Source: a virus
Strand: one strand, 5' to 3'
Length of the DNA: 13,721 nucleotides
Virus genome (UHGV): UHGV-0121712
Part shown: piece by piece, positions 1-13,721 of the stretch
Numbering within the stretch: the stretch's first letter is position 1
Layout of the letters: the number at the start of each line of letters is the position of its first letter
Position numbers and translations under genes: made by a program
The notes under the pieces: generated by a model
Seen by the model: only the letters and a program-made list of their open reading frames with translations
Told to the model about the DNA's origin: nothing
The model's database searches: none

Positions 1-660
1 CGATAATTCCAAGCATCATAATAACCCTGACCCTATCCAGCAATTATGTTTGGAAAAAGAAAGTGGGTTATCACCGTCGTTCAGTGGCAGAAACGGCGAT
101 GGTCAAAGCGCTAAACCAGATGACCGTGCTGGGTATGCCGGACAGCGTCCGCATCGCATAACGGGTGTTCCGGTAGGCGTCATCCTGTCTACTAACTCGG
201 GTTTATTCAATAAACTCCATAAAATTATTATGGTTACAGCCAATCTCGGGCAATGCACGTTGGAGTTGTTAGCATTTTTCTCCAAAGAAGGTATATTAAA
301 ACAGCATGATTAACCATTGTTCAACAAGGCTTGGCCAACCATTAAACTCCACCGTTCTGCTATCATTAATAATGTGCGTGATAGTATCGGAAACTCTATA
401 TGAAGCATAGCAACCACCATCATCAATCGATAGCTATTACCCTGTCTATTTTTCTGATTTCATCAGAATGCCCCCGTGGTATGTGATACAATGTTAAAAT
501 CTTCTTAACACCAATACGCCCTCAAGGAGTAATTGATTGAATTTATTACCTTTATTAGCAAATCTCACTTCAACTAATTTAAGCTCCGTTGTTTTAACTT
601 CGATTCCAGAAGGCATTGCTTTACTACACTCTTAACACTATCATTGCTCGCTATTTTGAA

Positions 661-1866
661 ATGATGAGGTTCAATAAATTGGAACAAAAAAAGAACAGAA
701 TCCTTTATTTTGATGGGTTACGCGGACTAATGGCTATAATTGTTGCTTATGGTCATTTTTTTGGTGAAACAAAGCTTTTTATGCTTTCACACTACCCAGA
801 GGCATTCCCTTATTGGCTTTCAAAATTCTACGAATTTACTGAAACGACACCATTCGTATTCACTATCAATGGTAATTTTGCTACTATAGTTTTTTTCATC
901 TTATCTGGCGCAATTCTTCTTGGCGCCTTCAAAGCAAATACAACATTTATAGCATCATTAATACGTCGTTTTATTCGACTTGGTGTTCCTGTATTTGCTT
1001 CCTGTATTATTGGATATATCTTAGTAAAATCTGGATTTCGTTATGATCACGATGAAAATGTAGCTTTCGATGAAGTAATAAAGCAAGGCATTCTTACGCT
1101 ATATACCACAGATTTTTCAACTAGATTTCTTAACCCTGTAATATGGTCAATGTCGACTGAGTTTATGGGCTCGCTGTTACTATTAATTGTTGTTCAGGTA
1201 GGAAGAAATAATTCAAGGCATGGCATTCTTTTATTATTTTTATTTACTATCTTTAGTTACGGATATTATGTGTTTTTTCTTCTCATTGGCGCATGGATAT
1301 CCATCTTGTTTGCCGACGAAAAAACAAGCAATTTATTTAACAACAAAGAAAAACACGTTATTACTTTGCTAATGATATTAGCTATAGTGATACTTCAAAG
1401 TTGCCCGGCATTCTATCCCTGGGGTTGGATTTTTATACCAGGGAACTATTTTGTTGCCCCATTAATAAACATGCAAGACTTATCGATTCCTGGGATGTTC
1501 CCTTACCACCCATACGAGTTTTTACGTGGTGTCGGTGCAATATTATTGCTAATTCTAGTAATATCCAGAGGATACATTCGCGATTTCCTATCCACTAAAC
1601 TTGTTCAATTTTTTGGGAAAATTTCTTTCTCTTTATACCTTGTTCACTGGTTAGTTCTTTCATCTGCAATAATGCCAATAAACCTATATGTATATATTCA
1701 TACAAATAACGTTTATTTAGCATACATTGCTTCCTTTTTAGTATTCGTCACTCTTTCTTTAATTGGTTCAATGATATTTTATCAATTAATAGAGAAAAAA
1801 TCAGTGATACTTAGCCGTACCGTAGGAAAAACCCTAGATAATTTTATCAGTAAAGCAAAAATATAA
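661..1866 (+). CDS. Integral-membrane acyltransferase, acyltransferase family 3 (OafA/Oac-like); likely O-acetylase of a surface polysaccharide
   Basis: 401-aa ORF from the first ATG (listed ORF starts at an upstream TTG at 616). N-terminal RILYFDGLRGLMAIIVAYGHF motif typical of acyltransferase family 3, many hydrophobic segments, strongly AT-rich codon usage unlike neighbouring genes, followed by an intrinsic terminator. Confidence 0.8.
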   Translation: MMRFNKLEQKKNRILYFDGLRGLMAIIVAYGHFFGETKLFMLSHYPEAFPYWLSKFYEFTETTPFVFTINGNFATIVFFILSGAILLGAFKANTTFIASLIRRFIRLGVPVFASCIIGYILVKSGFRYDHDENVAFDEVIKQGILTLYTTDFSTRFLNPVIWSMSTEFMGSLLLLIVVQVGRNNSRHGILLLFLFTIFSYGYYVFFLLIGAWISILFADEKTSNLFNNKEKHVITLLMILAIVILQSCPAFYPWGWIFIPGNYFVAPLINMQDLSIPGMFPYHPYEFLRGVGAILLLILVISRGYIRDFLSTKLVQFFGKISFSLYLVHWLVLSSAIMPINLYVYIHTNNVYLAYIASFLVFVTLSLIGSMIFYQLIEKKSVILSRTVGKTLDNFISKAKI

Positions 1867-1874
1867 CCACACAA

Positions 1875-1900
1875 GGCTCCCTAAAAAGGGAGCCTTTTTT
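1875..1900 (+). terminator. Rho-independent terminator of the acyltransferase gene
   Basis: GGCTCCC / TAAAAA loop / GGGAGCC followed by TTTTTT, 8 nt after the stop codon. Confidence 0.75.
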
Positions 1901-2084
1901 ATAATGGTTGATTATCGATTGGGTGATCTGGATGTAATTTTCAATCTGTTTTCGCCATCCTCAATACAGTTAAAAATAAGTACTGTAAACCAAAATACTG
2001 GATATAAAAAACAGGAATGCTGGTTGCTAAAAACTTATCTAGAAAAATTATCCGCCAGTTCTCACCTAGCGACTTATTATCCAA

Positions 2085-2252
2085 TCAACCTACGGCATGC
2101 TGAGGGAATTGCTTCCAAAAGTTTGTCAATCTCTCATCAGATTCATCAACTTCCCCCAAAAACTGGTAGTAATCCGGGTCTGCCGGGGATGCAAAAACAG
2201 AGACAATTTCTGTTTCTTTCTCATCAGAGAACTGCACATATACTGTTGACAT
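2085..2252 (-). CDS. Small protein at the tail-fibre assembly chaperone (gpG) position, possibly a truncated remnant
   Basis: Short ORF directly downstream of the tail-fibre gene. Coordinates use the internal Met (MSTVYVQF...); the listed ORF extends to 2327 but then overlaps the fibre gene by 58 nt. Much shorter than typical chaperones. Position-based call only. Confidence 0.3.
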   Translation of the reverse strand: MSTVYVQFSDEKETEIVSVFASPADPDYYQFLGEVDESDERLTNFWKQFPQHAVG

Positions 2253-2269
2253 TAATACCCCCCATGCCC

Positions 2270-3424
2270 CTAAATGGTATAACCATTGATACCAATGGTT
2301 GCCGTTGAAACTGCAGGTGTTGTCCATGAGAATTGGTAATAGATATTCTGGACAACAGGTAGTTGCATTTCGAAGTAGATATCGGTGCCAATGGCACCTG
2401 TTGTTCCGGCATAAGCCTGGAAGAAACCAACTCCGTTGCTATCTGATGCCATTACTAGCGTGGCCGCCCCGGCTCCGGCTCCTGAATTACAGAATGCATA
2501 ACCTGAGCATGATATGGCATTCTGCGGAACTGCTGCGCTCAATCCTATTGGGGCATATCCACCTGGGTTGCTGCTTGTGTTCAGCACGTCCACGCGCGGG
2601 ATGCAAAATTTTCGACCTCGCTGGTACCCATTCAGAAGCAAAGAGCCGCTTGTTGTTCTCCAGACGGATACGAGTGCGCTCGCCGTATATCCCGCTGGCA
2701 TGTTTGCACCGCCGTAGACTGTGGGCGCAACGACGGTTGTCGTGTTAACACCAAGTAATGCTGAGGTGTTGGTCGTTGGGTTGTAAATAAGGTAAATAGC
2801 AACCCAACCACTGGCAGGGGCTGCTCCTGTATCCATCCCGCCCGCCCCAGTCGTGGTGAGGTTGATAGTTTCGCTTACCGAACTTACACGGTACTGCTTG
2901 CCAGATAATGACTCACCAACAATAACCTGGTCAGCGGTGAATGTTGCTGATGCCGACGCTATTGCCACGCTCATTTTCTGGTTAACAGCCTGACCAACCA
3001 CGCCGGTGAATGATTCTCGCATCTTGAGGTAATCACTTAGCGGCGACCACCCAGCTGAAGAAGTATTAGGGTCGTTTGTGTTGTTGTTGATAGTGCTGAT
3101 ATAAATCGTTGCGCCGTCATCACTGATGAGAACAGCTCCAAGAGGATACCCTCCAACCGCCGTTGAAAAATCTGAGTCAAAAGCATTAAGAGCGCCTGCG
3201 CTAGACCATCTGCAAAGGGAAGACAACTCATACAAGATTTGATTCATGTCCTGCCCTTTGGGAGGAAGGCCCCCGGCAGATTTCAAAATCATTGTTATTG
3301 GTGGGAATCCTAAATCGTAGGATGCTGTATTATCTCCAGCTGGAGTTGTCGGCAGAAGATCCTCTCTTTGACCATTTACTCCAAAAGGTTTTGGTTGTTT
3401 TTTGGGTGAGTCAGAGCGATTCAT
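2270..3424 (-). CDS. Tail fibre protein (P2 gpH position)
   Basis: 384-aa ORF starting 2 nt after the upstream gene. N-terminal region (GFPPITMILKSAGGLPPKGQDMNQILYELS...) resembles tail-fibre N-terminal anchor domains as I recall them; C-terminal half is Gly/Ala/Thr/Ser/Asn-rich like receptor-binding fibre tips. Confidence 0.7.
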   Translation of the reverse strand: MNRSDSPKKQPKPFGVNGQREDLLPTTPAGDNTASYDLGFPPITMILKSAGGLPPKGQDMNQILYELSSLCRWSSAGALNAFDSDFSTAVGGYPLGAVLISDDGATIYISTINNNTNDPNTSSAGWSPLSDYLKMRESFTGVVGQAVNQKMSVAIASASATFTADQVIVGESLSGKQYRVSSVSETINLTTTGAGGMDTGAAPASGWVAIYLIYNPTTNTSALLGVNTTTVVAPTVYGGANMPAGYTASALVSVWRTTSGSLLLNGYQRGRKFCIPRVDVLNTSSNPGGYAPIGLSAAVPQNAISCSGYAFCNSGAGAGAATLVMASDSNGVGFFQAYAGTTGAIGTDIYFEMQLPVVQNIYYQFSWTTPAVSTATIGINGYTI

Positions 3425-3426
3425 AC

Positions 3427-4065
3427 TTAATTCCTATAAAATGTGCCATCATTAAACGGGTAGGCGTCAGATGAAAAACCGAAATAAGGACTAATAATTT
3501 TTCGAATATTTACCTGAACACCACTAGGAACTGACATTACTTCATAATTTGTGAGAATAGATTCCTCGTATGGTGCAAGTTCAAACTCGAATGTTATTCC
3601 AATGGTCATATCTCGATAATTCACACAGTATGCCCTTCCTCTTTGAAAAAATAATATCTTTAAAAACTTGTTGATTTCTGGAATCGTAGCAATACTTATG
3701 TTCGTAAACGCTTTGCAAAATATGAGTGTTCTGTAAGCCTCGTCACTCAATCTAACATTTGTTGTCTCCTGTGCTCCTCCAAAAAAAGGAGAGTTGTTGA
3801 ACGGAGCGGGGTAATTTGGTTCTGCATTATCAGCTTCACTGAATCCGAAGGAATTGGTCTCTATAGGTGAGTTAATATAGCGACTTATCCCTACTATTTT
3901 CCCCCACATATCCAGGCCGAATGTATCACAGGTAGTCAAATCCCATACTTTTTTAATAAACTCATCAGTGAAATCATCAAGGCTAATTGCCTGATTAAAG
4001 GTATCAATGATGGATAGTAATTTTTTGCTTGCAGAGTACTGGGTAAGAATTGTGTCCTCCCACAT
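3427..4065 (-). CDS. Baseplate / tail-fibre-proximal protein (P2 gpI position)
   Basis: 212-aa ORF between the J-like gene and the fibre gene; RBS-like GGGGGA upstream. Assignment by synteny, not clear sequence recognition. Confidence 0.55.
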   Translation of the reverse strand: MWEDTILTQYSASKKLLSIIDTFNQAISLDDFTDEFIKKVWDLTTCDTFGLDMWGKIVGISRYINSPIETNSFGFSEADNAEPNYPAPFNNSPFFGGAQETTNVRLSDEAYRTLIFCKAFTNISIATIPEINKFLKILFFQRGRAYCVNYRDMTIGITFEFELAPYEESILTNYEVMSVPSGVQVNIRKIISPYFGFSSDAYPFNDGTFYRN

Positions 4066-4075
4066 ACATTTCCCC

Positions 4076-5305
4076 CTACGATAATGTAACAGTGATATCT
4101 GATTCCTGAATGGTTGGAACCTGGTCTATGCCCATAGTCACAGCCGGTCCGTATAGTGAACCATCGAGAGAAACTTCAAGAGACAAAATTCCAACTGTAT
4201 CAGGAGATATTGAAATAACAGGGGCATAGTATTTACCAGCATTTATCGTCGAACCAATTCGTGCCTTTCCAATACCCTCATATCCTCCATTGAACACAGT
4301 GACAATCATTTCCTTTACTTGTTTAGTAATATCACTTGGGGGATTTAGTGAAGCATCGACATTTACCTTAAAGTAAACCCGCGTAGGTGATGCCTTTTGC
4401 CATTGCATTACATAAGATGGATATGGCGGCATGTAATTAACGTTATCGTAAACAGTGAACGTTGTATTACCATTCATATTGGCCCCGGGGTTATAAGTAT
4501 TGAATATTGACTCAGCAACATCCGTATCAGCCCCGCCATAAACACAAATATAAACAGAATGCGCAAGAATCGGGAAATTCGTTGTTCCTTTATTTACTGT
4601 TTCTGCAGTTCTGTTTGACCATACGTAAGCATCAAGCACACCATCAGTCGCAAGTAACGCGGCTAATGTAGATGCGTCCTGATTTCGACTGTTTCTGGCA
4701 ACTGATTGTCTCCGGCGAGTTTCAAAGGCGATCCGTGATTCAACATCAACACCAACGACTCCAGGGCTAGTATTATTTACAGCATCCCACCCGGAAACGG
4801 CTCGATAAATCTGGTTCAGTGAACCTGCGGCACACGGAATCGGCCCGGTTGTTGTGTTGACAAACTGCACATCAACAGAGCCTGATGAGGGTATTACAGC
4901 ATTATCAATTGACTGATATATATACCCGCTCGTATCCACAGCGGTACTCCCTGCTGGTATTGTTGTTCCAACCTGACCAATGCATGTTGCTGTAACAACT
5001 GTCCCCTGAGCAGCGATCCGCTCCATAAAGTAAATCCGACCAATCCCGTCCTGGAATCTGCCGGTTGAAAAGTCAGGGTTAATTTGATTAAACAAACAAA
5101 GAAGCTTGTCGTATTCCTGAGCGATAATTTCAGTGTCAGACTGGGCGATCTGCCCTTGCGGTGAACTCAGTGACTGACTTGCGCCACCGCCAAGGGCCGT
5201 TGACATGTCTGTAAGTCTTCCCGCCAATACATCTGCTATATCGGGGACTGAAAGACCGTTTTCAGTGATGGTTACATCAGGAACAGCCGTATTTAATGTC
5301 GTCAT
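4076..5305 (-). CDS. Baseplate J-like protein (P2 gpJ / T4 gp6 position)
   Basis: 409-aa ORF; ATG overlaps the stop of the upstream gene (ATGA); size and position consistent with the baseplate J family. Confidence 0.65.
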   Translation of the reverse strand: MTTLNTAVPDVTITENGLSVPDIADVLAGRLTDMSTALGGGASQSLSSPQGQIAQSDTEIIAQEYDKLLCLFNQINPDFSTGRFQDGIGRIYFMERIAAQGTVVTATCIGQVGTTIPAGSTAVDTSGYIYQSIDNAVIPSSGSVDVQFVNTTTGPIPCAAGSLNQIYRAVSGWDAVNNTSPGVVGVDVESRIAFETRRRQSVARNSRNQDASTLAALLATDGVLDAYVWSNRTAETVNKGTTNFPILAHSVYICVYGGADTDVAESIFNTYNPGANMNGNTTFTVYDNVNYMPPYPSYVMQWQKASPTRVYFKVNVDASLNPPSDITKQVKEMIVTVFNGGYEGIGKARIGSTINAGKYYAPVISISPDTVGILSLEVSLDGSLYGPAVTMGIDQVPTIQESDITVTLS

Positions 5306-5661
5306 AAGGTGGCCTGTGCAATATTACCATTGATATCTGTAACGCGGATTGTCCCGCGAGTTGTGCGTGTATTCTTGTCAAAGAAAACTGACGCCAGAGC
5401 ATCCTCAACAACGGGTAATTTGAGTGCTTCAGCCTGCATTTTCTGAGCAATAAAACCAGGAGATGGTCGCCTGCCAAGAACTTCTGCCTTCCATGGGATC
5501 CCAAGTGTATTGTCGTAATAACACTCTCCTGAAAACACCAGGCATGCACTGGCGACATCCTGAGCAACAGAATATGATTCTTCTGCGATCGCCAGATTGC
5601 CATTTCCGTCAAGCGTCAAGTCCCACGTAGAAGTGTCCAGCTGCATAGTTCTGTATGTCAT
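5302..5661 (-). CDS. Small baseplate wedge protein (P2 gpW / gp25 position)
   Basis: 119-aa ORF, ATGA-coupled on both sides, between the spike and J-like genes. Confidence 0.55.
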   Translation of the reverse strand: MTYRTMQLDTSTWDLTLDGNGNLAIAEESYSVAQDVASACLVFSGECYYDNTLGIPWKAEVLGRRPSPGFIAQKMQAEALKLPVVEDALASVFFDKNTRTTRGTIRVTDINGNIAQATL

Positions 5662-6350
5662 GTCGGTTTATCCGTTGCATTGGAATTTATTGTTGACCCA
5701 CCACTTTGTATTCCTGAAACAGAATGTTTGTGATTGTTATAGTTGTCCCTTAAATTTTTAACAGTAGATGACTGTGAGTCTGCGTTATCCTGAATATTGC
5801 CACTAACTTTAAGTAAAGGCGTATTCATGTTGACTCCATCAGGAGCATCAATATTTAACGATGAGCATTTGATATTTAGTGGGTTAGGCGTGGTTATATT
5901 TATTGCACCGTCAGCGAATTCAATGAATTGAGTAGGTGAAATGTTTAATACCCCACCAAGATAAATCGCATCCGATTTACTGTGTCGTCTTTTGCTTCCA
6001 GGTACTGATTCTTTACGATTTTTTCTTACCAGTGATGTGTCTTTGTCGCATACCGCAATCAGACCAATATCACCTGCCACAGGGTCCATAATTACAGCGC
6101 TGTTTCCTCTCTGCAACCGCCATACGGGAAGATCATATAAAACCGAGTTGGAAATCATTTTTCCTGTACGGTCTGTTCTGGTTAGTAAAGGAAGAACATC
6201 AACAACTAAATCTGGTGCTTCCCCTCTGACTTCCTGAACTTTCGCTAACTCAATGAAGAAATATCCAGACATCAGCATCTCAAAAATATATTCCTGAGAT
6301 TGAGCCTCACTTACCTGAGCAGGCGTTGGAGTAAATAGTTGCTTATCCAT
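5658..6350 (-). CDS. Baseplate spike protein, gpV-like
   Basis: 230 aa from the internal Met MDKQLF... (listed ORF starts at an earlier Met inside the upstream gene). C-terminal NHKHSVSGIQSGGS resembles the P2 gpV apex motif (HTHKHPGDSGG) as I recall it. Start overlaps the upstream stop by 8 nt. Confidence 0.7.
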   Translation of the reverse strand: MDKQLFTPTPAQVSEAQSQEYIFEMLMSGYFFIELAKVQEVRGEAPDLVVDVLPLLTRTDRTGKMISNSVLYDLPVWRLQRGNSAVIMDPVAGDIGLIAVCDKDTSLVRKNRKESVPGSKRRHSKSDAIYLGGVLNISPTQFIEFADGAINITTPNPLNIKCSSLNIDAPDGVNMNTPLLKVSGNIQDNADSQSSTVKNLRDNYNNHKHSVSGIQSGGSTINSNATDKPT

Positions 6351-7332
6351 TATTCTGTTGCGCCTCTGCTCTTTGTTCCGCTGTTCTGGCGGCAATACAT
6401 ATTGAGTGCCATGAACCATTTGGCATCCATGATGATAATTCATGCCGAACGGAGGTTAACTTATACCTTCCGCTTGCATGTGGTAGTTCTGTTTTGATAT
6501 CCACATATCTTCCAATGCAAAGGAGAGATGAATATTGCGTCTGAAACATCAGCCCCCCATTTGAAAATACAGGATATCCAACAAGTCCGTATTCTCTGGA
6601 TATAAACGGAATTACATCATCTCTGTTTTTTTCTGAAGGCCAGAACTCTACTTTTGCAGGTGGCGTAGCTGACATTGCCAGTCCATAATCTGAACAGACT
6701 CTATAAAGTTGCTCAAAAACACTTCCTTCAAAATGCGGACTTCCTGATGTTGTCATCCCTTTTACATTATTAAACACAGCTTCATAACCTGCACTTGCAC
6801 AAATGGATGAGATGACATCTTCAACACTTTGCGCCCCCTGTGCTGTAAACGGGCTTGCTGGCATGTTCTGCAAATCAACATTAGAAGAAGCTGTTATCAT
6901 CAGGCTGCTTTCAGGAGCAGAATTCATGTTTGCTATTGATGAAAGCATCGTGCCAGAGAAAACAAGAGAATCATCGGCAAATACTTCAACATTTAGCTTC
7001 TGCCCTTCTCCAATAATACCATCAGCCTTCCCTGATATATCAGCAAGCCTTTCAATTCCTAACCCGTAAAGAGATATATCAGCCTGAGCGCCTCCCCGAC
7101 CGGTAACAAAGTTCAGGGATACTGTTGACTTAACATTTCTGATGGAGATTTTATTGTTCCCATTTTTATCAAATGCTGATGATTCATTCGTGAAGTCAAA
7201 CCGAAGACTGTGATTTTTATACAAGCTCGTTTTCCTCGATGTAGTACAGCAAGTAACGGCTACCCAAGCCTTCCCATTGCGGATCCGATTCCCCATCATT
7301 ATCAATGAAAATAAGGTCTCCCTTAAATCCAA
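6343..7332 (-). CDS. Tail or baseplate structural protein, possibly a hub component; true start uncertain
   Basis: 329-aa ORF in the coupled structural operon; its 5' end overlaps the upstream ORF by 116 nt in another frame. Confidence 0.45.
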   Translation of the reverse strand: MDLRETLFSLIMMGNRIRNGKAWVAVTCCTTSRKTSLYKNHSLRFDFTNESSAFDKNGNNKISIRNVKSTVSLNFVTGRGGAQADISLYGLGIERLADISGKADGIIGEGQKLNVEVFADDSLVFSGTMLSSIANMNSAPESSLMITASSNVDLQNMPASPFTAQGAQSVEDVISSICASAGYEAVFNNVKGMTTSGSPHFEGSVFEQLYRVCSDYGLAMSATPPAKVEFWPSEKNRDDVIPFISREYGLVGYPVFSNGGLMFQTQYSSLLCIGRYVDIKTELPHASGRYKLTSVRHELSSWMPNGSWHSICIAARTAEQRAEAQQNNG

Positions 7333-7519
7333 GGTAGGAATATCTTACCATCTTATTCCCATACAGACATGGAACGCCCTGCATAATTGGGACTTCATTA
7401 ACAGTTAAATCCATGTACATAAAACTCTGTCGCTGAACAAGTTTTATATTACATTGCTGACCAGACAGACTTACCGAAATGGACTGAGATTTGCTGGGAA
7501 GAACAGATACTGTAATCAT
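7217..7519 (-). CDS. Small structural-operon protein, or 5' part of a frameshifted gene continuing into 6343..7332
   Basis: 100-aa ORF whose ATG overlaps the upstream stop (ATGA). Confidence 0.4.
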   Translation of the reverse strand: MITVSVLPSKSQSISVSLSGQQCNIKLVQRQSFMYMDLTVNEVPIMQGVPCLYGNKMVRYSYLGFKGDLIFIDNDGESDPQWEGLGSRYLLYYIEENELV

Positions 7520-8331
7520 GTACTCGCCTTAACTATATTTTTTGCAATATCTGCCGCTTTTTTTGTTGCGCTGTTTGTGACTTCGAGTATTGGTTTGGAT
7601 ACCGTATCAAGAGCACTCTGGAATTCAGTCTTGATTGTGTCGGAGATTTTTCCAGTGATTTCGCCAACAGATGACTTCAGTGATGACCATGATTTACTTA
7701 GCTCATCGACAGTAGATTCCCTGGCTCCGCCATTGGTTATTTGCGGATCAACTCCTACACCTCCCTGTGACTTATTGTTATCCGTTGGCTTCTGTTCTGA
7801 CTGAGATCCAGAGAGGATAACCTCCATTTGCTGAATGACCTCCTGAAAATCAAGATAAACCGTCAGAAGAGTCACCCCTTTTTGAGAGTTAACTTCGTAA
7901 TAGTGGTCAACAAGGTCGAAACTCTCCAGAGTTTCCTTTGGCGTTTCAATATCGTATGTTTTTGCAGAGGACAGCATCATTTTGATTGTGTTCAGCGTGC
8001 TGTTCTGGCTTGTGAATGTGAGATCGAAAATATTCGGGATGTTGCCGGAAAAACCAGTAAGACCATTTACGATGATTGCGCATCTTACCCTGGCGGGTTC
8101 TTTAACTTTGTTGATGGACTGGTATTTCCCTTTCTCCACCGGAGCGTTTGTTATTTGCGCCCTGCCACTTGGCTGCACGGATGCCATACCACTGAACTCA
8201 AGAGCAACCTCGCCAGTTTCCCTGTCACGAATCACATACTGAGGATGCAGAACGCTGTCGATGATCGAAAGCGGAGAGCCACCACCGATAGCATTGAATA
8301 TGTCTGCTGTGTTTAAATCGATTATGCCCAT
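7516..8331 (-). CDS. First gene of the structural operon, function unknown
   Basis: 271-aa ORF with GGAGAG RBS immediately after the upstream terminator; C-terminal region rich in Ser/Thr/Lys with coiled-coil character; ATGA-coupled to the next gene. Confidence 0.5.
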   Translation of the reverse strand: MGIIDLNTADIFNAIGGGSPLSIIDSVLHPQYVIRDRETGEVALEFSGMASVQPSGRAQITNAPVEKGKYQSINKVKEPARVRCAIIVNGLTGFSGNIPNIFDLTFTSQNSTLNTIKMMLSSAKTYDIETPKETLESFDLVDHYYEVNSQKGVTLLTVYLDFQEVIQQMEVILSGSQSEQKPTDNNKSQGGVGVDPQITNGGARESTVDELSKSWSSLKSSVGEITGKISDTIKTEFQSALDTVSKPILEVTNSATKKAADIAKNIVKAST

Positions 8332-8342
8332 CTACTCTCCAT

Positions 8343-8369
8343 TAAACAAAAACCCAGCCGAAGCTGGGT
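8343..8369 (-). terminator. Rho-independent terminator after the antirepressor gene
   Basis: On the minus strand: ACCCAGC / TTCG loop / GCTGGGT followed by TTTTTGTTT, between the ant stop (8388) and the next start (8331). Confidence 0.75.
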
Positions 8370-8387
8370 CGTTGCGTTGGTTATCTG

Positions 8388-9266
8388 TCAGTAGTTATGT
8401 ACTGAAGGAGGTAATTCTTTATTCTTAAGTCTCATCCATGCGGAAAGATTCGTTGGTCCGTCTGGCTCATTGATATCAACATCTCGTGTGTGATTGATTA
8501 AAACGTCTCTCGCTATATCGATAATACGGGAGAACTCATAACCGCAGTCATGACATCTGCCGGAATAGTTCGATTGAATTTGTTTTAATGCCGGATACAG
8601 TTCGCGGAATAATGCCTGTGAACGGTTGGCATAATCCCATAACCATACAAGGCTGTTTGCTTCTTTTGCAGAAATCTCGTTGGTTTTCTTCTCTTGTTTG
8701 CCGATGAACTCACCTTCAAGCACTACCCTGTGGATGTACTCTACGGCCAGCGGGATTTGTTCAATTGAAAGTTCATCAATGCTGTCAATACCAAAACGCT
8801 GATGAACCATATTGTATGCATCGTCATAGCGAAGTCCTTTCTTTCCTACCAGCATGTTTACTGCATCGCGTAGCGGTGTTCTTTCCTCAACAGTGGTTTT
8901 CTTTCCTTTTACATACTCGCCATGTTTGCGAATTGAAGGCAGAACTTCTGCTGTTACCCACTTGCGGAATTTGTGTGGGACTGAACCTTTATTGACTGCA
9001 TCGCGGCAGCGCAGAACCAATGTATACATACCTGATTCGCTCACAATGCTTAGATTCTGCTCACCACCAAGGGTGTAACTTAAAGTTACTCCCTTTTCAT
9101 CGTCATCAAGTGCAGTAAGCGCCTTGCGTGAGTTAGTCAAAGCTAAAGCATCACAAACATCTTTAGCTACAAACCACGGCTCGCCGCACTTGTTAATGAC
9201 GCGAATTTCACTGTCGCCAAATTTGAAGATGGTGAAATCGTTTTGTGCCTTTGCTATACTTTTCAT
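8388..9266 (-). CDS. Antirepressor-like protein with N-terminal Bro-N domain
   Basis: 292-aa ORF. N-terminus ([14 protein letters not shown]...[16 protein letters not shown]) is a Bro-N-type motif; sits directly downstream of an Arc-like gene, as ant does in the P22 immI region. Confidence 0.7.
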
Positions 9267-9337
9267 GTCAATATTTCCCGATCAGATTTGTTGATGTAGA
9301 AGCCTCGCCAGTTCCCGCTGTCGGGGCTTCGTTATTT

Positions 9338-9484
9338 TTAGAGAGCATTCCGCATTTTCTCCCGGTACTTCAACCACCAAGCAAGTCCCTGAACCAACAC
9401 TGAGTTTTCTGACATCCCCTCTTCCTTGGCGATGCGTTTCACCTCCTCCTTAAAACGGTACGGATACCGATAACCGCGAGGCAT
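9338..9484 (-). CDS. Arc-family ribbon-helix-helix repressor
   Basis: 48-aa ORF (not in the six-frame track; decoded codon by codon): MPRGYRYPYRFKEEVKRIAKEEGMSENSVLVQGLAWWLKYREKMRNAL. Aligns in pattern with P22 Arc (PQFNLRWPREVLDLVRKVAEENGRSVNSEIYQRV): beta-strand, helix A, G-x-S-x-N-S turn, helix B. Weak RBS. Confidence 0.55.
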   Translation of the reverse strand: MPRGYRYPYRFKEEVKRIAKEEGMSENSVLVQGLAWWLKYREKMRNAL

Positions 9485-9591
9485 CGACTAATCTCGTTAG
9501 CAACGCGCATGAAACCATCTTCGGTATCTGCCACGCGATGCTCCACGACCTCCAGTTGAGGCCTGTAATCAGCTAACTTAACGACGCCCAT
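9439..9591 (-). pseudogene. Truncated N-terminal remnant of an O-like replication initiator
   Basis: ATG with strong AGGAG RBS. First ~34 codons (KLADYRPQLEVVEHRVADTEDGFMRVANEI) align with the lambda O N-terminus (KILNFGRGNFAGQERNVADLDDGYARLSNML) as I recall it; the frame then runs out of register into the arc gene and stops. No rest of O and no P follow. Confidence 0.4.
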
Positions 9592-9739
9592 GTTTCACTC
9601 CTGCTTTGGCTAGTCTGTAAACACCAACAAGGCGCTCTGCGAACGCCCTGTTATTTGCTGCGGCTACCACTAATCCCTCAGGTGAATCAGGGTGTCGAAT
9701 CTCTTCTTTTTCCTGGTATTTCTTACGACGTTTTGTCAT
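9578..9739 (-). CDS. Small basic protein between cII and the O remnant
   Basis: 53-aa ORF (MTKRRKKYQEKEEIRHPDSPEGL...) with RBS context ATCCACAGGAGTAATTATGAC, which I recall as the lambda O initiation region; its stop overlaps the start of the O remnant. Confidence 0.35.
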   Translation of the reverse strand: MTKRRKKYQEKEEIRHPDSPEGLVVAAANNRAFAERLVGVYRLAKAGVKHGRR

Positions 9740-9773
9740 AATTACTCCTGTGGATTGATCCAGTCTTTCTACA

Positions 9774-10052
9774 TCAGGCCTCGAAGAATTCGCCGTTCTT
9801 CGGGGCTTTTTCTTTTGTCAGCATTCTGGCTACTTTCTTAGCCAGTTCCGCCAACTCCTCGTCTTCAACACCCCATTCAAGAACAGCCAGAAGCATTCCC
9901 ATTTTGGGGATGAAGCTATCTTTCCATCGCGAAATTTGCGATTCATTAATCCCTAACGCGTCGGCAACCTTTCGCTGACCACGTACAGCAATTCGATTCA
10001 GGATGTTGCTTGTAATTGCATTCGCTTTCTTGCGAGTACTTGTAAGTTGCAT
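9774..10052 (-). CDS. cII: CII-type lysogeny activator (non-lambda allele)
   Basis: 92 aa from Met MQLTSTRKK...; conserved SQISRWK and MLLAVLEWGV motifs shared with lambda CII; upstream leader AAGGAAATACTTACATATG is lambda-like. Confidence 0.85.
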   Translation of the reverse strand: MQLTSTRKKANAITSNILNRIAVRGQRKVADALGINESQISRWKDSFIPKMGMLLAVLEWGVEDEELAELAKKVARMLTKEKAPKNGEFFEA

Positions 10053-10131
10053 ATGTAAGTATTTCCTTAGATAACAATTGATTGAATGTATGCAAATAAA
10101 TGCATACACCATAGGTGTGGTTTAATTTGAT

Positions 10132-10163
10132 GCCCTTTTTCAGGGCTGGGATGTGTAAGAGCG
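10132..10163 (-). promoter_or_regulatory. nutR (boxA CGCTCTTAC and boxB GCCCTGAAAAAGGGC on the minus strand)
   Basis: Reverse complement of 10155-10163 is the boxA consensus; 10132-10146 is the boxB hairpin; located between cro and cII as in lambda. Confidence 0.7.
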
Positions 10164-10171
10164 GGAATGTC

Positions 10172-11524
<1,353 letters not shown>

Positions 11525-11574
11525 TCCCCACCTCGATTTCGATAACCAAAAAACAAACTATTTTCCGTTTAAAA

Positions 11575-11647
11575 ACAATGGAGTTTGTTTTTCACGCCCC
11601 TTTTTACAATATTTATTGTTTACAACATACAATCTTTCTTGTAATTT
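11575..11647 (+). promoter_or_regulatory. 434-type left operator (three sites) with candidate PL promoter
   Basis: ACAA-N6-TTGT sites at 11575-11588, 11606-11619 and 11629-11642; candidate -35 TTTACA (11619-11624) and -10 TAATTT (11642-11647), 17-bp spacer, reading toward N. Confidence 0.8.
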
Positions 11648-11688
11648 TAAGCCATCAGCAGGACGCACTAACCACCATTGAAGGTGAG

Positions 11689-11718
11689 GCTCTTAAAAAT
11701 TTAGCCCTGAAGAAGGGC
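11689..11718 (+). promoter_or_regulatory. nutL (boxA GCTCTTAA, boxB GCCCTGAAGAAGGGC)
   Basis: boxA-like at 11689-11696; boxB hairpin at 11704-11718 matches the lambda nutL boxB as I recall it; lies between PL and N. Confidence 0.8.
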
Positions 11719-11986
11719 AGCATTCAAAGCAGAAAGCTTTGGGGTGTGGTGAAGCCAGCTAGTCACTGGTAAGTGCTTACCTACTGTTGAGCGGTGAAGC
11801 GCTCCCAACGCTAGCAATAGCGTGGACGAGATGGGGAGCCGCGGGCGATAAGGCCGCCATAACGCGCACGTTGTCGCATGGAAAAATCGCTGGGGTGCCG
11901 GTTATACCCCTCCGAATGAGACTCAACAAGCTGGAGCTAGACTACCAGCCACCACACCACCAAAGCTAACTGACAGGAGAATCCAG

Positions 11987-12121
11987 ATGGATGCACAAAC
12001 ACGCCGCCGCGAACGTCGCGCAGAGAAACAGGCTCAATGGAAAGCAGCAAATCCCCTGTTGGTTGGGGTAAGCGCAAAACCAGTTAAAGGTATTCGCGAT
12101 AAAGGTAAATATCGGCAATAA
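11987..12121 (+). pseudogene. N: Truncated antiterminator N (first ~33 codons lambda-like, then unrelated tail and stop)
   Basis: MDAQTRRRERRAEKQAQWKAANPLLVGVSAKPV matches the lambda N arginine-rich boxB-binding N-terminus; it continues KGIRDKGKYRQ-stop instead of NRPILSLNRKPK..., giving 44 aa versus 107 in lambda N. Confidence 0.8.
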
Positions 12122-12197
12122 ATAACAATCCTCGCACTCGCGGGGATTTCTTTTATCTGAACTCGCTACGGCGGGTTTTGTTTTATGGAGATGATAA

Positions 12198-12365
12198 ATG
12201 CACTTCCGAGTCACAGGTGAATGGAATGGAGAACCATTCAACAGAGTTATCGAAGCAGAGAACATCAACGACTGCTATGACCACTGGATGCTGTGGGCGC
12301 AGATAGCACATGCAGACGTAACCAATATTCGAATTGAAGAACTGAAAGAACACCAAGCCGCCTGA
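12198..12365 (+). CDS. Small hypothetical protein immediately upstream of xis (55 aa)
   Basis: ATG to TGA ORF (MHFRVTGEWNGEPFNRVIEAENINDCYDHWMLWAQIAHADVTNIRIEELKEHQAA) ending 39 nt before xis; I believe lambda has a 55-aa ORF at this position, from memory. Confidence 0.55.
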   Translation: MHFRVTGEWNGEPFNRVIEAENINDCYDHWMLWAQIAHADVTNIRIEELKEHQAA

Positions 12366-12380
12366 TGGCGGTTTTTTCTT
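12357..12380 (+). terminator. Candidate intrinsic terminator between the small ORF and xis
   Basis: GCCGCC / TGAT loop / GGCGGT followed by TTTTTTCTT, overlapping the end of the 55-aa ORF. Confidence 0.45.
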
Positions 12381-12404
12381 GCGTGTAATTGCGGAGACTT
12401 TGCG

Positions 12405-12623
12405 ATGTACTTGACACTTCAGGAGTGGAACGCTCGCCAGCGACGCCCAAGAAGCCTTGAAACAGTTCGTCGATGGGTACGCGAGTGCAGGATATTCCCT
12501 CCTCCGGTTAAGGATGGAAGAGAGTATCTGTTCCACGAATCAGCGGTAAAGGTTGACTTAAATCGACCAGTAACAGGTAGCCTTTTGAAGAGGATCAGAA
12601 ATGGGAAGAAGGCGAAGTCATGA
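12405..12623 (+). CDS. xis: Excisionase, lambda Xis
   Basis: 72-aa product MYLTLQEWNARQRRPRSLETVRRWVRECRIFPPPVKDGREYLFHESAVKVDLNRPVTGSLLKRIRNGKKAKS matches lambda Xis as I recall it; its 3' end overlaps int by 23 nt as in lambda. Confidence 0.95.
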   Translation: MYLTLQEWNARQRRPRSLETVRRWVRECRIFPPPVKDGREYLFHESAVKVDLNRPVTGSLLKRIRNGKKAKS

Positions 12624-13671
12624 GCGCCGGGATTTACCCCCTAACCTTTATATAAGAAACAATGGATATTACTGCTACAGGGACCCAAGGACGGGTAAAG
12701 AGTTTGGATTAGGCCGAGACAGGCGAATCGCAATCACTGAAGCTATACAGGCCAACATTGAGTTATTTTCAGGACACAAACACAAGCCTCTGACAGCGAG
12801 AATCAACAGTGATAATTCCGTTACGTTACATTCATGGCTTGATCGCTACGAAAAAATCCTGGCCAGCAGAGGAATCAAGCAGAAGACACTCATAAATTAC
12901 ATGAGCAAAATTAAAGCAATAAGGAGGGGTCTGCCTGATGCTCCACTTGAAGACATCACCACAAAAGAAATTGCGGCAATGCTCAATGGATACATAGACG
13001 AGGGCAAGGCGGCATCAGCCAAGTTAATCAGATCAACACTGAGCGATGCATTCCGAGAGGCTATAGCTGAAGGCCATATAACAACAAACCCGGTCGCAGC
13101 CACTCGCGCTGCAAAATCAGAGGTAAGGAGATCAAGACTTACGGCTGACGAATACCTGAAAATTTATCAAGCAGCAGAATCATCACCATGTTGGCTTAGA
13201 CTTGCAATGGAACTGGCTGTTGTTACCGGGCAGCGAGTTGGTGATTTATGCGAAATGAAGTGGTCTGATATCGTAGATGGATATCTTTATGTCGAGCAAA
13301 GCAAAACAGGCGTAAAAATTGCCATCCCAACAACATTGCATGTTGATGCTCTCGGGATATCAATGAAGGAAACACTTGATAAATGCAAAAAGATTCTTGG
13401 CGGAGAAACCATAATTGCATCTACTCGTCGTGAACCGCTTTCATCCGGCACAGTATCAAGGTATTTTATGCGCGCACGAAAAGCATCAGGTCTCTCCTTC
13501 GAAGGGGATCCGCCTACCTTTCACGAGTTGCGCAGTTTGTCTGCAAGACTCTATGAGAAGCAGATAAGCGATAAGTTTGCTCAACATCTTCTCGGGCATA
13601 AGTCGGACACCATGGCATCACAGTATCGTGATGACAGAGGCAGGGAGTGGGACAAAATTGAAATCAAATAA
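12601..13671 (+). CDS. int: Tyrosine integrase, lambda Int
   Basis: 356-aa product beginning MGRRRSHERRDLPPNLYIRNNGYYCYRDPRTGKEFGLGRDRR and ending ...DDRGREWDKIEIK, matching lambda Int as I recall it, including the catalytic-region HELRSLSARLY and HLLGHKSDTMASQY motifs. Confidence 0.97.
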   Translation: MGRRRSHERRDLPPNLYIRNNGYYCYRDPRTGKEFGLGRDRRIAITEAIQANIELFSGHKHKPLTARINSDNSVTLHSWLDRYEKILASRGIKQKTLINYMSKIKAIRRGLPDAPLEDITTKEIAAMLNGYIDEGKAASAKLIRSTLSDAFREAIAEGHITTNPVAATRAAKSEVRRSRLTADEYLKIYQAAESSPCWLRLAMELAVVTGQRVGDLCEMKWSDIVDGYLYVEQSKTGVKIAIPTTLHVDALGISMKETLDKCKKILGGETIIASTRREPLSSGTVSRYFMRARKASGLSFEGDPPTFHELRSLSARLYEKQISDKFAQHLLGHKSDTMASQYRDDRGREWDKIEIK

Positions 13672-13721
13672 TGATTTTATTTTGACTGATAGTGACCTGT
13701 TCGTTGCAACAAATTGATAAG
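13668..13721. other. attP P' arm (partial): three Int arm-type binding sites; core lies beyond the window end
   Basis: The 3' terminal sequence is the reverse complement of the lambda P' arm as I recall it; arm-type sites ATAATGATTT (13668-13677), ATTTTGACTG (13679-13688) and ATAGTGACCT (13689-13698) correspond to P'3, P'2, P'1. The window stops about 20 bp short of the core. Confidence 0.85.

Follow-up and report, generated by a model that had tools for sequence, protein, structure and literature searches.

At one end of the virus genome UHGV-0121712 (13,721 nucleotides; this whole stretch is called the window here) an AT-rich gene for an acyltransferase of family 3 (AT3) faces the tail genes of a phage. 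What would such a gene do for a prophage and its host, and how did it come to lie there? An earlier note, made from the nucleotide sequence alone, had read it as a horizontally acquired O-antigen acetylase gene, a serotype-converting moron. The reading that we favor, with a probability of roughly 0.6, is that it is a functional prophage-borne moron for an AT3-only O-acyltransferase, predicted to modify the Wzm/Wzt polysaccharide specified by the galF-gnd locus of the host. The window has the same sequence as contig NODE_18 of the ENA assembly ERZ651857, in which the AT3 gene lies ~1 kb from what is left of the tRNA-Arg gene argW, a 23-nt 5′ fragment adjoining yfdC. The features discussed below are collected in Table 1.

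Table 1. Positions of the AT3 gene and its neighbors in the 13,721-nt window
Feature	Position	Strand	Remarks
IS5/IS1182-family transposase gene fragment	39..161	+	Between the argW′ junction and the AT3 unit; annotated in RefSeq as an incomplete IS5/IS1182 transposase at the equivalent site of 720632
Upstream part of the mobile unit	445..678	+	P2-like prophage copies are homologous from ~445 onward
AT3-only integral-membrane O-acyltransferase gene (predicted)	679..1866	+	395 aa; TTG start, TAA stop
Intrinsic terminator of the AT3 gene	1873..1902	+	Hairpin and T-run
ORF for a 55-aa protein	2085..2252	-	phrog_20339; follows the fiber tip
Tail fiber gene	2270..3424	-	384 aa
Distal (C-terminal, ~250 aa) part of the tail fiber	2270..3021	-	Common to the argW remnant of 720632 (94.6% over 1-3021) and the P2-like prophages (74%)
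Proximal (N-terminal) part of the tail fiber	3022..3424	-	Specific to the DUF2612/baseplate-J tail lineage; phrog_12796 over residues 1-148
DUF2612 wedge protein gene	3427..4065	-	
Baseplate J gene	4076..5305	-	Further baseplate genes lie beyond

The + strand reading frame of the AT3 gene ends at 1866 and has possible starts at 616, 661 and 679. The stretch described in the earlier note begins at 661. The gene most likely begins at TTG 679, because the homologous copy in P2-like prophages has an ATG at exactly this position and the counterpart of the window's ATG 661 is out of frame in the alignment. A GAGG at 666-669, also conserved in the P2-like copy, precedes TTG 679, and the gene callers gave a product of 395 aa. 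The coding sequence has a GC content of 33.2% (GC3, 27.8%) versus 44.5% in the remainder of the window (2270-13721), where the lowest of 206 windows of 1188 nt had at least 38.5%, so that the gene falls below all of them. Downstream, a 10-bp stem with six G-C pairs and a 4-nt loop (1873-1896) is followed by TTTTTT. This element folds at -17.9 kcal/mol (z = -5.1), and none of 200 shuffled sequences folded equally well. The claims that the gene is far more AT-rich than the flanking phage genes and carries its own terminator were thus both borne out. An Rfam search of positions 1-2600 returned nothing above threshold, and its sub-threshold matches covered the terminator only.

Upstream of the gene, TTGCTT (616-621) and TATCAT (639-644) are separated by a 17-nt spacer. 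Both hexamers and the Shine-Dalgarno GAGG are invariant between the window and the P2-like allele in an alignment with 84% identity. As a guess at the consensus level, 616-644 might be the promoter of the AT3 gene; the pair was absent from the list produced by a generic promoter scan. An extended -10 promoter at 483-491 was considered as an alternative and discarded, since the P2-like copy does not conserve it. No RfaH ops/JUMPstart element (GGCGGTAG) was found near the gene.

To which family does the encoded protein belong? Its close relatives number seven among 5.8 billion proteins. Four of them (P0003-P0006) are not from phages; they come from Pantoea stewartii and other Enterobacterales and are 55-61% identical over the full length. 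When 50,697 phage genomes were searched with tblastn (E ≤ 1e-5), the sole match was in Pantoea phage PA-1 (26% identity). A megablast search of positions 400-2300 against phages gave no match, and a scan of the GTDB species-representative genomes with family-specific peptides gave no relative. All four non-phage relatives lie in one conserved Wzm/Wzt gene cluster, which in Pantoea stewartii adjoins gnd. The cluster encodes, in order, a 262-aa protein, a 124-aa HAD-like protein, a 513-aa nucleotidyltransferase/kinase, a 234-aa protein, Wzm, Wzt, a GT2 glycosyltransferase, WavE, the AT3 protein, a ~600-aa protein and a ~346-aa protein. By homology, the true family of the window protein would be these unstudied AT3 proteins encoded within Wzm/Wzt polysaccharide loci.

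The phage AT3 gene was present in only one of 5,426 complete Escherichia coli genomes, that of ETEC strain 720632, which was originally described as O-non-typeable (ONT:H21, ST1564; PMC6446980). This genome carries the same Wzm/Wzt cluster at galF-gnd, 360 kb from the phage AT3 gene, and its cluster has no AT3 gene between WavE and the gene for a 595-aa protein. The cluster was found at galF-gnd in two of the 5,426 genomes, 720632 and ES1. Because ES1 has the cluster and no AT3 gene, the modification would be dispensable. A further data set, SRR15128260, contains the AT3 gene together with a cluster that is 99.8% identical to that of 720632; its sixA-fadL flank is only 96.7% identical to that strain, and yfdF is absent. 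The 8.9-kb chromosomal flank of the window contig is 99.8% identical to that of 720632, and the host of the window contig therefore probably has the same cluster. Exact-protein look-ups for the hosts of the P2-like prophages and for the window sample, which cover only a fraction of contigs, gave sample lists without overlap.

Because the homologues sit within the cluster and both 720632 and SRR15128260 carry the AT3 gene together with the cluster, the best-supported substrate is the Wzm/Wzt polysaccharide of the galF-gnd locus, as suggested by synteny and by co-occurrence in effectively two strains. The phage AT3 gene probably derives from a cluster gene, a copy of which was relocated. The proposal of the earlier note that the gene product modifies a surface polysaccharide thus gained support from context, namely from the homologues in Wzm/Wzt clusters and from two E. 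coli strains in which the AT3 gene accompanies a cluster that lacks one. One cluster gene is labeled 'capsular biosynthesis protein' by NCBI, so the polymer could be capsule-like rather than an O-antigen linked to lipid A-core.

An alternative is that the enzyme is active on some other envelope glycan (enterobacterial common antigen, LPS core, colanic acid, osmoregulated periplasmic glucans or peptidoglycan) and that its association with the galF-gnd cluster reflects hitch-hiking within a lineage. AT3-only proteins do act on many substrates (PMC9558356), and the co-occurrence amounts to two strains; these strains, however, are 3.3% apart in their chromosomal flank. Moreover, every close non-phage homologue was found in one type of Wzm/Wzt cluster and never elsewhere, the cluster of 720632 has the same composition as the phage AT3 gene (33.0% GC), and the slot that the gene occupies is that of gtrABC and oac. 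We also searched NCBIfam (E ≤ 0.01) and found no family for the AT3 protein, the 55-aa protein or the fiber. The AT3 protein is therefore unassigned to named families such as the WecH or OpgC models. The library presumably includes models for the acyltransferases of enterobacterial common antigen (WecH) and of osmoregulated periplasmic glucans (OpgC/MdoC). On this evidence another glycan is an unlikely substrate, and we retain the galF-gnd polysaccharide as the presumed acceptor.

The family-3 assignment made in the earlier note was confirmed. The reading frame is intact. Its product gave a full-domain match to Pfam PF01757 (Acyl_transf_3; profile positions 2-325 of 326; E = 5.7e-21; 75.4 bits, cutoff 31), and its best PHROG is phrog_3333 'O-acetyltransferase'. 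Active AT3 enzymes are defined by an R/K-X10-H motif in the first transmembrane helix (TMH1), an FFXISG-type motif and RXXR (PMC7448272). The 395-aa protein has LRGLMAIIVAYGH (R15...H26), FFILSG (72-77) and RRFIR (R97, R100). In alignments of distant AT3 proteins including Sf6 Oac, the invariant motifs are R-X10-H, FFxxSG, RxxR, WSxxxE and SxSLYLxH. Hydropathy and an AlphaFold model (AF2; all-helical, pLDDT 79, pTM 0.81) gave ~10 transmembrane helices, in keeping with the AT3/TmAT fold, and showed no extra domain. The chain stops ~30 residues past helix 10, has a single Pfam domain and lacks SGNH, and no separate SGNH gene was found in positions 1-2600 of the window. Between the window gene and the P2-like copy, dN/dS was 0.07 at a dS of 0.72, and every copy seen was intact. 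The near-identical copies at argW gave dN/dS values of 0.36 and 1.15 on only nine and five changes, too few to detect selection. The motifs, the ~10-helix model without extra domain, the low dN/dS and the intact copies indicate that the product is, as predicted from these data, an AT3-only enzyme under purifying selection.

From what is known of the AT3 family, the ~10-helix protein would take an acyl group from a donor, most likely acetyl-CoA of the cytoplasm, and pass it through the inner membrane to esterify a sugar hydroxyl of the surface polysaccharide on the periplasmic side. The residues likely to do this work are the Arg-X10-His pair of TMH1 and the arginines of RXXR. The acceptor would be the polymer made by the rare Wzm/Wzt cluster, of the ABC-transporter type, that the host has at its galF-gnd O-antigen locus, and the phage gene would be a captured copy of the acetyltransferase gene that related clusters hold internally.

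The transferred group could instead be something other than acetyl, for example succinyl as in OpgC or a longer chain, in which case the physico-chemical outcome would be unlike that of classical O-acetylation. No donor is identifiable from the AT3 sequence, and the family includes non-acetyl transferases; however, the characterized phage-borne and O-antigen-cluster AT3-only enzymes named in a review are all acetyltransferases (PMC9558356). A PDB sequence search with the protein gave no match, and Foldseek with the model against the PDB found nothing significant. Its best fold match was human HGSNAT, which uses acetyl-CoA (Foldseek E not significant); yeast GWT1, another structural neighbor, uses long-chain acyl-CoA. 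Both are solved transmembrane acyl-CoA transferases, yet they are eukaryotic proteins with other acceptors and 12-14% identity to the window protein, with no relation detected at the sequence level. We regard a non-acetyl donor as quite improbable, and acetyl transfer remains part of the favored reading.

How did the gene reach this position? The unit 445-1906, comprising the promoter-like region, the gene and the terminator, recurs with the same boundaries and 84% identity in P2-like prophages of E. coli, where it is located between the tail-fiber genes and the sheath gene. ETEC 720632, in a Mu/e14-like prophage remnant at argW, and two IMG/VR contigs share the stretch 1-3021 of the window with 94.6% identity. 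In a further deleted version, the AT3 unit is joined directly to an integrase gene. The AT3 end has persisted at argW, although the remainder of the prophage underwent replacement or deletion there in three distinct ways. A full-length sibling prophage (L017, in E. coli FDAARGOS_1288) has gtrA-gtrB-gtrC in the AT3 slot, beyond fiber and chaperone, and in Pantoea phage PA-1 the AT3 gene sits after the tail spike gene. Because the unit recurs in P2-like and argW prophages, gtrABC occupies the same slot, and Sf6 and PA-1 have corresponding layouts, comparison of these genomes identifies the AT3 unit as a mobile add-on in a standard slot for receptor-modifying genes. The earlier description of a horizontally acquired, self-contained moron is upheld by the foreign composition, the recurrence of 445-1906 and the gtrABC genes of the sibling. 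The unit shows the terminator, deviant GC content and presence/absence among related phages that mark a moron, and its promoter is represented by a conserved consensus-like site only. It would thus be a self-contained moron, equipped with a promoter-like site, a ribosome-binding site and a terminator, and situated just beyond the tail-fiber module at the end of the prophage that borders the attachment site.

That the gene is a relic, outwardly intact but neither expressed nor needed any more, is very improbable: the host prophage is heavily deleted (its antirepressor gene is fused straight to the immunity region, and head, sheath and tube genes are absent), an IS5 fragment lies upstream and the argW copies carry few changes, but the constraint relative to the P2-like copy, the integrity of the ORF in all copies, the conserved promoter-like site, Shine-Dalgarno sequence and terminator, and the repeated retention of the AT3 end all speak against decay.

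The AT3 gene, on the + strand, is convergent on the tail operon, as the earlier note had stated; the genes from the 55-aa ORF to baseplate J (2085-5305) are all on the - strand. The earlier note had also put it next to the tail-fiber gene, but the two do not directly adjoin, since the conserved ORF for the 55-aa protein lies between them. Homologues of this small protein are found directly behind homologous fiber tips in Burkholderia, Ralstonia, Yersinia and Pseudomonas phages, including some without AT3. We considered the 55-aa protein as a partner of the acyltransferase and rejected this role, because the same tip and small protein occur in Orisa03 and PPpW-3, which lack AT3. Because it follows the tip even without AT3, the protein belongs to the fiber module and is probably a fiber assembly or accessory factor. 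The N-terminal parts of the fiber differ among the window, 720632 and the P2-like prophages, with a PHROG domain boundary at approximately residue 135, and homology of the window to the sibling prophage L017 begins at 3144.

The distal ~250 fiber residues and the gene for the 55-aa protein travel with AT3 among three tail architectures. When the window was compared with 720632, 129 of the 177 differences fell within 2179-2678 (the last ~135 fiber residues and the gene for the 55-aa protein); nine were in AT3 and 16 in the 8.9-kb flank. Among 12 phages or phage groups bearing a homologous tip, AT3 was directly downstream in five, a GDSL esterase only in one and a possible AT3 remnant in one, and neither was present in five. 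The AT3 proteins beside homologous tips fall into at least three other subfamilies, which argues for recurrent acquisition in one slot rather than one inherited cassette. A single ancient cassette of fiber tip and AT3, shared between the window and the Burkholderia phages, was rejected on the same grounds. More tentatively, and on the doubtful side in our judgment, AT3 may have been captured from an O-antigen cluster, and the block 445-3021, with fiber tip and small chaperone, may be a portable 'recognise-and-mask' cassette that circulates among at least three unrelated tail architectures (P2-like, Mu/e14-like and DUF2612-type). The tip would then target the polysaccharide that the enzyme modifies, and the host would retain the enzyme end at argW, domesticated, even as the remaining prophage decays or is exchanged. 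Under the favored reading of an O-acyltransferase moron, the lysogen would display an altered O-antigen epitope, and adsorption would be lowered for phages that use the modified polysaccharide, probably including those with the co-traveling fiber tip.

O-antigen modification genes carried by phages alter serotype and vaccine epitopes as well as susceptibility to phages. The subfamily described here is unstudied; its occurrences include an O-non-typeable lineage of ETEC and metagenome assemblies from the human gut. Strains 720632 (cluster and AT3) and ES1 (cluster only) form a natural plus/minus pair. The window AT3 could serve as a simple model for AT3-only action on a polysaccharide made by an ABC-transporter pathway, and could shed light on the transfer of O-antigen cluster genes to phages.

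Among known systems, Oac (OacA) of Shigella phage Sf6 is likewise an AT3-only membrane O-acetyltransferase of a temperate phage. Its genome has the order tailspike, terminator, oac, promoter, integrase, with oac convergent on the tail gene at the attachment-site end, and Sf6-type phages integrate at argW, as does the window prophage. The catalytic histidine, FFxxSG and RxxR are shared. Unlike the window protein (395 aa), Sf6 Oac has 333 aa and modifies the Wzx/Wzy O-antigen of S. flexneri rather than a presumed Wzm/Wzt polymer. The two proteins are 23% identical over only 192 residues of the N-terminal half (pairwise E = 2e-5) and are not orthologues; identity to every experimentally characterized O-antigen acetylase was <30%. 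The comparison with Oac/OafA sequences, a check that the earlier note had proposed, therefore supported membership in the superfamily and the genomic role and did not support orthology. Because the identity is low and covers half the length and SGNH is lacking, 'Oac-like' is true for superfamily and genomic role only.

The AT3 proteins of the Wzm/Wzt clusters in Pantoea stewartii and related bacteria resemble the window protein most, with equal length, the same motifs and low GC in addition to full-length identity; they differ in being chromosomal, between WavE and the ~600-aa gene, whereas the window AT3 is on a prophage. OafA and OafB of Salmonella share the AT3 domain with R/K-X10-H and RXXR, but both also possess an 11th helix and, fused to AT3, a periplasmic SGNH domain for the final transfer, whereas the window protein stops after helix 10. 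OafB is prophage-borne and protects against its carrier phage (PMC7448272, PMC9558356).

The gtrABC cassette of the FDAARGOS_1288 sibling, a classical type for O-antigen glucosylation, occupies exactly the same slot, before the attachment site and on the opposite strand, and has the same presumed role in modifying a receptor polysaccharide. In contrast to the single acyltransferase gene, it consists of three genes that act by glucosylation via undecaprenyl-phosphate-glucose; and, unlike gtr, the window AT3 has no Dam/OxyR-type phase-variation signature upstream, with no GATC within 300-760. In BcepMu (gp53), Burkholderia phages vB_E433, PE067 and vB_PL1, and Yersinia phage YeP1, an AT3 gene lies directly behind a homologous tip and the gene for a ~60-aa protein, mostly in convergent orientation. 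Their AT3 proteins are only 22-28% identical to the window protein (E = 0.015 to 3.3) and belong to other subfamilies; PE067 and vB_PL1 encode an extra separate GDSL/SGNH protein, unlike the window. By analogy, the AT3 moron is the same kind of element, in presumed function and in position, as Sf6 oac, BcepMu gp53, OafB and the gtr cassettes. It conforms throughout to the known logic of serotype-converting morons, to which it adds a specific substrate hypothesis and an apparent capture from a polysaccharide cluster onto a phage.

Compared with the corresponding locus of the enterotoxigenic E. coli 720632, which carries the same acyltransferase-3 (AT3) gene in an argW remnant prophage, the matching part of the window was otherwise near-identical, apart from one 500-nt patch at positions 2179-2678. 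Because 129 of the 177 differences were concentrated in this patch, which spans the 55-aa gene and the last ~135 residues of the tail fibre, the sequence comparison points to either a recombination patch or a diversifying receptor-binding tip. The AT3 gene itself differed from the 720632 copy at 9 positions, and 8.9 kb of chromosomal flank at 16. In the whole 13.7-kb window, 24 GATC sites were observed versus ~54 expected from length alone.

The prophage was heavily deleted (window 8388-13721). Homology to its full-length sibling, a prophage in E. coli FDAARGOS_1288, stopped at position 9470, shortly beyond the antirepressor gene, where the sequence abutted cII, cro, a cI-like repressor gene, xis and a lambda-type integrase gene; genes for head, sheath, tube and replication functions were absent from the prophage. 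The lambda-type integrase gene was at one extremity of the prophage and argW at the opposite extremity. Since only the 5′ end of argW was found by yfdC on the window's own contig (L027), and the intact tRNA gene of 720632 was on the integrase side, the element seems to contribute the 5′ part of the tRNA instead of the usual 3′ part.

Features of the prophage ends and of the slot behind the fibre in related phages
Feature	Coordinates	Source	Remark
cI-like repressor	10491-11123	window	
Lambda-type integrase	12601-13671	window	
tRNA-Arg argW fragment, 5′ 23 nt only	L027 8956-8978	contig of the window	367 nt to the left of the window start; adjoins yfdC
Intact argW	L012 22527-22601	E. coli 720632	opposite end of remnant prophage, beside integrase
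GDSL/SGNH protein	L023 5504-6241	Burkholderia phage PE067	annotated 'major pilin protein FimA'
GDSL/SGNH protein	L024 5510-6109	Burkholderia phage vB_PL1	
GDSL esterase	L020 4488-5294	Ralstonia phage Raharianne	

In the galF-his region of 720632 (locus L026, 1-3600 and 17248-47300), the colanic-acid locus was destroyed: wzc was frameshifted, wcaK was reduced to a fragment and galF contained an internal stop. In addition, wzzB was interrupted, and the gnd-his interval was occupied by ~30 kb of IS elements. Other E. coli assemblies (L047-L063) carried a related variant of the Wzm/Wzt cluster, with a 124-aa protein 85-86% identical, that directly adjoined yegH, the normal start of the colanic-acid locus. 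In L047, an AT3 gene of a different kind was located inside the Wzm/Wzt cluster, ~10 kb downstream.

Homologous fibre tips are also carried by Burkholderia and Ralstonia phages. In the 161-aa gp50 of Raharianne (L020 4001-4486), the N-terminal part belongs to the 55-aa family and the C-terminal part is DUF4376, a domain arrangement hinting that the 55-aa protein was cut down from a larger protein associated with the fibre. Behind the fibre of PE067 and vB_PL1, the AT3 gene was followed by a gene for a separate GDSL/SGNH protein, an arrangement that amounts to a split AT3 and SGNH pair; in Raharianne, this slot was occupied by the GDSL esterase only. The 65-aa ORF just past the fibre of Burkholderia phage vB_E159 (L032 4309-4503), which matched the AT3 profile weakly (E = 8e-4), may be the remnant of a lost acyltransferase.

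Follow-up and report, generated by a model that had tools for sequence, protein, structure and literature searches.

Gene content of the locus

The analysed stretch (the window) comprises 13,721 nucleotides of the UHGV virus genome UHGV-0121712, and its features are listed in Table 1. The nine co-directional minus-strand ORFs at 2085–8331, none of which contains an internal stop, form the tightly coupled operon described in the initial annotation, with exactly those coordinates: true ATGA overlaps were located at three junctions (271-aa gene/plug, spike/sheath initiator and sheath initiator/J), the others being two 8-nt overlaps and gaps of 2–17 nt. Using profile and PDB-sequence searches, seven of the nine proteins were assigned to baseplate or fibre families of contractile tails, and the proposed incomplete myovirus tail module was thereby borne out. 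None of the window's ORFs gave a sheath, tube or tape-measure family match in the profile searches, and head-gene families were likewise unmatched among them; upstream of the block, as annotated before, only the antirepressor gene and a terminator were found.

Table 1 Features of the window, with the evidence for each assignment
Feature	Position	Strand	Evidence
Acyl_transf_3 membrane acyltransferase, ~33% GC	679–1866	+	Pfam PF01757 5e-21; PHROG 3333 O-acetyltransferase; GC profile
Small 55-aa ORF 3' of fibre gene, function unknown	2085–2252	-	phrog_20339
Tail fibre, 384 aa, mosaic	2270–3424	-	PHROGs 12796/11518/1396 tail fiber
Baseplate wedge 1 (DUF2612/Phage_Wedge1), 212 aa	3427–4065	-	Pfam PF11041 3.7e-52; PDB 7kh1 XM1 gp17 5e-9
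Baseplate wedge J/gp47 protein, 409 aa	4076–5305	-	Pfam PF04865 1e-11; PHROG 6; PDB E217 gp44, 9b45 gp45-a, XM1 gp16
Sheath initiator (gp25/gpW-like), 119 aa	5302–5661	-	PHROG 120 9e-37; PDB Pam3 gp21 sheath initiator 2.9e-8; precomputed PF10934
Central spike, 230 aa, HKH	5658–6350	-	PDB E217 gp43, 9b45 gp44, SN gp41 ~1e-9; weak Pfam PF18352
Baseplate hub, 293 aa from TTG at 7224	6343–7224	-	PHROG 196 baseplate hub 1.3e-68; position as GF-2 and PA-1 'baseplate hub' genes
Baseplate plug, Pam3 gp18 family, 100 aa	7217–7519	-	Pfam PF22479 1.7e-24; PDB E217 gp33 1.4e-3
Probable tube initiator, 271 aa	7516–8331	-	Pam3 gp17 position; Pfam Dit_like 1.8e-4 (below cut-off); PHROG 1830
Intrinsic terminator, interval between ant and block	8370..8351	-	8-bp stem with 5 GC pairs, then T tract
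Antirepressor Ant (Bro-N + P22_AR_C), native immI part	8388–9266	-	Pfam; PHROG 245; same position in intact relatives and GF-2
arc 3' part, codons 11–53 of 53	9338–9470	-	Alignment with intact arc of L007, L001
18-bp relic of DnaB-type helicase gene, codons 283–288 of 459	9471–9488		Exact 24-nt match (9467–9490) to L005 within helicase gene
Replication-initiator gene, first 34 codons	9489–9591	-	Comparison with parental gene
pR operon remnant: orf53 9578–9739, cII 9774–10052, cro 10172–10387	9578–10387	-	Pfam HTH_3, Phage_CII; H37 annotation
cI-type repressor (HTH + Peptidase_S24)	10491–11123	+	Profile searches
134-aa ORF overlapping cI-type repressor	11120–11524	+	phrog_2651
Truncated lambda-type N	11987–12121	+	33 of 110 residues kept, then unrelated sequence
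Excisionase	12405–12623	+	Pfam
Lambda-type integrase	12601–13671	+	Pfam

The 271-aa protein is probably the tube initiator, since its gene is invariably the first one to follow the tape-measure gene or immI in GF-2, PA-1 and a Klebsiella phage; a PDB sequence search with it gave no match, and its single-sequence structure model (pLDDT 46) was too low in confidence for use. For the hub, the start used in RefSeq relatives is the equivalent of 7296. The HKH motif previously noted at the C-terminal end of a gpV-like spike was recovered at residues 207–209 of 230, aligned with the HGH of the NNHGH apex motif of solved spikes. Its weak Pfam match is to a family that we take to be Gp138_N, a spike N-terminal domain. 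In the program-made ORF list, the spike frame is given as 261 aa from an upstream ATG.

Assignment of the baseplate type

Judged by these matches, the block is a Pam3/XM1/E217-type (Mu-like) minimal baseplate. It follows the gp17–gp24 order of Pam3 gene for gene (PMC9942802), and the cryo-EM baseplates of cyanophage Pam3 (7YFZ), Vibrio phage XM1 (7KH1) and Pseudomonas phage E217 (8ENV/8EON) have the same components in the same order, i.e. tube initiator, plug, hub, spike, sheath initiator, wedge J, wedge 1 and fibre. Five window proteins matched chains of these structures by sequence, distantly (E values 1e-3 to 1e-14). Unlike these phages, the window lacks the sheath, tube and tape measure on which a baseplate would act, and its tube initiator is putative.

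The designation 'P2-type' was not upheld. With the P2 operon V-W-J-I-H-G, the block has in common its sequence of functions (spike, gp25-like, J, I-like, fibre), a Baseplate_J protein and an HxH motif towards the C-terminal end of the spike; the V-W-J-I-H reading of the initial annotation thus stands for the order of functions but not for the protein families. Pfam families of P2 V, W, I and G gave no matches among the window proteins (E ≤ 0.01), leaving Baseplate_J as the only one in common; the W-like protein is homologous to Sheath_initiator/Pam3 gp21, and the I-like one, functional counterpart of P2 gpI and Pam3 gp23, belongs to DUF2612/Phage_Wedge1. Moreover, hub and Pam3_gp18 plug genes lie directly upstream of the spike gene, as in Mu and Pam3 and unlike P2, whose hub gene gpD sits in a separate cluster.

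Intact relatives and native gene order

Intact E. coli prophages at lambda attB (e.g. FDAARGOS_1288) carry terL, capsid, DUF3383 sheath, tube and SLT tape-measure genes, an Arc-family (mnt-like) gene, arc and ant, followed by the seven baseplate genes of the window, with nucleotide identities to the block of 94% and 89.5%. This order recurs unchanged in GF-2, an isolated Edwardsiella phage, which also has lambda-like int, N, cI, cro, cII, O, P and Q. GF-2 and Edno5 (Gofduovirus) are myoviruses by electron microscopy (PMC6372524). They and the intact prophages agree with the window's phage type in the succession of tape measure, mnt-like gene, arc, ant, ~271-aa protein, plug, hub, spike, sheath initiator, J, DUF2612 protein and fibre, and in having lambda-like modules for int, N, cI, cro, cII, replication and Q. 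The J proteins of GF-2 and Edno5 are 67–68% identical to that of the window. The window differs from all these relatives in missing everything between codon 34 of the replication gene and codon 11 of arc as well as most of the pL operon, in its lambda-type integrase at lambda attB, and in fibre tip and cargo gene.

In this phage type, immI (mnt-arc-ant) lies natively between the tape-measure gene and the baseplate genes. By synteny and sequence, baseplate, antirepressor, immunity region and lambda-type integrase all come from one phage type, and the idea of a tail module grafted next to a lambdoid immunity region had to be abandoned, the relatives being lambdoid myoviruses in which the order tape measure, mnt-arc-ant, baseplate is native. 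Among 5,426 complete E. coli genomes, the baseplate block was found in 21 and the sheath–tape-measure block in 20; the stranded state (~1 of 21 block carriers) is therefore the exception, and a conserved arrangement is not supported.

The deletion junctions

The adjacency of the baseplate block to cII, cro and cI results from internal deletions, and their junction is legible at single-base resolution. At 9467–9490, codon 34 of the replication gene is followed by the 18-bp helicase relic and then by codon 11 of arc; left-parent homology stops at 9470 and right-parent homology begins at 9489. The relic is flanked by microhomologies (CCGA, 9467–9470, 4 bp; TA, 9489–9490, 2 bp) and hence marks two deletion junctions. 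Out-of-frame fusion of the replication-initiator start has created a chimeric 50-aa ORF (9439–9591). On the arc side, the first 10 arc codons, mnt and the mnt-arc intergenic region are gone; by analogy with P22, the latter would hold Pant.

The same junction was found on at least 20–24 contigs, 99.8–100% identical to the window (for the chimeric ORF, from independent samples: at least 24 contigs read, 41 index blocks, and 20 contigs listed in the cluster table). The carriers are thus clonal and the deletion is recent. A chimeric join of immunity-region and tail-region contigs might be suspected, as the sources are short-read metagenome and draft assemblies, but can hardly account for an identical junction, helicase relic included, across independent studies and assemblers, at a site without an assembler-misleading repeat and with microhomologies of just 2–4 bp; such an artefact was considered highly improbable.

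Within N, a further deletion of 4,418 bp (junction ~12077–12087) has removed most of the pL operon. The full pL operon is still present in other carriers of the replication-gene-to-arc deletions (L010, L012, L013, L017, L018), so the pL-operon deletion came later.

These scars also bear on whether the window could be an evolved phage satellite that has retained genes for integration and immunity and uses a baseplate and fibres of its own to redirect helper virions. Its compact size (~13 kb) and its content of int, xis, cI/cro/cII, ant and a baseplate–fibre set complete in itself would suit that role, and Ant could in principle derepress a helper prophage. The junction is, however, a scar comprising truncated replication, arc and N genes and a helicase relic; replication and packaging genes are absent from the window, just one att core is adjacent, which makes excision unlikely, and a sister remnant that has decayed differently is 99.9% identical in sequence, which points to very recent descent from a complete phage. 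A satellite is accordingly very unlikely.

Left arm, cargo gene and mosaic fibre

The acyltransferase, a probable O-antigen/LPS-modifying cargo gene, is directly followed by a terminator (1873–1896). The module at 1–2100 that includes it occurs in E. coli 720632 in a prophage remnant at the argW/yfdC site and is 99.3% identical to L004; the crossover between the two prophage types lies inside the 55-aa ORF (~2100–2187). Contig L009, identical to the window, reads ybhJ-ybhC-att core-int...acyltransferase-yfdC-mlaA, with a single lambda att core and then ybhC next after the integrase. In E. coli 720632, each of the two parental arms occupies its own locus, and the two are inverted relative to each other. 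It appears that recombination with a second prophage remnant replaced the left arm, presumably through a chromosomal inversion; the reciprocal junction of such an inversion was not seen. Adjacency to yfdC is based on one long short-read contig and one short independent contig spanning just the acyltransferase–fibre joint, and for this separate join alone an assembly artefact may be conceived.

The fibre is itself mosaic: its N-terminal part, which attaches to the baseplate, is peculiar to this phage type, 2600–3021 matches the fibre remnant of an SfV/e14-type prophage at ~99% identity, and the C-terminal part is divergent.

Reconstruction of the element

The baseplate and tail-fibre genes are genuine and left over from an ordinary E. 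coli prophage, and the window as a whole is very probably a defective E. coli prophage, i.e. the remnant of a lambdoid myovirus after internal deletions and an arm swap, now silent and decaying. The parent would have been a temperate lambdoid myovirus of ~42 kb with the architecture of Edwardsiella GF-2/Edno5, carrying lambda-like int-xis-pL-cI-cro-cII-replication-nin-Q-lysis genes followed by head genes, DUF3383 sheath, tube, SLT tape measure, P22-like immI and the minimal baseplate with fibre. In a first step, two deletions by illegitimate recombination (replication-gene codon 34 to helicase codon 283, and helicase codon 288 to arc codon 11) would have removed ~24 kb, comprising most of the replication gene, the helicase gene except its relic, nin, Q/pR', lysis, terminase, head, neck, sheath, tube, tape measure and mnt and, by analogy with P22, Pant, thereby placing the baseplate–fibre block downstream of cro-cII-ant. 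The later 4.4-kb deletion in the pL operon then truncated N. In a third step, recombination at ~2100–2187 would have exchanged the attR arm for the acyltransferase/yfdC arm of the second remnant, most simply by the inversion. The block probably survived because it lay at the far end of the late operon, adjoining attR and the cargo gene.

Expression, decay and retention of the block

The block is predicted to be transcriptionally silent because Q and pR' are gone, N is truncated and a terminator lies upstream. In a promoter scan, the sole strong leftward promoter-like site was 10443..10415, upstream of cro, and read-through from pR into the block after SOS induction is conceivable.

Compared with the intact relative L001, the block has a dN/dS of 0.065 (174 synonymous and 42 nonsynonymous differences). 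Among related remnants, the independent substitutions in 3427–8331, only four in number, taken from metagenome and draft contigs and in part possibly older than the deletions, were all nonsynonymous (0 synonymous), with a probability of ~0.001 under omega = 0.065 and ~0.35 under neutrality, calculated from the counts. Two of them, P178S in wedge 1 (lineage-specific, at an otherwise invariant proline) and A54V in J, alter residues that are invariant down to 40–55% identical phages. This pattern points to recent decay rather than retained function.

A domesticated module under selection might either release free baseplates or fibres after SOS induction, as adhesins or receptor decoys, or constitute a reservoir by which superinfecting GF-2-like phages are complemented, or with which they recombine, so that host range is altered. 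At face value, the nine intact frames are compatible with maintenance. By the standard of Pam3 the baseplate set is complete, and the assembly model for that phage has the baseplate built before tube and sheath; the block now lies downstream of the SOS-inducible pR-cro-cII-ant unit, and the shared fibre segment shows that the region does recombine. At least three differently deleted derivatives (window type, L007 type, 720632 type) retain the block, which could reflect selection as opposed to location near attR and the cargo gene. Against this, intact frames are explicable without selection among carriers so nearly identical, the post-divergence substitutions run counter to constraint, the routes of transcription are interrupted as described, the stranded state is rare among complete genomes, and PADLOC gave no matches. 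Domestication is thus considered unlikely. Most likely, the block is silent, decaying DNA that would be unable to build a tail and presumably persists only through the recency of the deletion and its place between possibly useful elements (immunity genes, acyltransferase).

The window resembles e14, CPS-53/KpLE1 and serotype-converting remnants, which are likewise internal-deletion remnants keeping integrase, some regulators, distal baseplate/fibre genes and LPS-modifying cargo near attR. The e14/SfV-type remnant at argW in E. coli 720632 (gp46, J, YmfQ, StfP) carries the same acyltransferase as the window; its baseplate is of the YmfQ/gpI type, in contrast to the DUF2612/plug type of the window, and the fibre segment alone is common to both.

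Gene content of the baseplate-fibre block

Positions 2085-8331, the extent that the initial annotation had given, are occupied by nine ORFs, all on the minus strand and free of internal stops, which are listed with the other features in the table below. The genes are tightly coupled, as had been noted, with three ATGA overlaps, two 8-nt overlaps and gaps of 2-17 nt at the remaining junctions. The C-terminal HKH motif reported for the spike was located at residues 207-209 of 230 and aligned with the HGH motif of the solved spikes E217 gp43, 9b45 gp44 and SN gp41. For this protein the mechanical ORF list gave 261 aa from an upstream ATG; the length of 230 aa was taken from gene calls in identical contigs.

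Profile and PDB sequence searches placed seven of the nine block proteins in baseplate or fibre families, with the Dit_like match of the 271-aa protein lying below the Pfam cut-off and the 55-aa product, of phrog_20339, unmatched in Pfam; searches of NCBIfam with all nine yielded no useful assignment. The 271-aa protein gave no PDB sequence match, also with a four-sequence profile, and its single-sequence AlphaFold model was unusable (pLDDT 45.7); its secondary-structure pattern is beta followed by helix. From its position as first gene, like that of Pam3 gp17, it is probably the tube initiator, which in baseplates of this type has a tube-like beta-barrel and a helical C-terminal domain.

Searches of Pfam and PHROG found no sheath, tube or tape-measure family among the window proteins, and upstream of the block stand just the antirepressor gene and a terminator, as first described. 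Head, terminase, lysis and replication genes are also absent from the window and are present in GF-2 and in the relatives L001, L002 and L005. PADLOC returned no defence-system match for eight window proteins, and nothing was found in the whole window by Rfam at gathering thresholds or by the tRNA scan.

Features of the window, with coordinates, strand and supporting matches
Feature	Position	Strand	Length and evidence
Strong terminator of acyltransferase	1873-1896		
Small ORF after fibre gene	2085-2252	-	55 aa; phrog_20339; no Pfam match
Tail fibre	2270-3424	-	384 aa; PHROGs 12796, 11518, 1396
Wedge 1	3427-4065	-	212 aa; PF11041 DUF2612/Phage_Wedge1, 3.7e-52; XM1 gp17
Wedge J	4076-5305	-	409 aa; Baseplate_J PF04865, 1.1e-11; E217 gp44, XM1 gp16
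Sheath initiator	5302-5661	-	119 aa; Pam3 gp21, 2.9e-8; PHROG 120; precomputed PF10934 Sheath_initiator
Central spike	5658-6350	-	230 aa; E217 gp43, 9b45 gp44, SN gp41, ~1e-9
Baseplate hub	6343-7224	-	293 aa; PHROG 196, 1.3e-68; start uncertain, RefSeq relatives start at equivalent of 7296
Plug, Pam3_gp18 family	7217-7519	-	100 aa; PF22479, 1.7e-24; E217 baseplate component gp33, 1.4e-3
Probable tube initiator	7516-8331	-	271 aa; sub-threshold Dit_like match; PHROG 1830
Intrinsic terminator	8370..8351	-	upstream of baseplate block
Antirepressor ant	8388-9266	-	Bro-N and P22_AR_C domains; upstream of block
Predicted Arc-like ORF	9338-9484	-	48 aa; MPRGY-RYPYRFKEEV...
Chimeric ORF	9439-9591		50 aa; fusion at deletion junction
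Strong terminator opposite 3' end of cII	9776-9808	+	14-bp stem and T tract
ORF overlapping cI stop codon	11120-11524	+	134 aa; hydrophobic N-terminus; phrog_2651; no Pfam or PADLOC match
Truncated N remnant	11987-12121		
Substitutions among remnants	3534; 3773; 5145; 5798		P178S (wedge 1) at 3534; A54V (J) at 5145

Type of baseplate

In Pam3, genes gp17-gp24 encode tube initiator, plug, hub, spike, sheath initiator, two wedge proteins and fibre (PMC9942802), an order which the block matches exactly, the tube initiator being placed by position. As in Pam3, XM1 and E217, a plug of the Pam3 gp18 family is located between tube initiator and hub, and the hub-spike pair, the sheath initiator and the J and wedge 1 heterotriplex proteins were all found in order. 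Judged by these families, the block appears to make up the full minimal baseplate of the Pam3/XM1/E217 (Mu-like) type.

The designation as P2-type was accordingly abandoned, as Baseplate_J (PF04865) is the sole family common to the P2 operon and the block. Unlike P2 gpV, the spike was unmatched by Phage_base_V in Pfam at E ≤ 0.01 and had just a sub-threshold match to PF18352 (Gp138_N), its nearest solved counterparts being E217 gp43 and SN gp41. The W-like protein had no match in the Pfam search, GPW_gp25 of P2 gpW included, and fits PHROG 120, Pam3 gp21 and the precomputed PF10934, whereas the I-like protein belongs to PF11041 instead of Tail_P2_I. A gpG-type fibre-assembly chaperone is missing after the fibre gene, where the phrog_20339 ORF is found instead. 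Nor is the window a tailocin or domesticated contractile injection system, which would combine the baseplate with sheath, tube, tape-measure and lysis genes and have no head genes; genes of these four kinds are absent from the window.

Native arrangement in GF-2-like myoviruses

The baseplate block was found in 21 of 5,426 complete E. coli genomes and the sheath-tape-measure block in 20, so that stranding of the former is exceptional. The prophage of E. coli FDAARGOS_1288 (L001) is integrated at lambda attB, flanked by ybhB/ybhC, in the order terminase, portal, capsid, neck, DUF3383 sheath, tube, SLT tape measure, Arc-family (mnt-like) gene, arc, ant, baseplate genes, fibre and gtrABC; strain Z1323CEC0013 has the same arrangement. 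The isolated Edwardsiella phage GF-2 shares this order and has a full lambda-like early region. Electron microscopy shows GF-2 and Edno5 to be myoviruses, and both carry lambda-like cI/cro/cII and a second regulatory region (PMC6372524). In GF-2-like phages immI (mnt-arc-ant) lies between tape measure and baseplate genes and is accompanied by a lambda-like immC; the window keeps ant, the 3' part of arc, cI, cro and cII. In Pantoea phage PA-1 and a Klebsiella phage the tape-measure gene is followed immediately by the baseplate block, and immI is missing.

Since ant and the terminator natively adjoin the baseplate genes, the module was not grafted next to a lambdoid immunity region, as had been proposed. 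The window is a derivative of a GF-2-like phage and not a functional member of that group. At the nucleotide level (megablast of 2000-9800), the phage collection gave matches to the ant/arc part alone and to none of the baseplate genes; GF-2, Edno5, IKEMa6-1, PA-1 and Klebsiella phages were recovered by protein-level search. Such GF-2-like lambdoid myoviruses form a rare lineage in E. coli, one with no nucleotide-level relative among the isolated phages of that collection. Naming its baseplate genes correctly may help annotators. In L001 an extra insert of ~850 bp with two small ORFs (25205-26053) is located between ant and the 271-aa gene, and alignments with the window overlap at 8348-8369, placing the terminator sequence on both sides of the insert.

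Deletion junction between the replication gene and arc

Homology to the immI side of the FDAARGOS_1288 prophage and of the sister remnant ERZ28640860 scaffold_1828 (L007) stops at 9470, inside arc codon 11, and homology to the lambdoid early-right region of L005 begins at 9489, corresponding to codon 34 of the replication gene. The intervening 18 bp, together with microhomologies of 4 and 2 bp (CCGA-TAACCGCGAGGCATCGAC-TA), form an exact 24-nt match within the parental DnaB-type helicase gene (codons 283-288), by which an origin as untemplated filler was ruled out. As this helicase relic is flanked by two microhomologies, the junction records two deletions instead of one. Both were microhomology-mediated, one of ~1.56 kb joining the replication gene to the helicase gene and the other joining the helicase gene to arc. 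Together they removed an estimated ~24 kb, as judged from L002 and L005: the greater part of the replication gene, the helicase gene except for its relic, nin, Q/pR', the lysis, terminase, head and neck genes, those for sheath, tube and tape measure, and mnt; by analogy with P22, the Pant promoter was probably removed as well.

The fusion gave rise to the chimeric 50-aa ORF. Read on the minus strand, an ATG within the helicase relic is in frame with the remaining arc codons and opens the predicted Arc-like ORF, which keeps most of the ribbon-helix-helix fold and lacks the first 10 residues; its operator/promoter region was presumably lost, by analogy with P22.

As in a cryptic prophage, the scars (replication codon 34, helicase relic, arc codon 11 and N residue 33) are collinear with the intact relative, and the truncated genes bear out the view of the module as an incomplete remnant of a myovirus tail. 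As a whole, the window represents a defective prophage of an ordinary kind. No special explanation is required here for a tail module left beside an immunity region, because the parent places the antirepressor region in the tail operon and two microhomology-mediated deletions account for the remainder; the case has little importance beyond annotation. The junction with its helicase relic, in carriers with or without the pL deletion, does provide a clean, datable case of stepwise prophage decay in E. coli.

pL-operon deletion and immunity region

A deletion of 4,418 bp at ~12077-12087 leaves the first 33 of the 110 residues of the lambda-type N protein and eliminates what followed of the pL operon. 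The retained 33 residues presumably hold the arginine-rich boxB-binding motif. The full pL operon persists in five carriers of the replication gene-arc junction (L010, L012, L013, L017 and L018), and the pL deletion is therefore later than the replication-arc deletions.

The 134-aa ORF overlapping the cI stop codon may be transcribed together with the repressor and have a role in lysogenic conversion or exclusion. The terminator opposite the 3' end of cII, which matched no Rfam family at gathering score, is at the position of the terminator of the lambda oop antisense RNA.

Maintenance or decay of the block

Whether the intact frames are still maintained for a function, a question raised by the initial annotation, was approached through the pattern of substitutions. 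Against the intact relative, the structural genes gave dN/dS = 0.065 (174 synonymous and 42 nonsynonymous changes), which is the signature of past phage life. Among the remnants, four independent differing sites were found in the core genes (3427-8331) and all four are nonsynonymous; for the deletion carriers counts are given in place of a dN/dS ratio, as synonymous core-gene differences number zero. Two of the changes affect Pro178 and Ala54, which are invariant even in phages of 40-55% identity. Calculated from the counts, four nonsynonymous changes out of four have a probability of ~0.001 at omega = 0.065 and of ~0.35 under neutrality.

Alternatively, the complete minimal baseplate-fibre cassette, now downstream of the SOS-inducible pR-cro-cII-ant, might be kept for a function that it still performs. 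It could serve in recombination or complementation as a reservoir from which superinfecting GF-2-like phages swap baseplate/fibre specificity, or it could supply free baseplate-fibre complexes that attach to O-antigen altered by the adjacent acyltransferase. On this view, the persistence of the block in three derivatives with different deletions would reflect selection and not positional accident. The exclusively nonsynonymous changes among the remnants speak against such retention; moreover, the prophage has lost Q and pR' and retains just a truncated N, a terminator stands ahead of the block and the sole strong leftward promoter-like site is upstream of cro. Retained function is considered very improbable, and it is concluded that the frames are presumably intact through the recency of the deletions and not through use of the module.

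Spread and sister remnants

At least 24 contigs that were read contain the chimeric ORF (41 index blocks; the cluster table lists 20 contigs), and they derive from independent metagenomes and sequencing runs. All carrier contigs are 99.8-100% identical to the window, and ERZ651857 NODE_18 is 100% identical across all 13,721 bases. The related protein clusters, those of the fibre and the acyltransferase, are all named Escherichia coli. A 40-mer across the junction had no match in GTDB contigs representing one genome per species, and the host was assigned through look-ups of exact proteins. As is typical of a cryptic prophage, the shared scar was inherited vertically in the host lineage (at least 20-24 near-identical contigs).

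In the sister remnant L007 the baseplate block is 99.9% identical and mnt-arc-ant is intact; different deletions, of 772 bp and 5,188 bp relative to L001, cost it the sheath, tube and tape-measure genes and part of the head genes. The same prophage has therefore decayed independently or in steps.

Left arm, possible inversion and fibre mosaic

Positions 1-2100 comprise a fragment of an IS5/IS1182 transposase (39-161), a low-GC (~33%) acyltransferase region (616-1896) and the acyltransferase terminator. With 99.3% identity they match the distal end of an e14/SfV-type remnant that E. coli 720632 carries at its argW/yfdC site. At lambda attB this strain has, in addition, a sister remnant of the window phage, both of whose att cores are kept, and the two parental arms stand at separate loci in mutually inverted orientation. 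A window-identical contig reads ybhJ-ybhC-att core-int ... acyltransferase-yfdC-mlaA-fadL, with a single lambda att core. The simplest reading, rated as probable because the yfdC adjacency is carried by one long short-read contig, is that recombination at ~2100-2187 between two prophage remnants caused a large inversion of the chromosome from lambda attB to the argW region. The carriers may also record a prophage-mediated inversion. A crossover anywhere across the shared fibre segment 2100-3021 was considered and rejected, as the SNP pattern puts it at ~2100-2187, inside the small ORF.

Pantoea phage PA-1 has an acyltransferase too (26% identity), located between tail genes and integrase. The fibre gene is a mosaic of three parts, with 3021-3424 specific to the window phage type, 2600-3021 ~99% identical to the fibre remnant of the e14/SfV-type prophage and 2270-2600 just ~72% identical to it. 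GC content reaches 53% over 2501-3000, and one junction carrier with a full pL operon (L012) has a patch of 11 SNPs at 2872-2942 within the fibre gene.

Follow-up and report, generated by a model that had tools for sequence, protein, structure and literature searches.

A probable P22-type ant terminator bounding an ant moron, stranded in a GF-2-type deletion remnant

Antirepressor cassettes and terminators in late operons

In lambda, RNA polymerase that has been modified by the Q protein is generally resistant to terminators. For phage P22, Berget, Poteete and Sauer reportedly found in 1983 (J Mol Biol) that transcripts from P_ant terminate before gene 9 and that gp23 relieves this termination. 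The late operons of P22-like phages contain a variable segment, the “ant moron”, which polymerase starting at P_late must cross to reach the tailspike gene (Villafane et al. 2008, PMC2629481). In the P22-like prophage BTP1, transcript-start mapping gave secondary promoters at the tailspike gene (PMC7067206), and thus the genes located 3' of the ant moron are not always promoterless. The genome paper on phage L describes the roles of terminators within operons as formally unknown and raises attenuation and blocking as possibilities (PMC8022706). Edno5, a relative of the Edwardsiella myovirus GF-2, is spontaneously induced and forms myovirus particles (PMC6372524).

Here, we describe a hairpin in the virus genome UHGV-0121712, a stretch of 13,721 nucleotides that is referred to as the window. 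The hairpin is located on the minus strand between the antirepressor gene ant and a gene for a 271-aa baseplate-region protein (Table 1). With a probability of roughly 80%, it is the terminator at the end of a P22-type immI cassette, the mnt-arc-ant unit known as the ant moron, in the late operon of a GF-2-type lambdoid myovirus. The slot of the ant moron is placed between the tape-measure gene and the baseplate genes of the late virion operon, and the hairpin marks its 3' edge. The element is of a known type, a P22-type ant terminator that bounds an ant moron, and it is here stranded in a GF-2-type deletion remnant.

Table 1. Positions of the hairpin, its neighbours and the truncated genes in the window
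Feature	Positions	Strand	Basis
Pam3_gp18 plug, hub, spike, gpW-like, baseplate J and DUF2612 genes	3427..7519	-	Pfam and PHROG
271-aa baseplate-region protein, weakly Dit-like; first gene past the hairpin	7516..8331	-	Pfam, PHROG
Shine-Dalgarno motif GGAGAG	8335..8340	-	Sequence; 3 nt upstream of the ATG
U-tract UUUUUGUUU; UUU-G-UUU at 8350-8344 directly 3' of the hairpin 3' arm	8344..8352	-	Sequence; first two U able to pair with the stem base
Terminator hairpin: 5' arm GACCCAGC (8370-8363), loop UUCG (8362-8359), 3' arm GCUGGGUU (8358-8351)	8351..8370	-	Sequence, terminator scan, fold, identity with P22-pbi
ant, antirepressor, 292 aa	8388..9266	-	Bro-N and P22_AR_C domains (Pfam 7e-20 and 5e-28)
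arc, 3' part; Arc-like repressor from codon ~10	9338..9470	-	blastn to L019; PHROG Arc-like, positions 63-103 of 105
O-like replication initiator, N-terminal fragment	9471..9591	-	PHROG O-like, profile positions 2-42 only
Truncated N of 44 aa, in which lambda N residues 1-33 run into unrelated sequence	11987..12121	+	Sequence; homology

The hairpin, its homologs and its conservation

The gap between the ant stop codon TGA (8390-8388) and the next ATG (8331-8329) comprises 56 nt on the minus strand (8387-8332) and is, as the original prediction stated, filled by the hairpin, the T-tract and the GGAGAG motif. The stem begins 17 nt past the ant stop codon and on the same strand, at the gene end where an intrinsic terminator belongs. 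A consensus scan scored the hairpin as a terminator, with eight base pairs, five of which are G-C, and a UUCG loop closed by a C-G pair. The G+C-rich stem-loop alone folds at -13.8 kcal/mol, and a 68-nt region folds at -21.9 kcal/mol, compared to -12.6 +/- 2.4 kcal/mol in shuffled sequences (z = -3.8; none of 200 shuffles match it). The tract UUUUUGUUU is rich in U, with 8 U in 9 nt and one G in between (5 U, G, 3 U). The element is thus a predicted intrinsic (Rho-independent) terminator of uncertain efficiency, given the interrupted U-tract. The earlier description of a strong terminator with a TTCG loop agrees with the fold as regards the terminator and the loop, while “strong” is a label for an element with an interrupted U-tract. 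The plus strand has no T-run past the stem, so the hairpin would act one way only, and a bidirectional terminator was ruled out. When the entire window was compared with Rfam at the gathering thresholds, no family was hit, and hence neither sar nor oop. The GGAG at the Shine-Dalgarno position is kept in most relatives.

No sigma-70-like site with at least 9 of 12 matches was found on the minus strand from 9266 to 8331, which covers ant and the gap. This upholds the claim that there is no room for a promoter, and the downstream genes need transcription past the hairpin. A relaxed scan at 8/12 gave three weak sites only, one of which (8349-8321) would initiate downstream of the ATG. The same unit of hairpin, ribosome-binding site (RBS) and ATG is also found behind unrelated upstream genes, for example a P63C-domain gene, and a promoter inside ant can therefore not be the general answer. 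A promoter within the gap or ant was rejected as a general mechanism, since the upstream gene differs among the relatives, and this includes the suggested route via a promoter buried in the 3' end of ant.

The window and P22-pbi are identical at 47 of 47 nt, in a segment that starts in the final codons of ant and extends across the stem-loop to include five U. The annotated terminator 3' of ant in P22-pbi reads ...CTACTGACAGATAACCAACGCAACGACCCAGCTTCGGCTGGGTTTTT, and a terminator is annotated at the equivalent site in P22-pbi, epsilon34, and Emek. Because of the 47-nt identity to the annotated P22-pbi site, the hairpin is, at the level of sequence, the orthologue of the P22 immI terminator (t_ant). 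In a megablast search, positions 9330-8348 matched the arc-ant modules of P22-like phages. The ant gene shows 96-97% nucleotide identity to EC.P3 and Kapi1, and the match continues through the hairpin to 8348; in P22, epsilon34, and Emek the match covers the 3' half of ant.

The homology to the ant modules of P22-like phages ends at 8348, and the homology to the baseplate modules of the two relatives L001 and L003 starts at 8369, so that the two modules meet at the hairpin. In L019, L086, and L001, a hairpin stands on either side of the cassette, and the two share the tail GGGTTTTT(T)GTTTA. The one past the tape-measure gene reads ACCCACC-GTCA-GGTGGGTTTTTTGTTTA, and the one past ant reads ACCCAGC-TTCG-GCTGGGTTTTTGTTTA. 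In L003, the ACCCACC-GTCA hairpin directly precedes ATGGAGAGTAGATG. L001 contains an extra insert of 870 bp between two copies of the ACCCAGC-TTCG-GCTGGGT hairpin, which at its start matches the spacer that separates ant from gene 9 in P22. The sequence of the window corresponds to the left flank of the first L001 copy and the right flank of the second. The single-copy form is present in the window, in L019, and in 6 of 5,426 complete E. coli genomes. The arrangement fits gain and loss of the cassette by recombination at the bracketing hairpins. As regards the transcription signals that a moron should carry, the terminator is present; repeated operator-like sequences are found in L019 and a consensus promoter match in GF-2, and those of the window are deleted.

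The survey of the hairpin covered 80 loci encoding the Dit-like protein, of which genomes supplied 15 and viral contigs 65. The loci are phylogenetically related, so that the counts overstate the number of independent observations. Nearly every locus with a spacer of at least 74 nt past the tape-measure gene has a hairpin with a T-tract that ends 14-22 nt ahead of the Dit-like ATG. Slot sizes may be inflated where the tape-measure end was taken from a partial tblastn match (e.g. L004, L043, and L056). About 50 distinct related loci have the hairpin and T-tract upstream of the Dit-like gene, including GF-2 and near-full-length E. coli prophages. The stem variants are ACCCAGC/GCTGGGT, ACCCACC/GGTGGGT, (A)ACCCGC/GCGGGT(T), CCCGC/GCGGG, CCTCGC/GCGGGG, AGCTCAC/GTGGGCT, AGCCTAC/GTGGGCT, CCCCTG/CAGGGG, and CCCGCC/GGCGGG, and the loops include TTCG, TCCG, GTCA, CTCG, TACG, CTAG, and others. 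RNAalifold recovers the hairpin, with double, compensatory changes in three of six pairs; the MAFFT/RNAalifold alignment of the gap misplaces a few rows, and loop-anchored hairpin calling was mainly relied on. The TTCG loop is frequent but variable; conservation lies in the structure, the T-tract, and the placement right against the RBS. In a few loci from symbiont genomes, the 5' arm of the hairpin is broken.

The hairpin tracks the upstream accessory slot, above all a co-oriented neighbour, and is absent if the tape-measure gene abuts the Dit-like gene. It was found in none of the 12 loci in which the tape-measure stop codon is 2-11 nt from the Dit-like ATG; in these loci, the genes that flank the cassette are adjacent, as expected for a moron. 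Among distinct loci, it is present in 48 of 50 with a co-oriented nearest upstream long ORF, compared to 3 of 7 with a divergent one (Fisher p = 0.0012, for related rather than independent loci and a crude ORF calling). L006 and L080, which are identical in sequence here, have kept the terminator in a 74-nt spacer that contains no cassette, and three loci have kept the hairpin beside a divergent gene. Therefore, insulation from cassette promoters cannot be its only role.

Intact relatives and the deletion in the window

L001, L003, and L086 are near-complete E. coli prophages that contain genes for lysis, terminase, head, DUF3383 sheath, tube, and SLT-domain tape measure, followed by the slot and the baseplate genes, with all late genes co-oriented. 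L003 encodes a Pfam Antiterm (Q) protein upstream of the late genes, and in the intact phages the hairpin-RBS-ATG unit is located roughly 16-20 kb downstream of Q, within the late operon. In E. coli Z1323CEC0001, which carries a near-full prophage, the 151 nt across the hairpin junction are 100% identical to the window.

The 271-aa protein matches Pfam Dit_like with E = 1.8e-4, below the curated cut-off, and PHROG 1830 with 2e-74, and its homolog in L086 is annotated as “phage baseplate protein”. In every relative, the Dit-like gene is preceded by either the tape-measure gene or the accessory slot. It had been taken for the first structural gene, a position that it has in the window by way of the deletion from O to arc; in the intact relatives it follows the tape-measure gene. 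A fibre gene is also present among the genes 3' of the hairpin, and the order of the baseplate genes agrees with that in L001, L003, and GF-2. On their own, the baseplate genes of the window could make no structure.

The closest isolated phage is the Edwardsiella myovirus GF-2, the Dit-like protein of which is 66% identical. Up to and including the tape-measure gene, its genes run N-like, cI, cro, cII, O, P, Q-like, lysis, terminase, head, sheath, and tape measure. Past the tape-measure gene follow orf19, the reverse-strand orf20, mnt-like, arc-like, ant, a gap of 52 nt, and the Dit-like gene. The gap contains the hairpin AACCCGC-TTCG-GCGGGTT and six T, and a 10/12 promoter match is located before arc (TTGACA-18-AATCAT, a consensus match only). 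The late operon of GF-2 contains two further canonical terminators on the plus strand, at 4396 and 13804. An arc-ant operon under P_ant and Arc/Mnt control is found in the intact relatives L019, L001, L086, and GF-2. The layout in which the terminator is flush with the RBS is no oddity of this locus and is the same in GF-2, Edno5, and the near-complete E. coli prophages. It is native to a virion-making lineage, and transcription must therefore pass the hairpin in lytic growth.

An intact version of the locus is found in L019, the Dit-like protein of which is 100% identical to that of the window. Positions 3519-9470 of the window are 99.95% identical to positions 2862-8813 of L019 (blastn), and the match stops within arc, where position 9470 of the window corresponds to position 2862 of L019, inside the L019 arc gene (2833-2994). 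Upstream of 9470 are the O-like fragment, an ORF of 52 aa, cII, nutR/tR1, cro, the operators, and cI; from their protein sequences, we take cro and cI to be of the phage 434 type. Comparison of the two sequences indicates that a deletion fused O' to arc at about codon 10, at 9470/9471. Lost with it were P_ant, mnt with the Arc/Mnt operators, and the whole segment that begins in O and contains Q, P_R', the lysis, head, sheath, and tube genes, and the tape-measure gene. With arc cut at codon ~10 and P_ant, operators, and mnt deleted, the window has no arc-ant operon under P_ant and Arc/Mnt control. The O'-'arc junction is covered by none of the 5,426 complete E. coli genomes.

The N gene is truncated, as had been pointed out: the 44-aa ORF retains residues 1-33 only of lambda N, and the homology to the N-bearing phages Sf6 and HK446 ends at 12087. 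The window thus contains no intact N, with NusA- and polymerase-binding regions, for lambda-type antitermination, and the boxB sequences of nutL and nutR are present, the latter (10146-10132) between P_R and the hairpin. The hairpin is now located downstream of P_R-cro-nutR-tR1-cII-O'-'arc-ant, and P_R, which is repressed by cI, is the only promoter remaining upstream of it in the window. Without N, transcripts from P_R that extend beyond tR1 should mostly end at the hairpin, and silence or at most leaky expression is expected for the orphaned baseplate genes. The silence of the operon predicted from the loss of N is thus reasonable for a remnant in which only P_R is left, but its cause is mainly the deletion of Q and P_R' rather than the loss of N. 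Nor would N be the relevant antiterminator in this lineage, which, judging from the Q-family genes in the intact relatives, would use late Q from P_R'.

Function of the hairpin and comparison with known systems

Lambda and P22 biology suggest how such a terminator would work in an intact phage. Ordinary RNA polymerase that starts at P_ant would halt at the hairpin, and transcription of the cassette would thereby be kept out of the baseplate genes. Late in infection, Q-modified polymerase from P_R' would ignore the hairpin and transcribe the baseplate and fibre genes. With such read-through, the baseplate genes would need no promoter of their own, and the terminator could therefore abut the RBS. 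Villafane et al. describe the same logic of read-through in a late operon for the tailspike gene of P22, which lies behind the ant moron (PMC2629481).

The hairpin could instead be an attenuator that acts independently of the cassette, either by partial termination that lowers the baseplate and fibre mRNA relative to that of the head, sheath, and tube genes, or by blocking transcripts that are not made by Q-modified polymerase. These are exactly the possibilities named for intra-operon terminators in the phage L paper (PMC8022706), and the late operon of GF-2 contains other terminators as well (4396 and 13804). However, the tail module does not require the hairpin, since it is missing wherever the tape-measure and Dit-like genes adjoin (12 loci). 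The terminator in the 74-nt tape-measure-to-Dit spacer of L006/L080, which has no cassette, would agree with attenuation but is also explicable as a scar of cassette loss between flanking hairpins, and Q-modified polymerase generally resists terminators in lambda. We consider attenuation unlikely.

A reading along the lines of the original prediction, in which the layout would be peculiar to this locus, the structural genes would need N-mediated read-through or a promoter in the 3' end of ant, and the loss of N would silence them, is very unlikely. The hairpin-RBS-ATG unit is also present in intact phages, 16-20 kb or so downstream of Q, and the unrelated genes that precede it elsewhere (the P63C-domain gene) rule out a general ant promoter; in the window, ant has no minus-strand promoter match of at least 9/12. 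N is indeed truncated, and with the nutR boxB between P_R and the hairpin an intact N would let P_R transcripts through, but the silencing here results from the deletion of Q and P_R', not from the loss of N.

That the hairpin is a short conserved site for cassette swaps with an incidental effect on transcription is highly improbable, even though the module homologies overlap across 8348-8369 only, hairpins with the same tail bracket the cassette in L019, L086, and L001, and the 870-bp insert of L001 lies between hairpin copies of which the window combines the left flank of copy 1 and the right flank of copy 2, since a pure site would keep its sequence, whereas the stems vary with compensatory changes but retain their T-tract and their distance from the ATG, which points to selection for terminator function. 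The roles as terminator and as recombination joint are mutually compatible.

We also considered a more far-reaching role, either for the bracketing hairpins as a dual-purpose docking element or for the O'::'arc remnant as a rewired unit, and find it doubtful that either holds. As a docking element, the conserved 3' arm and T-tract of the hairpins, GGGTTTTT(T)GTTTA, may be a crossover for immunity and defence cassettes between the late operons of podoviruses (P22-like) and myoviruses (GF-2-like), and the terminator function would leave an incoming cassette insulated yet transparent to Q. As for the remnant, the O'::'arc deletion may have brought the antirepressor, which is intact, under the control of the 434-type P_R, an SOS-inducible promoter, in a unit capped by the terminator. 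If so, the defective prophage could de-repress co-resident prophages in trans.

On the preferred reading, as the terminator of an ant moron, a terminator that is flush with the RBS of a virion gene is normal for a late operon carrying an accessory cassette, although it seems paradoxical. The baseplate genes of the window were orphaned by the deletion from O to arc and not by the loss of N. The locus, of significance mostly for annotation, extends the picture of the P22 ant moron to contractile-tailed lambdoid phages of the GF-2 type, which are common as E. coli prophages, and documents terminator hairpins as joints where a cassette is gained and lost.

As in the lambda Q system, a Q-family gene precedes the lysis and virion genes in the intact relatives, all of them co-oriented with the hairpin. 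The window differs in that it lacks Q, the Q target site, and P_R', and read-through of the hairpin by Q would be expected by analogy. GF-2 and Edno5 (Gofduovirus, ORF22-ORF24) share the tape-measure gene, mnt-like, arc-like, ant, a hairpin with a TTCG loop, and the Dit-like gene, with a gap of 52 nt in GF-2 compared to 56 nt in the window. The stem in GF-2 is AACCCGC/GCGGGTT, and GF-2 is complete, forms plaques, and has Q and every late gene, whereas the window is a remnant.

The P22 ant terminator is identical in the stem, the loop, and the preceding 22 nt, and is likewise placed immediately past the ant stop codon. The two also share an upstream arc-ant operon, the spacer of which contains a sar-like antisense terminator, and a downstream virion gene of the late operon that is reachable only by transcription across the cassette (PMC2629481). 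However, the P22 terminator has 7 U rather than the interrupted UUUUUGUUU, and about 170 nt separate it from gene 9, compared to 19 nt to the ATG in the window. The downstream gene encodes a podovirus tailspike in P22 and a myovirus baseplate protein in the window, from which P_ant, mnt, and the 5' end of arc have been deleted. As in the P22-like ant moron, the slot in the late operon is variable and terminator-bounded, with gene sets that differ among relatives and often include ant, and insert-free relatives exist, here the 12 loci with adjoining tape-measure and Dit-like genes. The host operon is instead that of a contractile-tail lambdoid phage of the GF-2 type, and the slot is located at the boundary between the tape-measure and baseplate genes, whereas in the P22-like phages it is located at the boundary between the injection-protein and tailspike genes.

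The O'-'arc deletion and the N stump

On the minus strand, a deletion has joined arc, at approximately codon 10, to the remaining N-terminal part of an O-like replication gene. The resulting chimeric Arc-like ORF of 48 amino acids starts with an ATG at position 9484 and has a new N-terminus. Because of this deletion, the intact ant gene is now located downstream of the cI-controlled P_R-cro-cII unit rather than of P_ant, the promoter of the mnt-arc-ant cassette. The N stump, on the plus strand, is directly followed by two terminator-like hairpins in tandem (12127-12148 and 12159-12178). Between these hairpins and the genes xis and int is an ORF of 55 aa that has a separate terminator (12355-12374). 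The similarity to N-bearing phages ends at position 12087.

Coordinates and properties of features in the window and in Edwardsiella phage GF-2
Feature	Coordinates	Strand	Remarks
O-acetyltransferase-like membrane protein, 416 aa	616-1896	+	own strong terminator, 1873-1896
Short motif AAC(C/A)AACGCAAC, variants AACACGCAA	8371-8382	-	immediately 5' of the ant terminator hairpin
Hairpin TCCCGCTGTCGGGG, then CTTCGTTATTTTT	9313-9326	+	arc-ant spacer, strand opposite to arc and ant
O'-'arc fusion	9338-9591	-	junction 9470/9471
Terminator-like hairpin	9776-9808	+	14 pairs, -19.5 kcal/mol; antisense to cII 3' end
158-aa ORF	11048-11524	+	downstream of cI; PHROG 2651 (function unknown)
N stump and tandem hairpins	11987-12178	+	N of 44 aa
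Hairpin AGCCCGC-CAC-GCGGGCT, perfect palindrome	13804-13820 (GF-2, L085)		left edge of ant cassette

Variation in the slot between the tape-measure and Dit-like genes

Two extreme states of this accessory position were observed, a spacer that contains only a terminator versus three hairpins and an extra insert. The former is a 74-nt spacer in Izhakiella (L006/L080, 3924-4000), and the latter is found in L001 (14279-15168), where the insert of 870 bp is flanked by two identical copies of the hairpin and its first part matches the ant-gene 9 spacer of P22. The scan scored the hairpin at the left edge of the GF-2 cassette as a terminator in either direction, and a clean T-run is present on the plus strand only. 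Since terminators are predicted at both edges of this cassette, late transcripts must pass through both.

The motif preceding the ant terminator is also present in related loci (L002, L023, L029, L035, L014, L039, L064, L068, L017 and L070), where it likewise directly precedes the hairpin and follows several unrelated upstream genes; two loci without the hairpin have it as well. A role as a linker or as a boundary sequence is possible.

Candidate lysogen-expressed genes and antisense hairpins

The O-acetyltransferase-like gene is located at the distal end, opposed in direction to the tail genes, and together with its terminator it looks like a lysogenic-conversion moron. The 158-aa ORF, which contains an internal methionine followed by a hydrophobic signal-like segment, could be an accessory gene expressed in the lysogen; its site is that of lambda rex.

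An Rfam scan of the window gave no family match for the hairpin in the arc-ant spacer, a site that corresponds to the terminator of the P22 antisense sar RNA. The hairpin antisense to cII is the strongest of the terminator-like hairpins in the window, and its site corresponds to that of the lambda oop RNA terminator.

Follow-up and report, generated by a model that had tools for sequence, protein, structure and literature searches.

The interval 9338-9591 of the window (the whole 13,721-nucleotide stretch of viral DNA analysed here, UHGV-0121712) is very probably a three-part deletion scar within one defective lambdoid prophage of Escherichia coli. It is a case of everyday prophage decay resolved to the base, rather than an inserted regulatory cassette, and belongs to a known kind of event, the erosion of a prophage by internal deletion. 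The coordinates of the features discussed below are collected in Table 1.

Results

Anatomy of the scar

The "rightward" direction of lambda corresponds to the minus strand of the window, and on that strand the scar consists of nucleotides 1 to 103 of O, 18 nt of a helicase gene and an arc-like gene from codon 11 onward, with TA at the first join and TCGGT at the second being the bases common to both partners (microhomology). Megablast against complete E. coli genomes placed the end of the O' remnant at 9489 and the beginning of the homology on the ant/baseplate side at 9470, and the 18 nt in between, GTCGATGCCTCGCGGTTA (9488-9471), are matched by neither side; they were not found in the related loci compared, intact relatives included, and occur there only in ten copies of the junction. 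The idea that they are untemplated filler was rejected, since an exact-match scan of IMG/VR showed them to be helicase-gene sequence. Indeed, the 18-mer was retrieved in at least 120 viral contigs, and in 112 of these the match extends to an exact 25-mer, TAGTCGATGCCTCGCGGTTATCGGT, always within a helicase gene and in the sense orientation. The gene encodes a DnaB-like replicative helicase and lies 3' of O in lambdoid phages of the HK446/HK97 type; in HK446 itself, the 25-mer is found at helicase nucleotides 845-869 with one mismatch. Most of the 35 IMG/VR contigs holding both the O 103-mer (exact in 22 of the 35) and the helicase 25-mer have the latter 1662 nt downstream of the O ATG, in the same orientation. 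Once both microhomologies are counted, the helicase remnant amounts to 25 nt (9466-9490), and it supplies the ATG at 9484. The first-pass annotation had O losing its register exactly at this ATG, but O homology ends at 9489 and the junction has three parts, with the helicase scrap in the middle.

At the first join, nucleotide 103 of O would have been connected through TA to helicase nucleotide ~845, with the loss of 1561 bp; at the second, helicase nucleotide ~869 would have been connected through TCGGT to codon 10/11 of the arc-like gene, with the loss of about 21-22 kb. Because the helicase scrap sits in the junction, the joins would have been made either in two steps, by a pair of nested illegitimate deletions, or in a single complex event of template switching.

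On the O side, the earlier description of an O-like frame with a strong ribosome-binding site and some 34 codons is borne out: the ORF starting at 9591 lies behind AGGAG, and its first 103 nt are identical to O of phage HK446 and of an O26:H11 prophage. Similarity to O then stops abruptly, and the frame, having left O after codon 34, reads on to a stop at 9439, which gives a product of 50 aa compared with 273 aa for HK446 O. The match to Pfam Phage_rep_O (PF04492) is weak (E 0.0095) and under the gathering score because just 34 residues survive. A full O protein has about 270-300 aa, with an origin-binding domain, a helicase-loader/helicase-interacting C-terminus and an internal origin. The window shares with the HK446/HK97-type replication module (gp53, O and DnaB-like helicase) an identical orf53, the identical first 103 nt of O and the 25-mer, identical bar the HK446 mismatch; unlike that module, all that it keeps is 34 codons of O plus 18-25 nt of helicase gene, and the part of O expected to contain the origin is absent. 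We infer that the 50-aa O' ORF is a junction artefact and its peptide a non-functional by-product.

Table 1. Features of the window, ordered by position
Feature	Position	Strand	Remarks
Acyltransferase gene	616-1866	+	
Baseplate, wedge and fibre genes	2270-8331	-	
Intrinsic terminator after ant	8351..8370	-	GACCCAGC-TTCG-GCTGGGT and T-run
ant, 292-aa antirepressor homologue	8388..9266	-	Bro-N and P22_AR_C (Pfam)
Promoter-like site for sar-like RNA	9232-9260	+	extended -10
sar-like antisense RNA	9268..9334	+	Rfam RF00262; complementary to the arc-ant spacer and the ant ribosome-binding site
sar-like RNA terminator hairpin	9310-9328	+	with T-run
Arc-like ribbon-helix-helix gene (native 53 aa), 3' part	9338..9470	-	codons 11-53 and stop
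48-aa ORF as annotated	9338-9484	-	helicase/arc chimera
DnaB-like replicative helicase gene remnant, 18 nt	9471..9488	-	~codons 283-289; exact 18-mer in IMG/VR
O' remnant, 103 nt	9489..9591	-	34 codons and 1 nt; AGGAG ribosome-binding site; identical to HK446 and O26 O
Half-junction sequences of the two joins			GAGATTAGTCGATGCC; GGTTATCGGTATCCG
orf53, 53 aa	9578..9739	-	HK97 gp53-like; precedes O in HK446-type phages
cII, 92 aa	9774..10052	-	Pfam Phage_CII, E 1.8e-42
nutR	10132..10163	-	boxA CGCTCTTA (10163-10156), boxB GCCCTGAAAAAGGGC (10146-10132), then tR1 region
cro (434-type), 71 aa	10172..10387	-	Pfam HTH_3, E 2.7e-13
434-style operators	10401-10436 and 11575-11642		ACAA-N6-TTGT
OR operators and pR	10401-10443	- (pR)	
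pR-like promoter	10415..10443	-	TTGACA-17-GAAAAT, 10/12 matches; over OR operators
CI repressor, 434-type, intact	10491..11123	+	HTH_3 and Peptidase_S24 (Pfam)
Signal-peptide ORF	11123-11524 (ORF list: 11048-11524)	+	
N', lambda-type N cut after codon 33	11987..12121	+	44-aa ORF; scar of second deletion
55-aa ORF	12198-12365	+	
xis	12405-12623	+	
Lambda-type int	12601-13671	+	

The proposed parental prophage

E. coli FDAARGOS_1288 carries at att-lambda an intact prophage that is collinear with the window. Starting from ybhC, its genes follow in the order int, xis ... cI, cro, cII, orf53, O, DnaB-like helicase, nin and Q, then lysis, terminase, head, sheath, tube, SLT/tape measure, Mnt-like and 53-aa Arc-like, and finally ant (292 aa), baseplate, fibre and gtrABC, up to ybhB-bioA. 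Three blocks of the window, 3144-9470 (94-96% identity), 9561-10069 (96.7%) and 12144-13721 (98.4%), are matched in the same order and orientation, and 23.3 kb of the FDAARGOS_1288 prophage, from O to arc, stand in place of 90 bp of the window. The junction is a deletion and not an insertion, since this intact collinear prophage has mnt-arc-ant in its tail operon. The first reading of the locus as a recombination scar that truncates O, with loss of O, P, nin and Q, holds, but its other part, that an immunity module had been fused in, does not: the module is a native moron of the tail operon, brought next to O' by deletion. The O/helicase allele of FDAARGOS_1288 differs from that of the window, and no intact prophage was found with the O, helicase and arc alleles of the window together.

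The parent would have been a mosaic att-lambda prophage with lambda int/xis, 434-type immunity, an HK446/HK97-type replication module and a contractile-tail late operon. This operon would have borne a P22-like "ant moron" (immI), made of mnt-like, arc-like, sar, ant and terminator and placed between the tape-measure/SLT gene and those of the baseplate. Gone from the element are O, helicase, P, nin, Q and the lysis, head, sheath and tube genes, and the ~23 kb deletion also took the genes of the tail shaft, the Mnt-like gene and the promoter-operator region of arc/ant. Kapi1 (96.6% nucleotide identity over ant) and similar P22-like podoviruses were rejected as the direct source of a cassette, because homology to contractile-tail prophages spans 9470 through ant into the baseplate genes.

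Elsewhere in the window, the baseplate/wedge/fibre block survives in full after the ant terminator, despite the loss of Q and of the genes for sheath, tube, tape measure and head; Pfam assigns to it a Dit-like product (a weak match under the Pfam cut-off), Pam3_gp18, a sheath initiator, Baseplate_J, Wedge1 and a fibre. The acyltransferase gene at the window end (Acyl_transf_3) is possibly concerned with O-antigen modification. A second scar lies at 12077-12121, where N, cut after codon 33, is joined to sequence upstream of the 55-aa ORF by xis; the repeat at the join is short and imperfect (TTAcCgGTTT / TTAaCtGGTTT). Set against four sister contigs (L006, L008, L009 and L013), where N has 110 aa and cIII, kil, erf and abc2 are present, the window is short of about 4.4 kb of pL operon; the truncation of N is a later, second deletion, since several carriers of the junction have a complete pL operon.

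At its int end the remnant borders on ybhJ-ybhC, on the att-lambda side, and at its acyltransferase end on yfdC-mlaA-yfdF-fadL, on the argW side, as read in contigs L005 and L141. Furthermore, E. coli 720632 has remnants at both loci: window 1-3021 is similar to the one at argW, and the sequence from 2547 onward to the one at att-lambda. These mixed flanks and matches point to homologous exchange in the fibre/acyltransferase region that inverted or rearranged the chromosome. A single att core, GCTTTTTTATACTAA, was found, 25-39 nt past the window end, and normal excision looks impossible as just one core is there. Independently decayed versions of the same prophage type are found at att-lambda in other E. 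coli strains, the examples being 720632 (L018) and Z1323CEC0013 (L001): one decayed version has an IS600-associated deletion joining the baseplate-plug gene to ral, and in another ant is truncated and the place of arc is taken by a gene of the "YlcI/YnfO family" (46 aa). Prophages of this family seem to erode readily around the ant moron.

The arc-like gene is truncated and chimeric

The first-pass annotation took the 48-aa ORF for a complete Arc-type repressor. It is made of MPRGY, five codons read in the wrong frame from the helicase scrap, followed by codons 11-53 of a native gene that, like P22 Arc, is 53 aa long. The homologues fall into nine clusters, from E. coli, Citrobacter, Salmonella and Enterobacter, and every one of these starts with MEKNEVKTTLRYPYRF; it is native residues 1-10 (MEKNEVKTTL) that MPRGY replaces. 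In an intact relative, AAGGAG and an intergenic region in which operator-like sequences recur precede the arc-like gene, and the gene that diverges from it belongs to the "Arc family" (Mnt-like). The gene of the window is without its first 10 codons, its ribosome-binding site, its promoter/operator region and its divergent Mnt-like partner; direct reading of the window revealed no Shine-Dalgarno sequence upstream of the ATG at 9484, and the operator-like repeat that lies between arc and mnt in the parent was searched for across the window without a hit.

We conclude that the native gene is most likely an Arc-type ribbon-helix-helix (RHH) gene. A profile of the native family matches P22 Arc variants with E-values of 0.0016-0.1, the top matches being all RHH proteins, and pairwise BLASTP of a native homologue with P22 Arc gives 38% identity over 29 aa (E 2e-5). 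The 48-aa ORF itself matches Pfam Arc (PF03869) weakly (E 0.014, 15.6 bits for a gathering score of 20.4). The profile aligns residues 9-37 of the native family with residues 11-39 of P22 Arc, so that T9 and L10, which are aligned to Arc N11 and L12, are lost in the window, together with the residues before T9 that match Arc 8-10 by extension of the alignment. Just the R-Y-P equivalent of Arc R13-W14-P15 is retained; by the Arc alignment, the N-terminal arm and the N-terminal part of the DNA-reading beta-strand are replaced or lost. An AF2 monomer model of the 48-aa ORF has helices at 9-22 and 26-47 (mean pLDDT 82) and a disordered N-terminus, and Foldseek ranks RHH proteins at the top for this model (CdbA, AmrZ, CopG, Arc and VapB), all with E about 1 and none significant. 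NCBIfam assigned no family to any of the 48-aa ORF, its native homologue, Ant and orf53. Looked up exactly, the 48-aa product gave no match, because gene callers pick the overlapping O' ORF. The 48-aa ORF appears to be a junction artefact that is unlikely to be made or to bind DNA, and we infer that the chimera is a non-functional by-product.

Three native homologues of Salmonella enterica (P0004, P0006 and P0007) have 1-2 additional tandem copies of the 8-residue sequence EEVKRIAE, which fall in the would-be helix A and bring the protein length to 61 or 69 aa.

ant, a sar-like RNA and the terminator

Downstream of the scar, a gene for a Bro-N antirepressor homologue followed by a terminator is confirmed. 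Both Pfam domains of Ant are well above their cut-offs (Bro-N, E 7e-20, 71.9 bits for 25.6; P22_AR_C, E 5e-28, 97.4 bits for 22.4), residues 122-292 are 83% identical to residues 130-300 of P22 Ant (171 aa), and identity with phage EC.P3 is 98.6%; a PDB sequence search with Ant returned no solved homologue. Within this type of antirepressor, P22 Ant is the only one whose activity is known (PMC3121763). P22 has a terminator in the same place after ant, and the pair of ant and terminator that marks P22 immI and the ant moron is thus present. The divergent mnt-like gene and the ant promoter with the arc/mnt operators are present in the intact relative and deleted in the window.

The arc-ant spacer also holds a putative sar-like antisense RNA that had escaped the first reading. 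The match to RF00262 is full-length and scores 28.5 bits, under the gathering score of 43; it starts 8 nt after the promoter-like site and ends in the hairpin with its T-run. The predicted RNA folds as two hairpins (-24.9 kcal/mol, z -4.1), and its position, strand and geometry are the same as those of the sar annotated in P22.

Immunity region and expected expression of ant

The immunity switch is kept. The ACAA-N6-TTGT pattern has six matches in the window, five of them in the two operator clusters, for 0.42 expected by chance; CI retains its S24 self-cleavage domain (Pfam), and orf53 encodes the same product, WP_000166961.1, as in the O26 and FDAARGOS prophages. The boxA and boxB downstream of cro are presumably those of lambda nutR, and the region that follows them is what we take to be tR1. 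tR1 is a Rho-dependent terminator. On the minus strand from pR to ant, a promoter and terminator scan found no promoter-like site and no intrinsic terminator.

From this arrangement, ant probably has no promoter of its own and would be transcribed solely by read-through from pR. Because of this sole dependence on pR, ant would be silent with the 434-type CI bound and expressed after RecA-stimulated cleavage of CI. Antitermination at nutR is lost in the window as N is cut after codon 33, and the truncation of N would leave the ant transcript attenuated by tR1. Translation of ant would be damped by the sar-like antisense RNA covering its ribosome-binding site, and the transcript would stop at the terminator after ant. 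Of the pR/N-nutR control proposed earlier for the antirepressor, its position downstream of pR is retained, but control by N is not.

Two further features of this region deserve mention. A hairpin with a 14-bp stem and a T-run (9776-9818, plus strand) is antisense to the 3' end of cII, where the terminator of an oop-like antisense RNA is expected; it has no Rfam match. Directly downstream of cI and overlapping it, in the rex position, an ORF of ~134 aa with an N-terminal signal-peptide-like stretch resembles Sf6 gene 38 and HK446_039. This ORF has no Pfam or NCBIfam family and may be a moron expressed in the lysogen.

Distribution of the junction

A 200-kb contig of ENA assembly ERZ651857 contains the entire window at 100% identity, and in public assemblies (ENA and Logan) the 50-aa O' product specific to the junction is indexed in 41 blocks. 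Ten junction contigs were read and are 99.8-100% identical to the window. Most of these copies differ from it by 0-1 SNP, and one (L008) by 17; as the carriers are near-clonal, the persistence of the remnant is uninformative on selection. None of the 5,426 complete RefSeq E. coli genomes spans the junction or carries the remnant, exact junction patterns (46-mer; 30-mer) are absent from GTDB species representatives, an exact junction pattern is absent from JGI metagenome contigs, and the exact pattern of junction 1 is absent from IMG/VR. Across these four collections (complete RefSeq E. coli, GTDB representatives, JGI metagenomes and IMG/VR), no intermediate with a single deletion was found.

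Discussion

The module that ends up beside O' has a close counterpart in P22 immI, which has the same order of arc (53 aa), sar (in the window, a sar-like candidate), ant and terminator and the same spacer of about 70 nt between the arc stop and the ant ATG, covered by an antisense RNA. The intact relatives carry it within the late operon together with a divergent Mnt-like gene, as in the ant morons of P22-like phages, which are embedded in the late operon (PMC2629481). Compared with P22 immI, the window is without mnt, the ant promoter and the operators, its arc is truncated at the 5' end and its sar match is under the Rfam gathering score. Furthermore, the N-terminal domain of Ant is Bro-N rather than the P22 N-terminal domain, and the host prophage has a contractile-tail baseplate rather than a podovirus tail. 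As a whole, the element is akin to the cryptic lambdoid prophages of E. coli (e.g. Qin, with its DicA/Rem antirepressor), which likewise keep an immunity switch, an antirepressor and accessory genes and are likewise without replication, lysis and morphogenesis genes.

Could the scar nevertheless be a functional cassette of Arc and antirepressor recombined into the pR operon, with Arc autoregulating and Ant, under pR/N, inducing co-resident prophages? That is what an intact ant with its sar-like RNA and terminator, lying downstream of pR with no intrinsic terminator in between, would suggest, and there are precedents for such activity: P22 Ant puts the repressors of four phages (P22, L, lambda and 21) out of action, and FsoA of Fels-1, which the phage's own CI-type repressor controls, acts in trans on Gifsy-2 and thereby induces another prophage (PMC3121763). 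In addition, the antirepressor of a cryptic prophage has been shown to act still on a CI-like repressor (PMC10448788). We nevertheless consider a cassette unlikely. The module belongs natively to this type of prophage and came to its place by deletion, its Arc-like gene is devoid of a ribosome-binding site, 10 codons, the residues aligned to the DNA-reading strand of Arc and the operators, and N is truncated in the window; the presence of the remnant across many samples, which might have spoken for a function, is silent on selection given near-clonal copies.

An illegitimate recombination between two prophages, one lambdoid at att-lambda and one contractile-tailed elsewhere, is in our view very improbable. 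The flanks, ybhC (att-lambda) at one end and yfdC-mlaA-fadL (argW) at the other, do imply at least one inter-locus rearrangement in the lineage, and the closest complete genomes have related tail modules at more than one locus. However, the crossover between loci lies at the fibre/acyltransferase end (window about 2547-3021), far from the junction; the helicase scrap sits between O' and arc' in the order and orientation expected of one collinear prophage; and a single intact att-lambda prophage with lambda int, orf53 and the arc-ant-baseplate block exists. As for an assembly chimera or a sequencing artefact, the low coverage of the source contig (cov 5.1 in its name) is outweighed by the junction peptide in 41 index blocks and by ten independently assembled ENA/Logan contigs carrying the junction at 99.8-100% identity, which makes it hardly worth considering.

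A deletion scar in a single decaying prophage is therefore the reading we retain, and as such the locus is a clear example of prophage decay, in which microhomology-mediated nested deletions leave an 18-nt "fossil" of the intervening gene. It also calls for caution in annotation, as a plausible small ORF arose by chance at the scar, the 48-aa "Arc" and the 50-aa O' being both junction artefacts.

It is doubtful, though conceivable, that the deletions accidentally built a new circuit, in which a P22-type antirepressor of broad specificity, freed of Mnt/Arc, is wired through pR to a cleavable 434-type CI. The wiring is analogous to that of Fels-1, where FsoA is turned on only upon inactivation of a cleavable CI-type repressor (PMC3121763); FsoA is, however, a small and unrelated antirepressor whose wiring is native to a functional phage, whereas that of the window is a by-product of deletion. 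By analogy with these antirepressors, an action of Ant in trans on other prophages is plausible in kind, and if Ant did affect other repressors, this would be a by-product of decay and not a designed circuit. If such a circuit did exist, it would be checked only by tR1 and the sar-like antisense RNA, and an immobile remnant in a polylysogen would respond to DNA damage by making Ant. Ant might go on to inactivate repressors of lambdoid phages that share the cell or superinfect it, or else the CI of its own element, in which case a positive feedback would arise, and the remnant would behave as a trans-inducer or an anti-lysogeny factor. The sole biologically interesting possibility is that a P22-type antirepressor, intact and deregulated, now depends on a CI switch sensitive to SOS; through this link the remnant could be coupled to the induction of further prophages, as other antirepressors have been shown to be.

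Follow-up and report, generated by a model that had tools for sequence, protein, structure and literature searches.

The window, by which we mean the whole 13,721-nt stretch of the UHGV virus genome UHGV-0121712 that was analysed, carries a 44-aa open reading frame (ORF) at 11987–12121 between a lambdoid immunity region and an orf55-xis-int module. The ORF is on the plus strand, which corresponds to the direction of lambda leftward (PL) transcription. The features of this part of the window were as follows.

9774–10052, minus strand: cII, identical to cII of phage HK446.
10132–10163, minus strand: nutR, with boxA CGCTCTTA at 10163–10156 and boxB GCCCTGAAAAAGGGC at 10146–10132.
10172–10387, minus strand: cro, identical to HK446 cro.
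10491–11123, plus strand: cI repressor gene, full length (210 aa), with one substitution relative to HK446 cI.
11120–11524, plus strand: Sf6 gene-38-like ORF downstream of cI, with no Pfam match.
11618–11644, plus strand: PL promoter, at the position annotated in phage HK446 and among 434-type operators read from the sequence.
11688–11718, plus strand: nutL, with boxA GGCTCTTA at 11688–11695 and boxB GCCCTGAAGAAGGGC at 11704–11718.
11987–12121, plus strand: N' pseudogene, comprising N codons 1–33 (11987–12085), then 11 out-of-frame codons from the tail of an ASCH-domain gene and a stop codon at 12119–12121.
12077–12087, plus strand: junction zone AAACCAGTTAA, with the break at N nt 100–101 and the junction at about 12085–12087.
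12088–12125, plus strand: last ~36–38 nt of the ASCH-domain gene, the right-hand parent of the deletion, with its own stop at 12123–12125.
12127–12155, plus strand: intrinsic terminator tL4 (9-bp stem and T run, −13.1 kcal/mol), annotated in the HK022 and 434 records.
12159–12186, plus strand: second terminator-like hairpin with a T run (−11.0 kcal/mol), also found in lambda, 434 and HK022.
12198–12365, plus strand: orf55, with one substitution relative to lambda.
12355–12380, plus strand: terminator-like hairpin preceding xis, placed like t'I of the phage 434 record.
12405–12623, plus strand: xis, full length, with one substitution relative to lambda.
12601–13671, plus strand: int, full length, with four substitutions relative to lambda.
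13672–13721, plus strand: P' arm of attP/attL, followed in a sister contig (L008) by the att core and the ybhC-side attB arm.

The genes on either side of the 44-aa ORF were well preserved. The cI, cro and cII genes, a small ORF after cII, the Sf6 gene-38-like ORF, orf55, xis and int were all full length, and the retained early genes differed from those of functional phages by 0–4 amino acids each. We take cI and cro to be of the 434 type, from recognition of their sequences. Both nutL and nutR, which an earlier sequence-only reading of this DNA had described as retained, were found with boxA as well as boxB. The boxA of nutL has one mismatch to that of lambda, which reads CGCTCTTA (lambda boxA consensus, CGCUCUUA; PMC2724277). 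The nutL region of the window was 98% identical to the Sf6 and HK446 leaders.

The 44-aa ORF translates as MDAQTRRRERRAEKQAQWKAANPLLVGVSAKPV followed by KGIRDKGKYRQ and a stop codon (full product, MDAQTRRRERRAEKQAQWKAANPLLVGVSAKPVKGIRDKGKYRQ). Residues 1–33 were 100% identical to N of both lambda and HK446, and the last 11 residues were unrelated. The peptide matched the Pfam family N36 (E = 7.4e-25, aligned residues 2–33), as well as the N36 peptide of the boxB RNA structure 1QFQ and the N protein of three antitermination complexes (5LM7, 6GOV and 5MS0). [quoted passage not shown] Compared to the 107-aa N protein of lambda, the product shares residues 1–33 and the presence of cognate nut sites in the PL and PR transcripts (nutL and nutR, downstream of the two promoters), but it diverges after residue 33 and lacks residues 34–107, including the central NusA-binding region (~34–47) and the C-terminal RNA-polymerase-binding region (73–107), in place of which 11 unrelated residues have been added. 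A full-length N encoded in another frame had been named as a finding that would overturn this picture; N residues 34–107 gave no match in any frame of the window (tblastn, E up to 10), and therefore no full-length N is hidden elsewhere in the window.

Region boundaries in N are reportedly at residues 1–22 and 34–47. Three parts of the protein make contacts, namely an ARM at the N terminus that binds RNA, a middle part for NusA and a C-terminal domain (residues 73–107) for RNA polymerase, and deletion of residues 73–107 from lambda N reduced read-through from 38% to 7% (PMC3526286). Because its NusA-binding and RNA-polymerase-binding parts are missing, the stub should not antiterminate, which supports, by way of these domain maps, the earlier statement that the element cannot make functional N. 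The stub would keep only the ARM, and so would be expected to bind boxB RNA without being able to recruit NusA or RNA polymerase. An ARM-only peptide may nevertheless have a weak local effect near a nut site, by analogy with the observation that N–nut binding without most of the RNA-polymerase-binding domain still overcomes Rho near nutR (PMC3526286). Judged by its sequence, the 44-aa stub appears to be a fragment of the N family and not a working member of it, and the ORF would be better labelled in annotation as an N pseudogene than as an antiterminator.

We compared the window with lambda in order to define the endpoints of the deletion and any microhomology, as had been proposed. Relative to lambda, 29362..35259 (5,898 bp) was missing, and in its place were 34 nt of non-lambda sequence (12088–12121) belonging to the ASCH tail; the window was collinear with lambda from 12122 onward. 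The claim that the whole PL-operon interval of lambda is missing, with the sequence running straight into the 55-aa ORF, xis and int, was therefore confirmed. In intact relatives (phage Huey, a prophage of E. coli MLI114 at att-lambda, and lambda), the distance from N to xis was ~6.0–6.9 kb. The left end of the deletion lies at N codon ~33, as the sequence-only reading had it, but the right end, which had been placed in the region upstream of xis, is not lambda sequence and falls inside the tail of the ASCH-domain gene.

A three-way alignment across the junction identified both parents. The left parent is an Sf6/HK446-type cI-PL-nutL-N region, identity to which (HK446, Sf6 and lambda N) runs to 12087; on the right, identity from ~12085 onward is to the 3' end of an ASCH-domain gene of 285 nt, the right parent. 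In phage vB_EcoP-720R6 and in many E. coli prophages, orf55-xis-int is immediately preceded by the ASCH gene; this gene occupies the position of lambda ea8.5 in many lambdoid prophages and is itself absent from lambda. From its sequence, the ancestor of the element would have been an Sf6/HK446-like lambdoid phage with 434-type immunity and a lambda-type int, not lambda, and for this reason the list of lost genes is given by analogy. At the junction, N reads GCA AAA CCA GTT AAC and the ASCH gene GAT AAA CCG GTA AAG GTG, both of which encode K-P-V, and the window reads GCA AAA CCA GTT AAA GGT ATT. The crossover lies within an imperfect 10–11-nt match that pairs AAACCAGTTAA in N with AAACCGGTAA in the ASCH gene, where only TA(A) is an exact match at the exchange point, and the resulting N'-ASCH fusion is one base out of the ASCH frame.

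Overall, the 44-aa ORF is very probably an ordinary N pseudogene in a decaying prophage, created by one illegitimate deletion of ~6–7 kb with loss of the PL delayed-early operon. Such a deletion would have removed the rest of N and the entire PL delayed-early operon from a prophage at att-lambda, and the crossover at the short imperfect match would have placed the last ASCH codons out of frame behind N codon 33. The exact junction was absent from 5,426 complete E. coli genomes, 50,697 phage records, the GTDB species representatives and IMG/VR, and matches in phages and complete E. coli genomes all stopped on one or other side of it. Neither this allele nor its junction is thus represented among annotated phages or complete genomes; the junction was recovered only from metagenome assemblies, by an exact-protein look-up.

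The ASCH stop is followed at once by the tL4 hairpin, the stem of which is identical to that of tL4 in the HK022 and 434 records, with one difference from HK022 in the loop; tL4 is carried by lambda too. With the following hairpin and the one after orf55 (−14.6 kcal/mol for the stretch 12345–12385), this makes three terminator-like hairpins, each with a T run, in the interval from the N' stop to xis. A TTGC-N6-TTGC sequence at 12379–12392, 3' of the hairpin at 12355–12380, is presumably the cII site of PI. An Rfam scan of 9000–13721 gave three matches, all below the gathering score and none related to N or nut. An rsmX-like Rfam match over the tL4 hairpins was rejected as noise (21 bits, threshold 56). 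Upstream of the stub, no second promoter-like site was found between 11525 and 11986 in a consensus scan, and PL was its only upstream promoter.

Because the ORF sits behind cI-repressed PL, and the cI gene is intact, the stub should not be made in a lysogen. Upon derepression, most PL transcripts would be expected to terminate at tL4 or at the hairpins behind it, and therefore little xis or int would be expressed from PL. Derepression would also no longer kill the host, because N, kil and O have been lost along with all that lay downstream of O in the ancestral phage. In classical lambda genetics, survivors of induction need such losses, and a non-lethal remnant would be the kind that selection leaves behind; the part that remains useful to the host, if any, would be the 434-type immunity. 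The disappearance of N, the PL operon, O and the late genes would represent a routine step of decay that yields a harmless remnant keeping its repressor and integrase.

An alternative explanation of the retained ARM is that the 44-aa peptide was selected as an ARM-only decoy, which would exclude superinfecting lambda-N phages, as Nun does, by occupying boxB on their transcripts. The ARM is indeed intact and matches the boxB-binding N36 peptide, and residues 1–28/33 were kept in many independent alleles. Nun is expressed from the repressed HK022 prophage; the stub, unlike Nun, appears to have no lysogenic promoter, since PL was the only upstream promoter and the scan of 11525–11986 revealed no other. 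Both proteins have an ARM that recognises lambda boxB, and passages on Nun in PMC4124055 and PMC5386594 describe it as blocking N through its own ARM on boxB and arresting RNA polymerase through its C-terminal region. The stub has no equivalent of that region, as its tail consists of 11 frameshifted ASCH residues, a by-product that is different in every allele. Furthermore, the exact 44-aa protein occurred on only five metagenome contigs in an exact-protein look-up of ~15 billion proteins, which is not the pattern of a spreading beneficial gene. We therefore consider a selected decoy very improbable, and interference of the stub with the N protein of a superinfecting phage is unlikely because the stub sits behind a repressed promoter.

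The view of the element as a decaying prophage was reinforced by the other side of the immunity region, where it is broken a second time.

8388–9266, minus strand: ant, the 5' end of which faces a sar-like match.
9439–9591, minus strand: O' fragment, ~35 codons of the replication initiator O followed by out-of-frame sequence.
9470–9489, no strand assigned: second illegitimate junction, at which O homology ends at 9489 and myovirus-like prophage homology starts at 9470, with 18 nt of filler between.

Beyond the filler, the sequence continues inside a ylcI-like gene and then through ant and the baseplate and tail-fibre genes of a myovirus-like prophage to an acyltransferase gene, and no P, Q, lysis, head, sheath or tube genes were found between O' and the host gene yfdC. 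The second junction was also present in L008, L010 and L011. Because it cuts O and joins it to the tail module of another phage, the element is a grounded prophage remnant of natural origin, from an E. coli lineage, and not a laboratory construct. It fits the well-known class of defective lambdoid prophages, having an early region with int at a bacterial att site (seen in L008 and in the Int protein beside ybhC) and having lost its lytic functions (N and O truncated; P, Q, lysis, head, sheath and tube genes absent). The element had been called domesticated or decaying; decay stands, with O cut and the replication, late, lysis and head genes gone, and domestication found no support. An Rfam sar RNA match at 9268–9334 (plus strand) was below threshold (28.5 bits, threshold 43, E = 0.011) and is antisense to the 5' end of ant, which we take to be where the Sar antisense RNA of phage P22 acts on ant.

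The 44-aa protein was carried by five contigs, which matched the window at 100% identity except for 11 SNPs in the tail-fibre gene. These SNPs distinguish L008 from the window and all fall within 71 nt (window 2872–2942), a clustering that suggests a gene-conversion patch. L008, a 36.6-kb human-gut contig, continues from int into the P' arm, the att core and the ybhC side of att-lambda (attL), and the exact Int protein of the window was very common beside ybhC (att-lambda) in many genomes. L010, a 200-kb contig 100% identical to the window, continues from the acyltransferase gene into yfdC, mlaA, fadL, fadI and fadJ. The far end is the attR-side end of a different prophage family beside yfdC; no lambda attR was seen, and the two flanks are on separate contigs, the int-side flank (attL, ybhC...pgl) in L008 and the acyltransferase-side flank in L010 and L021.

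In K-12, the sequences that flank the remnant map 1.66 Mb from each other (ybhC at 0.806 Mb, yfdC at 2.465 Mb) and in inverted order. This arrangement could be explained by an inversion that had its ends in two prophages and was roughly symmetric around the terminus. Alternatively, it may reflect recombination or an assembly crossover in a ~900-bp stretch (window 2100–3001), which was common to the prophage family resident at the yfdC site. At the prophage end beside yfdC lies a gene of the Acyl_transf_3 family (616–1866, plus strand), followed in L010 and L015 by a further ~1.1 kb, and an IS5-family transposase remnant is annotated at this spot in E. coli 720632. No tRNA gene was found in L010, although argW is nearby in K-12.

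We also considered whether the junction could be an artefact, either of chimeric metagenome assembly or of a laboratory construct made at the HpaI site of N. The break lies inside GTTAAC, which we take to be the classical HpaI cloning site of N, whose blunt cut was used in PL vectors, and the window is of metagenomic source. In addition, the 90% protein cluster of the natural stub has just one further member (P0002), and this is an engineered PL-N'::T7 RNA polymerase fusion. Sequences of this kind in public sequencing runs (L017 and L018) carry lambda cI, rexA, rexB, PL and an N' cut at HpaI, followed by T7 RNA polymerase. Engineered PL-N' fusions at HpaI include the pKC30-type vectors. In both the engineered fusion (L017) and the window, N is cut at codon 33/34 and PL-nutL-N' drives what follows. 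The engineered fusion, however, is broken bluntly at GTT|AAC and has foreign genes as well as lambda cI, rexA and rexB; the window retains GTTA(A), continues into natural prophage sequence and is a natural chromosomal prophage. Its N leader and early region are of the Sf6/HK446 type and not those of laboratory lambda. Moreover, the junction was present in separate assemblies from different projects and assemblers, within chromosomal contigs of 36 kb and 200 kb, and short-read assemblers do not join sequences through a 3-nt match. An artefact is thus extremely improbable, even more so than a selected decoy.

The deletion that produced the pseudogene was one of many with a left end in this part of N. 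A protein search with the stub, which covered targets of ≤76 aa and thus under-sampled later breaks, returned at least 51 clusters of short N36-bearing ORFs, mostly from E. coli. At least 16 alleles diverged exactly after V33, 3 after N34 and at least 7 after V28, and their right-hand partners all differed; at least 19 alleles with different partners broke at nt 100–102. Their continuations included host DNA and the in-frame C-termini of Ral, Gam, a Kil-like protein and a DUF551 protein. At the DNA level, ends of the form ...CCAGTTA| (nt 100) were verified for five alleles (the window, L040, L041, L042 and L056) and ends of the form ...GGGGTA| (nt 84) for two (L053 and L164); further loci in the set were L043, L264 and L265. 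We considered whether these alleles might be insertions, but the 3' part of N was absent from all these loci, which makes them deletions or replacements. A right-hand parent was found for seven alleles with DNA other than the window (L040, L041, L042, L056, L053, L164 and L184). TA immediately preceded the junction in the right-hand parent in six of the seven, and in L184 it was inside a TAAGCG microhomology; the parents overlapped at these junctions by 2–6 nt.

Samples that were seeded upstream of the site are less biased. Among IMG/VR loci seeded on N nt 31–54, 2 of 120 were truncated, at nt 84 and nt 100, and among metagenome loci 1 of 74 was truncated, at ~nt 88, for a combined 3 truncations in 194 N-bearing loci. 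In the 5,426 complete E. coli genomes, N nt 61–130, 101–170 and 171–240 each matched 719–720 places, and the only partial copies by these counts were two 3'-retaining fragments that started at nt 95 and nt 99, giving a rate of roughly 0–2 events per 720 N copies. A higher count for N nt 31–100 (915 places, compared to 719 for nt 101–170) does not reflect ~196 truncated copies, as the additional places come from a 31-nt match within the thrW remnant of O157:H7.

The stretch of N from nt 55 to nt 324 contains 11–14 TA steps, the first two of which are those at nt 84 and nt 100 (window 12070 and 12086), leaving 9–12 others, and the two sites share a motif that reads G(G/T)TA^A(G/C)CGC. Microhomology was rejected as the cause of the hotspots, since a microhomology model assigned only 0–6% of junctions to these two sites. 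A conservation boundary was also rejected, because diversity was flat from nt −20 to ~260 across 140 distinct alleles. To our knowledge, and on comparison by eye, none of the Chi-like, Int core-type, dif/Xer, invertase, integron core, IS5/IS630, type I-E PAM or several restriction sites convincingly fits both hotspots, and a literature search for an illegitimate-recombination hotspot in N returned nothing relevant.

These observations raise the question of whether the deletion began at random or with a sequence- or structure-specific break at a fragile TA step (nt 99–100, in GTTAAC) that was then joined to a downstream TA. We regard the latter as about equally likely to be true or false. It would change the origin assigned to the deletion and make the window one case of a recurrent event, and its product would be the same. 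In its favour are the repeated ends at V33, N34 and V28 with unrelated partners, the TA at or just before the right-hand ends, the positions of the truncations and partial copies in the less biased samples, the poor fit of the microhomology model and the flat conservation profile. Against it, no nuclease or structure was found that would account for such a break, the events are rare, and the size limit of the protein search favoured early breaks. Other breakpoints also occur in N (one at nt 61, in O157:H7, and several from codon 57 onward), and selection for keeping residues 1–28/33 or for losing residues 34–47 could contribute to the clustering.

The broader proposal is that nt 83–84 and nt 99–100 together form a sequence-specific fragile site, where breaks join to arbitrary downstream or upstream TA steps, inactivate N and ground the prophage, with the window as one product. 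We put this forward tentatively, as somewhat less probable than its converse. Such breaks might be made by a nuclease or by a transposase-like activity specific for TA, or they might depend on replication or structure. If the recurrence reflects a specific mechanism, it would be a preferred route by which E. coli disarms lambda-type prophages and would offer a tractable model for illegitimate recombination at defined sites. The N truncation in itself is ordinary prophage decay and the breakpoint hotspot is modestly interesting; the wider point, beyond one remnant, is that the same breakpoint recurs in unrelated prophages.

The closest described analogues of the element are the O157:H7 thrW remnant and the other natural N' alleles. 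The lambda-like remnant at thrW (L266, RIMD 0509939; ~195 complete genomes) keeps cI, cro and cII, with N cut at nt 61 and joined to an integrase gene truncated at its 5' end, and its record annotates the N'-integrase fusion only as a partial integrase. Like the window, it retains its immunity region and has lost the PL operon through a deletion from inside N towards int. It differs in that its break is at nt 61 and not nt 100, in that its deletion extends into int, so that xis and part of int are lost, and in its att site and immunity type. The natural alleles cut at codon 33/34 (for example P0003/L040, P0016/L041, P0013/L042 and L056 from IMG/VR) have the same ...CCAGTTA| left end, a partner TA and the same loss of the 3' part of N, but each has its own right-hand partner (an early-region gene, a DUF551 gene or the host csc/dsd region) and their backgrounds differ.

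Species-representative genomes with an N 24-mer (L239–L263) were mostly unrelated (Marinifilum, Limosilactobacillus, Shewanella, Pseudomonas and others). The matches were located on short or ~48-kb low-coverage contigs, and the N 24-mer in these assemblies looks like lambda DNA contamination.
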